Below, piece by piece: positions 1 to 64,000 of a stretch of DNA of 64,000 bases (positions are counted from its first letter, which is position 1; each line of letters starts with the position of its first letter). The stretch is from Entomortierella parvispora E1425. Taxonomy: Eukaryota; Fungi; Mortierellomycota. The stretch covers positions 2,666,001 to 2,730,000 of the forward strand of contig BQFW01000002.1 of assembly GCA_020891255.1 (NCBI GenBank), written 5' to 3'. Under the pieces are notes generated by a model. It was not told the DNA's origin, did not search any database, and saw only the letters and a list, made by a program, of their open reading frames with translations. The translations under genes were made by a program, and so were the position numbers.

Positions 1-159
1 GCGAACACCGGTCCAAGGATGCGCTTTGACGGCAGGACGCCAACGTTCGGGCACGGTTGCGTAGGGTACATTCTTGAAGACTGCCACCTTACGGTTCTTG
101 TCGATGGATCCTCGAAGGACACCAAAATTGGGGACATTGACTTCGGTAGTTGGGGACAT
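1..159 (-). CDS. Type-B carboxylesterase/lipase, 5' end (gene runs off the left edge)
   Basis: Manual translation from the ATG at 159 gives MSPTTEVNVPNFGVLRGSIDKNRKVAVFKNVPYATVPERWRPAVKAHPWTGVR. This matches the COesterase N-terminal pattern G.LRG...F..VPYA..P.RW....W.GVR. Confidence 0.8.
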   Translation of the reverse strand, partial: MSPTTEVNVPNFGVLRGSIDKNRKVAVFKNVPYATVPERWRPAVKAHPWTGVR

Positions 160-510
160 GTTGTGCAGTAGATATCTGATGGGTAGAAAAGAGAGAGAGG
201 AGGTTGTATAATTTCTGAAAAAAGAGTGGGAGAGAGAAGGGTTTTAAAGGGAAAAAAAAGAAACATGGTCACCAACCCTTGGAAGGCGGTGGTCTGTGCA
301 TCATTGGTCCCCTCAGCCCGATAAGTTCGTGGCCAGCCGCAGTCTGTGGCACATAAATTGCGCAGACCAGAGATTGGTGGCGAAACGGTCACGTGTAAAT
401 TTGCGAAATCCTTGCGAATCATTACATCGAGCATGAGCAACAGCTCGTTCGACTTGCACAAACGCAACCCTGCATCACGGATTCATCACTGGAGAGGACT
501 CTACGTCAAC

Positions 511-2902
511 ATGGGAAAGGGCACAGGTACATGGCAGGCATAGCATGGATGAACATGCAGCAATTCGATTTTTGATCGGCATCCGAGAGAGGTCGTACTC
601 ACGCACAATCACCATCTACCATGTTGCACCTTTAGACAAGATGTACATCACCCACTCCGAGTGGAGTAACGAGTTCTCGGAGGGTGGCATGAATTTTGGA
701 GGCGCAGGAGGTCGGAGGCAGACCCAGATTTTCCGAAGACTGCCCTTTGACTGCTGCTCCCTCTCCTTGCAGCCCTTTGAGCACCCTGTGTGCACGGAGG
801 ATGGTATCATTTTTGACCTTGTGTAAGCTCAGCCCGACACAAAACAAGAGCAGCATACACATTTCACCCGAAAAGGGGGGAGATAGAAAGGGCAGGATTC
901 TAATCACGCACTTGTACTTTCTTTACTTGTTTTTCACTACAGAAACATTGTGCCTTATCTGAAAAAGTTTGGAACGAACCCAGCAACAGGAGAAAAGCTC
1001 GATGCCAAGACATTGATCAAATTGAACTTTTTCAAGAATGCCAATGGTAATAATTTTACTGCGCGGATAACAGGGCCCCTGGAAGGAATTGGTCCAGACC
1101 GCTTAGTTTTTCCGTTTTGCTGACGAGGCCTGCTTTAACTTGTTTAGATGAATACCATTGTCCTATCACTCTCAGAGTCTTTAACGAAAACACGCACATC
1201 GTGGCCATCAAAACCTCTGGAAACGTTTTTGCATTTGAGGCTGTGGAACGACTTAATATCAAGGCCAAGTTTTGGAGAGATCTCATGACCGACGAACCTT
1301 TTACACGGAAAGATGTCATCACTATTCAGGTAATGGGACACTCTATACCTTCCTCTTTCCAGGCGTGTTTTTGGCGATGTTCGATGATGCTGATTGACGG
1401 AATCTTTAAAACGTAGGACCCCCACAACATGCAAAAGAGAAACTTGGCAGAGTTCCATTATGTCAAGAATGACCTCTCTGCTCTTGATGAAGGTGTGTAC
1501 TCCTTAAGATCTCCTTGCCTTTTATTGACTAGTGCCTTGTGCAACCAGAAAGTCCAACTGACAACGGAATTTATATTATCTGGAATTTTAGAGAAAGAAC
1601 GCAAGAAGCGCGATCCTATGAACAATATCAACCAGAAGGGAGCAACGGGAAAAATTCTCACACAACTCAACATGGAAAAGATGGAAAAGGCAGCAGTGGA
1701 AAAGAAGAAGAAGGAAGAGGAGGCCAAGGCTCGGGGGACGACCTTGAACAAGGCCATGGAAGCTATGTCCAACAAGCCCGCCTTGGCGTACAATGCTGCC
1801 GCCTACACGACAGGAAAGGCCAGTGCGTCGTTGACATCTACAGCCGTCAGTGTCTCCACCACCAACGACCGTGCACTCATGAGCCATGAAGAGTACATGT
1901 TCCCACTCATCAAGGCCAAAGGTTATGGTACTATCGTGACGAACTATGGAAAGATCAACATCGAGTTGTTTTGTGACCAGGTAAGGAGAAAATTTGGCCG
2001 GCCAATCATTTATCTTTCCTCCCTACAACGTTGACTGACCTGGATCTACTCTTTGATCTATTGATGCATAGACACCCAAAACGTGCTACAACTTTATCAT
2101 GTTGGCCAAGACTGGATACTATAAGAATGTCAAATTTCACCGAAAGATCAAAAACTTTATGTTGCAGGGAGGAGATCCTACAGGAACAGGACGCGGTGGC
2201 GAGTCTTTCTGGAAAGAGAATTTCAAGGATGAAATCAAGTCAAAATTGTCCCACAATGCCCGCGGTATTCTCAGTATGGCGAACAAGGGACCAGGAACAA
2301 ACTCTTCTCAATTGTAAGTGCTTTGATGGGGACGATATGACCCAGGACGCCGTGTCTGGATCCTTTTTCCTTTTCTCACTCTTTCTCTCACTCACTCTCT
2401 GATCTTTAGTTTCCTTACATTCAAGCCATGCACCCATTTGGACGGTAAACACACTGTTTTTGGAAAGGTGGTGGGCGGCATGGATGTTCTTGACAAGCTG
2501 GAATTGGTGCCCACAGACGAAGACACGGACGTTCCATTGTCACCAGGGATTGTCATGCAGGACGTGACCATCTTTGTGGATCCATATCAGACTTTTACGG
2601 AGCGCTTGGAGCGCAAGCGAAAATATGAAGAGGATGCAAAGACAAACCCAGTCAAGAAAGAGAACCCCTTGGATCACTCCACTTGGTTCGGACCCACTAT
2701 CAAGCGCGATGTCGAAGGCGGTGGAACTGTGGGTGGTGGTGTCGGAAAGTACTTGGCTGCGGCTACTGCCAAAAAGACTGAGGCCGACTCATCAGCAAAA
2801 GCGGGTGCATCCTCAATAGCAGCGACCTCCGATATTCCTGCAGAACCTCCCAAGAAGAAGAAGGCTGCCAGTGGAGGCTTTGGAGATTTCAGCTCATGGT
2901 AG
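511..2902 (+). CDS. PPIL2: Cyclophilin-like U-box peptidyl-prolyl isomerase (PPIL2/Cyp8), multi-exon
   Basis: Spliced start MGKGT|[25 protein letters not shown] (U-box), and cyclophilin motifs [37 protein letters not shown] and [14 protein letters not shown]. Ends [16 protein letters not shown]. Confidence 0.95.
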
Positions 2903-3545
2903 AGAGTCTATGTTGTCAAGGATTGCCGGCTCCTTTTTTTTTAACTCATAGGAGGTGTTCATATAAACGATTTGTTAAGATACTCACAACCCGCCCACAG
3001 TTGAAAGGTGAAAGTGAGGACTGGAAGGATGAACGTGACTAAATTGGACGAATGATTTTCCTTCTTTGGGTGGACCAACTTGCATGGGAAAAGTTGACCT
3101 CGGGACCCGCTGGCACATGCACATCTTCATTTGCAGGCCTTCGCCCATTGTTTTCCTTTTTATCATTGGAGTTGGGTTTGTGGACAATGAAATCATTTGA
3201 ATCATAACAAAAGAATGCCATGACAGGGAGAAAGAGGGTATACACAGGGACTTTGCCAGTGAGGTTAGTGTTTTCCCGCTGCATCGCATTTGGCTACCGG
3301 CAACCGACGAGTGCATGCATGGTTGCCAGATATCTGAAGACGAAACAAAAGAAGCTAGGACCATCAGCCCCCTTTCTCCAGCAGACCGCAACTTTAATGC
3401 CATCCGCAGTCTTAATAACTAGAGACAAAGAGAACTTTTCTTCCTTAGGCAGGGACAAAATTACTTTGAAAGCAAGTGCAAAATTACTTCTTTCCTCTTT
3501 GTTTGCCAGCCTGAACTTGAGACGGAAGGGTTAGTTCAAATCCTT
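2903..3545 (+). repeat. Source copy of repeat unit U (PPIL2 downstream region), joined to an inverted piece of segment V
   Basis: 2907-3330 aligns by eye to 7805-8480, to 10110-10640 and to the reverse complement of 6270-6640. 3360-3545 aligns to 7325-7590 and to the reverse complement of 9085-9420. Confidence 0.8.
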
Positions 3546-3760
3546 GATTTCATCGCAACAACCTGTAGGAAGTCCTAGAATATTTCAGGCATGTGTGTCG
3601 ACTAGAATTTTTTATTTGAAAGTAGAGTAGATAAAATATGGTGAGATTGAGAGAGAGAAGAAAAGGAAAAAAAAAAAAAAACACACCCTCTGAAGACAGA
3701 TGGCTAAAGGTGGGTCAAACTATTCTGGTCGAAGCATCATTAACAAATAATTGCTGACGA

Positions 3761-4342
3761 TTATCCATCAAGGGAGTCCAAAATACCCTCAATGTCATCA
3801 ATTTCTCCATCCGAAATGTAGCCCTCTGTCTGCAGCCAGGGTGGGTTAATATCATTCCCACACGGGGTCAAAATCCAAGTTGTTTGAAGGGCCTGGGAAG
3901 TGCTTGTGGTGCCGACATAACCATTGTACCACCCGTTCTTGGTGTAGAAGCTCGACCCCTCCAACACAAACAAACTGTTGACTTCAGGAACCGCAGCGGT
4001 GTTGATGGCGTTGTAAGTAAATTGTGGGTTTTCAGGTGTAACGAAGAACACCTCATAATCGCCGCTGCAAAAGTTGCCGGAGAAGAGTGCAATTGTCAAC
4101 TTGGTCGACGATCCCAATCGTTGAGTCGAGAATGCACTGGTTCCTGCCCAAGTTTCAAGGCCAACACATCCTGCAACAGGGGCTTGGTTTTTGTAGTATC
4201 CGTATGGCCCATCGTTGTTCGAAATAAGGAGTCCCCAAGGTGGGTACGCGGTTGTGCTACTCCTTTTAACGGTGCTGTTCAAAGGCATGGCAAACGTGCT
4301 CGAGGCACCAAGAACCATCAATGCGGCGGCGGCTAATTTCAT
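3761..4342 (-). CDS. Small secreted protein of unknown function (193 aa)
   Basis: Intronless ORF with a signal peptide (MKLAAAALMVLGASSTFA), a KR kexin-like site, three Cys and an acidic C-terminus. Confidence 0.8.
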   Translation of the reverse strand: MKLAAAALMVLGASSTFAMPLNSTVKRSSTTAYPPWGLLISNNDGPYGYYKNQAPVAGCVGLETWAGTSAFSTQRLGSSTKLTIALFSGNFCSGDYEVFFVTPENPQFTYNAINTAAVPEVNSLFVLEGSSFYTKNGWYNGYVGTTSTSQALQTTWILTPCGNDINPPWLQTEGYISDGEIDDIEGILDSLDG

Positions 4343-4871
4343 CTTGTGATGCTGTTCTAATCATAGTAGTAGAAGGAATCAACCATTAATGGACGTTCAA
4401 GCAACCCTATCAGCAATAAAATCTTGGCAGAGGTCATGTCGTCCTACGTTGCGAGGATATGTGGTTTTGTTGTGGACTTGAGGCAGGGTAAAGACCGAAT
4501 GACCTGGATTGTAGTTGAGAGTGAGGGCGGTGAGGACAAGAGGGTGAGGAATAAAACCAAGGAGGAGACAAGGGCCATATTTATACGTTTTGTTGTGGCA
4601 ACACCTTGGCTGATATCGTCAGATGTCGACCGATCATGGCTCTCAGCTACTTCGGGCATCGGTGCCTTCTCAAATGCCATTGTAAGGTTTTCTCAGCGTA
4701 CGATACTGTGCAGGAAGAATGTCGCTGCCTTCGTTATCACTTTCTCGTTTCTCTGTATGTGGCGTTAAAAGGTAATGTGCCTGGTGTAATAACAAACAAC
4801 CATCCATGAGCGCGTATACGCTCCGCGGGGCTGAGCACAAGGTTGAACGATGACCTTCGATACCATAAACT

Positions 4872-4931
4872 ACTTGCCGGACTTGCCGGACTTGCCGGAC
4901 TTGCCGGACTTGCCGGACTTACCGGACTTGC
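4872..4931. repeat. 9-bp tandem repeat (ACTTGCCGG) x5 plus one variant unit
   Basis: Read directly from the sequence. Confidence 0.95.
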
Positions 4932-5754
4932 AGAAATACAAACTGATCTGAAAGCGTTGTGGACAGGTCCTTTCTTGTTGCTCGACGTTCTTGGCACGCT
5001 CAATTCCCTTGTTTACAATCAGGGCTCCAGATTTTCAAACTTTGTGTCCAGGTTTAAAGGAAAAAGAAATCTCCATCCTTGGCATGGCGACTCTTCGCCC
5101 CCGGATATTCCTTCGTCTACCGCGCGTCCAGGAATGCGAGCGAATATGTCTGTTACTTGGATGACGGGATCGCGTAAGGTACATGTACTTGTACGCGCTC
5201 TTTCTTTGGGGTAATACAGCCTTTTTTTTTTTTTTTCACTCCGCAATGTCCATCTCGCTTTTTATTTCTTTTTCTAGCCTGTTGATATCCCTCGCCCGCA
5301 ACCTTCATCTACATCCTTTATCTTGCAACCCAACTGTGGTGGGTATGTCCTCTTGGGATATTATCCTGTCCTCGCCTACGTTCTACTTTTTCGTCGGGAC
5401 CACTTGCTGGCCGGCAGTCTGAATACAGGTTTCGTGTGCTCCTCCTTTTGCTATATATGTGGCCCAGCACAAGATCTAGGCTCTACTAGAATGAAGAAAC
5501 CTGCTTTTCCACTCGTTGACTAGTTTCACTCACTTGTAACATGCAGGCACAGGAGTACATGTATCTGCTGCTAGATGAGACTATAACTATGTGACCATGG
5601 TGACTATGTTGGGGTCAGAGGTTAGGCTTGGTTGGAGTGGCTGGTTTTGAGATGGCTGGGCTATAGGTGCTAGGATTGATTATATACGCGCCTCCGTTGC
5701 AAACTCTATGGGAGACAATTCCGTAGACATCGGTACACTGTTGTTCTTTTATTC

Positions 5755-6701
5755 CTTCACCGGGCTGTGAATCCGGCGATCAAAGTTGCTGAATATTTGG
5801 GCAAACCTGTTCCAATCATCACGAGTCGAGGCTCTGGAGGAGGACAGAGAGAGAGGGGTAGGAGAAGTGGCTCAGCTTTCTCTACAGGTTTAGCACACCT
5901 ATCATTCTTCGTTTTCAATTCTCCCATCTCCATCAAGATGGTTTCCCTCAAGGAGAGGAAAGCAGGTAGGACAACCTTGTCCACAACAACATCAACAAAC
6001 AAATGAGCAGGAGTAGCCACCGGGATCAGCTTCGTTTGTTCTCGGAGAGGAATCCTGTGTCGAAGCATTGGTCACACCTCAAAGGTTCAAAAACCAAGGC
6101 TCTCAAAGTTTTTTTTGTTATCGCTGAAACTGAGCCTCCTCGGTAACGTGTAAACCGGGCGAGGGCTCATGTCCCGTCTTGCTGGACCTACGCAGGCTTT
6201 GATGAGTGCGCGCGCGTCTCGGATACCAGATCCGAGAACTTTCTCCGTACTTGATTTCAGTGGTCCCAACATCTTTCGTTTCGTCTCCAGATATCTGGCA
6301 ATCATGCATGCACTCGTCGGTTGCCAGCACCCAAACGCGATAGAGCGAGAAAACACTATCTGAGCACAAGTAAAGTCCCTGTCTAGACCCTCTGTCTTCC
6401 TGTCGTGGATGCTCTTTTGTTATGTTCCAAATGATATTCTTTATTGTCCACCCAACTCCAATGATAAAAAAGAATATAACCGTCAAAAACTGGTAAATGC
6501 CAGACTTAGTCACGGTTCGCCCTTCCCCTCCCAGTCCTCACTTTCGACCGTGGATACGTTATGTGTGTCCTACCTAATCGATTATTTGAAAACCTCCTAT
6601 GGGATACAAAAAAGCAGGCGCCGATCCTTGATGACATAGTCTCTATGCCATGAGCTGAGATCAACAAAGTCCCTACCTGTAGTTTTCTTCTTTGGAGATT
6701 C
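5755..6701 (-). repeat. Inverted copy of unit U, including a degenerate PPIL2 C-terminal tail at 6648-6701
   Basis: Reverse complement aligns to 8270-9010 and 10051-11290. The minus strand at 6701-6648 reads ESPKKKTTGRDFVDLSSW, versus PPIL2 [19 protein letters not shown]. Confidence 0.8.
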
Positions 6702-6702
6702 A

Positions 6703-7260
6703 CCAGTGTTGATTGGCGACAACAAGGATGAGGGGCCTCTCTTTGCCACGATCATCCCTCAGCGGACGATGGCCGCGTGGCTTGGTGTTGTCAAGAAGCT
6801 TGAGCCTGTGCCCTCCACAAAACTCCTTCCCGCCTTTAAAGCCGCCTATGGCGACCCCAAGACTGATGAGGACGTGAGCAAGCTCGTGACGCAATTCATG
6901 GGTGACTCTTTAACGTTCCTTCTCAATTACAGAGTCGCTCAAACCCTGCAAACCCTGCAGACCCTAGAGCGTGGACGGTTTGAAGTCCATCGTTATCATT
7001 TTGATGGCGAGATTCAAAAGCTGAATCTGCCTATCTCTGCTCTGGGGGCCATGCACGGTATCGACTTGACCTCTGTCCTTTATCCCCCTTCTTTGGAAAC
7101 TGTCTCGACAGAGCAGGAGCTCGGATTGAGCTATCAATTGCGCGCAGACTTCAATCCGTCTCGCTCCTTGCAGGACGCCCACGATTTTGCACGGCTGGAC
7201 ACTTGGCTTTCAGAGGACCGGAACCAGCCTGCTGCAGGACAGCTGCAACCCCGCCTGATC
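6703..7260 (+). pseudogene. Carboxylesterase C-terminal half fragment (no N-terminus or catalytic Ser region)
   Basis: Begins at PVLIGDNKDEGPLF (the COesterase PvliG.n.dEG motif) and contains HRYHFD and LGAMHGIDLTSVL (catalytic His region, GA.H..dl). No upstream coding sequence. Confidence 0.75.
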
Positions 7261-7399
7261 GCATCTCAGCGTCTTTTTTTTTTTTTTTTTTTTTGCGGTG
7301 GGGTAGGAGGCCTAGATCACTCGGCTCCCTTTCTCCAACAGACCGCAGCTTTAAGCCATGGCAGTCTTCATAACTAAAAACAGTGCACTTTTCTCTCTT

Positions 7400-7590
7400 A
7401 GGTGAGTACAAAATTACATCGAAAGCAAGTACAAAATTACTTCTTTCCTCTTTGTTTATCTGAGAAGCAGGTACAAAATTACCTTGAAGACAAGTACAAG
7501 ATTACTTCTTTCCTCTTTGTTGACCTGGGAGGCAGGTACAAAATTACCTTGAAGGCAAGTACAAAATTACTTCTTTCCTCTTTGTTTGAA
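7400..7590 (+). repeat. Minisatellite of AAGTACAAAATTAC(T/C) cores with TTTCCTCTTTGTT spacers
   Basis: About 6 cores here, about 7 in the inverted copy at 9125-9350, and 2 at 3455-3505. Confidence 0.85.
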
Positions 7591-7804
7591 TCCCTGTTTT
7601 CTTCTCTGCCTATGTCTTGACAAGGGCTCTCCTCTTCCTTTAACTGGGTATCACCTCTTTGCTGGGCTATTAATCCGGAGATCGCAGTAGCTGAATATTT
7701 GAGCAAAAGCCTGTTCCAATCGTCATGAACCGAGGCTTTTGGAGGAGGACAGATCGAGGGAAGGGAGAAATGGCCAGGTTTTCTCTACGTGTTAGCACAC
7801 CTAG

Positions 7805-9085
7805 TCTACGTTGTCAAGGATCGCCGCCTACTTGTCTTTGATATCCCATAAGAGGTTCACAAAGAAACGATGTGCCAGGACACACACGACGCGTCCGCAG
7901 TAGAGATGGGAAGTGGGCGCCAGAGGGATAAACCGTGACTAAATCTGGTCGAATGATGATTTTCCTTCCTTGGGAGTACCAACTTGTATTGGAAGATTTG
8001 ACCCCGGGACCCGCTGGCACATGCACATCTCCATTTCCCAGCTTTTGGCCGTTACCGTTACCGGACGAGAGCCCAGTTCCTGAAAAAACGCCTCCAAGGT
8101 TCTGCAGCCAGGCACTGGTCGCTTGGCCATGGCCGATATGGTTCTCGTGAAACCCGTCCCAACGTCGTTCCTGGGTCGCAAGGTCTTTGATGCTGTATTT
8201 GGAGCCATGAAGGTTCTTGCGGTCAATATAAAGTCCTTGGAAGACTACAAGAAGGATTTGACCGAGGCTGGGTTTGTGGATATGGGTTTGTGGACAATGA
8301 AATCATTTGAATCATTACAGAAGAACGTCCGAGACAGGGAGAAAGAGGGTCTAGAGAGGGACTTTGCCAGTTCTGTTAGTGTTTTACCGCTCTGTCGCGT
8401 TTGGGTGCAGGCAACCGACGAGTGCATACATTGGTTGCCAGATATCTGGAAACGAAACAAAGGGTGCTGGGACTACGGAAATCAAGTTTGGAGAAGGTCC
8501 TCAGTTCCGGTATCCGAGACGCGCCCGCGCATTCAACAAAGCGTGTGTGGGTCCAGAAAGACGAGACGTGTACCCTCGTCCAATTCACTCGCTACTACGG
8601 TTCATGCAGAGCGCGCAACAGATTTGCCGCGGAGGCCCACTTTCCGCAATAACAAAGAAAAAAAAACTTGAGAGCCTTGGTTTTCTGAACCTTTGAGGTT
8701 GGACCCATGCTTCGACATAAGATCCCCCTGCGTAGAACAAAGGAAGTTAATCCCTGTAGCTGCTCCTGCTCATTTGTTTGTTGATGTTGTTGCGGACAAG
8801 GTTTGTACATCCTCTCCTCGAGTGCAAGCATCTTGATAGAGATGAGGAGAATTGTGAAAAAAAACGAAAATGATAGGTGAGCTATACTCATATAGAAACT
8901 GAGCCATTTCTCCCTTCCCTCGATCTGTCCTCCTCCAAAAGCCTCGGTTCATGACGATTGGAACAGGATTTTGCTCAAATATTCAGCAACTGCGATCTCC
9001 AGATTAATAGGCCAGCAAAGAAGTGATACCCAGTTAAAGGAAGAGGAGAGCCTTTGTCAAGACATAGGCAGAGAAGAAAACAGGG
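7805..9085 (+). repeat. Forward copy of unit U (its 5' ~1.1 kb forms the spacer of the inverted repeat), carrying a methyltransferase fragment
   Basis: Starts GTCTACGTTGTCAAGGAT like 2907 and is colinear with 10110-11320. Confidence 0.8.
8053..8283 (+). pseudogene. Class I SAM-dependent methyltransferase internal fragment
   Basis: YRYRTRAQFLK/NASKVLQPGTGRLAMADMVL...YKKDLTEAGFVD (one frameshift in an A6 run) resembles the RvLkPGGrl...D and L..aGF motifs. Present only in this copy of U. Confidence 0.55.
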
Positions 9086-10110
9086 ATTTGAACTAACCCT
9101 TCCGTCTCAGGCTCAGGCTGGCACACAAAGAGGAAAAAGAGTAATTTTGTACTTGCTTTCAAGGTAATTTTGTACCTGTCTCAAGGATCAACAAAGCGGA
9201 AGGAAGTAATCTCGTACTTGCTCTCGAGGTAATTTTGTACCTGCTTCACAGGTAAACAAAGAGGAAAGAAGTAATTTTGTACTTGCTTTCGAGGTAAACA
9301 AAGAGGAAAGAAGTACTTTTGTACTTGCTTTCGAGGTAATTTTGTACTCACCTAAGAGAGAAAAGTGCACTGTTTTTAGTTATGAAGACTGCCATGGCTT
9401 AAAGCCGCGGTCTGTTGGAGAAAGGGAGCCGAGCGATCCAGGGCCCCCTGCCCCACGCAAAAAAAAGACGCTGAGATGCGATCGGGCGGGGTTGCAGCTG
9501 TCCTGCAGCAGGCTGGTTCCGGTCCTCTGAAAGCCAAGTGTCCAGCCGTGCAAAATCGTGGGCGTCCTGCAAGGAGCGAGACGGATTGAAGTCTGCGCGC
9601 AATTGATGGCTCAATCTGAGCTCCTGCTCTGTCGAGACAGTTTCCAAAGAAGGGGGATCAAGGACAGAGGGCAATCTTCGATACCGTGCATGGCCCCCAA
9701 ACCAGAGATGAGCAGATTCAGCCTTTGAATCTCGCCATCAAAATGATAACGATGGACTTCAAAGCGTCCACGCTCTAGGGTCTGCAGGGTCTGCAGGGTT
9801 TGAGCGACTCTGTAATTGGGAAGGAATGTTAAGGAGTCACCCGTGAATTGCGTCACAAGCTTGCTCACGTCCTCATCAGTCTTGGGGTCGCCATAGGCGG
9901 CTTTAAAGGCGGGAAGGAGTTTTGTGGAGGGCACAGGCTCAAGCTTCTTGACAACACCAAGCCACGCGATCATCGTCCGCTGCCGTCCGCTGAGGGATGA
10001 TCGTGGCAAAGAGAGGCGCTTCATCCTTGTTGTCGCCAATCAACACTGGTGAACCTCCAAAGAAGAAAAATACCGGTGGAGGCTTTGTTGATCTCAACAC
10101 ATGGTAGAGA
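8895..10110 (-). repeat. Right arm of the ~1.1-kb inverted repeat
   Basis: Reverse complement of 6640-7800. Confidence 0.92.
9480..10049 (-). pseudogene. Second carboxylesterase C-terminal fragment (frameshifted)
   Basis: Same peptide as 6703-7260, with a small tandem insertion near 9980 and a frameshift after LGAMHGI. Confidence 0.75.
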
Positions 10111-11320
10111 ATCTTTGTTGTCGACGATCGCTGCCTATCTTTTTGGAGGGTTTCAAACGAACGATTTGCCAGGACACACACACACGACGCGTCCGCAGTA
10201 GAGATGGGGAGTGAGAGCTAGAGGGATAAACCATGACAAAAATCTGGGCGAATGATGATTTCCTTCTTTGGGAGCACCAGCTTGTATTGGAAGAGCTGAC
10301 CCCGGGGGGTTCAGGCACATGCACACCTCCATCCCCCAGCCCCCAGCCCTAGCCCTGTTATAACTGTTCTTCTGTATTACTGGGCGGATAAACGCGTTCC
10401 GTGGAATTGAGAACCAGCGGGGAATGCTTTGAGAGTTGGGTTTGCGGTCAATAAGTTCATTTGAATCATAACAAAAGAACGTCCAAGACGAAAGACAGGG
10501 AGAAGAGGAGGATCCAGACAGGGACTTTACCTGCGCTCTTGTTGTTTGCCGTTTTGTCGCGGCTGGGTGCTGGCAGCCGGTGACTGCATGCACGGCTGCA
10601 TCCGCTCCATGCGATATCTGGGTGTGAAACATCAGGTGCTGGGACTGAAATCGTGTATGTACAAAGGGAGTCCCCAGTTCTGGTACCCAAGACGCGCGCA
10701 TTCGATGGCAAAGCGTGGGTCCAGCGAGACGAGACATGCACCCATGTCAAACTCACACGCTACCGCTCCCGATGCAGAGCGCGCAACAGAGCATTCGTAA
10801 AGGTTTGCTTTCTGCACTAAGAAGAAAAAAAAAAGTCTTTTGAGAGCCTTGGTTTTTGAACCTTTGAGTTTTGAACCAATCGCTTCGACAACAGGGTCCC
10901 CCAGCTCCTTTGAACAAAGAAGTTGATTCCGTTTACTGCTCCAGCTCTCTTTTATTTTTTTGTTGATGTTGTGGTGTGAACATATGTCTGTCCTACCTTG
11001 CATTCCTTTTCCACAAGTGCAACAGTCTCGACAGTGACCAGACTTTGTGGGAGAATTGCGAGAAACACAACAACAAGGAATAAAGATAGGTGTGTGTGCT
11101 ACACCAGGGGAGAATAAAAAGATTGAGCGACGCGAAGAGAACAAATCAAGACTTGCTCGGCTGACGAAGAAAAGGGTTGGAGGGAAATGAACTTCCTTTT
11201 GTCTGTCTCCCCCATAAGCTTCGGCTCGTGACAATGGGAACGGGTTTGCCACAACTGTGATCGCCGGATTTATAGCCCAGCAGAGGAGTGAAATACCCAG
11301 TCCAAGGGGAGAGAGAATGA
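10051..11320 (+). repeat. Forward copy of unit U beginning with a duplicated PPIL2 3' end (10051-10107)
   Basis: 10051-10107 translates EPPKKKNTGGGFVDLNTW*. The remainder is colinear with, but diverged from, 7805-9085. Confidence 0.8.
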
Positions 11321-12146
11321 GAGCAAAGTGCAGGGGCTTTATTTTGCACGCCGTTGAACGACTCTATTGTCTAGTGCCCTTGCCGGGATCATGGTTTGTC
11401 ATTTCGCTCAAGGTGCGCAAGGAAACAACAGCAGGTGGACGTGGGGTGGGTTGGAAGAATCAAGGACACAAACGGTGAGCCCGGCTCTTGACTTTTTTTT
11501 CTTTCTTTGCAAAGCATGCAAAGCAAAGCAAAAAAAAAAAAGGCACTTTTTGTTCAGTTTAACGGCCTCTCCCACCAGGACGACCAAACAGAGCATGCAG
11601 CAGTATGGCCCTAACCACCCGGCTCTCTTTATTTTTTTTTCTTCTCTTCTAATCCATATTGGCGTTGTTTGCCTGTTGGAGAAGGTGCCACAGAATGTTC
11701 ATTGGCAGAGAGGAGGTGGCCTGATTCTTCTTTGTTTTTCGTGGCCCTTTGACTTTGATCGATCTGCATCCTCCAGCCCTTTAGCGTAGCGTGTTGACCT
11801 CGTATGTAAACTATTGACATGTTTGTAGGTTAGTGGCCAATTTGCACCAGCAGTAGAGGAAGGGGGCGAGGGAGACAAGTGGGCAGGGTAAGCAGCGACC
11901 TGAAGGATGGAGGTAAAGTGCAGTACTGTACGCAGGGAGGACTGAGAATGCGTTTACGCGAGAGAGGGGGGCATGTTGTGTGGTATGGTGTCGTAAGGAC
12001 AATTAGTGCGTCCGTCCCTGTCCGAAACGCTGATTGCCGTTAGACTGGCATGCATTGCCCGTGGCACCATTCCGCGCCATGGCCTGTCAACAAAGCCAAC
12101 CTGTTAATGGTGTGCAACCGTCTTGTCAATCATAAAACGCGGCTGG

Positions 12147-12154
12147 TATAAATA
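12147..12154 (+). promoter_or_regulatory. TATA box of the GPI-protein gene
   Basis: TATAAATA about 90 bp upstream of the ATG at 12238, followed by a CT-rich leader. Confidence 0.55.
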
Positions 12155-12237
12155 CCTTCAACCCCCTTCTTTGTCTTTCTTCTTCTCTACATCCAGCTCT
12201 CACTCAACCTCACCACCCACCACATTTATAACCAACC

Positions 12238-12786
12238 ATGCAGTTCAAGACTCTCGCCCTCGCCGCCGTCGCTGTTGCCGCCACCACCGTCAGCGCCTAT
12301 GACAGCAACGCCTGCACCGCTTGCGTCTACGCCTCGATCCCCAAGGACAGCGTCTGCGCTACCCTCAACTCCACTGCCTTGAATGAGCTCGTCGCCGTCT
12401 TTGGCTCCACCAGCTTCAACTTAGCCCAGTTGAGCGGTCTCGTCCAGGACCCCTCCATCAAGGCCTGCGTTTGCCACTGGGCTAACACTGCTTTCACCCC
12501 CTCCGGATCTGCTGCCTCCTGCACTACCGGTACCCCCGCTACCTGCAACTCCACCCAGGTCGGCCAAGCTGCCGCTGGTATTGCCCCCGTTGTTCCCGGT
12601 CTCGGATGCAGCGCCGCTTCTGTCTCCGGTGGCGCTGTCGCTCCCTCCGGTGCTTCCCCCTCCGCCACCGGCACCGGCTCTGCTCCCGCTGCCACCACCA
12701 AAGCCGGTAGCGCCGCTTCCTCCATCAACATCCCCTACGTCGTCTCTATCGCCGCCGTCGGTCTTGCTGCCCTTGCCGGTTTCTAA
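12238..12786 (+). CDS. Secreted, probably GPI-anchored Cys-containing cell-surface protein (182 aa)
   Basis: Signal peptide, Cys-rich domain (8 Cys), Ser/Thr/Ala linker and hydrophobic C-terminal tail. Strong codon bias with C-ending codons. Confidence 0.9.
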   Translation: MQFKTLALAAVAVAATTVSAYDSNACTACVYASIPKDSVCATLNSTALNELVAVFGSTSFNLAQLSGLVQDPSIKACVCHWANTAFTPSGSAASCTTGTPATCNSTQVGQAAAGIAPVVPGLGCSAASVSGGAVAPSGASPSATGTGSAPAATTKAGSAASSINIPYVVSIAAVGLAALAGF

Positions 12787-13120
12787 ATCAGTCCTCTAAT
12801 CCAGGAACAAAAGATACCCTCTCAACATCTGAGGTCTTGCTGGACAATGAGGATCTCGATTCCTTTTTATTCCGCGGACCAGGACCTAAAGAAGGATCGA
12901 AAACTTTGCCTTTGTAATAATCCTACAGTATTGTACTATAATCTAATTAAAAGAGGCCTTCGTTGTCTTTCTCAAATCGTATGAACAAAAAGGACAGATT
13001 GTTTTTGAAGATCAAAAACAGGGAAGCAGGTTGCACAAAAAAAAGCAACACGATGCATGTCATTCTGCTGTCAACGTGTTTATGGGAAATTATTACCCTA
13101 AACGCAACAAAAAAAAAAGG

Positions 13121-14117
13121 CTATGAACGTCGCTGACAGACAAAGAGGTAGATATCTTCACTCTGCCAGGTGGGGTCTTGTTCTTCAGGCTTGATATCCC
13201 TGAATCGGAAGGTCTTGCCCAAGGAAGCGAAAAACTCCATCTCCTCGTTGAATTTACGTTTCTCAAATGCAATCACGAGCTGGCCCTTAGAGCCGACGGG
13301 TAAGATCAGATTGAGTGTTCCCAGAAGAGGTTCATAGAGGCCAGAGATCCAGATGCAGTCGCTTAGCAAAACCATGTCCCATGCCACGTTCAACAGTTTG
13401 GACGCTGACGTTGCCTCTGCTGCGGAGGAGGCGGTGGAGGATGACGGCATGTCGGATTTGGTGGCGTTTTCAGTTGGAAGAGGCAGATTCGAGTCCGCAG
13501 TGGGCTTGAGCAATTGTGGATCGGCTTCTTCTTTTGTCTCGCCCTGTTCGCCTTCTGTTGAGTCTTCTGGATCCAATCTGGCAGGGATTCCACTGACAGC
13601 GACCCAGTCCAGTTCTTCTGCTGTTAGTTGGACGTCCGGACATGGGTTCTTGTCTACATTTTTCTGAAGGAGTGGAAGCACGTTCTCTTTGTCTGTGAGG
13701 ACCACCTGGCCGGGAATTTTGCGAGACTGCATCAGCCTTGCAACTGCGAGACCGACAATGCCTGTGCCCGCACCAAGTTCCAAGACTCGAAAGGGTGGTG
13801 GCACTGTCGCTGTGGATGTTGATGACGGAATCAAAGGAGATCGCTCCAGATATTTTGCAAGGACGATAGCTGCATCCCAGATTGTAGATCCTACTCCTCC
13901 GCGACTGCATAGTTGTGGTTGCCGTCGTTTCAATAGAGAAATGCAATGGCCACTCCATGGTTAGTTTCGTCATTGCCCATGGTGCAGGACGATGAGCTCA
14001 TTTCCGTGAGGACATCTATTCTTACAGGATTCCTGAGGGGTCTTCGTAAATCTCCAGTGGTTCGATGGAGAAGTCACTGAACTCGTATTCGCGTGATCCT
14101 AGTGTGGTGGTGTCCAT
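13121..14117 (-). CDS. METTL21/Methyltransf_16-family protein lysine methyltransferase (2 exons)
   Basis: Spliced EDPSGIL|RGGVGSTIWDAAIVL, motif I VLELGAGTG, VVLTD, LDW, DMVLLSDCIW. Exon 1 starts MDTTTLGSREYEF at 14117. Confidence 0.88.
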
Positions 14118-14332
14118 GGTCCTTGTCCGTGATTAGCTGATGAATGAGTAGAAAAGAGAAAAGAAAGGAGAAAGAAAGGGTCCATGCATGTCGTCAACGC
14201 GCGTCTCGAAGGGGGGAATGAACACAGTCACCCCTGGCAACGACCTATTTGAACCTCCTCCTCCTCTCTCCATCCTTTGCTTTGCTCCATTCCCACGACT
14301 GAACAAACCATTGCAAAGCAGAATCCATCACC

Positions 14333-14740
14333 ATGACCGACTCACATCCCCCTGCCGTGCTCCCCCGCTACGTCTACAAGCTGATCTCGCCTGCTTCAGA
14401 CTTTAACCCCAAGGACAAGGTCCTGCCCCTCTCGGCCCTTGACAAGGCCGATGGCTTTTACCACCTCTCGACCAAAGAGCAAGCACCCGGTACCGCCAAC
14501 CGGTTCTTCCCCGGATCCAGGTTTTCGGATCTCCTGGTCCTCAAGATTGATTACCAGGGAATCGCTCCCTTGGTCAAGTGGGAGACTGCCAAGGGTGAGC
14601 ATCCCACGGACCAGAGCAGGATCTTTCCCCATGTCTATGGCGATCTGTTGCAGCAGCATATCGTCTTTCCCATCTCGATGATGTGGCAACCCAACCTGGG
14701 TTCCTGGGACTTTACAGAGGGATGGGAGGATCGTCAGTAG
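14333..14740 (+). CDS. DUF952 family protein (135 aa)
   Basis: YVYKLI...LPLSALDKADGFYHLST..Q...TANRFF and VKWE...FPHVYG match the DUF952 pattern. Confidence 0.85.
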   Translation: MTDSHPPAVLPRYVYKLISPASDFNPKDKVLPLSALDKADGFYHLSTKEQAPGTANRFFPGSRFSDLLVLKIDYQGIAPLVKWETAKGEHPTDQSRIFPHVYGDLLQQHIVFPISMMWQPNLGSWDFTEGWEDRQ

Positions 14741-15016
14741 AAAGCAAACCACAGTATATCAAACTCTTAGTAAAAGGAAACGTCCACACTCTATAGTTCC
14801 CTGTTCTGTGCACAAGCCATGGAAAAACATCATTGCCGACAGGGAGGCGTGTTCGCGTAAAATGCCGCGAGCGTGTGTGCCTGTGGAGAGAGCGCCATGT
14901 CCTTTGTCTGTGTTCTTTGACCCATCTCTCTTTTTATCTTTTTTCCTCTTCATTCTCTTCATTCTCGTCATTCAACGGAATCCCATCCACCTCATTCAAC
15001 TTGCGCTTTTCGACCC

Positions 15017-15682
15017 ATGATGGAATCCATGGTCAGTCCTTCGGGACTTGCACGAATTCAACTGGCGATTGTGACTGGAACGTTGCTCTACACCGTTCTG
15101 CATATTATCCTGTACAACGCCGGTGTGGTCGCCCATGTCTTCTTCTCGGCCGACCTCGGCACTTTGTTGCTCTATACGATTGTACCGACTCGACTTCGTC
15201 ATCCTGGACGTGTGGCGATGGTCCCTGGGTCACCGTCCAGCTCTTCAGTGCCGGTCCCGGGGACAGACTCGGCAGCTACTGGAGGAAACGCGTCGCCATG
15301 GGTTCGAGCATCGATTCTCAAGAGTCGATTCTGTATCTTGGTGGCGTTGGCGGGTCTCTGGGCGATTCAACCTTATCAACTGACCGATGTCGACCATCCT
15401 GACTCTTTCGACCTCCTTCGAGACTCTCATGCCAGTCTGTCGGTGTTGGCCTTGAAGCTTTTGAATCAGAAACAACAAGGTCAGAGACCCACAGAGAGTC
15501 AATTCAGGGACCTGAAACGGAACGCGGACCGGACCGCTTGGGCCATGCAAGGGTTGGCCGTGGTGGCTCTTGCCTTGGCGACCTTGGTGGCCCTAGAGGC
15601 GATCGTTGTGTGGCTAGCTCGGGAACAGCAATTGAAGCGGGAGCAAAAGGAGACACAGCAGCAACAACAAAAACTGGACTGA
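15017..15682 (+). CDS. Multi-pass membrane protein of unknown function (221 aa)
   Basis: Intronless ORF with about 4 hydrophobic segments and a Gln-rich C-terminus. Confidence 0.7.
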   Translation: MMESMVSPSGLARIQLAIVTGTLLYTVLHIILYNAGVVAHVFFSADLGTLLLYTIVPTRLRHPGRVAMVPGSPSSSSVPVPGTDSAATGGNASPWVRASILKSRFCILVALAGLWAIQPYQLTDVDHPDSFDLLRDSHASLSVLALKLLNQKQQGQRPTESQFRDLKRNADRTAWAMQGLAVVALALATLVALEAIVVWLAREQQLKREQKETQQQQQKLD

Positions 15683-15877
15683 CGTATCATTTTGGTTGCA
15701 CGAAGTGCAGCGAGTGTATGTTCGTGGGTATAGGAAAACAATGCACCCACAAATAAACACGACCGTAGTTGCTCTGTCGCAGACCGACTTGTTACTTTTT
15801 CTTTCTTTCTAAAAGTGTTGTTTTATTTATCATTTGAAAATATAAGAACATACAGTACAACCAAGGGCCGAGCTCTT

Positions 15878-16738
15878 TTAGGGCTTGACGGGCCGGGCCG
15901 GGTAAGGCTCCATCTGCACAACATGCCTAGTATGGTCAAACTCTGCATTGCTAGGGCCCGCCGACTTTTTCCAAGGTGTGAACATGGCAAAGCCCGAAGA
16001 CGCAGGGGAACCAGACTCCATGGCACGCGCACCTTGGGCCACAACAGAATTCATGGCCGCCTGTTTGTTCTCCCAAGCGATCGACAACAGGACCTCTATC
16101 ACCGCAAAGAAACCAACCACCACGGCCATACAGACAGAGGAACGATCGAAGTTACAGATCAGCGAGGCGGACAGCTTTGTAGCGGCTACAGCTGCGATAT
16201 CTTCAGGACTCATGGTCAAGGACAAGCTAGCAAGGGAATCATCCTTGGGGCACTGAAGCAGGTTGTGGGGGTCAAACTTGGAGTAATTGTCGTCATAGGC
16301 ATCAGCTTGCGCAGAGTCGCGGGGAAAGGGCAAGAACAGGATCTTTCGAGAGTCGTCAAGGATGTTCTTGACCGAGACATAGAGCAAACCGATCGCAACT
16401 CCAGTGATAAAGACCGAACGGAGAGCGAGTCCTAGGCACTGACCGGATTTCATGCCATGGCGCGAAGGGTAGAAGGAGGAAGATGCAACTTGAGAGTATT
16501 CGGGTGCAGAGTAGCTATGGCGGCGGTAATGCTGTCTTTGGACAGCGACAATGATAGCGCTGATGAAAAAGATGAGGAACAAGAGACCCTCCAGACCAAA
16601 CTGGACATAAAACTTCCAGAGAAACACCACTGTCTTGTTCTCGGTGTAGATCTTGATGAGGTAGAGGTCAATACCAAAGGCTCCTAGGGCGAAAATGACC
16701 AGGAACAATCGGAGGAACAAAAGGACTCCTGCAATCAT
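15878..16738 (-). CDS. Multi-pass membrane protein of unknown function (286 aa)
   Basis: Intronless ORF with about 4 TM segments and a Cys-containing loop between TM3 and TM4. Confidence 0.75.
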   Translation of the reverse strand: MIAGVLLFLRLFLVIFALGAFGIDLYLIKIYTENKTVVFLWKFYVQFGLEGLLFLIFFISAIIVAVQRQHYRRHSYSAPEYSQVASSSFYPSRHGMKSGQCLGLALRSVFITGVAIGLLYVSVKNILDDSRKILFLPFPRDSAQADAYDDNYSKFDPHNLLQCPKDDSLASLSLTMSPEDIAAVAATKLSASLICNFDRSSVCMAVVVGFFAVIEVLLSIAWENKQAAMNSVVAQGARAMESGSPASSGFAMFTPWKKSAGPSNAEFDHTRHVVQMEPYPARPVKP

Positions 16739-16776
16739 GATGCTTTTGTTGTTGTTTTTAGTAGCTCGTGTATGTG

Positions 16777-16780
<4 letters not shown>

Positions 16781-16810
<30 letters not shown>
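16781..16810. repeat. (GT)15 microsatellite
   Basis: Read directly. Lies just upstream of the 16738 start codon. Confidence 0.95.
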
Positions 16811-16811
<1 letters not shown>

Positions 16812-17865
16812 GGTAAAGTTTAGAGCGCTTTTCTGGGAGAAGAGAGAAGTCGAGGAAAGAGGTAGAGGAGATGATGTGAGATAGTGAAATAGATAAACGT
16901 GAAACTGGAGAAGTCGCGCGCGTTATATAGACCATTGGGCTGCAACCAGCCTGCGCGACGTCTGTAGACAAATAGCCCTGGAGAATCTCGACGAGGTGGT
17001 CAGTGCTGCAGAACGAAGACAAACCCCAGTTTTTCGGAATCCAAATGCCAAGGGAAGATGAATGGGGATAAAAAAATCTCGGAAAATCAAGGCGGAAAGA
17101 CACAAGGCTTGACCCTGTCCTGGGATCGTCGCGAAGGCTGCAAGCTTGGCATGCTGATTATAACTCAGTCTTGGAAGAGCGGAGAGCGGATTAGTCTCCT
17201 GAGTCAAGCGAAAAGGCAGAGGAAGGGCAAACTGCCGTAGGGTACGAGGGCGAATCCAGAAAAAAAAGCCGAGAACAAGAATTCCGCTCTTTTATCCCGC
17301 CCCTAAATGTCACCTCATTGCGCATTAGCGTTTGGGCTGCCTTTCACTTCGTCCCCAACCACGCCCTCTCATTTGCCCACAGCAGCACGGTCATTTTAAT
17401 CTTCAGCCATCGTCTGCGTTTTACAGTTTAAACATTAGCCGCAGCTTCGCCTCCCCCGGGTATCAACAACAAATACACATAAATAGCATCCACGTTCGTC
17501 ATCAGCATAGAAGAGGTTGTACAAGGTATAATGGCTGTTGAGATCCACTAGTCTACAATCGAGCGCTCCTGGCTACCACTCATATTTCTTGGCATCCTAT
17601 GGTCTTGACATATTGACAACGAAAGACCATCGAGGACCGTCTTTCTTCATGAGCAAAGCATTGGTGATCTTGGAAAAGTGCACAAAAGTGCAGACGTGGA
17701 TCCGAAGACGAGGGTTGGATTAATAAATATTCTCCTGTGTTGCAAGGTGGCAGTCAACTCTGTCCAAAGTCTTGACAAGAGTTCACTTGATTTGAGAAAA
17801 TACGTTAGGCGGGGGCAGGTTGGCATGTCATTGGGCAGGAAGGTAGGGAGCGCGATGACTCTACT

Positions 17866-19464
17866 CTAACCATCCAGTCGCTTATCGCAAAATTGCCAGA
17901 GCCTGTTCAAAAGATCGTCGCCTAGCGTTCGCAGGTCAATATGAAACTCTCCAGCTATATATATAAAAAAAGGCAAAGAGGACATTAGAATACAGTTTTG
18001 CTTGACGATCTGATATGCATTGGGTCCTTGATCGAATATCATACCTTCGCCGTCCTCAAGGATATACATGTCTGAAGTCTGGTTAGCCTTGACCATGCTC
18101 ACCAGTTCAAGAAGGTCTTCTGTGTTTAGTTGCTGAAATTTGTCTGCAAGAACATGTACATTGACCTACAGAGTACAGGAGTAGATAAAACTTTTGTAAG
18201 AATCAAGAACCAAGTGTGTAAGCCCTGATATCTGCGATCAGATCGAATACCTTGCTCTCCCATTCGTCAACAGATTCACTGATACTGCTATCGTCGTCAT
18301 CGGAGCTATCGTCTTCCTTGATCCGCTTTGAGTTTTCCTTTCCAATGGTGTCACGTCTGCGTTTGTGTGCTTTGCCATCAATGTCATCGTTGCCCGACAG
18401 AGGACTGCTCCGCTCAGATATCGTTTCCACAGGGGGGTTCAAGAGCTTGATAAAACTTGGCTTTAGATCTGCCTTGAAAGTCTTTTTTTTTTTTTTAAAA
18501 AAAAAAAGAAAAAGGTTTGAGTGATTGATTTCCATGATACGTGCAAGCGTCAAAAAGTCATTGGGGTGTGCACTCACCAAGGTATGTGAGACTTCATAGT
18601 GCTGCATCTGAAAGTTGAGGTCGTGGTCCAACACAAACGGAACAGGCGATTTATCGGCGAAATAGAGCATGATCTTCATATCAAACTCGCCCCATCCACG
18701 TTCCTGGAGTTCAAAGGGATACTCTGTCACCTCTAAAGAATGCCAAAGTGGGAGCAAAAAACGGGTGTGTCAGAGCCTGTCTAAATTATAGCACATGCGA
18801 CCGACTCTGTGGTTTGTGTCCAAATCTCAACTTACTTCGAACTGGTTCTTCAAAGGTGTGATGAAGAACATACTCCACATACTCAATATAAGGCAAGGGT
18901 TCTTCTTCACCGTTCGCATCTACACCCACGAGAGAAATTTTCCAGCGACGCATGGGGAATCCATTTTGCTTCTGGCCCTTGACCGTGCGCTGGTTCGTCA
19001 GGACCTATTCTCAGGAAGGAAAAGGACCAAGGATCAATAAGGCAGTCATGCATTGGTTGCCACCAAAACAACATGCTCACACAACAATGCAACACAGGAA
19101 TTGTGGCCCGAGAACAGGGACACAGGGAGAGAACGCACGCGGCAGCATACCTTGATTTCTTTGGTGATGTGTTTCTATTCACGTAGGAAGAAGACGGCAG
19201 CAAAATCAGGGTTCGCGTCAGGGGTGTGGTTGGGAAGGGAGGGAAAAGAAAGAACAAAAGAGAAAAGAGAGTTAGAAGGGCTGGAGAGAAAGAGAGAGAG
19301 AGACTGCATGGAGTTTCAGGGGGTGTGGGGGGTGGTTAAGTCCATGGGCAACAAGTCAAGATGCGTGAGAGAGTAAGTGAAGGAGATAAGAGGAGAGGAG
19401 AGGAGAAGAAGAAAGAAGACGCGATGAGAAGGAAAGAAAAAAAAATAGAGTCTACCTGGGGCAT
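17866..19464 (-). CDS. TAF14: YEATS plus ET-like domain protein, Taf14/Tfg3-like, multi-exon
   Basis: Exons FPMRRWKISLVG...YVLHHTFEEPVR, EVTEYPFELQERGWGEFDMKI (YEATS) and GEFHIDLRTLGDDLLNRLWQF (ET). The first micro-exon MPQ at 19464 is tentative. Confidence 0.8.
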
Positions 19465-20020
19465 GGTGAGCGTCCACTCGGATGTGGATGGACGGACGGA
19501 TGGATGGGCGGAGCAGACGCGATGAGCACGAGCGAAAAAAACAAAAAAAATAAAAAAAAGAATTGAGATGCTGTTCTTTTTTTCGGACTGTTTGGGTGCA
19601 GGATGGATGGACGGATGTGGGTGATTCGTGACTGACAAGAGGGAGGGCCGGGGGAAAGCAAGGAAGAAAGGGAAGGAAGGGAAGCAAGGGTAGGGAAGGT
19701 GGGAGAGTTGGATGGATGCAGGAAGGCAGAGAGAAGGAGAGAAGAAAGAAGGAAGAAAGAAGAAAGAAAGAAAGAAGAGACGAAAAGTGTGTGCAAGGGA
19801 GAAGAACACCATTGAACTGCAGAGCACAGCTACGTCACGTTTAGGGTAAAAATGTGCACTTTTTCAGTTTCCTCGCTGTTTCTTTCCTTCATTCGTTCCT
19901 CGCCCTTGCGCATGCCGTCTTTCTCTTCCTCTCACTCTCACTCTCACTCTCTCTGAATCCCTTCGTCCCGCTCCTTCTGCCCTCCACACAAATCGACCCA
20001 CCACTCGGTCTGAAGTCATA

Positions 20021-22957
20021 ATGCTGTAATTTAAAGAATTGCTGATCAGACCCGGAGAATTGAATAAAATGACAGAAAGTGCCACCATGTCCATGCTAAA
20101 TCCTTTGCTCATCCGTCGTCGATGGCTTCTCTTTTTAGTTTTCACATTGATGACCTCCCTGTGTACTTTCCGTACGAACGAATCTACCCGGAGCAGTATG
20201 CTTACATGTGCTCCCTGAAGCAGGCACTTGATGCTCAAGTGAGTTTTATCACCTTTTTTTAATACTTGCATTCAAAGATTGAAATGGACCCTTTGTTGCA
20301 ATTCCTCTAACATGACTCTGTCACTCTCAAAGGGCCACGGAGTGCTGGAGATGCCTTCAGGAACCGGAAAGACCGTGTCGCTGCTGTCTCTCATTATCTC
20401 ATATCAACAGGTACGAAGAATTGCATTGTTGACATTGAACGCCACCAATTTTCAAGTGTTCGAATGCTTGTAAACAGAGGACACTTCCGCAAGACAGACT
20501 GATCTTACATTCTTTTACTATGTTTACAGTTCTATCCAGAAAAGCGCAAGCTCATCTACTGTTCGCGTACCGTGCCAGAGATCGAAAAGGCTTTGGCAGA
20601 GTTGAAGCGATTGGTGGAATACAGAAAGAGCTGTGGATTGCAAGAGAGCATCTTGGGACTTGGCTTGACGAGTCGACGAAACCTTTGCTTACATCCCTCG
20701 GTCAGCAAGGAGAAAAAAGGAAAGGTCGTTGATGCACGGTGTCGGAACCTCACTGCCTCTTGGGTCCGTGAAGCAGCAGCTGCCGGACAGGACATTGAGA
20801 CTTGCTCATTCTACGAGGAGCTCGAGTCTTTGGACTTGCGTGAAACCGTCCCTGATGCGATTTATACGCTGGATGATATCAAGGAAATGGGAAAGACAAA
20901 AAAGATTTGTCCATATTATATGGCGCGCCGAATGGTATGACCTGGAAGGGTGTTTGTTTTTATCAAAGACCTTCTGGACTAGAGACTTACCTTTCTCGTT
21001 TCTCTTTGTATAGATCGGATATGCCAATGTGGTTATCTACTCTTACCATTATATGCTCGATCCCAAGATTGCCGACTTGATCTCAAAAGAGCTCTCCAAG
21101 GAGTCCATTGTTGTGTTTGACGAAGCTCACAATATCGGTATGTTCATCAAGAGGAGGTAGCATCAAAGTTGTTGGATGCGGATAAATTTCTAATTGCTTC
21201 TCTTTGGTACCGCGATTCTTTAGATAACGTTTGCATCGACTCTCTTAGCTTGGACATTATGAGACCTACTCTGGAAGCCAGTTCAAGGAGTATCACACAA
21301 TTGTCAGAAAGCATCGAGAAAATGAAACAAGAGGGATCCGAAAAGCTGAAGAGCGAGTACGAAAGGCTCGTTCAAGGTCTCCAGGATACAATGCAGGCAA
21401 GGAGCGATGATCTCGTGATGGCTAATCCAGCCCTGCCAGATGATCTTCTTCAGGAGGCAGTACCCGGCAACATCCGCAAAGCTGAGCATTTCGTCGCATT
21501 TTTGAAACGGTTCAATGAGTACCTGAAGACAAGACTTCGAGTCCTGAACGTTACTGCGGAAACGCCCCAGTCCTTCCTTCAACACTTGAAGGAGATCACT
21601 TTTATTGAACGGAAGCCTCTGCAGTTCTGTGCAGAGCGACTCTCGCTTTTGTGCCGCACCCTCGAACTTCAGAACATGGATGAATATCAGTCATTGGAGA
21701 AAGTGGCAGCTCTTGCAACTCTTGTTGCTACATATGACAAAGGATTCATGTTGGTTCTCGAGCCTTATGAAAACGACAATGCCACCGTACCCAACCCCAT
21801 TCTTCGATTCGCTTGTTTGGACGCCGCCATTGCCATCAAGCCAGTGTTTGACCGATTTTCGTCTGTGATCATCACCTCAGGAACGTTGTCGCCTTTGGAC
21901 ATGTATCCAAAGATCTTGAGTTTCGAAGCTGTGGTCCAAGAGAGTTACCCCATGACTTTGACACGAAACTGTTTCTTGCCCATGGTCATCACCCGTGGAT
22001 CTGATCAGGTCGCAATCTCGTCCAAATTCGAAGTGCGAAACGATCCCGCCGTCGTCCGAAACTTTGGCAACATTTTGATTGAGTTTGGCAAAATTGTACC
22101 CGATGGCATTGTTGCTTTCTTCCCCAGTTATCTCTACATGGAGAGTATTATTGCCATGTGGCACGAGATGGTATGTGCTCTAGACTTGGCCTCGGTTGAG
22201 ATGATTCGAATATTGTTATTAATCATATTCACATTCATTTCTCTAATAGGGAATGCTGACCGAAGCGTGGAAATCCAAGCTCATTTTTGTCGAAACCCCT
22301 GATTCAGCAGAGACCTCGATTGCATTGGATAACTACCGTCGAGCTTGTGAGAATGGAAGAGGAGCGATTTTGTTGGCTGTGGCGCGTGGAAAAGTCTCGG
22401 AGGGAATCGATTTCGACCACCACTATGGCCGTGCTGTCGTCATGTTTGGTATCCCATACCAGTATACCGAATCGAGAATCCTGAAGGCGCGTCTCGAGTT
22501 TTTGCGGGACGAGCATCGAGTGCGCGAGAACGACTTTTTGACCTTCGATGCATTGCGTCATGCTGCCCAGTGTTTGGGACGTGTTCTGAGAGGAAAGACC
22601 GATTACGGACTGATGGTGTTTGCAGATCGACGATATGCACGACAGGACAAAAGGTCAAAGTTGCCTAGGTGGATCAACCAGTACATTACCGATACCAGTG
22701 TCAATTTGTCGACTGATATGGGAATTGCCATCGCCAAAAAGTTCTTGAGATCGATGGCGCAACCACTGGAAACGCAGGCACAGTTGGGAGTGAGTCTCTG
22801 GAGTCTGGAAGACGTGTTGGCCAAACAACGAGCACAGAGGGAGAAGATGGAACGCGCTGCTGCAGGAAGTCATCATGTGCAATACGGAGCTGCGGAGGCT
22901 GCTAAACTAGCGCAGGACCGGGCAAGTGGACGTGTCTACATGGATGTCAGCTTGTAG
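20021..22957 (+). CDS. RAD3: TFIIH DNA helicase XPD/Rad3/Rad15, multi-exon
   Basis: [73 protein letters not shown]. Confidence 0.97.
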
Positions 22958-23085
22958 GCGCCCCCTTTTTTTTTCTTTTTCTCTTTTCTGTCCAAATAAA
23001 CCCGACGATAATTGATTGGAGAGAGTGTCTATGCTGTTATTTATGTCAATTGGAAGGATTTTTTTTACTACATTCTGTGTTTTTT

Positions 23086-26000
23086 CTATGATCCTTCCTT
23101 GAGCATCTTGCCATTACTGCGCTTTCCCCTCGTCATGGGTTCAATGCCAATGCTTGACCCTGGACCTGAACCTACTGGTCCAGGCCCAAATCCGCCACCT
23201 TCCATCTGGACCTTGCTCAACAAGAAGACGACTTCTCTCGCCCAGGTCTTGACTCGATCGTCCTGAGTACCATTTCCAAAGTGACCTCTGTTTTCATCCA
23301 CCATGAGCACACATGCCTCCTTGCCTTCAGGTCCGTACCAAGAGTTCAGTCTGGATCTTAACCGGGCAACAAACTTGGCAGATTGAGTATAGTCCACTCT
23401 TTGGTCTCGCTCTCCACAAGTGATCAAGAGTGCAGGTCGGCGTTCCGTCAAAGGGGGTGGTGGGAAGGACGAGGGATGACTCTCTGTTGTTGATGAAGAG
23501 GGGTCTGATTCTGGGATGGTATCATAAGGTGAATAGCTGGCCATGTAGTCGTACATCTGTTCAGAGTCTGCCGGGTTACCCCATTCGAGGTACTCGACTT
23601 TGGTCAATGGAATTTTTGGGTCCAGCATGGTCGTCATGGGGTCCAGGAAAGGGACAGACAAGATCATTGCCCTGAAAAGGTCAGGCCTCATATTGGAGAC
23701 GGCGCCTAACGTATCAGAGGTAGAAGATGGAGATCGATTAGATGTTTTTCTCATATCCGCAATCACTTTTATATCTATAAAAGTCTTTCGGTCCTAAGCC
23801 CTTACCCATCAGCAATCCTCCAGCACTGACACCGCTTGCCGTCAATCTTCTGGGGTTGGTATATCCAGCCTCAACCAGGTGTTCAGCTACATCAATGAAA
23901 TCCGTAAATGTGTTGCGCTTCTTTTCCAGCTTTCCTTGATGGTACCACAATGTGCCGAGTTCAGAACCGCCACTAAAAAGATAAAAAGAGGAAATAGTGG
24001 TTGAGAGTGAGCAATAAGTTCTTTGTCCATAAAAGAAGTCGCATCTCTATTTTATCCCCTCCTTTATCATACCGAACATGGGCAAGAGCAATGATCCAGC
24101 CGCGCTCCAGCAGAGGGAAATGTTCAACTCTGAAGTCAATGTCCGTGGGCACACCATAGGCACCATAGGCACGCATCAATGTTGGGTTCCGTCCATTGAG
24201 TTGAAGGTTCTTGCGATGCAGCAATGTTACAGGGATCTGTGCCGTGCCATCCTCTGATGGGACGTTGATCCGTGTGCAAGTGAACTTTGAGCGATCCAAG
24301 CCTATGAAACAAACGAAAAAGTATGAAGTCAGCTTTTCGTTCATCAATGAATGGTAAACCTATTCTCAAGGGGGAACCCCCTATTCAAACTTACGATGGA
24401 TAGGATGGACGCGAAGAGCTGTCATCACCCGCGAACCCATATCATACTCATAAGTAGCCTCATGTGCATAAGGCGAGTTCAAAGTGAACTGGAAAGAATC
24501 TGTATCGTAGTCCTAAAAGTTGGATAATTATCGCTCGTCAGCCCCGTCCTTTCAGCTTTGCAAGAGTGGGAGGGTCATAAAGTCTTTTGTTTTTCACTCT
24601 TACCAAGTTGACGCCTGCTCCGATAGTACAAAATTGCTCTGGGAGAGGCACCTCGTGAACGGCGCCTGTTTCAAAGTGGTAGCAGGAAACAACAGGGAGG
24701 GCATCTCGCTTGGCATAGATGACCATGAAGTTCCTGAAGATATCCACGTCCTCAATCTTTTCGCCATCCTTTGCCTCCATGAGCTCTACCCAAGAATCCC
24801 GATTGGGGTCATCTCGATGTGCGCGCATGACACGAAAGTTCTTTTTGGGATTGGCGTTGGTCAAGATGTAGTAATGGTCCTATAAATCAATAGAATGAGC
24901 AAAGCATGGTTAGAAAACACTTTTGAAACCAAGGTCATTTGCTCCGCACTGTGTCTGAGCGATACTTACATCATGGTGATCCACATAGTATTCTACGCCC
25001 TCTTCTCTTGGAGCAATGACCTTCAGCTCTGGCACTGCTCCCGAGGAAAAGTCATGACCTGCATCCAGCACTCTGACCTCCGAAGAGGAGAGAGAGTTTC
25101 CGTTGATCGTGATATACCGTTGGTCCTTTGTAGATCCAACATCAACGAAAATACTATCATCATCCTCCTGGAACACCAATGTATCCGCCTCCTGAGGGGT
25201 GCCGACCTGATGAGCCCAGACTTGATATGGCCGAAGTAACTCGGTTGCTTTGGTATAATATACAGTCTTGTTGTCGTTGCCCCAAACAAAGTTGAACACA
25301 TCCTCGAGCACCTCCTAGAGAAAACAGCCGGTAAATCTGTGTTAGAATGTTGTTTCCTGTCTATTGTTGTTTTGAGTTTCATAGGACAAAACCAACCTCA
25401 TAAGGCTCTCCACGCTTCAAGTCTCGGAAGTGCAATGATCCAAGCTCTTCACCTTCCTCTTCTGTCAAAAAGGAAAATGTCTGATGTCCTGTTGAAAGAA
25501 GCACCTTCTTCACATTACAATTATCAGGCAGATATCCCGAATCCAGCAAGATCTCCTACATACAAGTAAAAGTGCACGTTGAGAAAATGTGATAATAAAA
25601 ACATTGATAGACGACCATAGCGTTGCAGAAGCTGACCTCCTTTGCCATGGGGCCTTTCTTTCTCCGGCAGTAGACCATGCCGTGTCGGCTTGTTTTGGTA
25701 TAGTATTCATATCCACGGACGGTCGTTGTCAATGGTGCCGAGATCCTCTGCGTCCTTAGAACTTGCTTCATTTCCTGTTATGATCGGATCAAAAGATGGA
25801 TGATATGTTAGCATCTCGATCGACGGCATCCTCCTTTGGGATGTCGCATTTTACGAGACAAAGTTCCAAAGCGCTTACTCTGTTCAAAAGGTGGATCGCA
25901 GCAGTTTCCGATGCAAAGTACTCATGAGCGTATCTAATCGATGCAGTTGATTTGTTGAATGACACTGTGAGTTGACAAGGATCGCCATATAGCCGATGTG

Positions 26001-26686
26001 GATCCTAGTGTATGATGTAGATCAAAGAGTCCTACGTGTTTTCTGCCTGAATATAATCTTTAAGGTCCTAGAATTGCCAAAAGAAAACGAAACAGGTCAG
26101 CGATCTGTGTACAGGAATGCTCATTGGGGACGGATAGTAAGCACGACGATTTGTGGGGCCAGATCAGTCTCTTCCTTACAGGGTCATTCTTGTTGGCCAT
26201 CCATTCGAACTCATCCACGCGAACACGGCCAAGAACTCGGGTCTCCTTGGGCAACTTTTTCGGTGGTTTCGGTGGCAACGGCCTAAAAGATTTGATTTTC
26301 CCAGGACGGATCAGAGTCAGGGTTCTCTTGCATAAGTCCAACTTTTTGAGAGATCATAATAATGGCACCTACTGCTTGAAGACCGCCCTGAGGGTGCCGA
26401 GGAAACTGAGGTCTCGCTTCTGCTGGATCTGATAATTGCAACGGACAAGGACAATGCTGGTCGAGGGGCAGGATGCCGTTAAGGGAGGGGAGACACGTCG
26501 GAGAGTCGAGGTTAAAGTACCCCTTCCGGAATTCGGTCTGGGCGAAGGAAAGGAGGTTGAGTGAACCAGACGCCATCCTGCAGACAGGGTCCTGCTGGGT
26601 GGGTGGCCGGTATGGGCACGAGTGAGTGCAGGAGTAAGACTCCTGGCAAGAGGCATTGGTCTGGATGGAGATGCGATCAGATGCAT
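23086..26686 (-). CDS. ptrB: Oligopeptidase B / protease II (peptidase S9A), multi-exon, with a putative mitochondrial presequence
   Basis: RVRVDEFEWM, AYGAYG, KKRNTFTDFI, nucleophile GVSAGG, VPFLD, EYLEWGNP, DQRV and GHFG (Ser-Asp-His triad present). Arg/Ser-rich N-terminus with no acidic residues. Start codon tentative. Confidence 0.88.
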
Positions 26687-26986
26687 GCAACGAAGGAGGG
26701 AAGACAGACGAGGACAGACGACAGTTGCCAAAGGAACCCAGGGCCGGAGAAGGGGAGAAAGGGAGAAAGCAGGGCGAAATGGAGGTGGCTTAGATGTTTA
26801 GACGATGAGTGTATGAGATGCAGGCTGATGCATGCATTCGTTGCTCTCTTTGTCTTTTCTTCTCTTGTCTTCTTGCATCGCCTCCTCTTGCTTGCTTACT
26901 CGCTTCTTCATCAGCCTCTTCTTCGTACTGGACTTGTCCTTATCTCGACACTCTACATACCCCACTCTATCCAACCAATCATCAAT

Positions 26987-27653
26987 ATGAACAACCGCGC
27001 TAATGTAGGCCGAGACACGTCTTGGAATGATGACGCTGTGCAATGCAGTCTTCAGAACTGAATGTGGTAGCTAACTCGACTCTTGCTGTTGGCTCATGTA
27101 TAGGTTCGTTTGCCACCAGAGGTGAACAGGGCACTGTTTGTTCGGTAAGAACCCGAGGATTTACCAACCGTAGTCCTCTTTGAACTGGGGTTTGTTCCTC
27201 CAAAATGACCTACAAAGTTGTGTACAGTTCCTAAAACTTTGACCGGTTCCTCTTCTCTATAGTAACCTGCCATTCAAGATCACACCCGAGGAGATGTACG
27301 ACATCTTTGGAAAATATGGAGCGATCCGTCAGATTCGTGTAGGGAATGCTACAGATACAAAAGGAACCGCATTCGTCATTTACGAAGATATTTTCGACGC
27401 AAAGACAGCATACGAGCATTTGCAGGGATTCAACATCATGGGACGGTACCTCATCGTGCTGTACTACCAACCAAACAAGGTCACAAAGAAGATGAACTTG
27501 GCAAAGAAGGAAGAGGAGCTCAAGGAACTAAAGACGTAAGTTGGCTCTATGATTGTCAGACCATTCAGGATATATCTTGAACCTTTTAAATGCTAACATG
27601 CTAACTTGTTTGTTTTTTCTTCCAGTCGTTATGGAATCTCTGACGACGATTAG
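26987..27653 (+). CDS. SF3B6: Splicing factor 3B subunit 6 (p14), 4 exons
   Basis: MNNRAN|[14 protein letters not shown]|[27 protein letters not shown]...YYQPNK. Confidence 0.95.
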
Positions 27654-27938
27654 TCAATGGGAACTGGTACGTCAGGAACAGAACCACAACAATTAACAGC
27701 TTTTTGGGCTTTTGGACGAGGATTTTTGGGACAATCGGGATGGCAAATCATTTTGTCCGCAGACCCTCCATCTCGCCTTTATGTACTATAGCACCACCCC
27801 AATAAAAAAAAGCAATACAAGCGCCATCACGCAGCACAGTAGCGACAATGGGAAAGGGATAATAGTGTTATTGTTACAAGTGGTTCGATATGGTACATCA
27901 GAAGAGGCTGTTGCTAGGAGCACATCCATGGTTCTCTT

Positions 27939-28917
27939 TCAAGGCAAAGTCTCATCAACAACAGCTTGCGCACCATCAATACGGGCAATGTTGGACGATA
28001 CAGTCTATGTTGTAAAAGCAAAGGCACTCGTTAGGGAAGACGTCTTTACAGAAACAAATATTCTATGTAAACTGGTATAGCTCATATACCTTTTTCAAAC
28101 CACTCAACAAAGCAAGACTGGATGTAAACTCCTGAGTGACGAGATCGAGTCTCTCCAATTTCACTATTGAATTCAAAAAAAAGGCAAAGGTCAACAATAG
28201 GTTTCCCAGAACATCATCACTCAGGTCAGCTCCAAGATAAAAGACAAAAAAGAATCCTACCACCATTGTCTTCTTCTGAAATATCAGCAGCCTCGTCTTC
28301 TCCCTGCTCAAACTCGATCCTGTCAGCAAGTGCAGCCTGGCGACGGAGTGCATCGTCCAGCAACATCTTGACTTGCTCCGGCACTCTTTTCCTGCGCTCT
28401 GCCACTTTTAGCATCAGGTCTTCTGCAACAGCTCGTTGGCGCTGTACTTTTGAAGCAAGAGATTCATCCAGCGGCTCCACATCTATATCACAGAGTATAC
28501 AGAATCCATTGAGAACCAGTCAGCCCTGAGAAAAGTCTGCAGCTCTGACTTGCGATATTTGACGACTGAGCCTGTATGTGCTTACCGTCGTTAATGATGG
28601 CCTCTCTGTAGGGAATGCCATTAATGTCAATGCTGGCGCTCGACATTTCAATTACTTTCTCGAGCCACTATATTGAAAATGGTTTCGAGGATTAACTTCC
28701 TGTTAAGAGTGGAGAGGCTGTACATCCTGATATTCCTTGCTCCAAGAGCGAGCAGCATTCCTTTCCCATTGCATGAATGTACCTGATCCAGCAAAGGTTG
28801 AACTTGCGACATGTCGCCATGCTGTTGCTCTAAATTGGTGTAGAGATTGGCCCGCCAAATGTCGGCCAGGTATTGAATGTCGGCCTTAGAAGAGACGTTG
28901 ATCTTTGGGAATTCCAT
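27939..28917 (-). CDS. NSL1: Kinetochore Mis12-complex subunit Nsl1/Mis14-like
   Basis: MEFPKINVSSKADIQYL, LETIFNIVARE, SASIDINGI and MEPLDESLASKVQ...VAERRKRVPEQ fit the Mis14 family pattern. Confidence 0.65.
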
Positions 28918-29192
28918 TGTAGCTCTGGTTCTGTGATGGAGCAGTTGATTCTGTCGATTGTCAAGAGGGAAGAAAGGGGGAAACAAGAAAAAGAAGAAAG
29001 TCGGAGACGCGTTTTTTTTTTTTTTTTTTTTTTATCGAAGAAAATTCATGTTGTGGTGGACGCGCGCTGGTCAGATGGACGATTGCAATAAATATACACG
29101 GGAAGGGTTTGGAAGACGGTGAGAAACTATATACGACCCATGGTTGTTGTTGGACATGGCTGAGTGGGGAACGAAGGAAGAGAGGCTACTCT

Positions 29193-29944
29193 TTATCCGT
29201 CAAGCTCAATCAAGGCAGTTTGAGGAGTCTTGTTCAACAACTCGGCGGGGACCTTCTCGTGCAAGAAACTGGTGCAGTACATGCACTTGACAGCCTTGAT
29301 GGGAACATTGGCGCTGCACCAGGGGCAAGTAGCGGTGGCACCCGAGGCAGGGACGGGCTCGGGCTTGGTGACTTCAGGAGCGGCATCGCCGTTGCTGTGG
29401 TGCTTCAGACGGTGACGCTCGCGGGCCTCGCTGACCTTCTGGGCAGTGTAGACAATGACAAACAGAGTAACGGCAACCAACAAGAAGTTGATAATGGTCA
29501 TGATGAATCGACCCACGTTCTCAGTCACAGCACCATCTTTCTGAGCGTCCTCAATGGTCTCGTACTGTTGTCCGGGGGTCTTTCCGCGACGGAGAACAAT
29601 AAAGTAGTTCTCCATGTTGGATCCGGCAACGACAAGACCCAAAGGAGGGGTCAAGATATCATCGACGAAACTCGAGAGGACCTTGGAGAATGCACCTCCA
29701 ATGACCAGACCCTGTTATGGCGAAGAGAGATAAAGAGATGGACAATGCATGTAAGAACAAGGGTCAGGAAAAAGGCACAAAGGAAGAAGAAACACACACA
29801 TGGTCACACGGCAGCAGACCGACTGCCACCGCGGGAAAGTTGGAGACGTACCACACCGAGATCAATGATGTTGCCGCGCTGAATGAACTTGACAAAGTTC
29901 GTCCACGCTCCCGACTCCTTGACGCGTTCACGAATACCTGGCAT
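29193..29944 (-). CDS. mscL: Large-conductance mechanosensitive channel MscL homolog with a C-terminal zinc ribbon (1 intron)
   Basis: Spliced FVKFIQRGNIIDLGV|GLVIGGAFSKVLSSFVDDILTPPLG and GRFIMTIINFLLVAVTLF (MscL S1/TM1/TM2). Tail CPWCSANVPIKAVKCMYCTS. Confidence 0.9.
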
Positions 29945-31245
29945 GCTGACTGTTTGTGTTGAGGGTAATGGGGTGGAAAAGGAAGGAATGAGGGTGAATG
30001 GACGAGACAGAGAGAGAAAGAGAGAAAAAAAGAATTTTTCTTCTTTGCTTATGTAGCTTATGGTATCTTCTGTCAGCAATTGCGCCCTTTGTGTTTTGTG
30101 CGGCAAAAAGTCCTTTCTTGCTTCCCATTGCACCCTCCCCACCCTCTCCCAGCTCTCTCTTTCTCTCTCTCACAGGGCAAGGAAAATGATCGATCTCTTT
30201 TCCAGCCCAGGAGCTGACCCCATCCCGCGCTTTTCTCATGTAAGATTTTTTTTTCTTGCTCCGCGACTGGTCCTCAACAGCGAGATGGACGCGTTCTCTT
30301 CTTGTCTTTCTTGGGCGGAACCACAAAAAAAAACTTTGTGTCCCCTCTTTTTGATCCAGCAACAATATTGACAAGTCAGTTGACGAGGTGGGCACGCTGG
30401 GAGGGGATGGGCTAGGCTAGTCTGAACACCCCATTGGCTTTTCGCAAACACGGATTGTGCCAGAACGAGTGAAAGACAACAGAGGGCGTTCAAGGGTTGT
30501 TGTCTGCAAGGTAGAAAAGACAGCTCAAAACAAAAAACTGTAACTGCACTGCATGACCTTGTTTTTTCTCTCCTCCAGCTGGTCGATTACTGCTGTTTGT
30601 GCCTCCTCCTTCCTCTCGGACGGCAACACATATCATCCTGCAGGTTGGGAAAAGGGGAATAACGATCTACAATCCTGTGTTCAGAAACGATTCAATTGAG
30701 ACATCCGAACATGAACTCAAGCACAACACAAAAAATGAGAGAGATGAGGGGGAAAAAAAGAAGAAAAGAAAAGAAACGAAGAAACTAAAGAAAGAAGAGA
30801 GGGGAGTCCACATCCATGACACATCCCCAAAGCCACACCGCTAAAAGCCTAAAACTTCATGGCTCTGTGAGCAAAATAAAAAGATAAAAAAAAATTCCTC
30901 GGAAAGAAACGAAAGGAAAGAGTCGACCGAATTAGTCCGAAGATTTGGGCTGTCAGATATCGATGCACGTCTTCTGCTCCTCTCTACTCTCTGACCCAGA
31001 ACCGTGATCACCCTCGACCGTTGACTGTGGATGAGCTCGACTCTTCCTTTTTCCCGAAAGAAATGAAAGTCGGTCTTTGGACCCTGGATGGCTCTTGGCG
31101 CCATGACGAGACAAGACATACCTTCAAAGACGGTCGACGGTCAAGTTTAGATATAAAGGGTCGAGGAACACACACTCTTCTTTCGCCACCGTTCCCACCG
31201 CACCATCAGACTTTCAAGGCCAGATCAAGAACAATTGTTGCAATC

Positions 31246-32513
31246 ATGTCTCTTCCCCCCAGCAGCCCTGTAGCCAAAGCAATATGGTCAGGATCCATCC
31301 CGATACTGTTCACCTTGGACGACAATGAACTTTGCGGCAGAGGCGTCGACATGGGCTTGATGGTAAATCAATTGGACACGCAGGTACCAGCCACGTTACA
31401 CTAGTTGAAACTGATGAACCCGTCATGATATTTAAATGGACAGATCGAAGCACAACGCTGCTCCTACTTGCCCCTGTTGGCAGAGACTGTTCGTGACCAT
31501 TTTGTAAGGACGGGACAGGTCTCCGGTCCAGGCGAGATTTGGTTCCACTACAAGGGAACTCCTCTGAAATGGTAAGGATAGCCGATTTAGAAGGTGGAGT
31601 TTCTCTTCCTACGGACGTGTTGCTGACGCTGTTTATCTTCCAAAGGCACTATGCAATCGGGCTGTTGTTTGATATTCTGGGATTACAGGCGTCGAACAAT
31701 TGTGCCGCGGAAGGTTTATTGCCATGGAATGTTACCGTCAACTTCCAAAACTATCCTGGAGACAAGTTGATCGCCAGCTGTGCAGATAGCAACGTCTGCA
31801 AAGATGCGTTCATGTCCATGATAAAAGAGGTAGAGCTCCACGATCTGCTGTACGATGGCTCTCGTTGGGAAGGCAAGCGTACTAATAGTCCTTCTCTTTG
31901 ATAGGCCGACTACCTTCGCAATGGTACTACCAAGAAAGTGATGAACTTGTCAAAAGCTGATCAAACACAGCTCTGGGATGGCATTCTGAAGCGTAGGTTG
32001 ATATGTTTTCTTATTTCCAAGTTGGGTAGGTGCTTTTTGTGCTTCGTGGCTGACAGATCTGCCATTTCACCGCTCTACCTGCACAGACGACTATAACCGG
32101 TTCTGGGATGTCAACCATCGTCTGGTCCTAAATGATGGTGCAGCACCGCGACACCTGCCAGTGAGAATCTATTTGCCAGGAAACAGCCCTGTTATCCAAG
32201 AACCTTTCATCCCTGCAGACGAGCAAGGTAGCGTCGCGATAGCGCGTGGATTAGTAACAAAAGTGAAGAAAGTGGTTCAAGGACTGATGACCACCATTGC
32301 ACTTTTTACATAGACCACCCCAGGACTCTGAGGCAGATCCTCAATGACGCGCTTCCAGCATTGTTTCCTCTTGAGGATGACGCCACGGCGGGACATGCGG
32401 CCGGGGCGTTGATCCATGGGGTCAAGCCGAGTCTAGAGACCAGTGCACTGTGGGCAGCACAGAACATGGCGTATGCAGACAACTTTCTGCACCTGGTTAT
32501 TGTCATTGAGTGA
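31246..32513 (+). CDS. ATG5: Autophagy protein Atg5, multi-exon
   Basis: AIWSGSIPI, RCSYLPLL, WFHYKGTPLKW|HYAIGLLFD, PWNVTVNF, FMSMIKE|ADYLRNG, RHLPVRIY, AYADNFLHLVI. Confidence 0.95.
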
Positions 32514-32716
32514 AGAAGAAAGAAGACGACAAGTAAAAGACACGTCTTGCATCAGTTTTGTCCATGACGAATAAAACGCGTGCCACGAGCATGCAATCGC
32601 ATTTGCGCACTGTTCCCCCCTTCGCTGTCTCTCCTCCCTTTCTCTCTGTCGTTCTCATTCTTTGAATTCACCCGCCCACCACCGCCGTCTTTCTTTTTTT
32701 TTTTTTTCATTCTCTC

Positions 32717-35108
32717 ATGGACACACTCGAACAGCCCATCCATATCGTCATCAGACTGCCCTACCCTCGGCCAGAGGGCTTTGTCGATGGCCAATCGGTA
32801 TGTCCGACGACCTGCATGTTTGAATTCACGCCCTCATGCACAGACAGTAGACGGGACTAAAAACGTCGTCATTGCATTGCAATGGACCGTAGATGCATTG
32901 GACTGAATCCATGGAAAAGACCCTGTGGCAGCTCATTGGCCAGACAAAGCCTTCACTGGTTGATTGTAGGTGCATTCTTCTTGACCGTGTGCAGAGTGCT
33001 CTGTGAACTTGTCCTGCAACCCTGATAGAGAGCTCAATTCGATTTTCTCTTCCTTCTTTCGCTCGTTTTCCAGGGACGGCGGTATCTCGACAGCTGGGCA
33101 ATGTTCCGATCCCATTCCTGATCAAGCACGCCGCGCTATTATATCAGAACCAGCTCCAGGATTTGCACCGCATGGGCGAGCAGCAAGACTTGGCAACTCA
33201 GCATCGACCCGTTTCAAGATCCAATAGCCGTGTTACTGGACCGGGGGGTTTCCTGGGATCAGTCGCACCCACGTCTACCGCTTCACCGCCGACTGTGCAG
33301 CAAGGGGCTAAAGAGGGCAACTCTGGCGAGTATCCTGGAGACAAGGACAAGGAGAGAGAAAGGGCGGCGCAGCAGGGACACGATGGTGCAGCTCCAAAGA
33401 CACAGGCGGGAGGCTCACCTCTCTCTGGAAGCACCTCAACATTCCCATCCTCTGCCAGACCAGCGTCCATGTCTTCCTCTGCTTCGACTATACGACCTGC
33501 GCAACCCTCATCACCTTCACCTTCATTCCGAACTGTTGCAAGTTCTCAGCAGACAACACATGACACATACGGATATAACTCTGGCGTACTATCCAACCGT
33601 GGGCAGACCCAGCCACGCTCCACTCGAGGATCGCAGCTGGTCAGTGCTCCCATCGAGCGCCGTTCAAACAACCTATTTGGAATGCATCACTTGCCGACTT
33701 CGCCTCAGGATGAGATCTCCCTTTCAGAGGCCAACAGGCGGATATCAGAGCCTGCGCACCCTTTCCATCACGCGACCATCTCGGCTTCACAAAACCTTCT
33801 CTCGCCTCCCGGTGTCAAGAAGTCGCCGCCAGGAGGTCGCTTTGGTGATCAAGGAAACCCATCCACATTTCAGGACAATGATCGGTCCTCTTCGATTTCG
33901 TCAGTGTCAACTCCTTATTCCCAGAGCAACAGCGCCTCCCAAATCTTTGAAGAGACCTCCTTTTTCAATCAACTATCCTCCAATGACTCTATACCACGAA
34001 GTCAGCAGCAGCAACGAACTGATATTCGCGAGGATAATGGTGCCAGGGGTGCCTTCCAGCAGCCACCCTTTGCAAACGCATTCGGTCTTGGATTGGTAGA
34101 CGGTTCTCACCTGTCCTCCTCTCGATATGACCAGCACGAAAGTCGAGATCGTGTTTCAACTCTGACTGACGACGACGGTGACACCGATGATCAGGAACAT
34201 GATGAAGACAACACAAGTCCGGATGAGTCTGGACCCTGGAGCGAGGAAATCAAGCAACTTCATTTGGAGGAAAATTTGGCTTTTTTACCGATTGGCAGTA
34301 CAGCTGCTTCTGGAATTCTTCCTCGATCAGAAGAGGACGGTCTGCAGAGGAGGACAACAACGTCTGGAGAAAAGATGCCATTCCAGCTCGATGATGAATT
34401 GGCCAATTTGGGCACACGGTCATTGGAGGAGATGTCTGAGCATGATGGAGGAGATGAAGATGAGGACCTGAGTGTGAGAGGAATTCGATTCAAGGACCAA
34501 CCTCATCACCACCATCCTCACCACCAACACAGTCCTGCACGTAGAGTCCGCGGCGCAGGATTAAATCGCGATGGTAAACATGCCAGATCGGGATCAACTG
34601 AGGGAGAACATTGAGGTCCTCAAACGTTAAATTTGCTTTACTTACAACAGCTTTATCTTCGATTGTAGGCGATGGTGCTACAAAGGCTACAAGAACTAGT
34701 CCAGAACGGTCTGGTCCGAGCTCGAGCAAGTCCAGTGCCCAAAACTCTGTCGGATCTTCGTTCAGCGATCTTTCTGGTAAATCAAATAGGGGAAAATATT
34801 AACAGCAGGAGAGCGAAGGACCGAAGTGCCGACATCCTGCCGAGAACTGCTGATGCCGTACAGAGTAACGCGGAGTAATGACTAAAAAGGCGGTTTCTTT
34901 CCTTTTTCTCTTGGATGGATTAGATTCGTCGGTGACCCAGTCGGCGATGGAGGACGCGTATCTCTCTGGGTTCAACAACTCCAAGACGTAAGAATATACA
35001 AGCATCAACAAATAGACGCATGCATGTCTCTGTCATGAAGACTGATCTGTTTGTTCATTTGCCCTGTTGTCTAGGTCCTTGTTCATGCACGCGTCCACAC
35101 GGAACTAG
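32717..35108 (+). CDS. ATG29: Autophagy protein Atg29-like, multi-exon
   Basis: N-terminal IHIVIRLPYPRPEGFVD...WTESMEKTLW (ATG29_N) and spliced C-terminal SVGSSFSDLS|DSSVTQSAMEDAYLS, with a long Ser-rich disordered middle. Confidence 0.78.
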
Positions 35109-35358
35109 CGCAACCAAAAAAAAAAAAAAAAAAAAAAAAAAAGTGCTTCGCCGAGTCACGTGCTGCAGTTGGAGTGGCAAATAAATATGTATGTAAAAGG
35201 CATGTACCTGTCAACACTCCCCTCTTTTGTTCTTTTCCTTCGCACAACCTCACAGCACGAATCATTCCGGAGTGCGTTTGCCTGAGCTTGTATTCCTTGG
35301 ACCCAAGTGCACGTACCTTCCGTCTGCCTCCAGGAAGAATAAAGGCGACCATTGCACC

Positions 35359-38009
35359 ATGGAGACATCTCCGCCAGGTCCGTCCAGCTCCGGCAATGGC
35401 CCCTCGTCGGACTTGCATGTAGATGACAATCAGAGGCCAAAGAAGAAAATGAAGACTGCGGAAAACTCGGACGGGGTCTCACAACAGCACGACTTTATCC
35501 CATTTGAGATTACATGGAAAACAATACCATTGCCTCCTCGCTCGTCAGGGCAGCTACCATTATCAAACGCAAAGTCTTTGCTGGATCAAAGGCACGAGCG
35601 ACTACAGCTGATCGGCGAGGTGGCGCAGAAGCGGCAGTCAGCAGGCAAAGGACCTCTAGTTGCACCAGCAGGGGCAACGCAGGTGGAGCCTTCCAAGGAT
35701 CGTAATCAGAAGCAGCAAACAGCAGGTCAAGGGTCTTCAGCCACATCGGCAGCGGCGACACAAGGCGGTCTTTCCAAGAATAAGAGAAAGAAATTACGTT
35801 TGCAAGCTTTAAAAGAGGAGCAAGAAAGGAGCGGACTGAAGCAGACGAATGAAAAGACGCCCGCGATCAAGGAACAGCCAAAAAACGACAAGCAGCCAAC
35901 GAAGAAAAGAAAGCGGGTCCAAATACCTCCACACCGCAAACCTGCCTTTCCCCGACAAATTGCCACGGCCCACGCCAATGGAGCTATACTCGGTACAGAG
36001 ACCCCCTGGATGGAGAATTCAAATTACTCGGATCTGCCCTCTAGTCAAGCAATGTTTACCCGAGAACTCTGCGATTTCATCCATTACATGGAGCCCACAG
36101 AGGAAGAGCATCAAGTCCGAAGCTATGTGTTTCTTCTTGTCGAAAAGGAAATTCAGAAGCTATGGCCCTCGGCGCGGCTGGTCATGTATGGTAGCTTTCG
36201 GACTCGCGTCTATCTCCCAACCAGGTACATTTTTTTTTGTTTTGTTCTGGAAAGAGGAGTTGACAATCGATCGTCAATATCGAAATTAGTCTGACCTTTA
36301 TCGCCCCTGTTTCTTCTGTACTCCATAGTGACATGGACATGGTCGTTCATAGAGACAAGCCGGTTACCTTGGCCGACATGAGGAAGCTGAAGAACCATTT
36401 TGCGAGCAACAAAATCGGTACGCATCTGGAGCTTGTTTCATCGGCAAAGGTTCCACTTGTCAAGTTCAATGAGATGCGGACCGGAATTGCTGTGGACATT
36501 TCTTTCGATCATCTGGATGGGATTCAGAGTGGGTCCGTAATGACCAAGTTTCTTGAGGAGACACCCGGCCTGCGCTCGCTCATTATCATCTTGAAACATT
36601 TCTTGTTGATCCATGTAAGTATCAATTTATCGCAATGCTTGCAGGAGTACTACGATACCACGACCTAACTTGAATGTACTTTAATCTGCCAGAATCAAAA
36701 TACACCTTTCCTCGGAGGCATGGGCTCGTACACCCTCATGATCATGATTGTGAGCTTTTTACAGATGCACCCTCATGTACAATCCAAGGCAATTGATCCG
36801 GAAGCGAACCTTGGAGTCCTGCTTATCGAATTCTTTGAGCTTTACGGGCTTAGTTTCAACTATAATCGCGTTGGCATCTCGATCGCCGATGGAGGCTCAT
36901 ATATTCCAAAGACGTCAACATCAAAGAAAGAAGGCCCCGCCACGTTGCAAACTTTCGACCCCAACAATGCAGCCAACGATACAGGCAGAGTTACGACACA
37001 ATTTCCAGCCATTCGAAATCTGTTTAAAAGCACCTATAGCAACATTATCACCGAACTCCAAAGGCGTGACCAGCTGCTATCCACACGATCGAAAGAGGAA
37101 GTGACCAAGTACAGGGCAGGACAACATGAATCTTTGCTCAAGACATTCCTTCCTGTCTCGAAGAACACAATAGCACAGCGGACCCGAGTCGACAGGGTGT
37201 ATTATGATGGAGTTTTCCAGAAAATGTTTACACATCCGCCACCACAAAAACGCCGACAGCCTCCTGTACCTGCACAGCAACGACAGACAGCCCTTGCCGT
37301 CCAGACCCCACTTCAGGAAGATGGAAATTGGCTGGATGGTGAGGTGGATCAGTTGAAATCACTCTGTGGATCTTGGCAAGGGGATTCGCTCGGTATGGAA
37401 GCAATGTTGGAGATGGGACGACAGTTGATCGTTGCTCAATCCAAGCGAACGATTGCGCTCATTGAAGAGAGACAGGGCACACCAATGTCAGATGAAACCC
37501 GAAGTAAGGTCTTTGACGAGACTTTGGTCATGGTGGAGAAGAGGCTGGGCTTTCTGGAAGAGGCTATGAAACTTCAGCAGGGACAGATGGAGCGAGCAAA
37601 AGCTCTAGCTGATTTACGACGATCTGAGGAATCTACGATTACACCCCCATCGCAAGAAGTCGAGTTTGTGGATGCGATGGACACTGACGAGGAAGAGTCT
37701 GACAAAGGGGAGGACGATGATTATTTCTCAGACTTGATGCAGCGTGCAGAAATGGAATATGGCGACAGCGATAATGGGGGAGAAGACGCGGGCGCCGATA
37801 CCAGCCACGCGATTACGATCGAGAGTGATTCGGAGGAGCCACCTCTTTCTGGGGCTGGCCACCGGAACCCAGAGAATGTCCACGTGTCTGAGCAATCTAT
37901 CCTTTTACCGCAGCTTTATTCTACATCCCCTTCACAGCTGCATGGTAACAGTTCCAGGGACGAACAGCTGGAAGCCATGTTAAGACGAGCAGAGGGCCTT
38001 GATGACTGA
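35359..38009 (+). CDS. TRF4: Non-canonical poly(A) polymerase, Trf4/Cid14/PAPD5 family
   Basis: YGSFRTRVYLPT|SDMDMV (GS..DxD), AKVPLVKF, VDISFD, GGMGSY, NLGVLLIEFFELYG. Confidence 0.9.
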
Positions 38010-38844
38010 ACGAAGGGAATGTCATCCAACACTGTACATTACATACTTGCTATACGCACGACTACGATCTTCAGCTGTACAACACTTTCATCTATTGTGA
38101 TGCAACCAATTGACCAATTGACTGTAATAAAACCTTTCTTCATCCTTGACATGGAAATCTTCCGAACTTGCAGATATCACAGATGGATTTCAGACTTGAC
38201 TGACCTCGACTGATTTTTATCCCAGACGGGATAAAGACGTCTAAAAGATAACCCCTAGGTTGCTCGCTTTGGAGCTTTATCACTCTTCGACCACAATGCC
38301 CAAGTTGTCAAAGAAGCAGAGACTTGGTTCTTGCCCTGAACTCATTCAAGAGATGCACGCACTGGATCCAGTGAGGAGAGCATCACGATAAGAGCGCGTA
38401 TTCATTTGCCAGTGCAAGATCAAACATCCCAAAGAGACCAAGCGCGACTTGATCCAGTGGGCTCGTATTTGCATCGATCTATGGAGCATCTCAAGGCTCC
38501 TGAAAAGACAACACAGGTGCATCTCAGGGGTTGGCTAGAAGGAAGCCGAAAAAGCGCCGCAGAGCAAGAGTCGAGGTTCCGGAATAGGCTTACAGGGTGG
38601 CGGAACGGTTTGGCCGGCACCCACCATAGCAGAAACATGTCTAGAAAACTCATCCGAGAAAGAGCCGGGTTCAAAAAGAGTCATCATATCAAGGACTCTC
38701 GGCGGCAGATATAGCAAGGAAAATGATGGTCTCGATATAACTCTTGCCAAGAACGCCATTTGAATCACCATGAAATGAAAGAAACCATATTGGGTCTATA
38801 ATTCATCATATTTAATAAGTACAATCCTCCATTTTTTTTTTTTT

Positions 38845-42904
<4,060 letters not shown>

Positions 42905-43351
42905 AGCTGTGGGTCTGGGGGCAGACTTCGTAAAGGAGAAAGAGGGAGGAGAGGAGGGGAGAGAGAAGGGAGCAGAAGACGAGGTAAGGAGGATGACGAG
43001 GGGAAGGAATGGGAGGAATGGGGGAACACAAAAGAAAGAGAGAGTCGAAAGGGCAAAAAAAAAAAGAAAGACCGATTTCACACCTTCGACCGCAATTGGC
43101 TCTCCACGTTTTGGCGGCTTTCTTTCCTTCATTCTTTCTCTTTCTTCCTTTCTTCCTTTCTTCCTTTCTTCTTCCTTCCCTCTTCACTCGCTCGTGTTTA
43201 CTGCTTCGATTCTTGACTCTGTCAAGACTCACTCCCAATCTTCCCTTCATTGCCCTCTTTCTCGCCATACCACCAAAAATCGAGAGGACTCCTGGGTGGC
43301 TCATCAAAATAGTGAACACGTTCTTCATAGAATGCTGTAACTACTATGTTC

Positions 43352-46300
43352 CTAGAACTTCTTCCACATCTCTGCAATCTGCTTGTCGTGCACCTTGCGC
43401 ACTTCACGTCTCTTGACCTTGCTGCTGGATGTCATGAATCCATTCGTCATCCAGTCCGAGTCATCAATGATTACTCCCTGGATCGTCTCGGATCGCGACA
43501 GACCTGAGGTCTTGGCTTGGATCTTGAGGATCTCCAGGATTTCCTTATCCGATGCCTGTAAAAGTATCAATTGATGTTTACGCAGGATTAGCTCAAGGTG
43601 TCCATAATACACGTGGGTTGTATCCTTGGTTACTTACGCCATGGTGGCTGGGTTCGACGACGGCCAAAAGCACTGGGCATCCGTTGTCAGCAACGATGCA
43701 GATGCTCCTGATCTCCTTGGCATCACGGTAGATTGCCTCGCACTTTTCCAGTGCCACATACTCTCCATGGGACAATTTGACCAAGTTCTTGACTCGGTCC
43801 TTGATAGACAACGTGCCATCGGGGTTCATGGTACCAATGTCACCGGTCTTGAACCATCCATCACCAGTCATGACCTTCTTGGTCTCGCCCTCCAATTTGA
43901 AGTAGCCTTTCATCACGGCTGGACCACGGAACCAGATCTCACCCGATCCATTGTCACCAGTGTACTCGGTATCTGGCACATTGACCAACTTCAATTCCAG
44001 ACTAGGGGCCTATAATTCAGCAAAGTAAATCCAGTGACGACGTCGTCAATATAAGCATCGAATACAATAGAAATAGATAAAACAACAGAAAAGAGGCTAA
44101 GAAGGTGAACTTACAGGTGGTCCAACGGTACGAAGGCGATGTCCCATTTGAGGCATTGTCACTGCAGCGACTCCGCAGACCTCTGTCAAACCATATCCAG
44201 AGATGACATAGCACATGACCATGCTCAAGAAGCGATGGGTCTCGTCACTAATGCCAGCGCCTCCAGTAAGGGTGAGTCTCAGCTTGCCTCCAACCAACTC
44301 CTTTGCTTTGCTGAAGACAACAGAGTCGATCATGTTGGTGACAAAGTTCTCTGATCCAGTCGCCTGGACAATGGCCCACTTTGTGTTCAGAGCGGCAAAG
44401 AACAGACTACGGACAATAAAGGACTGCTTGTTGACTTCGGCCAAGATACCCTTTCGGATACGCTCCCAGATGGTGGGCACTCCCGCTACAGTTGCAAAGG
44501 TTGAAGAAAGGATGATATCAGTGCTTACTCAAGACAAGCAACCCAGGGACGTCCATGATTAAGGTTTTGTCCCGTTTCCACACGACGTCATTGGCCGCTT
44601 TGGTGGCACAAGACAGCAGACAAGAGCCCTCCAGGAATACTTACCCATCAGTGTAGGCTGGAGAGCCTTGAGATCGCCGAGACCCTTCGACCGGCCGCTT
44701 CCGGCAGTGGGGGCAACCGCGTCATCCATCAGAGTGCGAGCACGACCAAATCCAATACGGCAGCCCTATCATATTTGAGATCCAGACAAGATTAATTAAA
44801 ATATCCCCGCAGAATCAGAAATCTTCATCAAGATCGAACCCAGCGCGATTCGGCATGTGAAGATGCCAGCAGTCTCGCACGGATCAAGGTATTAGGGTCG
44901 GTCTTTCTTACCATTGAAACAATAAAGTGCGAGATGACAAACTCGAGAACATGAGCCAAGGGCAGATAAGAGATGATCACATCGGTCTCTTTGTCGAGAA
45001 GACCTCCCTCCATCGCAGCGGCACTTCCAATGGCCGCCATCAAGTTTCCATGTGTCAGTTGAGCGCCTTTAGGTTGACCTGTAGATCCAGAAGTGTACAT
45101 GATGCACGCCAGATCATCTGCCTCGGGGAACACTGTATGGATCTTGCTATCGTCAGCTTCATCGTCCGATGCTTTTTGCTTGCCCTTGCCAGAGGAGCTC
45201 TCGCCATTGGGACCATCGGCCTTGGTAGCCTTGAGTTCGTCGATATGGACCAGCTCGAAAGCACGCTCCTGAATGCCTTCAAGCTTGTTAATAGACTCTT
45301 CCACTTCCCAATTCTGACCAGTGTAGATGACGGCCTTCACTCCGGAATTTCCCTTTTGCATCAGCTTTGCAACCACAGGAAGGGTGTTGGAGTCTGCAAA
45401 AATGGCCTTTGGCTGCGACTGATCGATGATAAACTGGATCGACTTGTCGTCCATGGAATCATAGGCTGTCACGATTGTGATCGACTGCGAGAAGCATCCT
45501 AATAATAACAAATCCGACAGGTGCAATTAAAATGTGGAGATGAGTGAGTGTTTTTGATCAGAGGACAAAACAAGTACACCTGAATATCCAGAGTGTGTAG
45601 GTGCATTATCGCTCCTGGGTATTGTCCGACATTGTCCACGGTCCTCCGTCCCAACTCAACTCAACTCAGCTGAGTTGATTGGATTCACAAGCAGGCACTC
45701 CCGCTTTCATGTGCAATTTGATAAAATTCTCCTGGCGCCTCTACCGGTCCCGGCCCCCAGCGACCCAATCCTTATCTCTTGATGTCCTGCAAAATTGCAA
45801 AGTTGCAAACTTACCGTGAGCTGCAAGGAACCATTCCGGGCTAGATAATCAGAGTGAATTGGGTCAATTCATGACTTCAAAAATAGGTTCCCACGGTTCA
45901 TCTTTGATCCACTGACTCTTTGCAAGTAGCCACCGTTCCTTACCAAGTGCTGGCAAAGATCATCACAAAGTCGCCCTTCTCTACACCCAGGCGAGTGATT
46001 CCAAGTCCAATGTGATCAGCAAAGTTCTTGGCCTGGCGGTAGGTCATCCAGCTATAGTCAGAGAGCTCATAGGTGATCCACTTCTTTGGCTTTTCGCCTG
46101 GTGTAGCGGACTGCTTCTCGACTTTGTGGACCTGAGGTATTTCAAGAGCAACCAAAGTTGAAGTGATAGCAAGGAAGAGCATGTTAGAACAAAGGCTACA
46201 AAGCAGTCAATTGATCCAGCACAGGCATGATCAAAGAACTTGCCTTGATAACATCTCTCCAGCCCATGGCGTCCTTGTCCTCAAACTCATCGGCCATGTA

Positions 46301-46456
46301 GTCAAAGAGGTGGGCCATAGTCCTGCCCTTGACATTGTAGTAAGGGGGCGATGGTCTATCCATGAGTCCACCGGTGGCCATAACGTTGCGATAGATGTGG
46401 TCGACCTCGTCGTACTCGACCGCGTACTTGCCGTTAACTTTAGTTTCCATAGCCAT
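43352..46456 (-). CDS. Long-chain fatty acyl-CoA synthetase (FAA1/lcf1-like), multi-exon, including a 26-nt micro-exon at 45815-45840
   Basis: [56 protein letters not shown]. The micro-exon gives T|CPEWFLAAH|GCF. Confidence 0.95.
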
Positions 46457-47025
46457 GTTTGTTGCAGATATAGTTTATAAGCTTAGATGGTTACAAAGAG
46501 GTGAAAGGGGTGGGCTCTGGGGGCTGATTAGCTTGCAGAGAAGATGAATGGAAGAAAGAAAGAAAGAAAGAAGAGTGGAGTGTCGCTGAATGGGAGGAAT
46601 GAGGAGGGTGGAAGAAGAGGAAGAGGAGGGTGGAAGAAGAGGAATAGGAAGGGGGATGAAAAGTAGAGCAGCGAAAAGGAGGCCACGTCCTCTGCCTCTT
46701 TTTGTCCTTCATGACCGCACAGGACCCACGAGCCAAAAAGATCACCGCGCTGGAACGGTCTTGTCTCCCTTTGGCTTTTGACTTTGATTTTGCTCCGCAA
46801 ATCATCACGTCGTCATCGGACCCAGCGTGTGTGTTATGAAGGTACTTCATGCAAACATACATACATTACGTCCATGCCGTGCGCTTGCTGCAGAAACAAG
46901 ACCGACGTGCTCTAGTGCTTGCAAACTCCTAAAAGGGGGACGAAGGCCGAAAGGAAGTTGGAGGACGAACAGTCTACTAGTTTATTATCGGCTTGTGAAC
47001 TATAGCAATGAAAGAGCGCTCAACT

Positions 47026-48972
47026 CTAGTACGCACGCTGGTAGCCAGGGTCACGCATCTGTTGCTGGGGGTGAGGCCGATAGCCTCCAGGGCCTGGACT
47101 CGCCACCCTGCCTGGGTATCCTTGTGGTGGGTAGTTGTTGTTAGGGGGAGGGCCACCACGGTATCCTCCTGGGCCTGGGCCACCGTAGCCAGGGCCAGGG
47201 CCAGGGCCAGGACCGGGACGGCCATGAGGAGGACCGCCACCATAACCGCCAGGTCCAGGATGACCACGCATGGGCTGCTGTGGCCGCCCATTGTATCCTT
47301 TGTTGTATGGTCCAGGGCCGCCAGGATAACCACCACCAGGTGGACCATGGGGTCTATATCCGCCATTACCTTGAGGATAACCGCCATGGGGGCCACCAGA
47401 GGGTCCATACCCGTGGTGGGGTTGTGGTGGATAAGGGGAGTATGGTCTACTTCCACCTGGATGCTGGTGTTGTGGGTGATGCATACCACTGGGTCCTGGA
47501 CCGTAGGGTGAAGCTGGCTGGCCAGAGATCATTGAGCGACCATCGCCATAGTCCTCGCTATATGCACTTTCGGCGTAGGGATCATCGTGCGACAAGGGGG
47601 ACAACGGACCAGAGCCCGGACCCTTGGGTCCACCTGTTTGAATATTTCCAGAGCTGGACTTGTTTTGCAAGCGGGGATCTGATCCCTGCCGAGCATGCCC
47701 GCTTAGTTCCTTTCGATGCTGGGGCCCGATAGCCTGAGGACTTGTGGTGGGTGGCAACGAGGGCATCATGGACATGGTCGATTCCGAGATGGCAATCGAG
47801 GCATTGTCTGGTGCAAACGATGGAGTAACGGGTGACCGCAACGGCTCTGCTTTTGGATCTGCGTTACTGTTCTTCATGAGGGGTGATTGTTGGTGGCGTT
47901 GTTCTTTCGAGTGGTCGATCAACATGTCAACCGAGCTGATGCTCTCCTTGTGGCCCATCATCTTTTGGTTATGTGCCTTCTGAGCCTGCTCCAGCGTCAT
48001 GTATGCGCTTCCACCGTCTGAAGAGAACGAAGATCGAGGGCTGGCATTGGCGGGAGGCGGATGAGGGGGTCCCTGTTGTGTTTTTTTGTCCTTGATGTAG
48101 TTCTCTGGAGAATCCATACCGCGCAAGTCCCGGCGGGGGTCGATGTCTTCCTTGCCAAGGTAGTACTCTGGGACTGGTGTGACAGTGCCGGTCGAAACCT
48201 CCCGACTTGCAATTTGCGCCTTTTGCGCTCCAGTTGCGTTGTGAGGCGGAGGTCCACCAAAGTATTCCTGATCAAGACCAACATCATAGTATTCATCATG
48301 AGCCGGTGGTGGGGGTTGGTGACGAGCCTGCTCGAATCCATGGCTGTTGTTTCGTTGATGCTGGGCGCCACCAGGATAGTAATCGTTTCCTGGTCCACGG
48401 CGCTGTCCCCGATCGTCATCGCCATATCGATTCCGGTCGCTGTGGGTTGAAGGACGGCCATAGGGGCCAGCACCTGGTGGGGGACCATAGCGATCATCGC
48501 GATGGGTAGGCGAGATTGGTGGTGGGAAAGGTGAAGGAGCCACGCCAGCTTCTGCAGTGAGGGCAAGAGGGGCAGAGATGCCGTTGTTGCTCGAGCGACG
48601 GCCCTTTTTGTTGGAGTAGTTGGACGCGTTCAAATACATTGGCTCATTTTTATCGTCTGGGTTACTTCCGTCTTTGGCCCCGATGGCTCTCTTTCGCCGT
48701 TTGTAAAAAACGAGACCGACCAACGCTGCAACGACCACAACACCACCCACTATTCCTCCAATGGCTCCGCCCGAGAGACCAGACGCTGGTGCTGGACTCG
48801 GGGTTGCAGTGGGAGAGATAGAAAGGGTTGTTGTAACGGCAGGGGCTCCTGTTTCTGTTCCTGTTCCTTTCGCAACGGTTGTTTTAGCGGGGTTTGCGGC
48901 ACTCTTCGTTGGCTTTGCAGCCTCCGTTGTTTTGGGCTTTGGTTTGGCGGTGGTAGTTTCTTCTTTAGGCAT
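47026..48972 (-). CDS. Single-pass membrane protein: Thr-rich ectodomain, TM segment, long Pro/Gly/Tyr-rich cytoplasmic tail (5' exons unresolved)
   Basis: 648-aa ORF. TM GLSGGAIGGIVGGVVVVAALVGLVFY followed by KRRKR. No signal peptide in this exon. Confidence 0.8.
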   Translation of the reverse strand: MPKEETTTAKPKPKTTEAAKPTKSAANPAKTTVAKGTGTETGAPAVTTTLSISPTATPSPAPASGLSGGAIGGIVGGVVVVAALVGLVFYKRRKRAIGAKDGSNPDDKNEPMYLNASNYSNKKGRRSSNNGISAPLALTAEAGVAPSPFPPPISPTHRDDRYGPPPGAGPYGRPSTHSDRNRYGDDDRGQRRGPGNDYYPGGAQHQRNNSHGFEQARHQPPPPAHDEYYDVGLDQEYFGGPPPHNATGAQKAQIASREVSTGTVTPVPEYYLGKEDIDPRRDLRGMDSPENYIKDKKTQQGPPHPPPANASPRSSFSSDGGSAYMTLEQAQKAHNQKMMGHKESISSVDMLIDHSKEQRHQQSPLMKNSNADPKAEPLRSPVTPSFAPDNASIAISESTMSMMPSLPPTTSPQAIGPQHRKELSGHARQGSDPRLQNKSSSGNIQTGGPKGPGSGPLSPLSHDDPYAESAYSEDYGDGRSMISGQPASPYGPGPSGMHHPQHQHPGGSRPYSPYPPQPHHGYGPSGGPHGGYPQGNGGYRPHGPPGGGYPGGPGPYNKGYNGRPQQPMRGHPGPGGYGGGPPHGRPGPGPGPGPGYGGPGPGGYRGGPPPNNNYPPQGYPGRVASPGPGGYRPHPQQQMRDPGYQRAY

Positions 48973-50200
48973 TCTTTACGATGAATGAAATGAGGTTGGA
49001 CGGTTGGAAATGTCGATGGTTGAAACACACCTCTCCTTCTTCAATGGGTGCAAGAAAGTAGGGGTTATCTAGTTGAAGAGCGACAAGGAGAGGGGGTCGA
49101 AAGGGTCTGGGAGGAGTGACAGATATCTTTCAATCCGGGAATGGCCCACCAAATCAGCGATGGATTTGTGGGGGGAAAGGAGGAAGTAGAGTGGGGAGGA
49201 AGGTGGGTGCAAGCACGGAACAGAAAGGGAGAAAGAGAGGAGGAAGGAAGAGGGGGCGAACAAAAAAAAAGCGGCCAAAAGTGAGCAGTTGGACAACCAG
49301 GACACAATATCAATTAACCAGCGCGCTCTTTCACCTCGGCGGACACTCGAGGCTCGAGATTCGGGAGGAGGTATGGTTGGGGGAGGCGAGGGAGGCGAGG
49401 GAGAGAGGAGGTGAGGCGAGGCAGTGTCAAGTCCAGTGCAGCAAAACGCAAGTGAAAAGATTGAGAGCAATGGGAGGTTCAGCCGATGATAGGGTTCATC
49501 AAAGAGAAAACGACTTCACTCGTCCTTTGCCATCGAAACCTTGCTCGAGGAGAAAGGTGAAGGTCGATGAGAGCCCACATACTGTGTGCACAAAACTGTG
49601 GTCGACCAGCGACTTGCCTCAGTGGCCCAGTCCATCGCAAACCGTTGATGGTGTTTGTTGCTTTTTGTTTTTTGTTGTGCGACGCGACGCTTCTTCTCTC
49701 ATTGTTCCCATATCCAGGCGCAATCTCCTGCGCCCGTACCACAATCTGGCGAATGCCATGCCATGTTCAGATACACCTGCTTCGGTGCAATTGTGGCGAC
49801 CCGCTTGAACAAAGTCGGGACCTTGCATGCAGAGCATCTGCACTCCCTCTTCAGAGATACAGCCGATTCAAATTCCCGGCCTCTGCGAAGTGACCAGACG
49901 TGAAAAGGTTGGTTGAGCACATGTTCATGTGAGACATGAAGCTGTGTGCCCTGCACGACCCTGAAAAGACAGGAGTGGTTGTCCTGCATGCATATCATTT
50001 TCATTTTCCAACGGCGTGACAATACCCATTTGAAGTTGTCAATAAAGAGCAAAACAGACTGACCAAGCGTGAAAGCATCGGGCCAATTGCTCCTTGGTTG
50101 GGACACTGCTCTGCCCCATGTGTGAATGGAAACTCGGGAACCGCGCTAGCCTTCAGCCTTCATTTCAGCTCAAAAATTTTAATTTCTTTTTTTTCTTCCT

Positions 50201-51220
50201 TCACACCCCTGTCGGGATGACGTTGAAGAAATGGTATACTTCGTCCTGATCTACTAATGCAACTTTGGTGCTGCAGATCCCACAGACTACTGGATTATAC
50301 GCCATGTCTTCGTCGTCGTCTGCACTCGGTTTGAAATTCTGGGGCGCAGCGTTTGCTCCAGATATTGATGGGTCCAGAGAGATACTACTGGAATCTACAG
50401 TCGCACTTTTGGTTTTCTTGCCGCCTCGCCGTTTTGCTGCTGCTTCCTTTGGGAAGCGAAGCACCTCATTGTCTATGGTACGACAGTTTTCGACGAACAT
50501 TGCGCGAAACTGATGCTGATAATCTTCATGTCTAACGGTTGAGGTGTCGACAGAGTGGTCAGATCAAAGCTACAAAGTTTCATATTGTGCCAAACAATCC
50601 TGTTAAAGACTTACTGCTGGCAATCGAAGCAAAGCTGGGTTAAACACATTGGGCAAGAGAGGATAGCATCTGTCCAAATATCCTCTGGCTTGCATCCAGG
50701 CGGCCTGTTGGCTATCAACAATAAGAGGTCAGAACGTCTCAGGAATAATCAACAGGGAAAAAAAGAGACCATGACAGACTATAAACACACCTGCAATCTT
50801 TTTGATCAGCCACTGTTCATCTCGGTCATCCTCGTCGGGGTCGTACAAGAGCTCTTCATTGGATATTGTAGGCTGCTTCTTTGACTTTTTTGATCCATCC
50901 GATGCCTGGAGGGAGGTTTGTTGAAGCCCAGCGGTGATCTCTGACATATCGCCTACTTTGCCTTTGCCTTTGTCAGTGCTCGCTGAAAGACCGGCTCGCT
51001 TATCATAGTCTTCTTCGTCCGCATCCGGCTTCTCGTCGTCGCTGTCCTCCTCGTACGAGTCAGAGTCAAAGTAGACAGGGTCATAATAGTCGGGTTTCTC
51101 CTCTGGTTGGCCTCCGTCCAGTCCTTCAGATAGATCATGAAGGTCTACATCGAGGTCTGCATCCGCCACCATGAATTGAACCTTCTTGTCGTTTCCTTGA
51201 TTCTCCCGAGTAGCACTCAT
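50201..51220 (-). CDS. EAPP: E2F-associated phosphoprotein (Eapp_C domain) homolog
   Basis: SNEELLYDPDEDDRDEQW, MFVENC, YNPVVCGICSTKVALVDQDEVYHFFNVI. Confidence 0.85.
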
Positions 51221-51399
51221 AATCTCTTGCGTAATGTGAGAGGAAGTCATGCATTCTCATGCATGCGTCTTTCAGTTTTTGCCACCAAAAAGACGAGATC
51301 ACGTGATTCAGTGGCTTTGAATGTTGGCCAATAAATATTGCGGCATGCCGTTTCTTCAGCCTTTACCTTTCAGAACGACCGTCAGCTTCAGGATCGACC

Positions 51400-54300
51400 A
51401 TGGCCACTGCACAGCTACGGATGCACCCAGCGCATCTGACGACGCCCGTCACCGCACTTGCCTATCATGATAATGAAATCTTGCTCTCCGGTCAAGGACC
51501 ATATATGAAAGCCACTCTAATTTCGACCTCAGAAATGCTGACCTGTATACATTTGGGTTGTGGTTGGAAGGTCCACAGGATTGTTTTAGGTACAATGTTG
51601 CGGCATTGAATCCGCTATCATGGGGCCGCCAAGATTACTCAAACTCTAGTGCATTTTCTAATGAGATAACATCATTTTCGTCTCATAGCTAATGTACAAA
51701 CATTCTCAGAGACTTCAGAGGCACGGTTACTCATGGTTTTCGGAGCCAAGAGTCTTCGGATCATGCGTCTTTGTGTGGATCGGAGCAACAACTCAAGTCA
51801 ACCCAAAGTTTTCTTTCAGCACTTGTGGAATGTCATTCATATGAAGGATTGGATTGTTGATGCCCAATGGTTGTGGCCAAAGGAGGAACTTCCAGGCGAG
51901 GTACATATTATATTTTTAATTTCTTGAAGTTTCAACACTTGAGATCTTGTTCTAACAAGACTTCGTTTTAGTTTCCCACCACCAGATCCAGCCTGAGGCC
52001 AAACATGAAGACTCCACCCACCTCCATTGCACTTGGATACGCCCACAATTTTGTTGAGGTTTTTGACTTACCACAGAACCCTTTCGAAATTCCGCGGGAG
52101 GAGAACCCGCTTCTGATCGATGACAGCCTTTCGAAATTCCGACTCACATATTCAGTTCAATCGGAGGAGCACTGCACAGTCTTCTGCGGACGATTCCATA
52201 ACAACACGTTAGAGGACCTTTGGTTCGTGAGTGGAACCGTATTCTGTCATGCTCTGATCTGGAAGGTTCATCAAGAAGAAGGCGTGGAGGCCCCTGTTGT
52301 GAAGAGCTTGGTTGGACACGAAGGAATTTTGTTTGGAATTCGATGGAGCGACGATGGCAAGGCTGTTTGTACTGTCAGCGATGACAGGACGATTCGCGTC
52401 TGGGATATTACAAATCCTACCACAATGTACGTATTACGAAATGGAGCAGCTGGATAGAAAAGATTCCTGTTTGCTTTCGGCTTCTAATATTTCTTCCTTT
52501 GCTCTCTAGTACCCATTCGACACATTTTGGACATTCTGCAAGAGTTTGGGATTGCCAGATCGTCGGACAATACCTGATTTCCATCTCCGAGGATGCATCG
52601 TGCCGTATCTGGAGAAACCCTCTGTTGAGCAAACTCAGCGAAAAGGATGATATGTCGGATTGCCTCGCATGCTGGGAAGGCCACGAAGGAAAGAGCGCTT
52701 GGAGTGTAGCTGTATCTGACCACGGAGTCGTTGCTACTGGTGGAGGAGACGGCGGTATCCATCTTTGGCGTTTAGACAGCATCGTTGCTGGGTCAACTGG
52801 TATGTAAATGTCATTGCTGCGAAGGGATTTACTTTTTGAACTGGTGTATTCACCCTGCAATTTCTTATCAATTTAGATGCGGAACAGTACACAAAGGATG
52901 TCGACTTGCCAGCAATCACCGCGTATTTCCCTGAAGCTGCTACAAACGAGAAGGAATTTGTCCGCGACTTTGCCATCATCTCGGAAACAGAGTCAGTTTA
53001 CGCAACAAATACTGGATATATTTTACTGCGAAACGACACGAACGATACATGGCGGACGCTCTATCATTCACCAATATTCAAGAACTATGCGAGTTTGGAA
53101 GCGTCATCCTGTGGCCGGATCGCAGTCGCAGGATGCTTAGGAGGAAAGATGGCTATTGTTAGTACGCGCAGTGAGTTTGAGACTCTGGTTGCCGATACCG
53201 TTGGCGGTATCAAGATCCAGTTTGTGTTTGTGCTGAGTGGGACGGACAAGGATAATTTCCGGATAGTCGTCTTCAGGGCCAACTGTACCGTAGGAGTTTT
53301 CCAACTGGATATCTCTTCACAATCCCAGGAAGCCAGACACCGACACTTGTGCGAGTTGCGACTTCCCAACAACAACAAGGCGATCCACGCAGCCTACTAC
53401 TCTGCTCGTTACAACTTGACTCTCCTTGGCTCTAGAGACGGCACTCTCCTTGTTTATAATATGGGAGAATTGGACACTTACGACCAGGCTATAACTTTGG
53501 ACAGCATCATCGAGCTTCGAAAGTGTCACGGCAACGAATCCGTTTCCAGTGTTTTGATGGTCACTGAGGAGGGTGAGGGAATTGATGGCAAGGATCGCAT
53601 CATTGCCTATTCAACTGGTCGTGATGGTAGTTGGACCAAGTACCGCTTTTTGGGCCTGCCAGGCGGCGAGACAATAGGATCCGAAAATGACGACAAGGAC
53701 CATACCGATGATGAGGGAGATGATGATGTCGACGCGATGGATCATAGCGGAGATGACGAGGATGTAGTCGCCACTTCCCCTGAGCCAAGATCTAGAGAAT
53801 CTACTCCTGGAGACCATGAGGGTGGGACGGACATTGTGCTGCAGAAAATCTTCAGGTCAAAAATTACCAAAGGATGGTTAGAGCAGGTAGGGCCGATTGT
53901 AGATGAAAATCCGGGCGGGATCTTTCAGCCGTTGAATGTACTCACATGTGCTCCATCTGGGTTAGACTTTCATTATGGACGGCGAGCTCCTCTTTTTGGG
54001 ATTCTTCAACAAAAAGCTATTCGTCTACAACGAGTCCAAGCATTTCGAGGTAAATCTACCACCCCAAGGATGCAAAGCAAAGTATGCCTATGAATGAGAT
54101 ACTCACATCAGTTTTCAATAGATCTTTTCTATGCATAGTGGAGCAGCGAATCGCCGTCGTTGGAGATTTTTAACCAACAATGCCAGATTAGAGCACACGA
54201 GACTTATGTTTTACAGTGGCTACAAGGTATTGTGCTGTACCCTGGTGTTGGCTCCTAGGAGACATGAACATCAAAACTGATATATCCACTCTCTAGATCC

Positions 54301-55800
54301 GTAGCTTTTCGAGACAACTCACAGCGGGATCGGGACTTTTCCAAAGCGCAAAGCTTCAAAATAACTTTCATGGAAGAGAAGTCCGGCATCTGCGCTTTCT
54401 GAATGATGCTGCCCCTCTCGTTAGCGGAGCACCGGCCCCGCTTGTCTTTGCATCTGGAGGAGAAGACTGTCGTCTGCGAATGTTCCAATGTAAGCCATGT
54501 TCTTGGATGAAGCTGTTATTGCCGGTCGGACTCGCAACTACTAACGCGTTGTATCAATGCTACTAGATATCCCATACAAAACAAAGACATCGAGCACGGC
54601 CTTAAGACCTCTTTGCAACCTTAAGCCCCATCTTGGAGCCGCAATTCGTTGTCTTGAGTGGAGTCACACCGACATGCCGCACACCTACCTTCTGTTCACA
54701 GGAGGTGCAATTGAATCCATGCGAGCATGGCAAGTGACTCTGAGCATTCCTAACAGCTACCAGGTCCAACAAGTGGAGGACTTTAATGGAAATATGGTGC
54801 CAGAGCAAACGCCTCTCTCTCTCGGCTGTCTGGAGCGTGCGCAATGTCCTCATGTCAGCGAGAATTTGGAGACCAGAATCATGGATCTTTCTGTGTTTAC
54901 ACTTCCAACTCAGCCATGCATGCACTTTATTGCTTCGGTTTATTCGGATGCTGCGATCCGAGTGTGGCTCTTTGACGAGGTTGCCAATAGCTTTGTTCTT
55001 GCCATTGACACCTCTTATCATGAGAAGTGCATCCTGCAGGTGGCCCATATCCAGGTTGAGGGTGGCATCATGATGCTGACAGCAGCGACCGACGGCAAGA
55101 TCGCTGTTTGGGACCTGACCTCAGCACTGGACGCGTTCTTAGTCAAGTATCATCTCAGAACCAACAAAACCGTTCAACCGATCCGATCCTTCCCTGGAAA
55201 GAACAAGGCGAAGGTACAAAAGGACTTTGCGCAATCCCTGCGCTCTCCTTTGACTGAGCTGATGATTCACCAATCTGGCGTGAACAGTCTTTCTGCCCGG
55301 AACATGGGACATGGTATTGTGATGGTCGCTTCTGGAGGAGATGACAATGCACTAGTTGTTTCACAGATCCAGGCTTCTTGGGATTCCATTGGTCGGGCTA
55401 TTAAAGTCAAAGCAGCTCGTGTGATTGCCAGGGACAACTTTGCTCACGGATCTGCCATTCAAGGTATGTGGAGGCAGAGTGATTTCGTTCTTTATCCCTT
55501 TATTTTTGCAGGCTGGAGTCCGTTGACTAACTTTCTTTTATCGTGGGTTCTCGTCTTTTGATAGCTGTGGCCATCATTAATGACTACGAGATTGTCTCCA
55601 CAAGTCAAGATCAAATGATTTCCCTGTGGAGCGTGGACTTTACGGAGATTGGTGGCGCCTGTCTTAGCAAGCAAGAATCTCAATTTGTGCATGTGCCAGA
55701 CCCGTCCACTATGGATGTTTTACCATCAGGAAATGGTCAAGACCGCACGGTTGCGATTGCGGGTATCGGCATCCAGACTTTTGTTGTGGATGGCCGCTAA
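51400..55800 (+). CDS. WDR6: WD-repeat protein WDR6/Trm734 (Rtt10), multi-exon
   Basis: PVTALAY...LLSGQGPY, GHEGILFGIRWS...VSDDRTIRVW, FGHSARVWD, GHEGKSAWS, RIMDLSV, HQSGVNSL, VASGGDDNAL, AHGSAIQG, HVPDPSTMD. Confidence 0.88.
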
Positions 55801-56306
55801 TGGGTCCTGTAGAATAAATCAATGAAAAAAACATGGATCTGGGATGTGTGAAGCCTAATTTTTGGTGGCGTCGAGGCGTCGAGCATGTTGGTGCCTGTTT
55901 GTTCTTTTTGCTTTCACAGCAGTTGATCTGCCTTCGATCTCAATGTACTATATCCGTAGTGTTGGCCCCATTGGGACTGCCATGAAGGGTAACTGAGGGT
56001 GCCCACGAGGCGCGGGACAGGAATTCCGACGCAGCTTTTCATTTTTAGAACAGGACCTGCAGATATTCACCGATTCAGTCCAGCAAACATTGCCATCTGG
56101 CTAGGTGTCGCGGTACCACTGCTACAATTGCACTGTCCACCCAAGGACATGCGGCAATGACCCAGGATTGAAAGATGCGAAGAAGGCGAGAGTGCAGGCG
56201 ATGGGGGCGGAAGTGAAGGCTGGAGGTGTGGCCACTGAGTTAAGGACGAGGCACTGGGACTCTGTGACGTGCGAATTTGGACGGCCAGTGCTCTTCGTCC
56301 TTTTGT

Positions 56307-56315
56307 CCATCCTCC
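56307..56315. repeat. Left 9-bp target-site duplication CCATCCTCC
   Basis: Identical to 62569-62577 and directly abuts the TIR. Confidence 0.95.
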
Positions 56316-56869
56316 TAGTCTCGTCACCATCCCCTCCGCCGGTTCACAGGAGAGTCACAAGTGCTGACGCACCTGCCTTTTTAGGCAGCTCTCACTGAAA
56401 ACCTCTAGAGGGGCTGGTCGGCAAGTAAGGTTTCCACTATGACCCTGCAGAGCTCTGTCAAAAAAATAACGGCAAAGTCGAAAAACAGCTCAGTTTTGCT
56501 CATCCTCCCTTCATCATTCACCTCATCTCGCACCATTAATCTATGGTCGCCTTGCCATTCCACTCCCATTCCCCTCCCATTCCCCTGTTTCCATCGCAAT
56601 CTTCCACTCTCAGTGCGTTCTCGCTCTCTTGACGACCTTCATACAAAGCGCCTCCGCCGTTCCCCGTCTCTCAGGTTATTTGTTTTCGCTGAGAAAAGTG
56701 CTCCAGGTACGCCTTCATGGACACGAATATATGAACTAGCACGCTCTGGCCATGGAAACTAACAGCTATTCCCTCTTCTACACCAAAAGCCCAGTCCTCA
56801 ATTGATCCCCCCCGCTCTTCAATTGATCCCTCCGTCCTCATATCCCGTCCAATTGGTATCACGCTAGTA
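56316..56869 (+). repeat. Left terminal inverted repeat (554 bp)
   Basis: Reverse complement of 62015-62568. Mirror ORFs are identical (56439-56762 versus 62122-62445; 56405-56599 versus 62285-62479). Confidence 0.95.
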
Positions 56870-58903
56870 TGCCTCCTTTGTCTGATACTGATCGCGTCAT
56901 AAGTGTCTGCGAAGACAAACTCGGCGTCATCCCCAAGCCCGAGCAATTGGACGTTCTCCGATCCATTATTGATCGGAGAGATTGCGTCTTAATTGCCCCC
57001 CACAGGTTGGGGAAAAACTCTGGCCTTCACTCTTCCACTATTTCTGTGGAGTGACGCTGCCATCCTTGTAATAACACCTCTTAAGGCTCTTGGCATCGAA
57101 CAAAGAGACAAGCTCAAGAATCTCAACATCGAATGTGTCAGTATCACGGAGGATGATAAGGATATCAACGCCTCCAAAGTCCTCCAAGGTGGATATCGGG
57201 CAATTTTTCTATCTCCAGAGATGCTTCTTGAATCCAAACGATTAAAGGGTCTTTGGGAAAACAGCAAATGGGCTGAAAGCATACGCGCTGTTGTTGTTGA
57301 TGAAGCCCATTGCATCCACGCCTGGGGATCGTCATTTCGCCACGCTTTTGGGGAGCTTGCTAAGTTGCGCTACAGGCTAAACAATCGAGCACCTTTCATA
57401 GCTGCCTCGGCTACACTTCCCAGATCAATTTTGAAGACTACAATACTATCACTGGACATGATGAACCCGACTATCATCAACATCGGTAACGATCGACCCA
57501 ATATCATGTACAAGGTCACTTCATTTAAGGAGGCCGTATCATCATTTAAAGATCTCCTTTTCTTGAAGGACAAGGCCAAGACCATCGTTTATTTCGACAA
57601 CCGGGATTTAGCAGAGCAAGCTGGACACCTTCTACGCACTTGGTTCGGCCAAGAACAAGTTCGGGTGTATCATGGTTTCAAAACCGATGATCTCAAGAAT
57701 CGTCGCATGAAGGAGTTCCGTGAAGGCAAATATCCTATTTTGCTAGCAACGGAAGCCGCAGGTATGGGATGTGACATTAGGGATATCGCTCGTGTTGTCC
57801 AGTATGGCTACCCTCGGGATATAAATTGTCTTTTTCAGCGATTTGGACGAGCTGCAAGGGACGGCACAATCCAAGGATACGGTATATTTTTGGTCCCAAA
57901 ATCGGCACCAAAAGTTACCCCCAAAAAAAAAAGATCCCGTTCAGCAAGATCTTAAAGACCTTATTGACCTAGCGAACTCTCCTGGATGTATCCGAAAGTA
58001 TTTTAACGATTACTACGGGAACGAGCACGTCCCAGTTACGGACGTGTGCTGCAATATCTGCAATCCGGATGAAGCTGATGACAAGGACGAGTCGTCAACA
58101 ATTCAGCCAGCAGACAAGGCATCGAAACGAGAGAAATGGGATAAGAATGAGGCGGAACAAGTCCGGAATGCGCTGATAGTATGGAGGGATAATATGTATG
58201 ACTTGCACTTTAAGGGCCGCATGCACGACACAGAACAAACGGTCATGACCGACTACATGTTAAACAAGACCGTCAAGAAGTACAAGAGTATAATTGCTGC
58301 CAGATCAATCGACATGCTATACTGGGACCCACTGAATGAAACATATCCAAGCCAGGTGCTAGAGATCATCATGGGTTTGGGCAAGCAATTCTTGGAGGAG
58401 AAGGACGAGAAGGAAAAAAAAATCGCCAAGAAAAGGAGCGACGGCGGCAATTTGGAATGGCCCCATCTTTTCAAATTCCTCCTTTGATCAGTGCCACAAC
58501 GGATCAGCAGGAAATGCAAGTCGTTTCCACAGCCAGTCGCGACCAGCAACAGTCAGACCAACTAATAAGTGAAGATGAAATGGAGATTCATTCGCTGCAG
58601 GACGGCTATGGCCAGCGGCAGATTGATCAAAACCTTCCACCGCAACAAGTCAAGGAAAGCAAAAATCTCACGCAATTGCTGCTTAAACCCCCGAAAACAC
58701 CTCCAAAAAAAACGAAGGCGATACGAAAAAAGGGAGGAACAGCAACAGAGAACAACCCTTCGTCTAAACAAAAGGAACTCAAGGTAATCCAATATTTTCT
58801 TCCGCCATCACCACAGAGAAGCAATCAAGTTCAAGACAATACTTCCACGCCTCCTACAATATCAATTATTCAACATTTCGGCCCCTCTGCTCTGAAGCGG
58901 TGA
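56869..58903 (+). pseudogene. Transposon-encoded RecQ-like SF2 helicase, interrupted by three homopolymer frameshifts (may be assembly error)
   Basis: APTGWGKT, VVDEAHCI, SAT, ATEAAGMGCD, QRFGRAARD, Zn-binding CIRKYF...CCNIC and an HRDC-like RNALIVWRD. Frame breaks at C6 (~56996-57001), A10 (57923-57932) and A9 (58414-58422). Confidence 0.85.
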
Positions 58904-59484
58904 CAACTATAACAGCACTTCAAATAGAAATAAAAAAACCTCGCTCATGAAAGTCGAGGAGGTGGAGGTATACTACCGGCAGCCTGCACAAACGTTGCAG
59001 TTGGGCAAGGGGACTGGGACTGGGCGAAAAAGAGAACCGGTGCACTGCGTCTCTCAAAAGAAAAAAAGCCAGTGCGCCGAACTGGTTCACTGCTCTCACT
59101 CAATTTTTTTTCTTCATTTTTTCCCTGGACCAATTTATTGAGGCTGAGAAGGGTCGAAACAAGAAAACAGAGACCTCAAAGAGTAGTATGAGAAAACAAT
59201 GTCACCAACACCAGTGACATCCCTTGGAGGATTGGAAGCAAAAGAGAGGAGAGGGATCTGTATTTCAGCTCAGGCTGCGTACGATCAAAGCAATGGACCG
59301 AGAAAAATTTCCGGAAAAAAAAAATCACTAGAACCACGGTTCCAAAAATGTGCGCCGACCTCGAAAAAAAATGAGAACCGAAGTACACCACAGAGTGGTC
59401 CCAATCCAATGGACAGATACTTGTCGGCAGGGGCGCCGTGTGGCTCTGCGGTTAGATGTACATTGCAGGGAGGTGCTGCTTTAT

Positions 59485-61911
59485 TTAACAAAAGTTATTT
59501 TCAACGAACTCGTCCAGGTCGAATTGTGAGATGTCGAATTCAGGAAACTCTAGTGCTTCATCATCAGCAATTGTAGGGCGTTCCTCGTCCATCTCAGCAT
59601 CTTCCTCCTCCTCCTCCATCTCGACATCCATCTCACCAGCGTCTTCATTACAATAGCGACCACAGCATTTCTTGAAAACAGCAATTCGACGCTTATCTAC
59701 AATATTATTGCGTCCCTCTGCCAAAAGATCTCTCACAGCAGGAACCACAAGATCAGGAGATATATCGTCATGCGTGAAAAAGCCAGCCTCGATGCACCGC
59801 TGCTTAATTATATCGATGTCCGCCACAGAGGATGGAGCTGAGTGGTTGGTTCCACAATGAGGCGTTTTGAACATTTTCTCGACCGTCCTCGCAATCTCCT
59901 GGAACGTGCGAACGTTTGGCGCAATTTTTTTCTCTAAAATACCCCAGTTCAGATTGCTGGACTTTGCCGCGTGTCTGATTTTTGTAAGAAGATTGTTGTG
60001 CTCTTGATAAAGGTCGGTGGGTATCCATCTGTTTGGTTGTCCAGTAGTATTAACTAGCATCGAGGATAATATGGTATTCCTATCCTCTGTCTTCCAAGAA
60101 TAAAAGAGGCCACAGTGAAGTCGTAGAAGCTCATTTGCGTAGTTTCTATTGCCTCCAGCTTGAAAGGTCAAGGTAAGCCATCGGATCATCTCCAGAATTC
60201 GCCCTATATCCCCTGCTTTGATCGCTGATCCCAGCTCAATGTAGAACAGCATGTCCCGAATGAACAACGCGGCGTTGACTGACTGCTGATTTGCCATGCC
60301 ACCAAGGCCTGTTGCTGTCAAATATTGGCCGATGATACCGTCAACCTTATCCATGACATCCATTGATGAGTGAGGCATCTGTCCGGAGGACTTGCTGGAC
60401 AATTCCTCTTCACTCTTGAGCTTGATTTCCCAAATGAGCAAGACTATGGCATCAAAAACATGGCGAAGAAATTCATCAAGATCATGGAAACTAGACTTGT
60501 CTGGGCTGATCCGCTTTTTTTCCAAGGCCGCGACGAAGGAGCTGAGCGATCCAGGTGTTGTTCGAGTGCCCCAGTGCGTCTTCAAAATTGTTGATGCCAG
60601 AACCATCTGAAGATGAAAAAGTTGAAGGACAGGGATTGCCCATTCCACACGGTAGTACGCCAAGTCCTCATCCCATCGTAATCTTGCTACACTTCGTATT
60701 CTGGCCAAGGTGAGTTGATCTCCTGCAACAACAAGACGCGTCTGATCAAAGAAAGTCTCTGGCGAAAGCTGAAGCACCTTCATGATCTTGTCAAGAATAT
60801 CCCTGTTGCCTTCCACGGTTGACTGGTCAATGTGCATGGATGGAAGTGGGTAAGCTTTGGTTCTCTCCACTTTGAGTTTGTTCTTGACTGGCTCAGGAAT
60901 AGGGTTTTTGAGAGATATGGTTCCTCGTCTTCGCAGCGCCTCAATCAGATGATAACGGTATGTTTCCTTCAAATGACTGTCCTGTTCTTTGGAGGGGTAC
61001 AAATCGGAGGCACGTATATGCCTCGTGGCATCTTGCACCCCTTCAACAGCAGGCATCTCAGAAGTGAGAATTGCCGTCGCTGTGGCACCATTTTCGAATG
61101 AATCTTTGTTTGTCGTTCTCTGATTGTAGCGCCGAAATGCCATGTTGATGTTATCGTACACAATCATGAACGGTTGTTTCCTGTCCTTCAAAATTGACTG
61201 GATTTTTTCTAAATGTGCCGTGGTCAGATGATCCAAGCCCTCCATAATCCAGTCAAAGCTATTGCTGAGTCCAGCTCTTTGGAGAACACTGACCAACGAC
61301 TTTGTAGCACCCTGGCTATAAAAGTAGAGACTGAAGATACCTTGGAGGAAATTTGCCCGTCTATTCCACGTCCTGAGGACGACACTGGCGACTACAGGGA
61401 CGGCGGGGATTTCTGGTTCGAAAGGTGAAAGCCTCTTGTCGTTTATGAGACCACGCAGCAAGGCTAGGGATATGGGGGCATGCCCCTCCATTTCTCGCAG
61501 GATATTTTCGAGGCGGAACTGTTCCAGAGCTTCCCCGGTTACTGCAGTGGCAGGGAGCCCAATATTCATGGTATGGCTGGCTCGTTCGATTTCTGGCCGT
61601 GCGAACTTCAGCACGAAATCCATGGCAGAAGTCAATAGAGTTTTAGAATGGTCCTTCTTGATGCTGTCCTTCCAGATATCGAAGCAACGGGCGGGGCATC
61701 CATGTGCGAGGAAGTGATCAACTTTTCTTTTCACCACAATGTCATCTGAATTGAGACAGGCTTCAATGAACGAACCAAACGAAAGCCCGCAATCTCTGAT
61801 ATACTCTAGAATAGCAACGAGATTTTTGCCTTGGTCCTCAGAGACAGGCCTCTCCTTTGGTTGTTTGACCCACTGGCTTCGGGGAATGCGACGATGAAGA
61901 GATGTGACCAT
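59485..61911 (-). CDS. Academ/DUF6589-type DDE transposase (808 aa, intact)
   Basis: Uninterrupted ORF with candidate catalytic motifs IVYDNIN, GDQLT, LFHLQM and TDLYQEHNN. Lies inside the TIRs. Confidence 0.85.
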   Translation of the reverse strand: MVTSLHRRIPRSQWVKQPKERPVSEDQGKNLVAILEYIRDCGLSFGSFIEACLNSDDIVVKRKVDHFLAHGCPARCFDIWKDSIKKDHSKTLLTSAMDFVLKFARPEIERASHTMNIGLPATAVTGEALEQFRLENILREMEGHAPISLALLRGLINDKRLSPFEPEIPAVPVVASVVLRTWNRRANFLQGIFSLYFYSQGATKSLVSVLQRAGLSNSFDWIMEGLDHLTTAHLEKIQSILKDRKQPFMIVYDNINMAFRRYNQRTTNKDSFENGATATAILTSEMPAVEGVQDATRHIRASDLYPSKEQDSHLKETYRYHLIEALRRRGTISLKNPIPEPVKNKLKVERTKAYPLPSMHIDQSTVEGNRDILDKIMKVLQLSPETFFDQTRLVVAGDQLTLARIRSVARLRWDEDLAYYRVEWAIPVLQLFHLQMVLASTILKTHWGTRTTPGSLSSFVAALEKKRISPDKSSFHDLDEFLRHVFDAIVLLIWEIKLKSEEELSSKSSGQMPHSSMDVMDKVDGIIGQYLTATGLGGMANQQSVNAALFIRDMLFYIELGSAIKAGDIGRILEMIRWLTLTFQAGGNRNYANELLRLHCGLFYSWKTEDRNTILSSMLVNTTGQPNRWIPTDLYQEHNNLLTKIRHAAKSSNLNWGILEKKIAPNVRTFQEIARTVEKMFKTPHCGTNHSAPSSVADIDIIKQRCIEAGFFTHDDISPDLVVPAVRDLLAEGRNNIVDKRRIAVFKKCCGRYCNEDAGEMDVEMEEEEEDAEMDEERPTIADDEALEFPEFDISQFDLDEFVENNFC

Positions 61912-62014
61912 ATTTTTTATCGTGGGGGGGGGGGGGCTGTCAACAGGACGGGAGAACTGATATCGGCCGTTAGAACAATGATTTTTTCATCAAACGCGAA
62001 AAAATCGCGAACTT

Positions 62015-62568
62015 TACTAGCGTGATACCAATTGGACGGGATATGAGGACGGAGGGATCAATTGAAGAGCGGGGGGGATCAATTGAGGACTGGGCTTTTG
62101 GTGTAGAAGAGGGAATAGCTGTTAGTTTCCATGGCCAGAGCGTGCTAGTTCATATATTCGTGTCCATGAAGGCGTACCTGGAGCACTTTTCTCAGCGAAA
62201 ACAAATAACCTGAGAGACGGGGAACGGCGGAGGCGCTTTGTATGAAGGTCGTCAAGAGAGCGAGAACGCACTGAGAGTGGAAGATTGCGATGGAAACAGG
62301 GGAATGGGAGGGGAATGGGAGTGGAATGGCAAGGCGACCATAGATTAATGGTGCGAGATGAGGTGAATGATGAAGGGAGGATGAGCAAAACTGAGCTGTT
62401 TTTCGACTTTGCCGTTATTTTTTTGACAGAGCTCTGCAGGGTCATAGTGGAAACCTTACTTGCCGACCAGCCCCTCTAGAGGTTTTCAGTGAGAGCTGCC
62501 TAAAAAGGCAGGTGCGTCAGCACTTGTGACTCTCCTGTGAACCGGCGGAGGGGATGGTGACGAGACTA
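62015..62568 (-). repeat. Right terminal inverted repeat (554 bp)
   Basis: Reverse complement of 56316-56869. Ends GGTGACGAGACTA. Confidence 0.95.
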
Positions 62569-62577
62569 CCATCCTCC
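62569..62577. repeat. Right 9-bp target-site duplication CCATCCTCC
   Basis: Identical to 56307-56315. Confidence 0.95.
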
Positions 62578-62723
62578 TGCTTTTGTCTTTTGACATTACT
62601 CCATTCCGCCTTCTTTCTCCCTCTTCCTCTCTGCCCTCTACCATTGGGCTCTCTCCGTTTCTTCTTCATCCCCATCAGCCTCCGCCGCCACTAGCCCCTG
62701 TGTTGCCTGAACATTGACAGAAA

Positions 62724-64000
62724 ATGGCCACCGCCCCATCCTCTCCCCCCCTCATTCCAACTTCAAAGTTGCTTACTCAGGACTTCTCAGGCGACCATTC
62801 TCCTGCTGCTGCCCATGGTTGTCCTCACCTGAAGCAAATGAAAAAGTCGTCCGAGATCTTGACCAACTACCAGGTCCTGGCTCGCTACTGTCTCCATTAC
62901 AAGAGTCGCCATGCCCTTGGCATCCTACCTCCACGAGACAGGAAGCGTGCAAAGCTGGAGGCAAGTACCTGCTAGTGGCCGTTCTCTTTGCCACCACTTC
63001 TTGCCACGGCGAAAAAGGCTCTTCTTTTTATAAAAAAGAGACTTTGATTGCTCGTGCTCGCCCTGTATTTAATTTTGGATCGATCTGCTGGACCAGGACA
63101 TAGCCCGACTCTTGGGAAGACGCAGGGACCAGCCAATGGCTTGGTGATCACTGGAAGGGAAAACAACAAGGGCTTTTTTTATTTGGCTTTGTGGAGAAAG
63201 CGAAAAAGGACAGTGGCATGGGCCCAAGGGGGATGGTAACACACTGTCCTTTCTGTCCCTTGGACCAGATTATCTTGAACAGTGGATCGGCCAAACAACA
63301 CACTTTACCACACTTTGATTTGTAACGCTAACCTGTCGGAGGATCCCTACGCCTCTTTTTCAATTTTAGAAGCAGGACTCTTCCTCCAGTACAAAATCGT
63401 TGCCGACCCCCTCATGCCTGACTTGTGATACAACTCTTGGCAGGATTCACGCTTGTCTACAGTGTGTCTATGTGGGTTGCTGGAAGGGAGAACATGTCCA
63501 GAATCACTGTGCGACAACAGGACACGTCATCTGTATGTACCTCAACACCGACTATATTGCTGCTGTCTCGTCAATTGCTCCGCTGCAGCTGGACTAACTC
63601 AACCTTGTCTTTTTTGGTCTGGTGATACTCACACAGCCATGGAGATCAATCGGTGCACCCTTTACTGCAGCACTTGCAAGGACTTTGTATACGACCGCGA
63701 TTTTGAAAACATTTACAACGGCGAATTATTGAGAAACGCCGAGATCGTCTCCATGGTCCAAGGTAAGAAGTCCCAAATGGCCTTCAGCCCCTGCTTGCAA
63801 GCTCATGTTGCCATTTACCAGGTCACTTACTGGCTTAAACGCAAAAAATTGTAGAACCTGGACTGAAGCGTGCTCATTTCATTCGATGGAATGCACCGAA
63901 CAAAGAGGCAGCTCTAATTAGAGCGGGAACGCGACTAAAGCCATGTCAAGGTATGAATTGATGTGTATCTTATATATCGAAGATGAAATATGATTCTCTT
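62724..64000 (+). CDS. UBP8: Ubiquitin-specific protease Ubp8/USP22 (zf-UBP N-terminus), 5' part; runs off the right edge
   Basis: GCPHL, PSCLTCD...RIHACLQCVYVGCWKGEHVQNH, LYCSTCKDFVYD, and ATEQEAALIR..TRLKPCQG just ahead of where the catalytic domain would start. Confidence 0.8.

Follow-up and report, generated by a model that had tools for sequence, protein, structure and literature searches.

The closest described relatives of the element analyzed here are found in the AcademH lineage of the Academ superfamily, which was described by Kojima (2020, Mob DNA 11:15) and is considered here as reported in PMC10045372 and PMC10799480. The target site duplications (TSDs) are 9 or 10 bp long in AcademH and 3 or 4 bp long in AcademX, and the encoded helicase or nuclease has been linked to this difference in TSD length (PMC10045372). 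AcademH has been reported as a low-copy element in Mucoromycota (PMC10799480), and it has likewise been reported from Basidiomycota, Ascomycota and animals (PMC10045372, PMC10799480). Helitron and KolobokH also carry a helicase of their own (PMC10799480). We found no reconstituted Academ element in the literature, in which the role of the helicase is a guess.

The sequence analyzed, hereafter the window, is a stretch of 64,000 nucleotides from the genome of the soil fungus Entomortierella parvispora E1425. At positions 56307-62577, TSDs included, it contains an element of ~6.25 kb that we regard, with a probability of roughly 85%, as a member of an autonomous cut-and-paste DNA transposon family that has multiplied very recently and is of the AcademH type, the label being assigned by architecture and TSD length. 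The TSD, read directly, is CCATCCTCC on the left (56307-56315) and the same nine letters on the right (62569-62577). Between them lie terminal inverted repeats (TIRs) of 554 nt, the left one at 56316-56869 on the + strand (terminus TAGTCTCGTCACCATCC) and the right one at 62015-62568 on the - strand. As suggested in the preliminary description, the element starts with TAG and ends with CTA, and an exact alignment of the two TIRs showed them to be 100% complementary. The junction between the flank and the left TIR is spanned by a single 21-kb Illumina contig with 0 differences.

A count of genomic copies, which had been recommended as a check, revealed seven full-length copies of ~6.25 kb in the E1425 assembly, all with the same TAG...CTA ends and spread over six contigs, with flanks that are all intergenic and mutually unrelated. 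The TSD is a perfect 9 bp in six of the seven copies and 7 bp in the remaining one (L005). Since the six sister copies carry duplications of their own in unrelated flanks (five perfect ones of 9 bp and one of 7 bp), the 9-bp TSD of the window, already noted in the preliminary description, is not a product of chance. All seven copies contain two convergent genes between the TIRs, one for a DUF6589 protein of 808 aa and the other for a RecQ-family helicase of 677 aa. Substitution sites across the seven copies number only five in 6.25 kb, and the 20 indel sites all fall within homopolymers. The short-read depth was 543.9 for the element and 75.9 for the flank, a ratio of 7.2 that agrees with seven copies; the depth of the TIRs was ~1,100. 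With seven copies, five substitution sites and transcription of both genes, the case for a recent insertion is stronger than could be seen from the window alone. A sequencing run of a related strain (X5) contained 12% of the words of a 10-kb stretch and 0 words of the element; nothing in it aligned to 55400-56315, and no empty site was found.

The helicase coding sequence, when read with the homopolymer lengths of the short reads, occupies 56869-58903 on the + strand and encodes 677 aa. The convergent RecQ-like helicase that had been predicted was recovered: the Pfam domains DEAD and Helicase_C were found, with RecQ_Zn_bind below the cut-off (E 0.007-0.025); phmmer searches of the PDB returned WRN, BLM and RecQ at E values of about 1e-28; and the predicted model matched the RecQ core and zinc module of BLM with a Z score of 29.5. 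The structural alignments end at about residue 360 and extend through residues 358-364, and therefore the zinc module is covered. Together with four cysteines (C332, C352, C353 and C356) that are each at least 90% conserved, this bears out the zinc-binding region of the preliminary description. Its HRDC-like region fared less clearly. Residues 384-487 form a confident five-helix domain in the model, and the only named language-model neighbours of this domain are HRDC families, at weak scores of 0.64-0.73; no RQC or HRDC match was obtained in Pfam with the isolated C-terminal piece, even at an E value of 10, and no PDB sequence matched the HRDC-like region. Judged from its model, the helicase probably joins a RecQ core to a zinc module and lacks a winged helix, and its C-terminal five-helix domain may be HRDC-like. 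The C-terminal domain is distributed over fungi, Cnidaria and Mollusca.

As assembled in the window, the helicase gene falls into four frames (56869-57054, 56993-57955, 57843-58487 and 58457-58903). Compared with the short-read contigs, the assembled sequence has one additional base in the C run at 56996-57001, within the Walker A motif, one additional base in the A run at 57922-57931, and one base less at 58413. An Illumina DNA contig and an RNA contig from the same strain (runs X1 and X2) contain the intact 677-aa ORF with no stop, so the repair of the helicase called for in the preliminary description is probably unnecessary. It is conceivable, though unlikely, that the family is as described and that this particular copy is truly helicase-defective, the C6 at 56996-57001 and the A10 at 57922-57931 being real private mutations and the helicase being supplied in trans by sister copies. 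Among the assembled copies, C6 at 56996 is present only in the window, and A10 at 57923 only in the window and in L008; moreover, Logan contigs drop rare variants, and a frameshift private to one copy in seven could exist and be invisible in the contigs of this repeat.

Several observations nevertheless weigh against a defective copy. The genome was assembled from Nanopore reads and then polished with Pilon at default settings (PMC8759367), and all 20 of the 20 indel sites are homopolymeric, as compared with five substitution sites. The assembly is wrong in most copies at two positions: 59962 is T4 in six of the seven assembled copies versus T3 in the short-read majority, and 58413 is A9 in six of the seven versus A10 in the short reads. 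Additionally, the unique flank shows 0 differences from the short reads, whereas the repeat shows five. Because the Illumina and RNA contigs contradict the Nanopore assembly at further homopolymers, the breaks in the helicase of the window are most likely polishing errors, that is, Nanopore homopolymer errors beyond the reach of Pilon in a seven-copy repeat.

The same type of error accounts for two other features that we considered and rejected. The transposase gene appears broken in copy 2, which has T4 at 59962; the Illumina contigs, from DNA as well as from RNA, have T3, and the break is therefore in the assembly and not in the family. Concerted evolution of the two TIRs was suggested by the mirrored sites 56807 and 62071, which (left/right) are C6/G6 in copy 2, C7/G7 in the window and C7/G6 in L007, giving a mixed pattern over the seven copies; the short-read majority at this homopolymer is C7 versus an assembly majority of C6, and the idea was discarded as a homopolymer artefact. 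Owing to homopolymer errors, the public annotation is damaged in all seven copies, the helicase models being cut short to 481-538 aa and those of the transposase to 532-780 aa, and surveys built on it would wrongly rate the family as decayed.

The transposase coding sequence is located at 59485-61911 on the - strand and encodes 808 aa. Its ORF has no internal stop, in agreement with the intact transposase reported previously, and DUF6589 (E 6e-100) was the sole Pfam family matched at a cut-off of E <= 0.01; the searches yielded no MULE, SWIM, hAT or THAP match. The proposed D, D, H and E motifs held up in an alignment of 47 sequences, in which D253 (YDNIN) and D398 (GDQLT) are invariant and conservation reaches at least 90% at H433 (LFH) and E637 (QEHNN). 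In the AF2 model (pLDDT 83.9), D253 is placed on beta-1, D398 just past beta-4, and E637 on a helix beyond an insertion. With Foldseek alone, no PDB structure matched the transposase significantly (best E 0.014); a subsequent re-examination with VIA-align told DDE transposases apart from other structures, and the top structural matches were all DDE transposases (Hermes, P element, Tn5, ISCth4, Transib and RAG1). The Z scores for residues 212-675 were 11.9 with Hermes and 10.2 with the P element, and that with the IS256-type ISCth4, a solved relative of Mutator, was 7.3. Based on the model, the DUF6589 protein is probably an RNase-H-like DDE transposase with D253, D398 and E637 as a candidate triad and a large all-helical insertion. 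DUF6589 is represented by clusters in Basidiomycota, Mucoromycota, Cnidaria and Mollusca, and the mention of DUF6589 that we found in the literature does not link it to Academ.

Taken together, the DUF6589 DDE transposase, the RecQ-related helicase within the element, the long TIRs and the 9-bp TSDs all fit the AcademH-type reading of the preliminary description. The E. parvispora family and AcademH have in common that a single element bounded by TIRs encodes a DDE transposase together with a RecQ-related helicase, and they share a 9-10-bp TSD and a low copy number; none of the features tested differs. What the family adds is perfect 554-nt TIRs with a spliced leader, ends of the type TAGTCTCG..CCATCC, and seven near-identical transcribed copies. 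By architecture and TSD length, we therefore classify it as a new and very young addition to the AcademH kind, which has already been described. AcademX presumably shares the transposase superfamily, but it has a 3-4-bp TSD and a nuclease in place of the helicase (PMC10045372), whereas the element studied here has 9 bp and a helicase. An XPG domain was found neither in the element nor in eight long DUF6589 proteins. hAT and P elements have 8-bp TSDs and no encoded helicase. The likeness of the transposase model to Hermes and the P element is one of fold and not of membership, as the sequence identity is 8-11% and Pfam hAT and THAP matches are lacking. Helitrons carry a Pif1-type SF1 helicase fused to an HUH nuclease and lack both TIRs and TSDs, and Kolobok elements have TTAA TSDs; the E. 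parvispora element differs from both Helitron and KolobokH in combining an SF2 RecQ-type helicase with a DDE transposase and a 9-bp TSD.

Mutator-like elements deserve separate consideration, since their TSDs measure 9-10 bp and their TIRs often extend over several hundred bp, which are the traits in which they resemble the present element. Moreover, the Academ assignment was made here by architecture and TSD length. Nevertheless, we consider it quite improbable that the element belongs to another superfamily of this sort that has captured a host RecQ gene. The transposase has no MULE or SWIM domain, DUF6589 being its sole family; its similarity to ISCth4 is below that to the P element and to Hermes; and, to our knowledge, MULEs have no RecQ helicase of their own. 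In addition, a recent capture of the helicase is contradicted by its association with the transposase in other genera, where the pairing and orientation of the two genes recur at 40-70% protein identity, and by a database protein in which DUF6589 is fused to DEAD and Helicase_C. Finally, DUF6589 and the C-terminal domain of the helicase are both found in fungi, Cnidaria and Mollusca, as is said of AcademH.

Other Mortierellaceae contain relatives with the same architecture and with TAG.CTCG..CCATCC termini. The 17-nt terminus is identical in M. claussenii (L002) and similar in Gamsiella (L004), and a metagenome contig (L003) shares the convergent gene pair, as does Gamsiella. The TIRs of the Gamsiella relatives, 538 and 681 nt long, match perfectly (100%) and have TAGGCTCG..CCATCC ends, and a TSD of about 9 bp was observed there. 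There is practically no chance that the locus is instead an immobile host gene pair, segmentally duplicated or domesticated within an inverted duplication, for although both genes are expressed, the seven copies on six contigs are cut exactly at TAG and CTA and have their own target duplications in unrelated flanks.

A three-way alignment with the M. claussenii and metagenome sequences revealed a terminal block kept between species, at 56316-56440 on the + strand, which includes the palindrome CTGCCT-TTTT-AGGCAG at 56373-56388. In BLAST comparisons, the first 129-222 nt of the TIR are 76-78% identical to those of the relatives, and the remaining part of the TIR has diverged. On grounds of sequence conservation, we propose the block 56316-56440 as a candidate transposase-binding region.

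Both genes are transcribed, as observed in RNA contigs of run X2. The helicase contig (record 10) consists of the pieces 56316-56704 and 56788-58968, the first of which is a leader exon on the + strand that lies wholly within the TIR. The joint 56704->56788 is confined to the RNA run and defines an intron of 83 nt (56705-56787, + strand), also inside the TIR, with GT..AG borders and a CTAAC branch site. The helicase RNA contig extends 97 nt past the end of the element, and some transcription may thus be read-through and not TIR-driven. The transposase RNA contig is colinear over 59200-61369, reads having been examined up to 61399; this sole assembled transposase transcript has a 2-nt deletion at 60272 that is present in no genomic copy. 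The final base of the left TIR (56869) is the first of the helicase ATG, and the transposase ATG is situated 104 nt inward of the right TIR; in-frame stops are found upstream of both main ATGs, and the leader in the TIR is non-coding for both genes. Given two identical TIRs, both transcripts are probably headed by a common leader and intron; the right TIR is predicted from its sequence to supply them to the transposase mRNA, with the intron at the mirror position 62097-62179. A coding exon shared through the TIRs was also considered and rejected, since the 126-aa ORF of the leader (ATG at 56439) shares its frame with neither main ORF, and stop codons precede both ATGs. M. claussenii shares the N-terminus of this leader ORF as well as a DDLHTKR block.

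The two stop codons are separated by a spacer at 58904-59484 that, according to the contig ends, accommodates the 3' UTRs of both genes: the end of the helicase transcript is near 58968, at an adapter-tagged loose end, and that of the transposase contig is at 59200. Within the spacer, the segment 59010-59365 matches other repeats of the genome, as indicated by extra depth and many loose ends; among the loci examined, it was not found outside the elements. The spacer contains no tRNA and no Rfam family. The only Rfam match was a sub-threshold SNORD57, located inside the transposase coding sequence.

These features suggest a working model of movement. The transposase would bind the conserved terminal ~125 nt, excise the element and integrate it with a 9-bp staggered cut, and the helicase would act as an element-encoded cofactor, probably unwinding or remodelling DNA at the long ends or at a repair step. 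The shared leader and intron would couple the expression of the two genes. More tentatively, it is possible that the family is still active in the laboratory strain E1425, that the identical TIRs serve as mirrored promoter-leader-intron cassettes co-expressing both genes, and that the helicase is an obligatory cofactor of transposition, one that might, for instance, open the long ends or determine the 9-bp stagger.

If this proposal is true, the family would be the first Academ element to allow a direct demonstration of the role of the helicase. Seven near-identical full-length copies with defined ends, the ~125-nt conserved terminal block, and two ORFs that are transcribed and intact in the short-read consensus provide a starting point for such a study. 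Moreover, the host is culturable and not pathogenic, and its DNA, RNA (DRA013164) and Nanopore (DRA010776) data are public. The family is thus a practical, yet unsurprising, candidate for testing how AcademH elements move.

An inverted-repeat search of the window returned one outstanding pair, at 56316-56869 and 62015-62568, whose members are 554 nt long and 100% complementary, and the element delimited by these terminal inverted repeats (TIRs) starts with TAGTCTCG and ends with CGAGACTA. The sequence CCATCCTCC is found immediately outside both ends, at 56307-56315 and 62569-62577. The preliminary description had proposed identical TIRs starting with TAG and ending with CTA, together with a perfect 9-bp target-site duplication (TSD), and both proposals were confirmed. 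It can also be observed that this TSD is similar to the element's own terminus. The copy census was performed by following the 90% cluster of the transposase to gene models at six further loci, all of which were retrieved. Seven copies are present in the Entomortierella parvispora assembly GCA_020891255.1, to which the protein search led, all of them full length (6250-6257 nt) and ending exactly at TAG and CTA, in unrelated flanks on six contigs, with every insertion located between annotated genes. Their TSDs are CCATCCTCC, CATTTTGAA, AAGATTG (7 bp), CGCGATTGT, GGATTTGAT, CCCATTTCC and CGATCGACG. Because seven copies lie in unrelated flanks with their own duplications, the TSD is no coincidence and the element has transposed. 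Substitutions among the seven copies are restricted to five sites, three private to one of the further loci (L001), one private to the right TIR of L001, and one common to L001 and a second further locus, L009; the indels occupy 20 sites, 20/20 of them in homopolymers. The proposed recent insertion is borne out by these few substitutions, and the element is an exceptionally young transposon family.

The seven TSDs display a weak C-N-A-T-T-T bias, with C at position 1 in five, a sample too small for a claim. Some copies lie in transposon-rich neighbourhoods, since a MULE-type transposase gene adjoins copy L006 (L006:13817-16690) and a Ty3/gypsy-type polyprotein gene is found near copy L005 (L005:1-2470). 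The flanking gene of the window (54557-55818) encodes a WD40-repeat protein and is transcribed to a point near 55818, roughly 500 bp short of the insertion.

The transposase is encoded on the minus strand by an uninterrupted ORF of 808 codons (59485-61911) that matches Pfam DUF6589 (E 6e-100) and no other family, so the intact 808-aa protein first proposed is upheld. The motifs YDNIN, GDQLT, LFH and QEHNN, also named at that stage, correspond to D253, D398, H433 and E637; an alignment of 47 sequences shows no variation at D253 and D398 and conservation of at least 90% at H433 and E637. In the AlphaFold model (pLDDT 83.9, pTM 0.81), D253 is located on strand 1 of a five-stranded sheet, D398 right after strand 4, and E637 on a helix that follows an all-helical insertion of 160 residues. 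A Foldseek search with this model gave no significant match. The top ranks obtained with VIA-align were DDE transposases only (Hermes, Z 11.9; P element, 10.2; Tn5, 8.4; ISCth4, 7.3), with Transib and RAG1 at Z of about 6.4 and alignments over residues 212-675. HMMER identified 2,230 relatives among 1.84 billion cluster representatives, and in the ESM Atlas DUF6589 is found in Basidiomycota, Mucoromycota, Cnidaria and Mollusca.

The helicase is encoded on the plus strand, convergent with the transposase gene, by ORF pieces matching Pfam DEAD and Helicase_C, with RecQ_Zn_bind below threshold. In the window as assembled its reading frame is interrupted: Walker A (LIAP | TGWGKT) is split by a C6 run at 56996-57001, and further frameshifts are located at an A10 run (57922-57931) and near 58413. 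The assembly was produced by GridION Nanopore sequencing with SMARTdenovo, Nanopolish and Pilon, and HiSeq DNA and TruSeq RNA libraries exist for the same cured strain (PMC8759367). Two short-read runs of the source sample, X1 and X2, contain the window stretch. X1 behaves as a DNA library, and X2 behaves as an RNA library, as judged by its adapter-tagged ends and GT..AG joints, including one at 55462-55562 that confirms a 101-nt intron of the WD40 gene. A 21-kb X1 contig spans the flank and enters the TIR by 27 nt with zero differences, so the flank-TIR junction is real. The X1 word depth rises from 75.9 in the flank to 543.9 in the interior and about 1,100 in the TIR; relative to the flank these are ratios of 7.2 and 14.5, in line with seven copies that each have two TIRs.

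The interior is a single 5.1-kb X1 contig, whose sole differences from the window are indels in homopolymers: it is shorter by one C at 56996 and by one A at 57923, and longer by one A at both 58413 and 58931 and by one G at 59033. Corrected accordingly, the helicase becomes one ORF of 677 codons, from an ATG at 56869 to a stop at 58903. The X2 helicase contig carries the same four corrections as the X1 contig wherever both overlap. At 58413, six assembled copies have A9 and the short reads A10; at 59962, six have T4, which breaks the transposase, and the short reads and the window have T3. If six of the seven copies truly had these lengths, the read majority would show them; the assembly homopolymers in this repeat are therefore unreliable. 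We therefore consider the helicase frameshifts of the window to be polishing failures, with a probability of roughly 0.8, and the "repaired helicase" assumed in the preliminary description would then be the native one. Short-read contigs drop rare variants, which would hide private helicase mutations of the window copy itself; such mutations are the less probable alternative. In the public annotation, none of the seven copies has a sound gene model: all are cut short or patched by spurious introns (helicase 481-538 aa, transposase 532-780 aa), damage caused by homopolymer errors that the Nanopore assembly left in repeats; other multi-copy genes of GCA_020891255.1 are probably affected likewise.

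Three further features of the X1 data can be mentioned. One contig, whose depth of 83.8 is that of a single copy, connects 56394 with 56713 and omits 318 nt of the TIR, and the outermost 67 nt of the TIR have a depth slightly above two TIRs per copy; the genome may contain a deletion derivative or a solo end. The spacer at 59010-59365 contains short stretches common to other repeats, with extra depth and many loose ends, and has matches at depth 100-600 in a run of an unrelated strain (X5); no likeness to it was found outside the elements in the loci retrieved.

Protein analyses of the helicase were performed with the 636-aa ORF of copy L001, which matches WRN, BLM and bacterial RecQ at E of about 1e-28. 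Its model aligns with RecQ cores through the zinc module (residues 1-360, Z 29.5 with BLM), and four cysteines are conserved, in agreement with the RecQ-like, zinc-binding protein first described. No winged-helix domain was found in this ORF, and disorder is predicted for its last 140 residues. The HRDC-like region also suggested fared less clearly: residues 384-487 form a confident five-helix domain whose named language-model neighbours are all HRDC families, although with weak scores and no Pfam or PDB sequence match.

A 2.7-kb X2 contig covers 56316-56704 and then 56788-58968 at a depth of 65.8, vs 9.9 for the neighbouring gene, and lacks an 83-nt GT..AG intron (56705-56787) with a CTAAC branch site. 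Because this contig joins 56704 to 56788, the helicase mRNA leader is spliced and encoded wholly within the TIR, at whose last base the helicase ATG starts. A second contig, at depth 11.2, is colinear with 59200-61369, the transposase, and the two transcripts do not overlap. Given two identical TIRs, the transposase mRNA should receive the same leader and intron from the right one (mirror position 62097-62179, beyond the 6-kb read layout). The two genes have no common coding exon, and the leader ORF beginning at ATG 56439 is out of frame with both. Spliced over 56439-56868, this ORF has 126 codons from the first ATG and extends across the start of the helicase; a Mortierella claussenii element has the same N-terminus (MT..SSV.KI..KSKNS) and a DDLHTKR.RR block. 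Two readings are possible, a regulatory upstream ORF or a conserved DNA element that happens to be open. A single transposase transcript was assembled, and it lacks 2 nt at 60272, in CGCGGCG, which would shift the frame near codon 546. This deletion is absent from all seven genomic copies and the Illumina DNA contig; it may have arisen at the RNA level or during contig assembly, or may come from a copy missing in the genome assembly. The X2 helicase contig also extends 97 nt past the left end into sequence unlike the window flank, with a direct 21-nt repeat of 56320-56340 located 73 nt upstream. A matching flank was found in none of the assembled copies; the contig may be chimeric, or transcription may have read through from a site missing in the assembly.

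A helicase gene convergent with a DUF6589 gene was also found in a contig from a soil metagenome (L003; proteins of 703 aa and 808 aa, respectively) and in Gamsiella multidivaricata (L004). The Gamsiella stretch L004:7771-20911 holds three related elements nested in one another's termini, one inserted 7 bp from another's end and the third starting right after, a hint that insertion into its own termini, which contain CCATCC, may be a tendency of the family. The TIRs of these elements are perfect (538 and 681 nt), their ends read TAGGCTCG..CCATCC, and a TSD of about 9 bp is present. The M. claussenii element has a 17-nt terminus identical to that of the window element, and its first 222 nt are 78% identical. 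Three species share a conserved stretch formed by the first ~125 nt of the TIR, in which the palindrome CTGCCT-TTTT-AGGCAG lies, and have diverged in the remaining TIR; the conserved stretch is the likely transposase-binding region. In one database protein, DUF6589 is fused to DEAD and Helicase_C. An XPG domain was found neither in the element nor in eight long DUF6589 proteins.

According to a later paper by Kojima (PMC10045372), AcademH elements have TSDs of 9 or 10 bp and AcademX elements of 3 or 4 bp, a difference tied there to the helicase or nuclease, and AcademH elements are described as low-copy in Basidiomycota, Ascomycota and Mucoromycota (PMC10799480). The window element matches the AcademH descriptions in helicase type, TSD length, TIRs and DDE fold and very probably belongs to AcademH, the architecture originally assigned to it. 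A Mutator-like reading was rejected, as the MULE domain of those elements is absent here and the structural ranking stands against it. The kind is already known, and the family is very probably a new, exceptionally young member of it; what is added here is the seven-copy census, the intact and expressed family helicase, the TIR-borne spliced leader and both fold assignments. The public annotation of its copies should be regarded as unreliable, and the family offers a convenient system for a first functional test of an Academ element.
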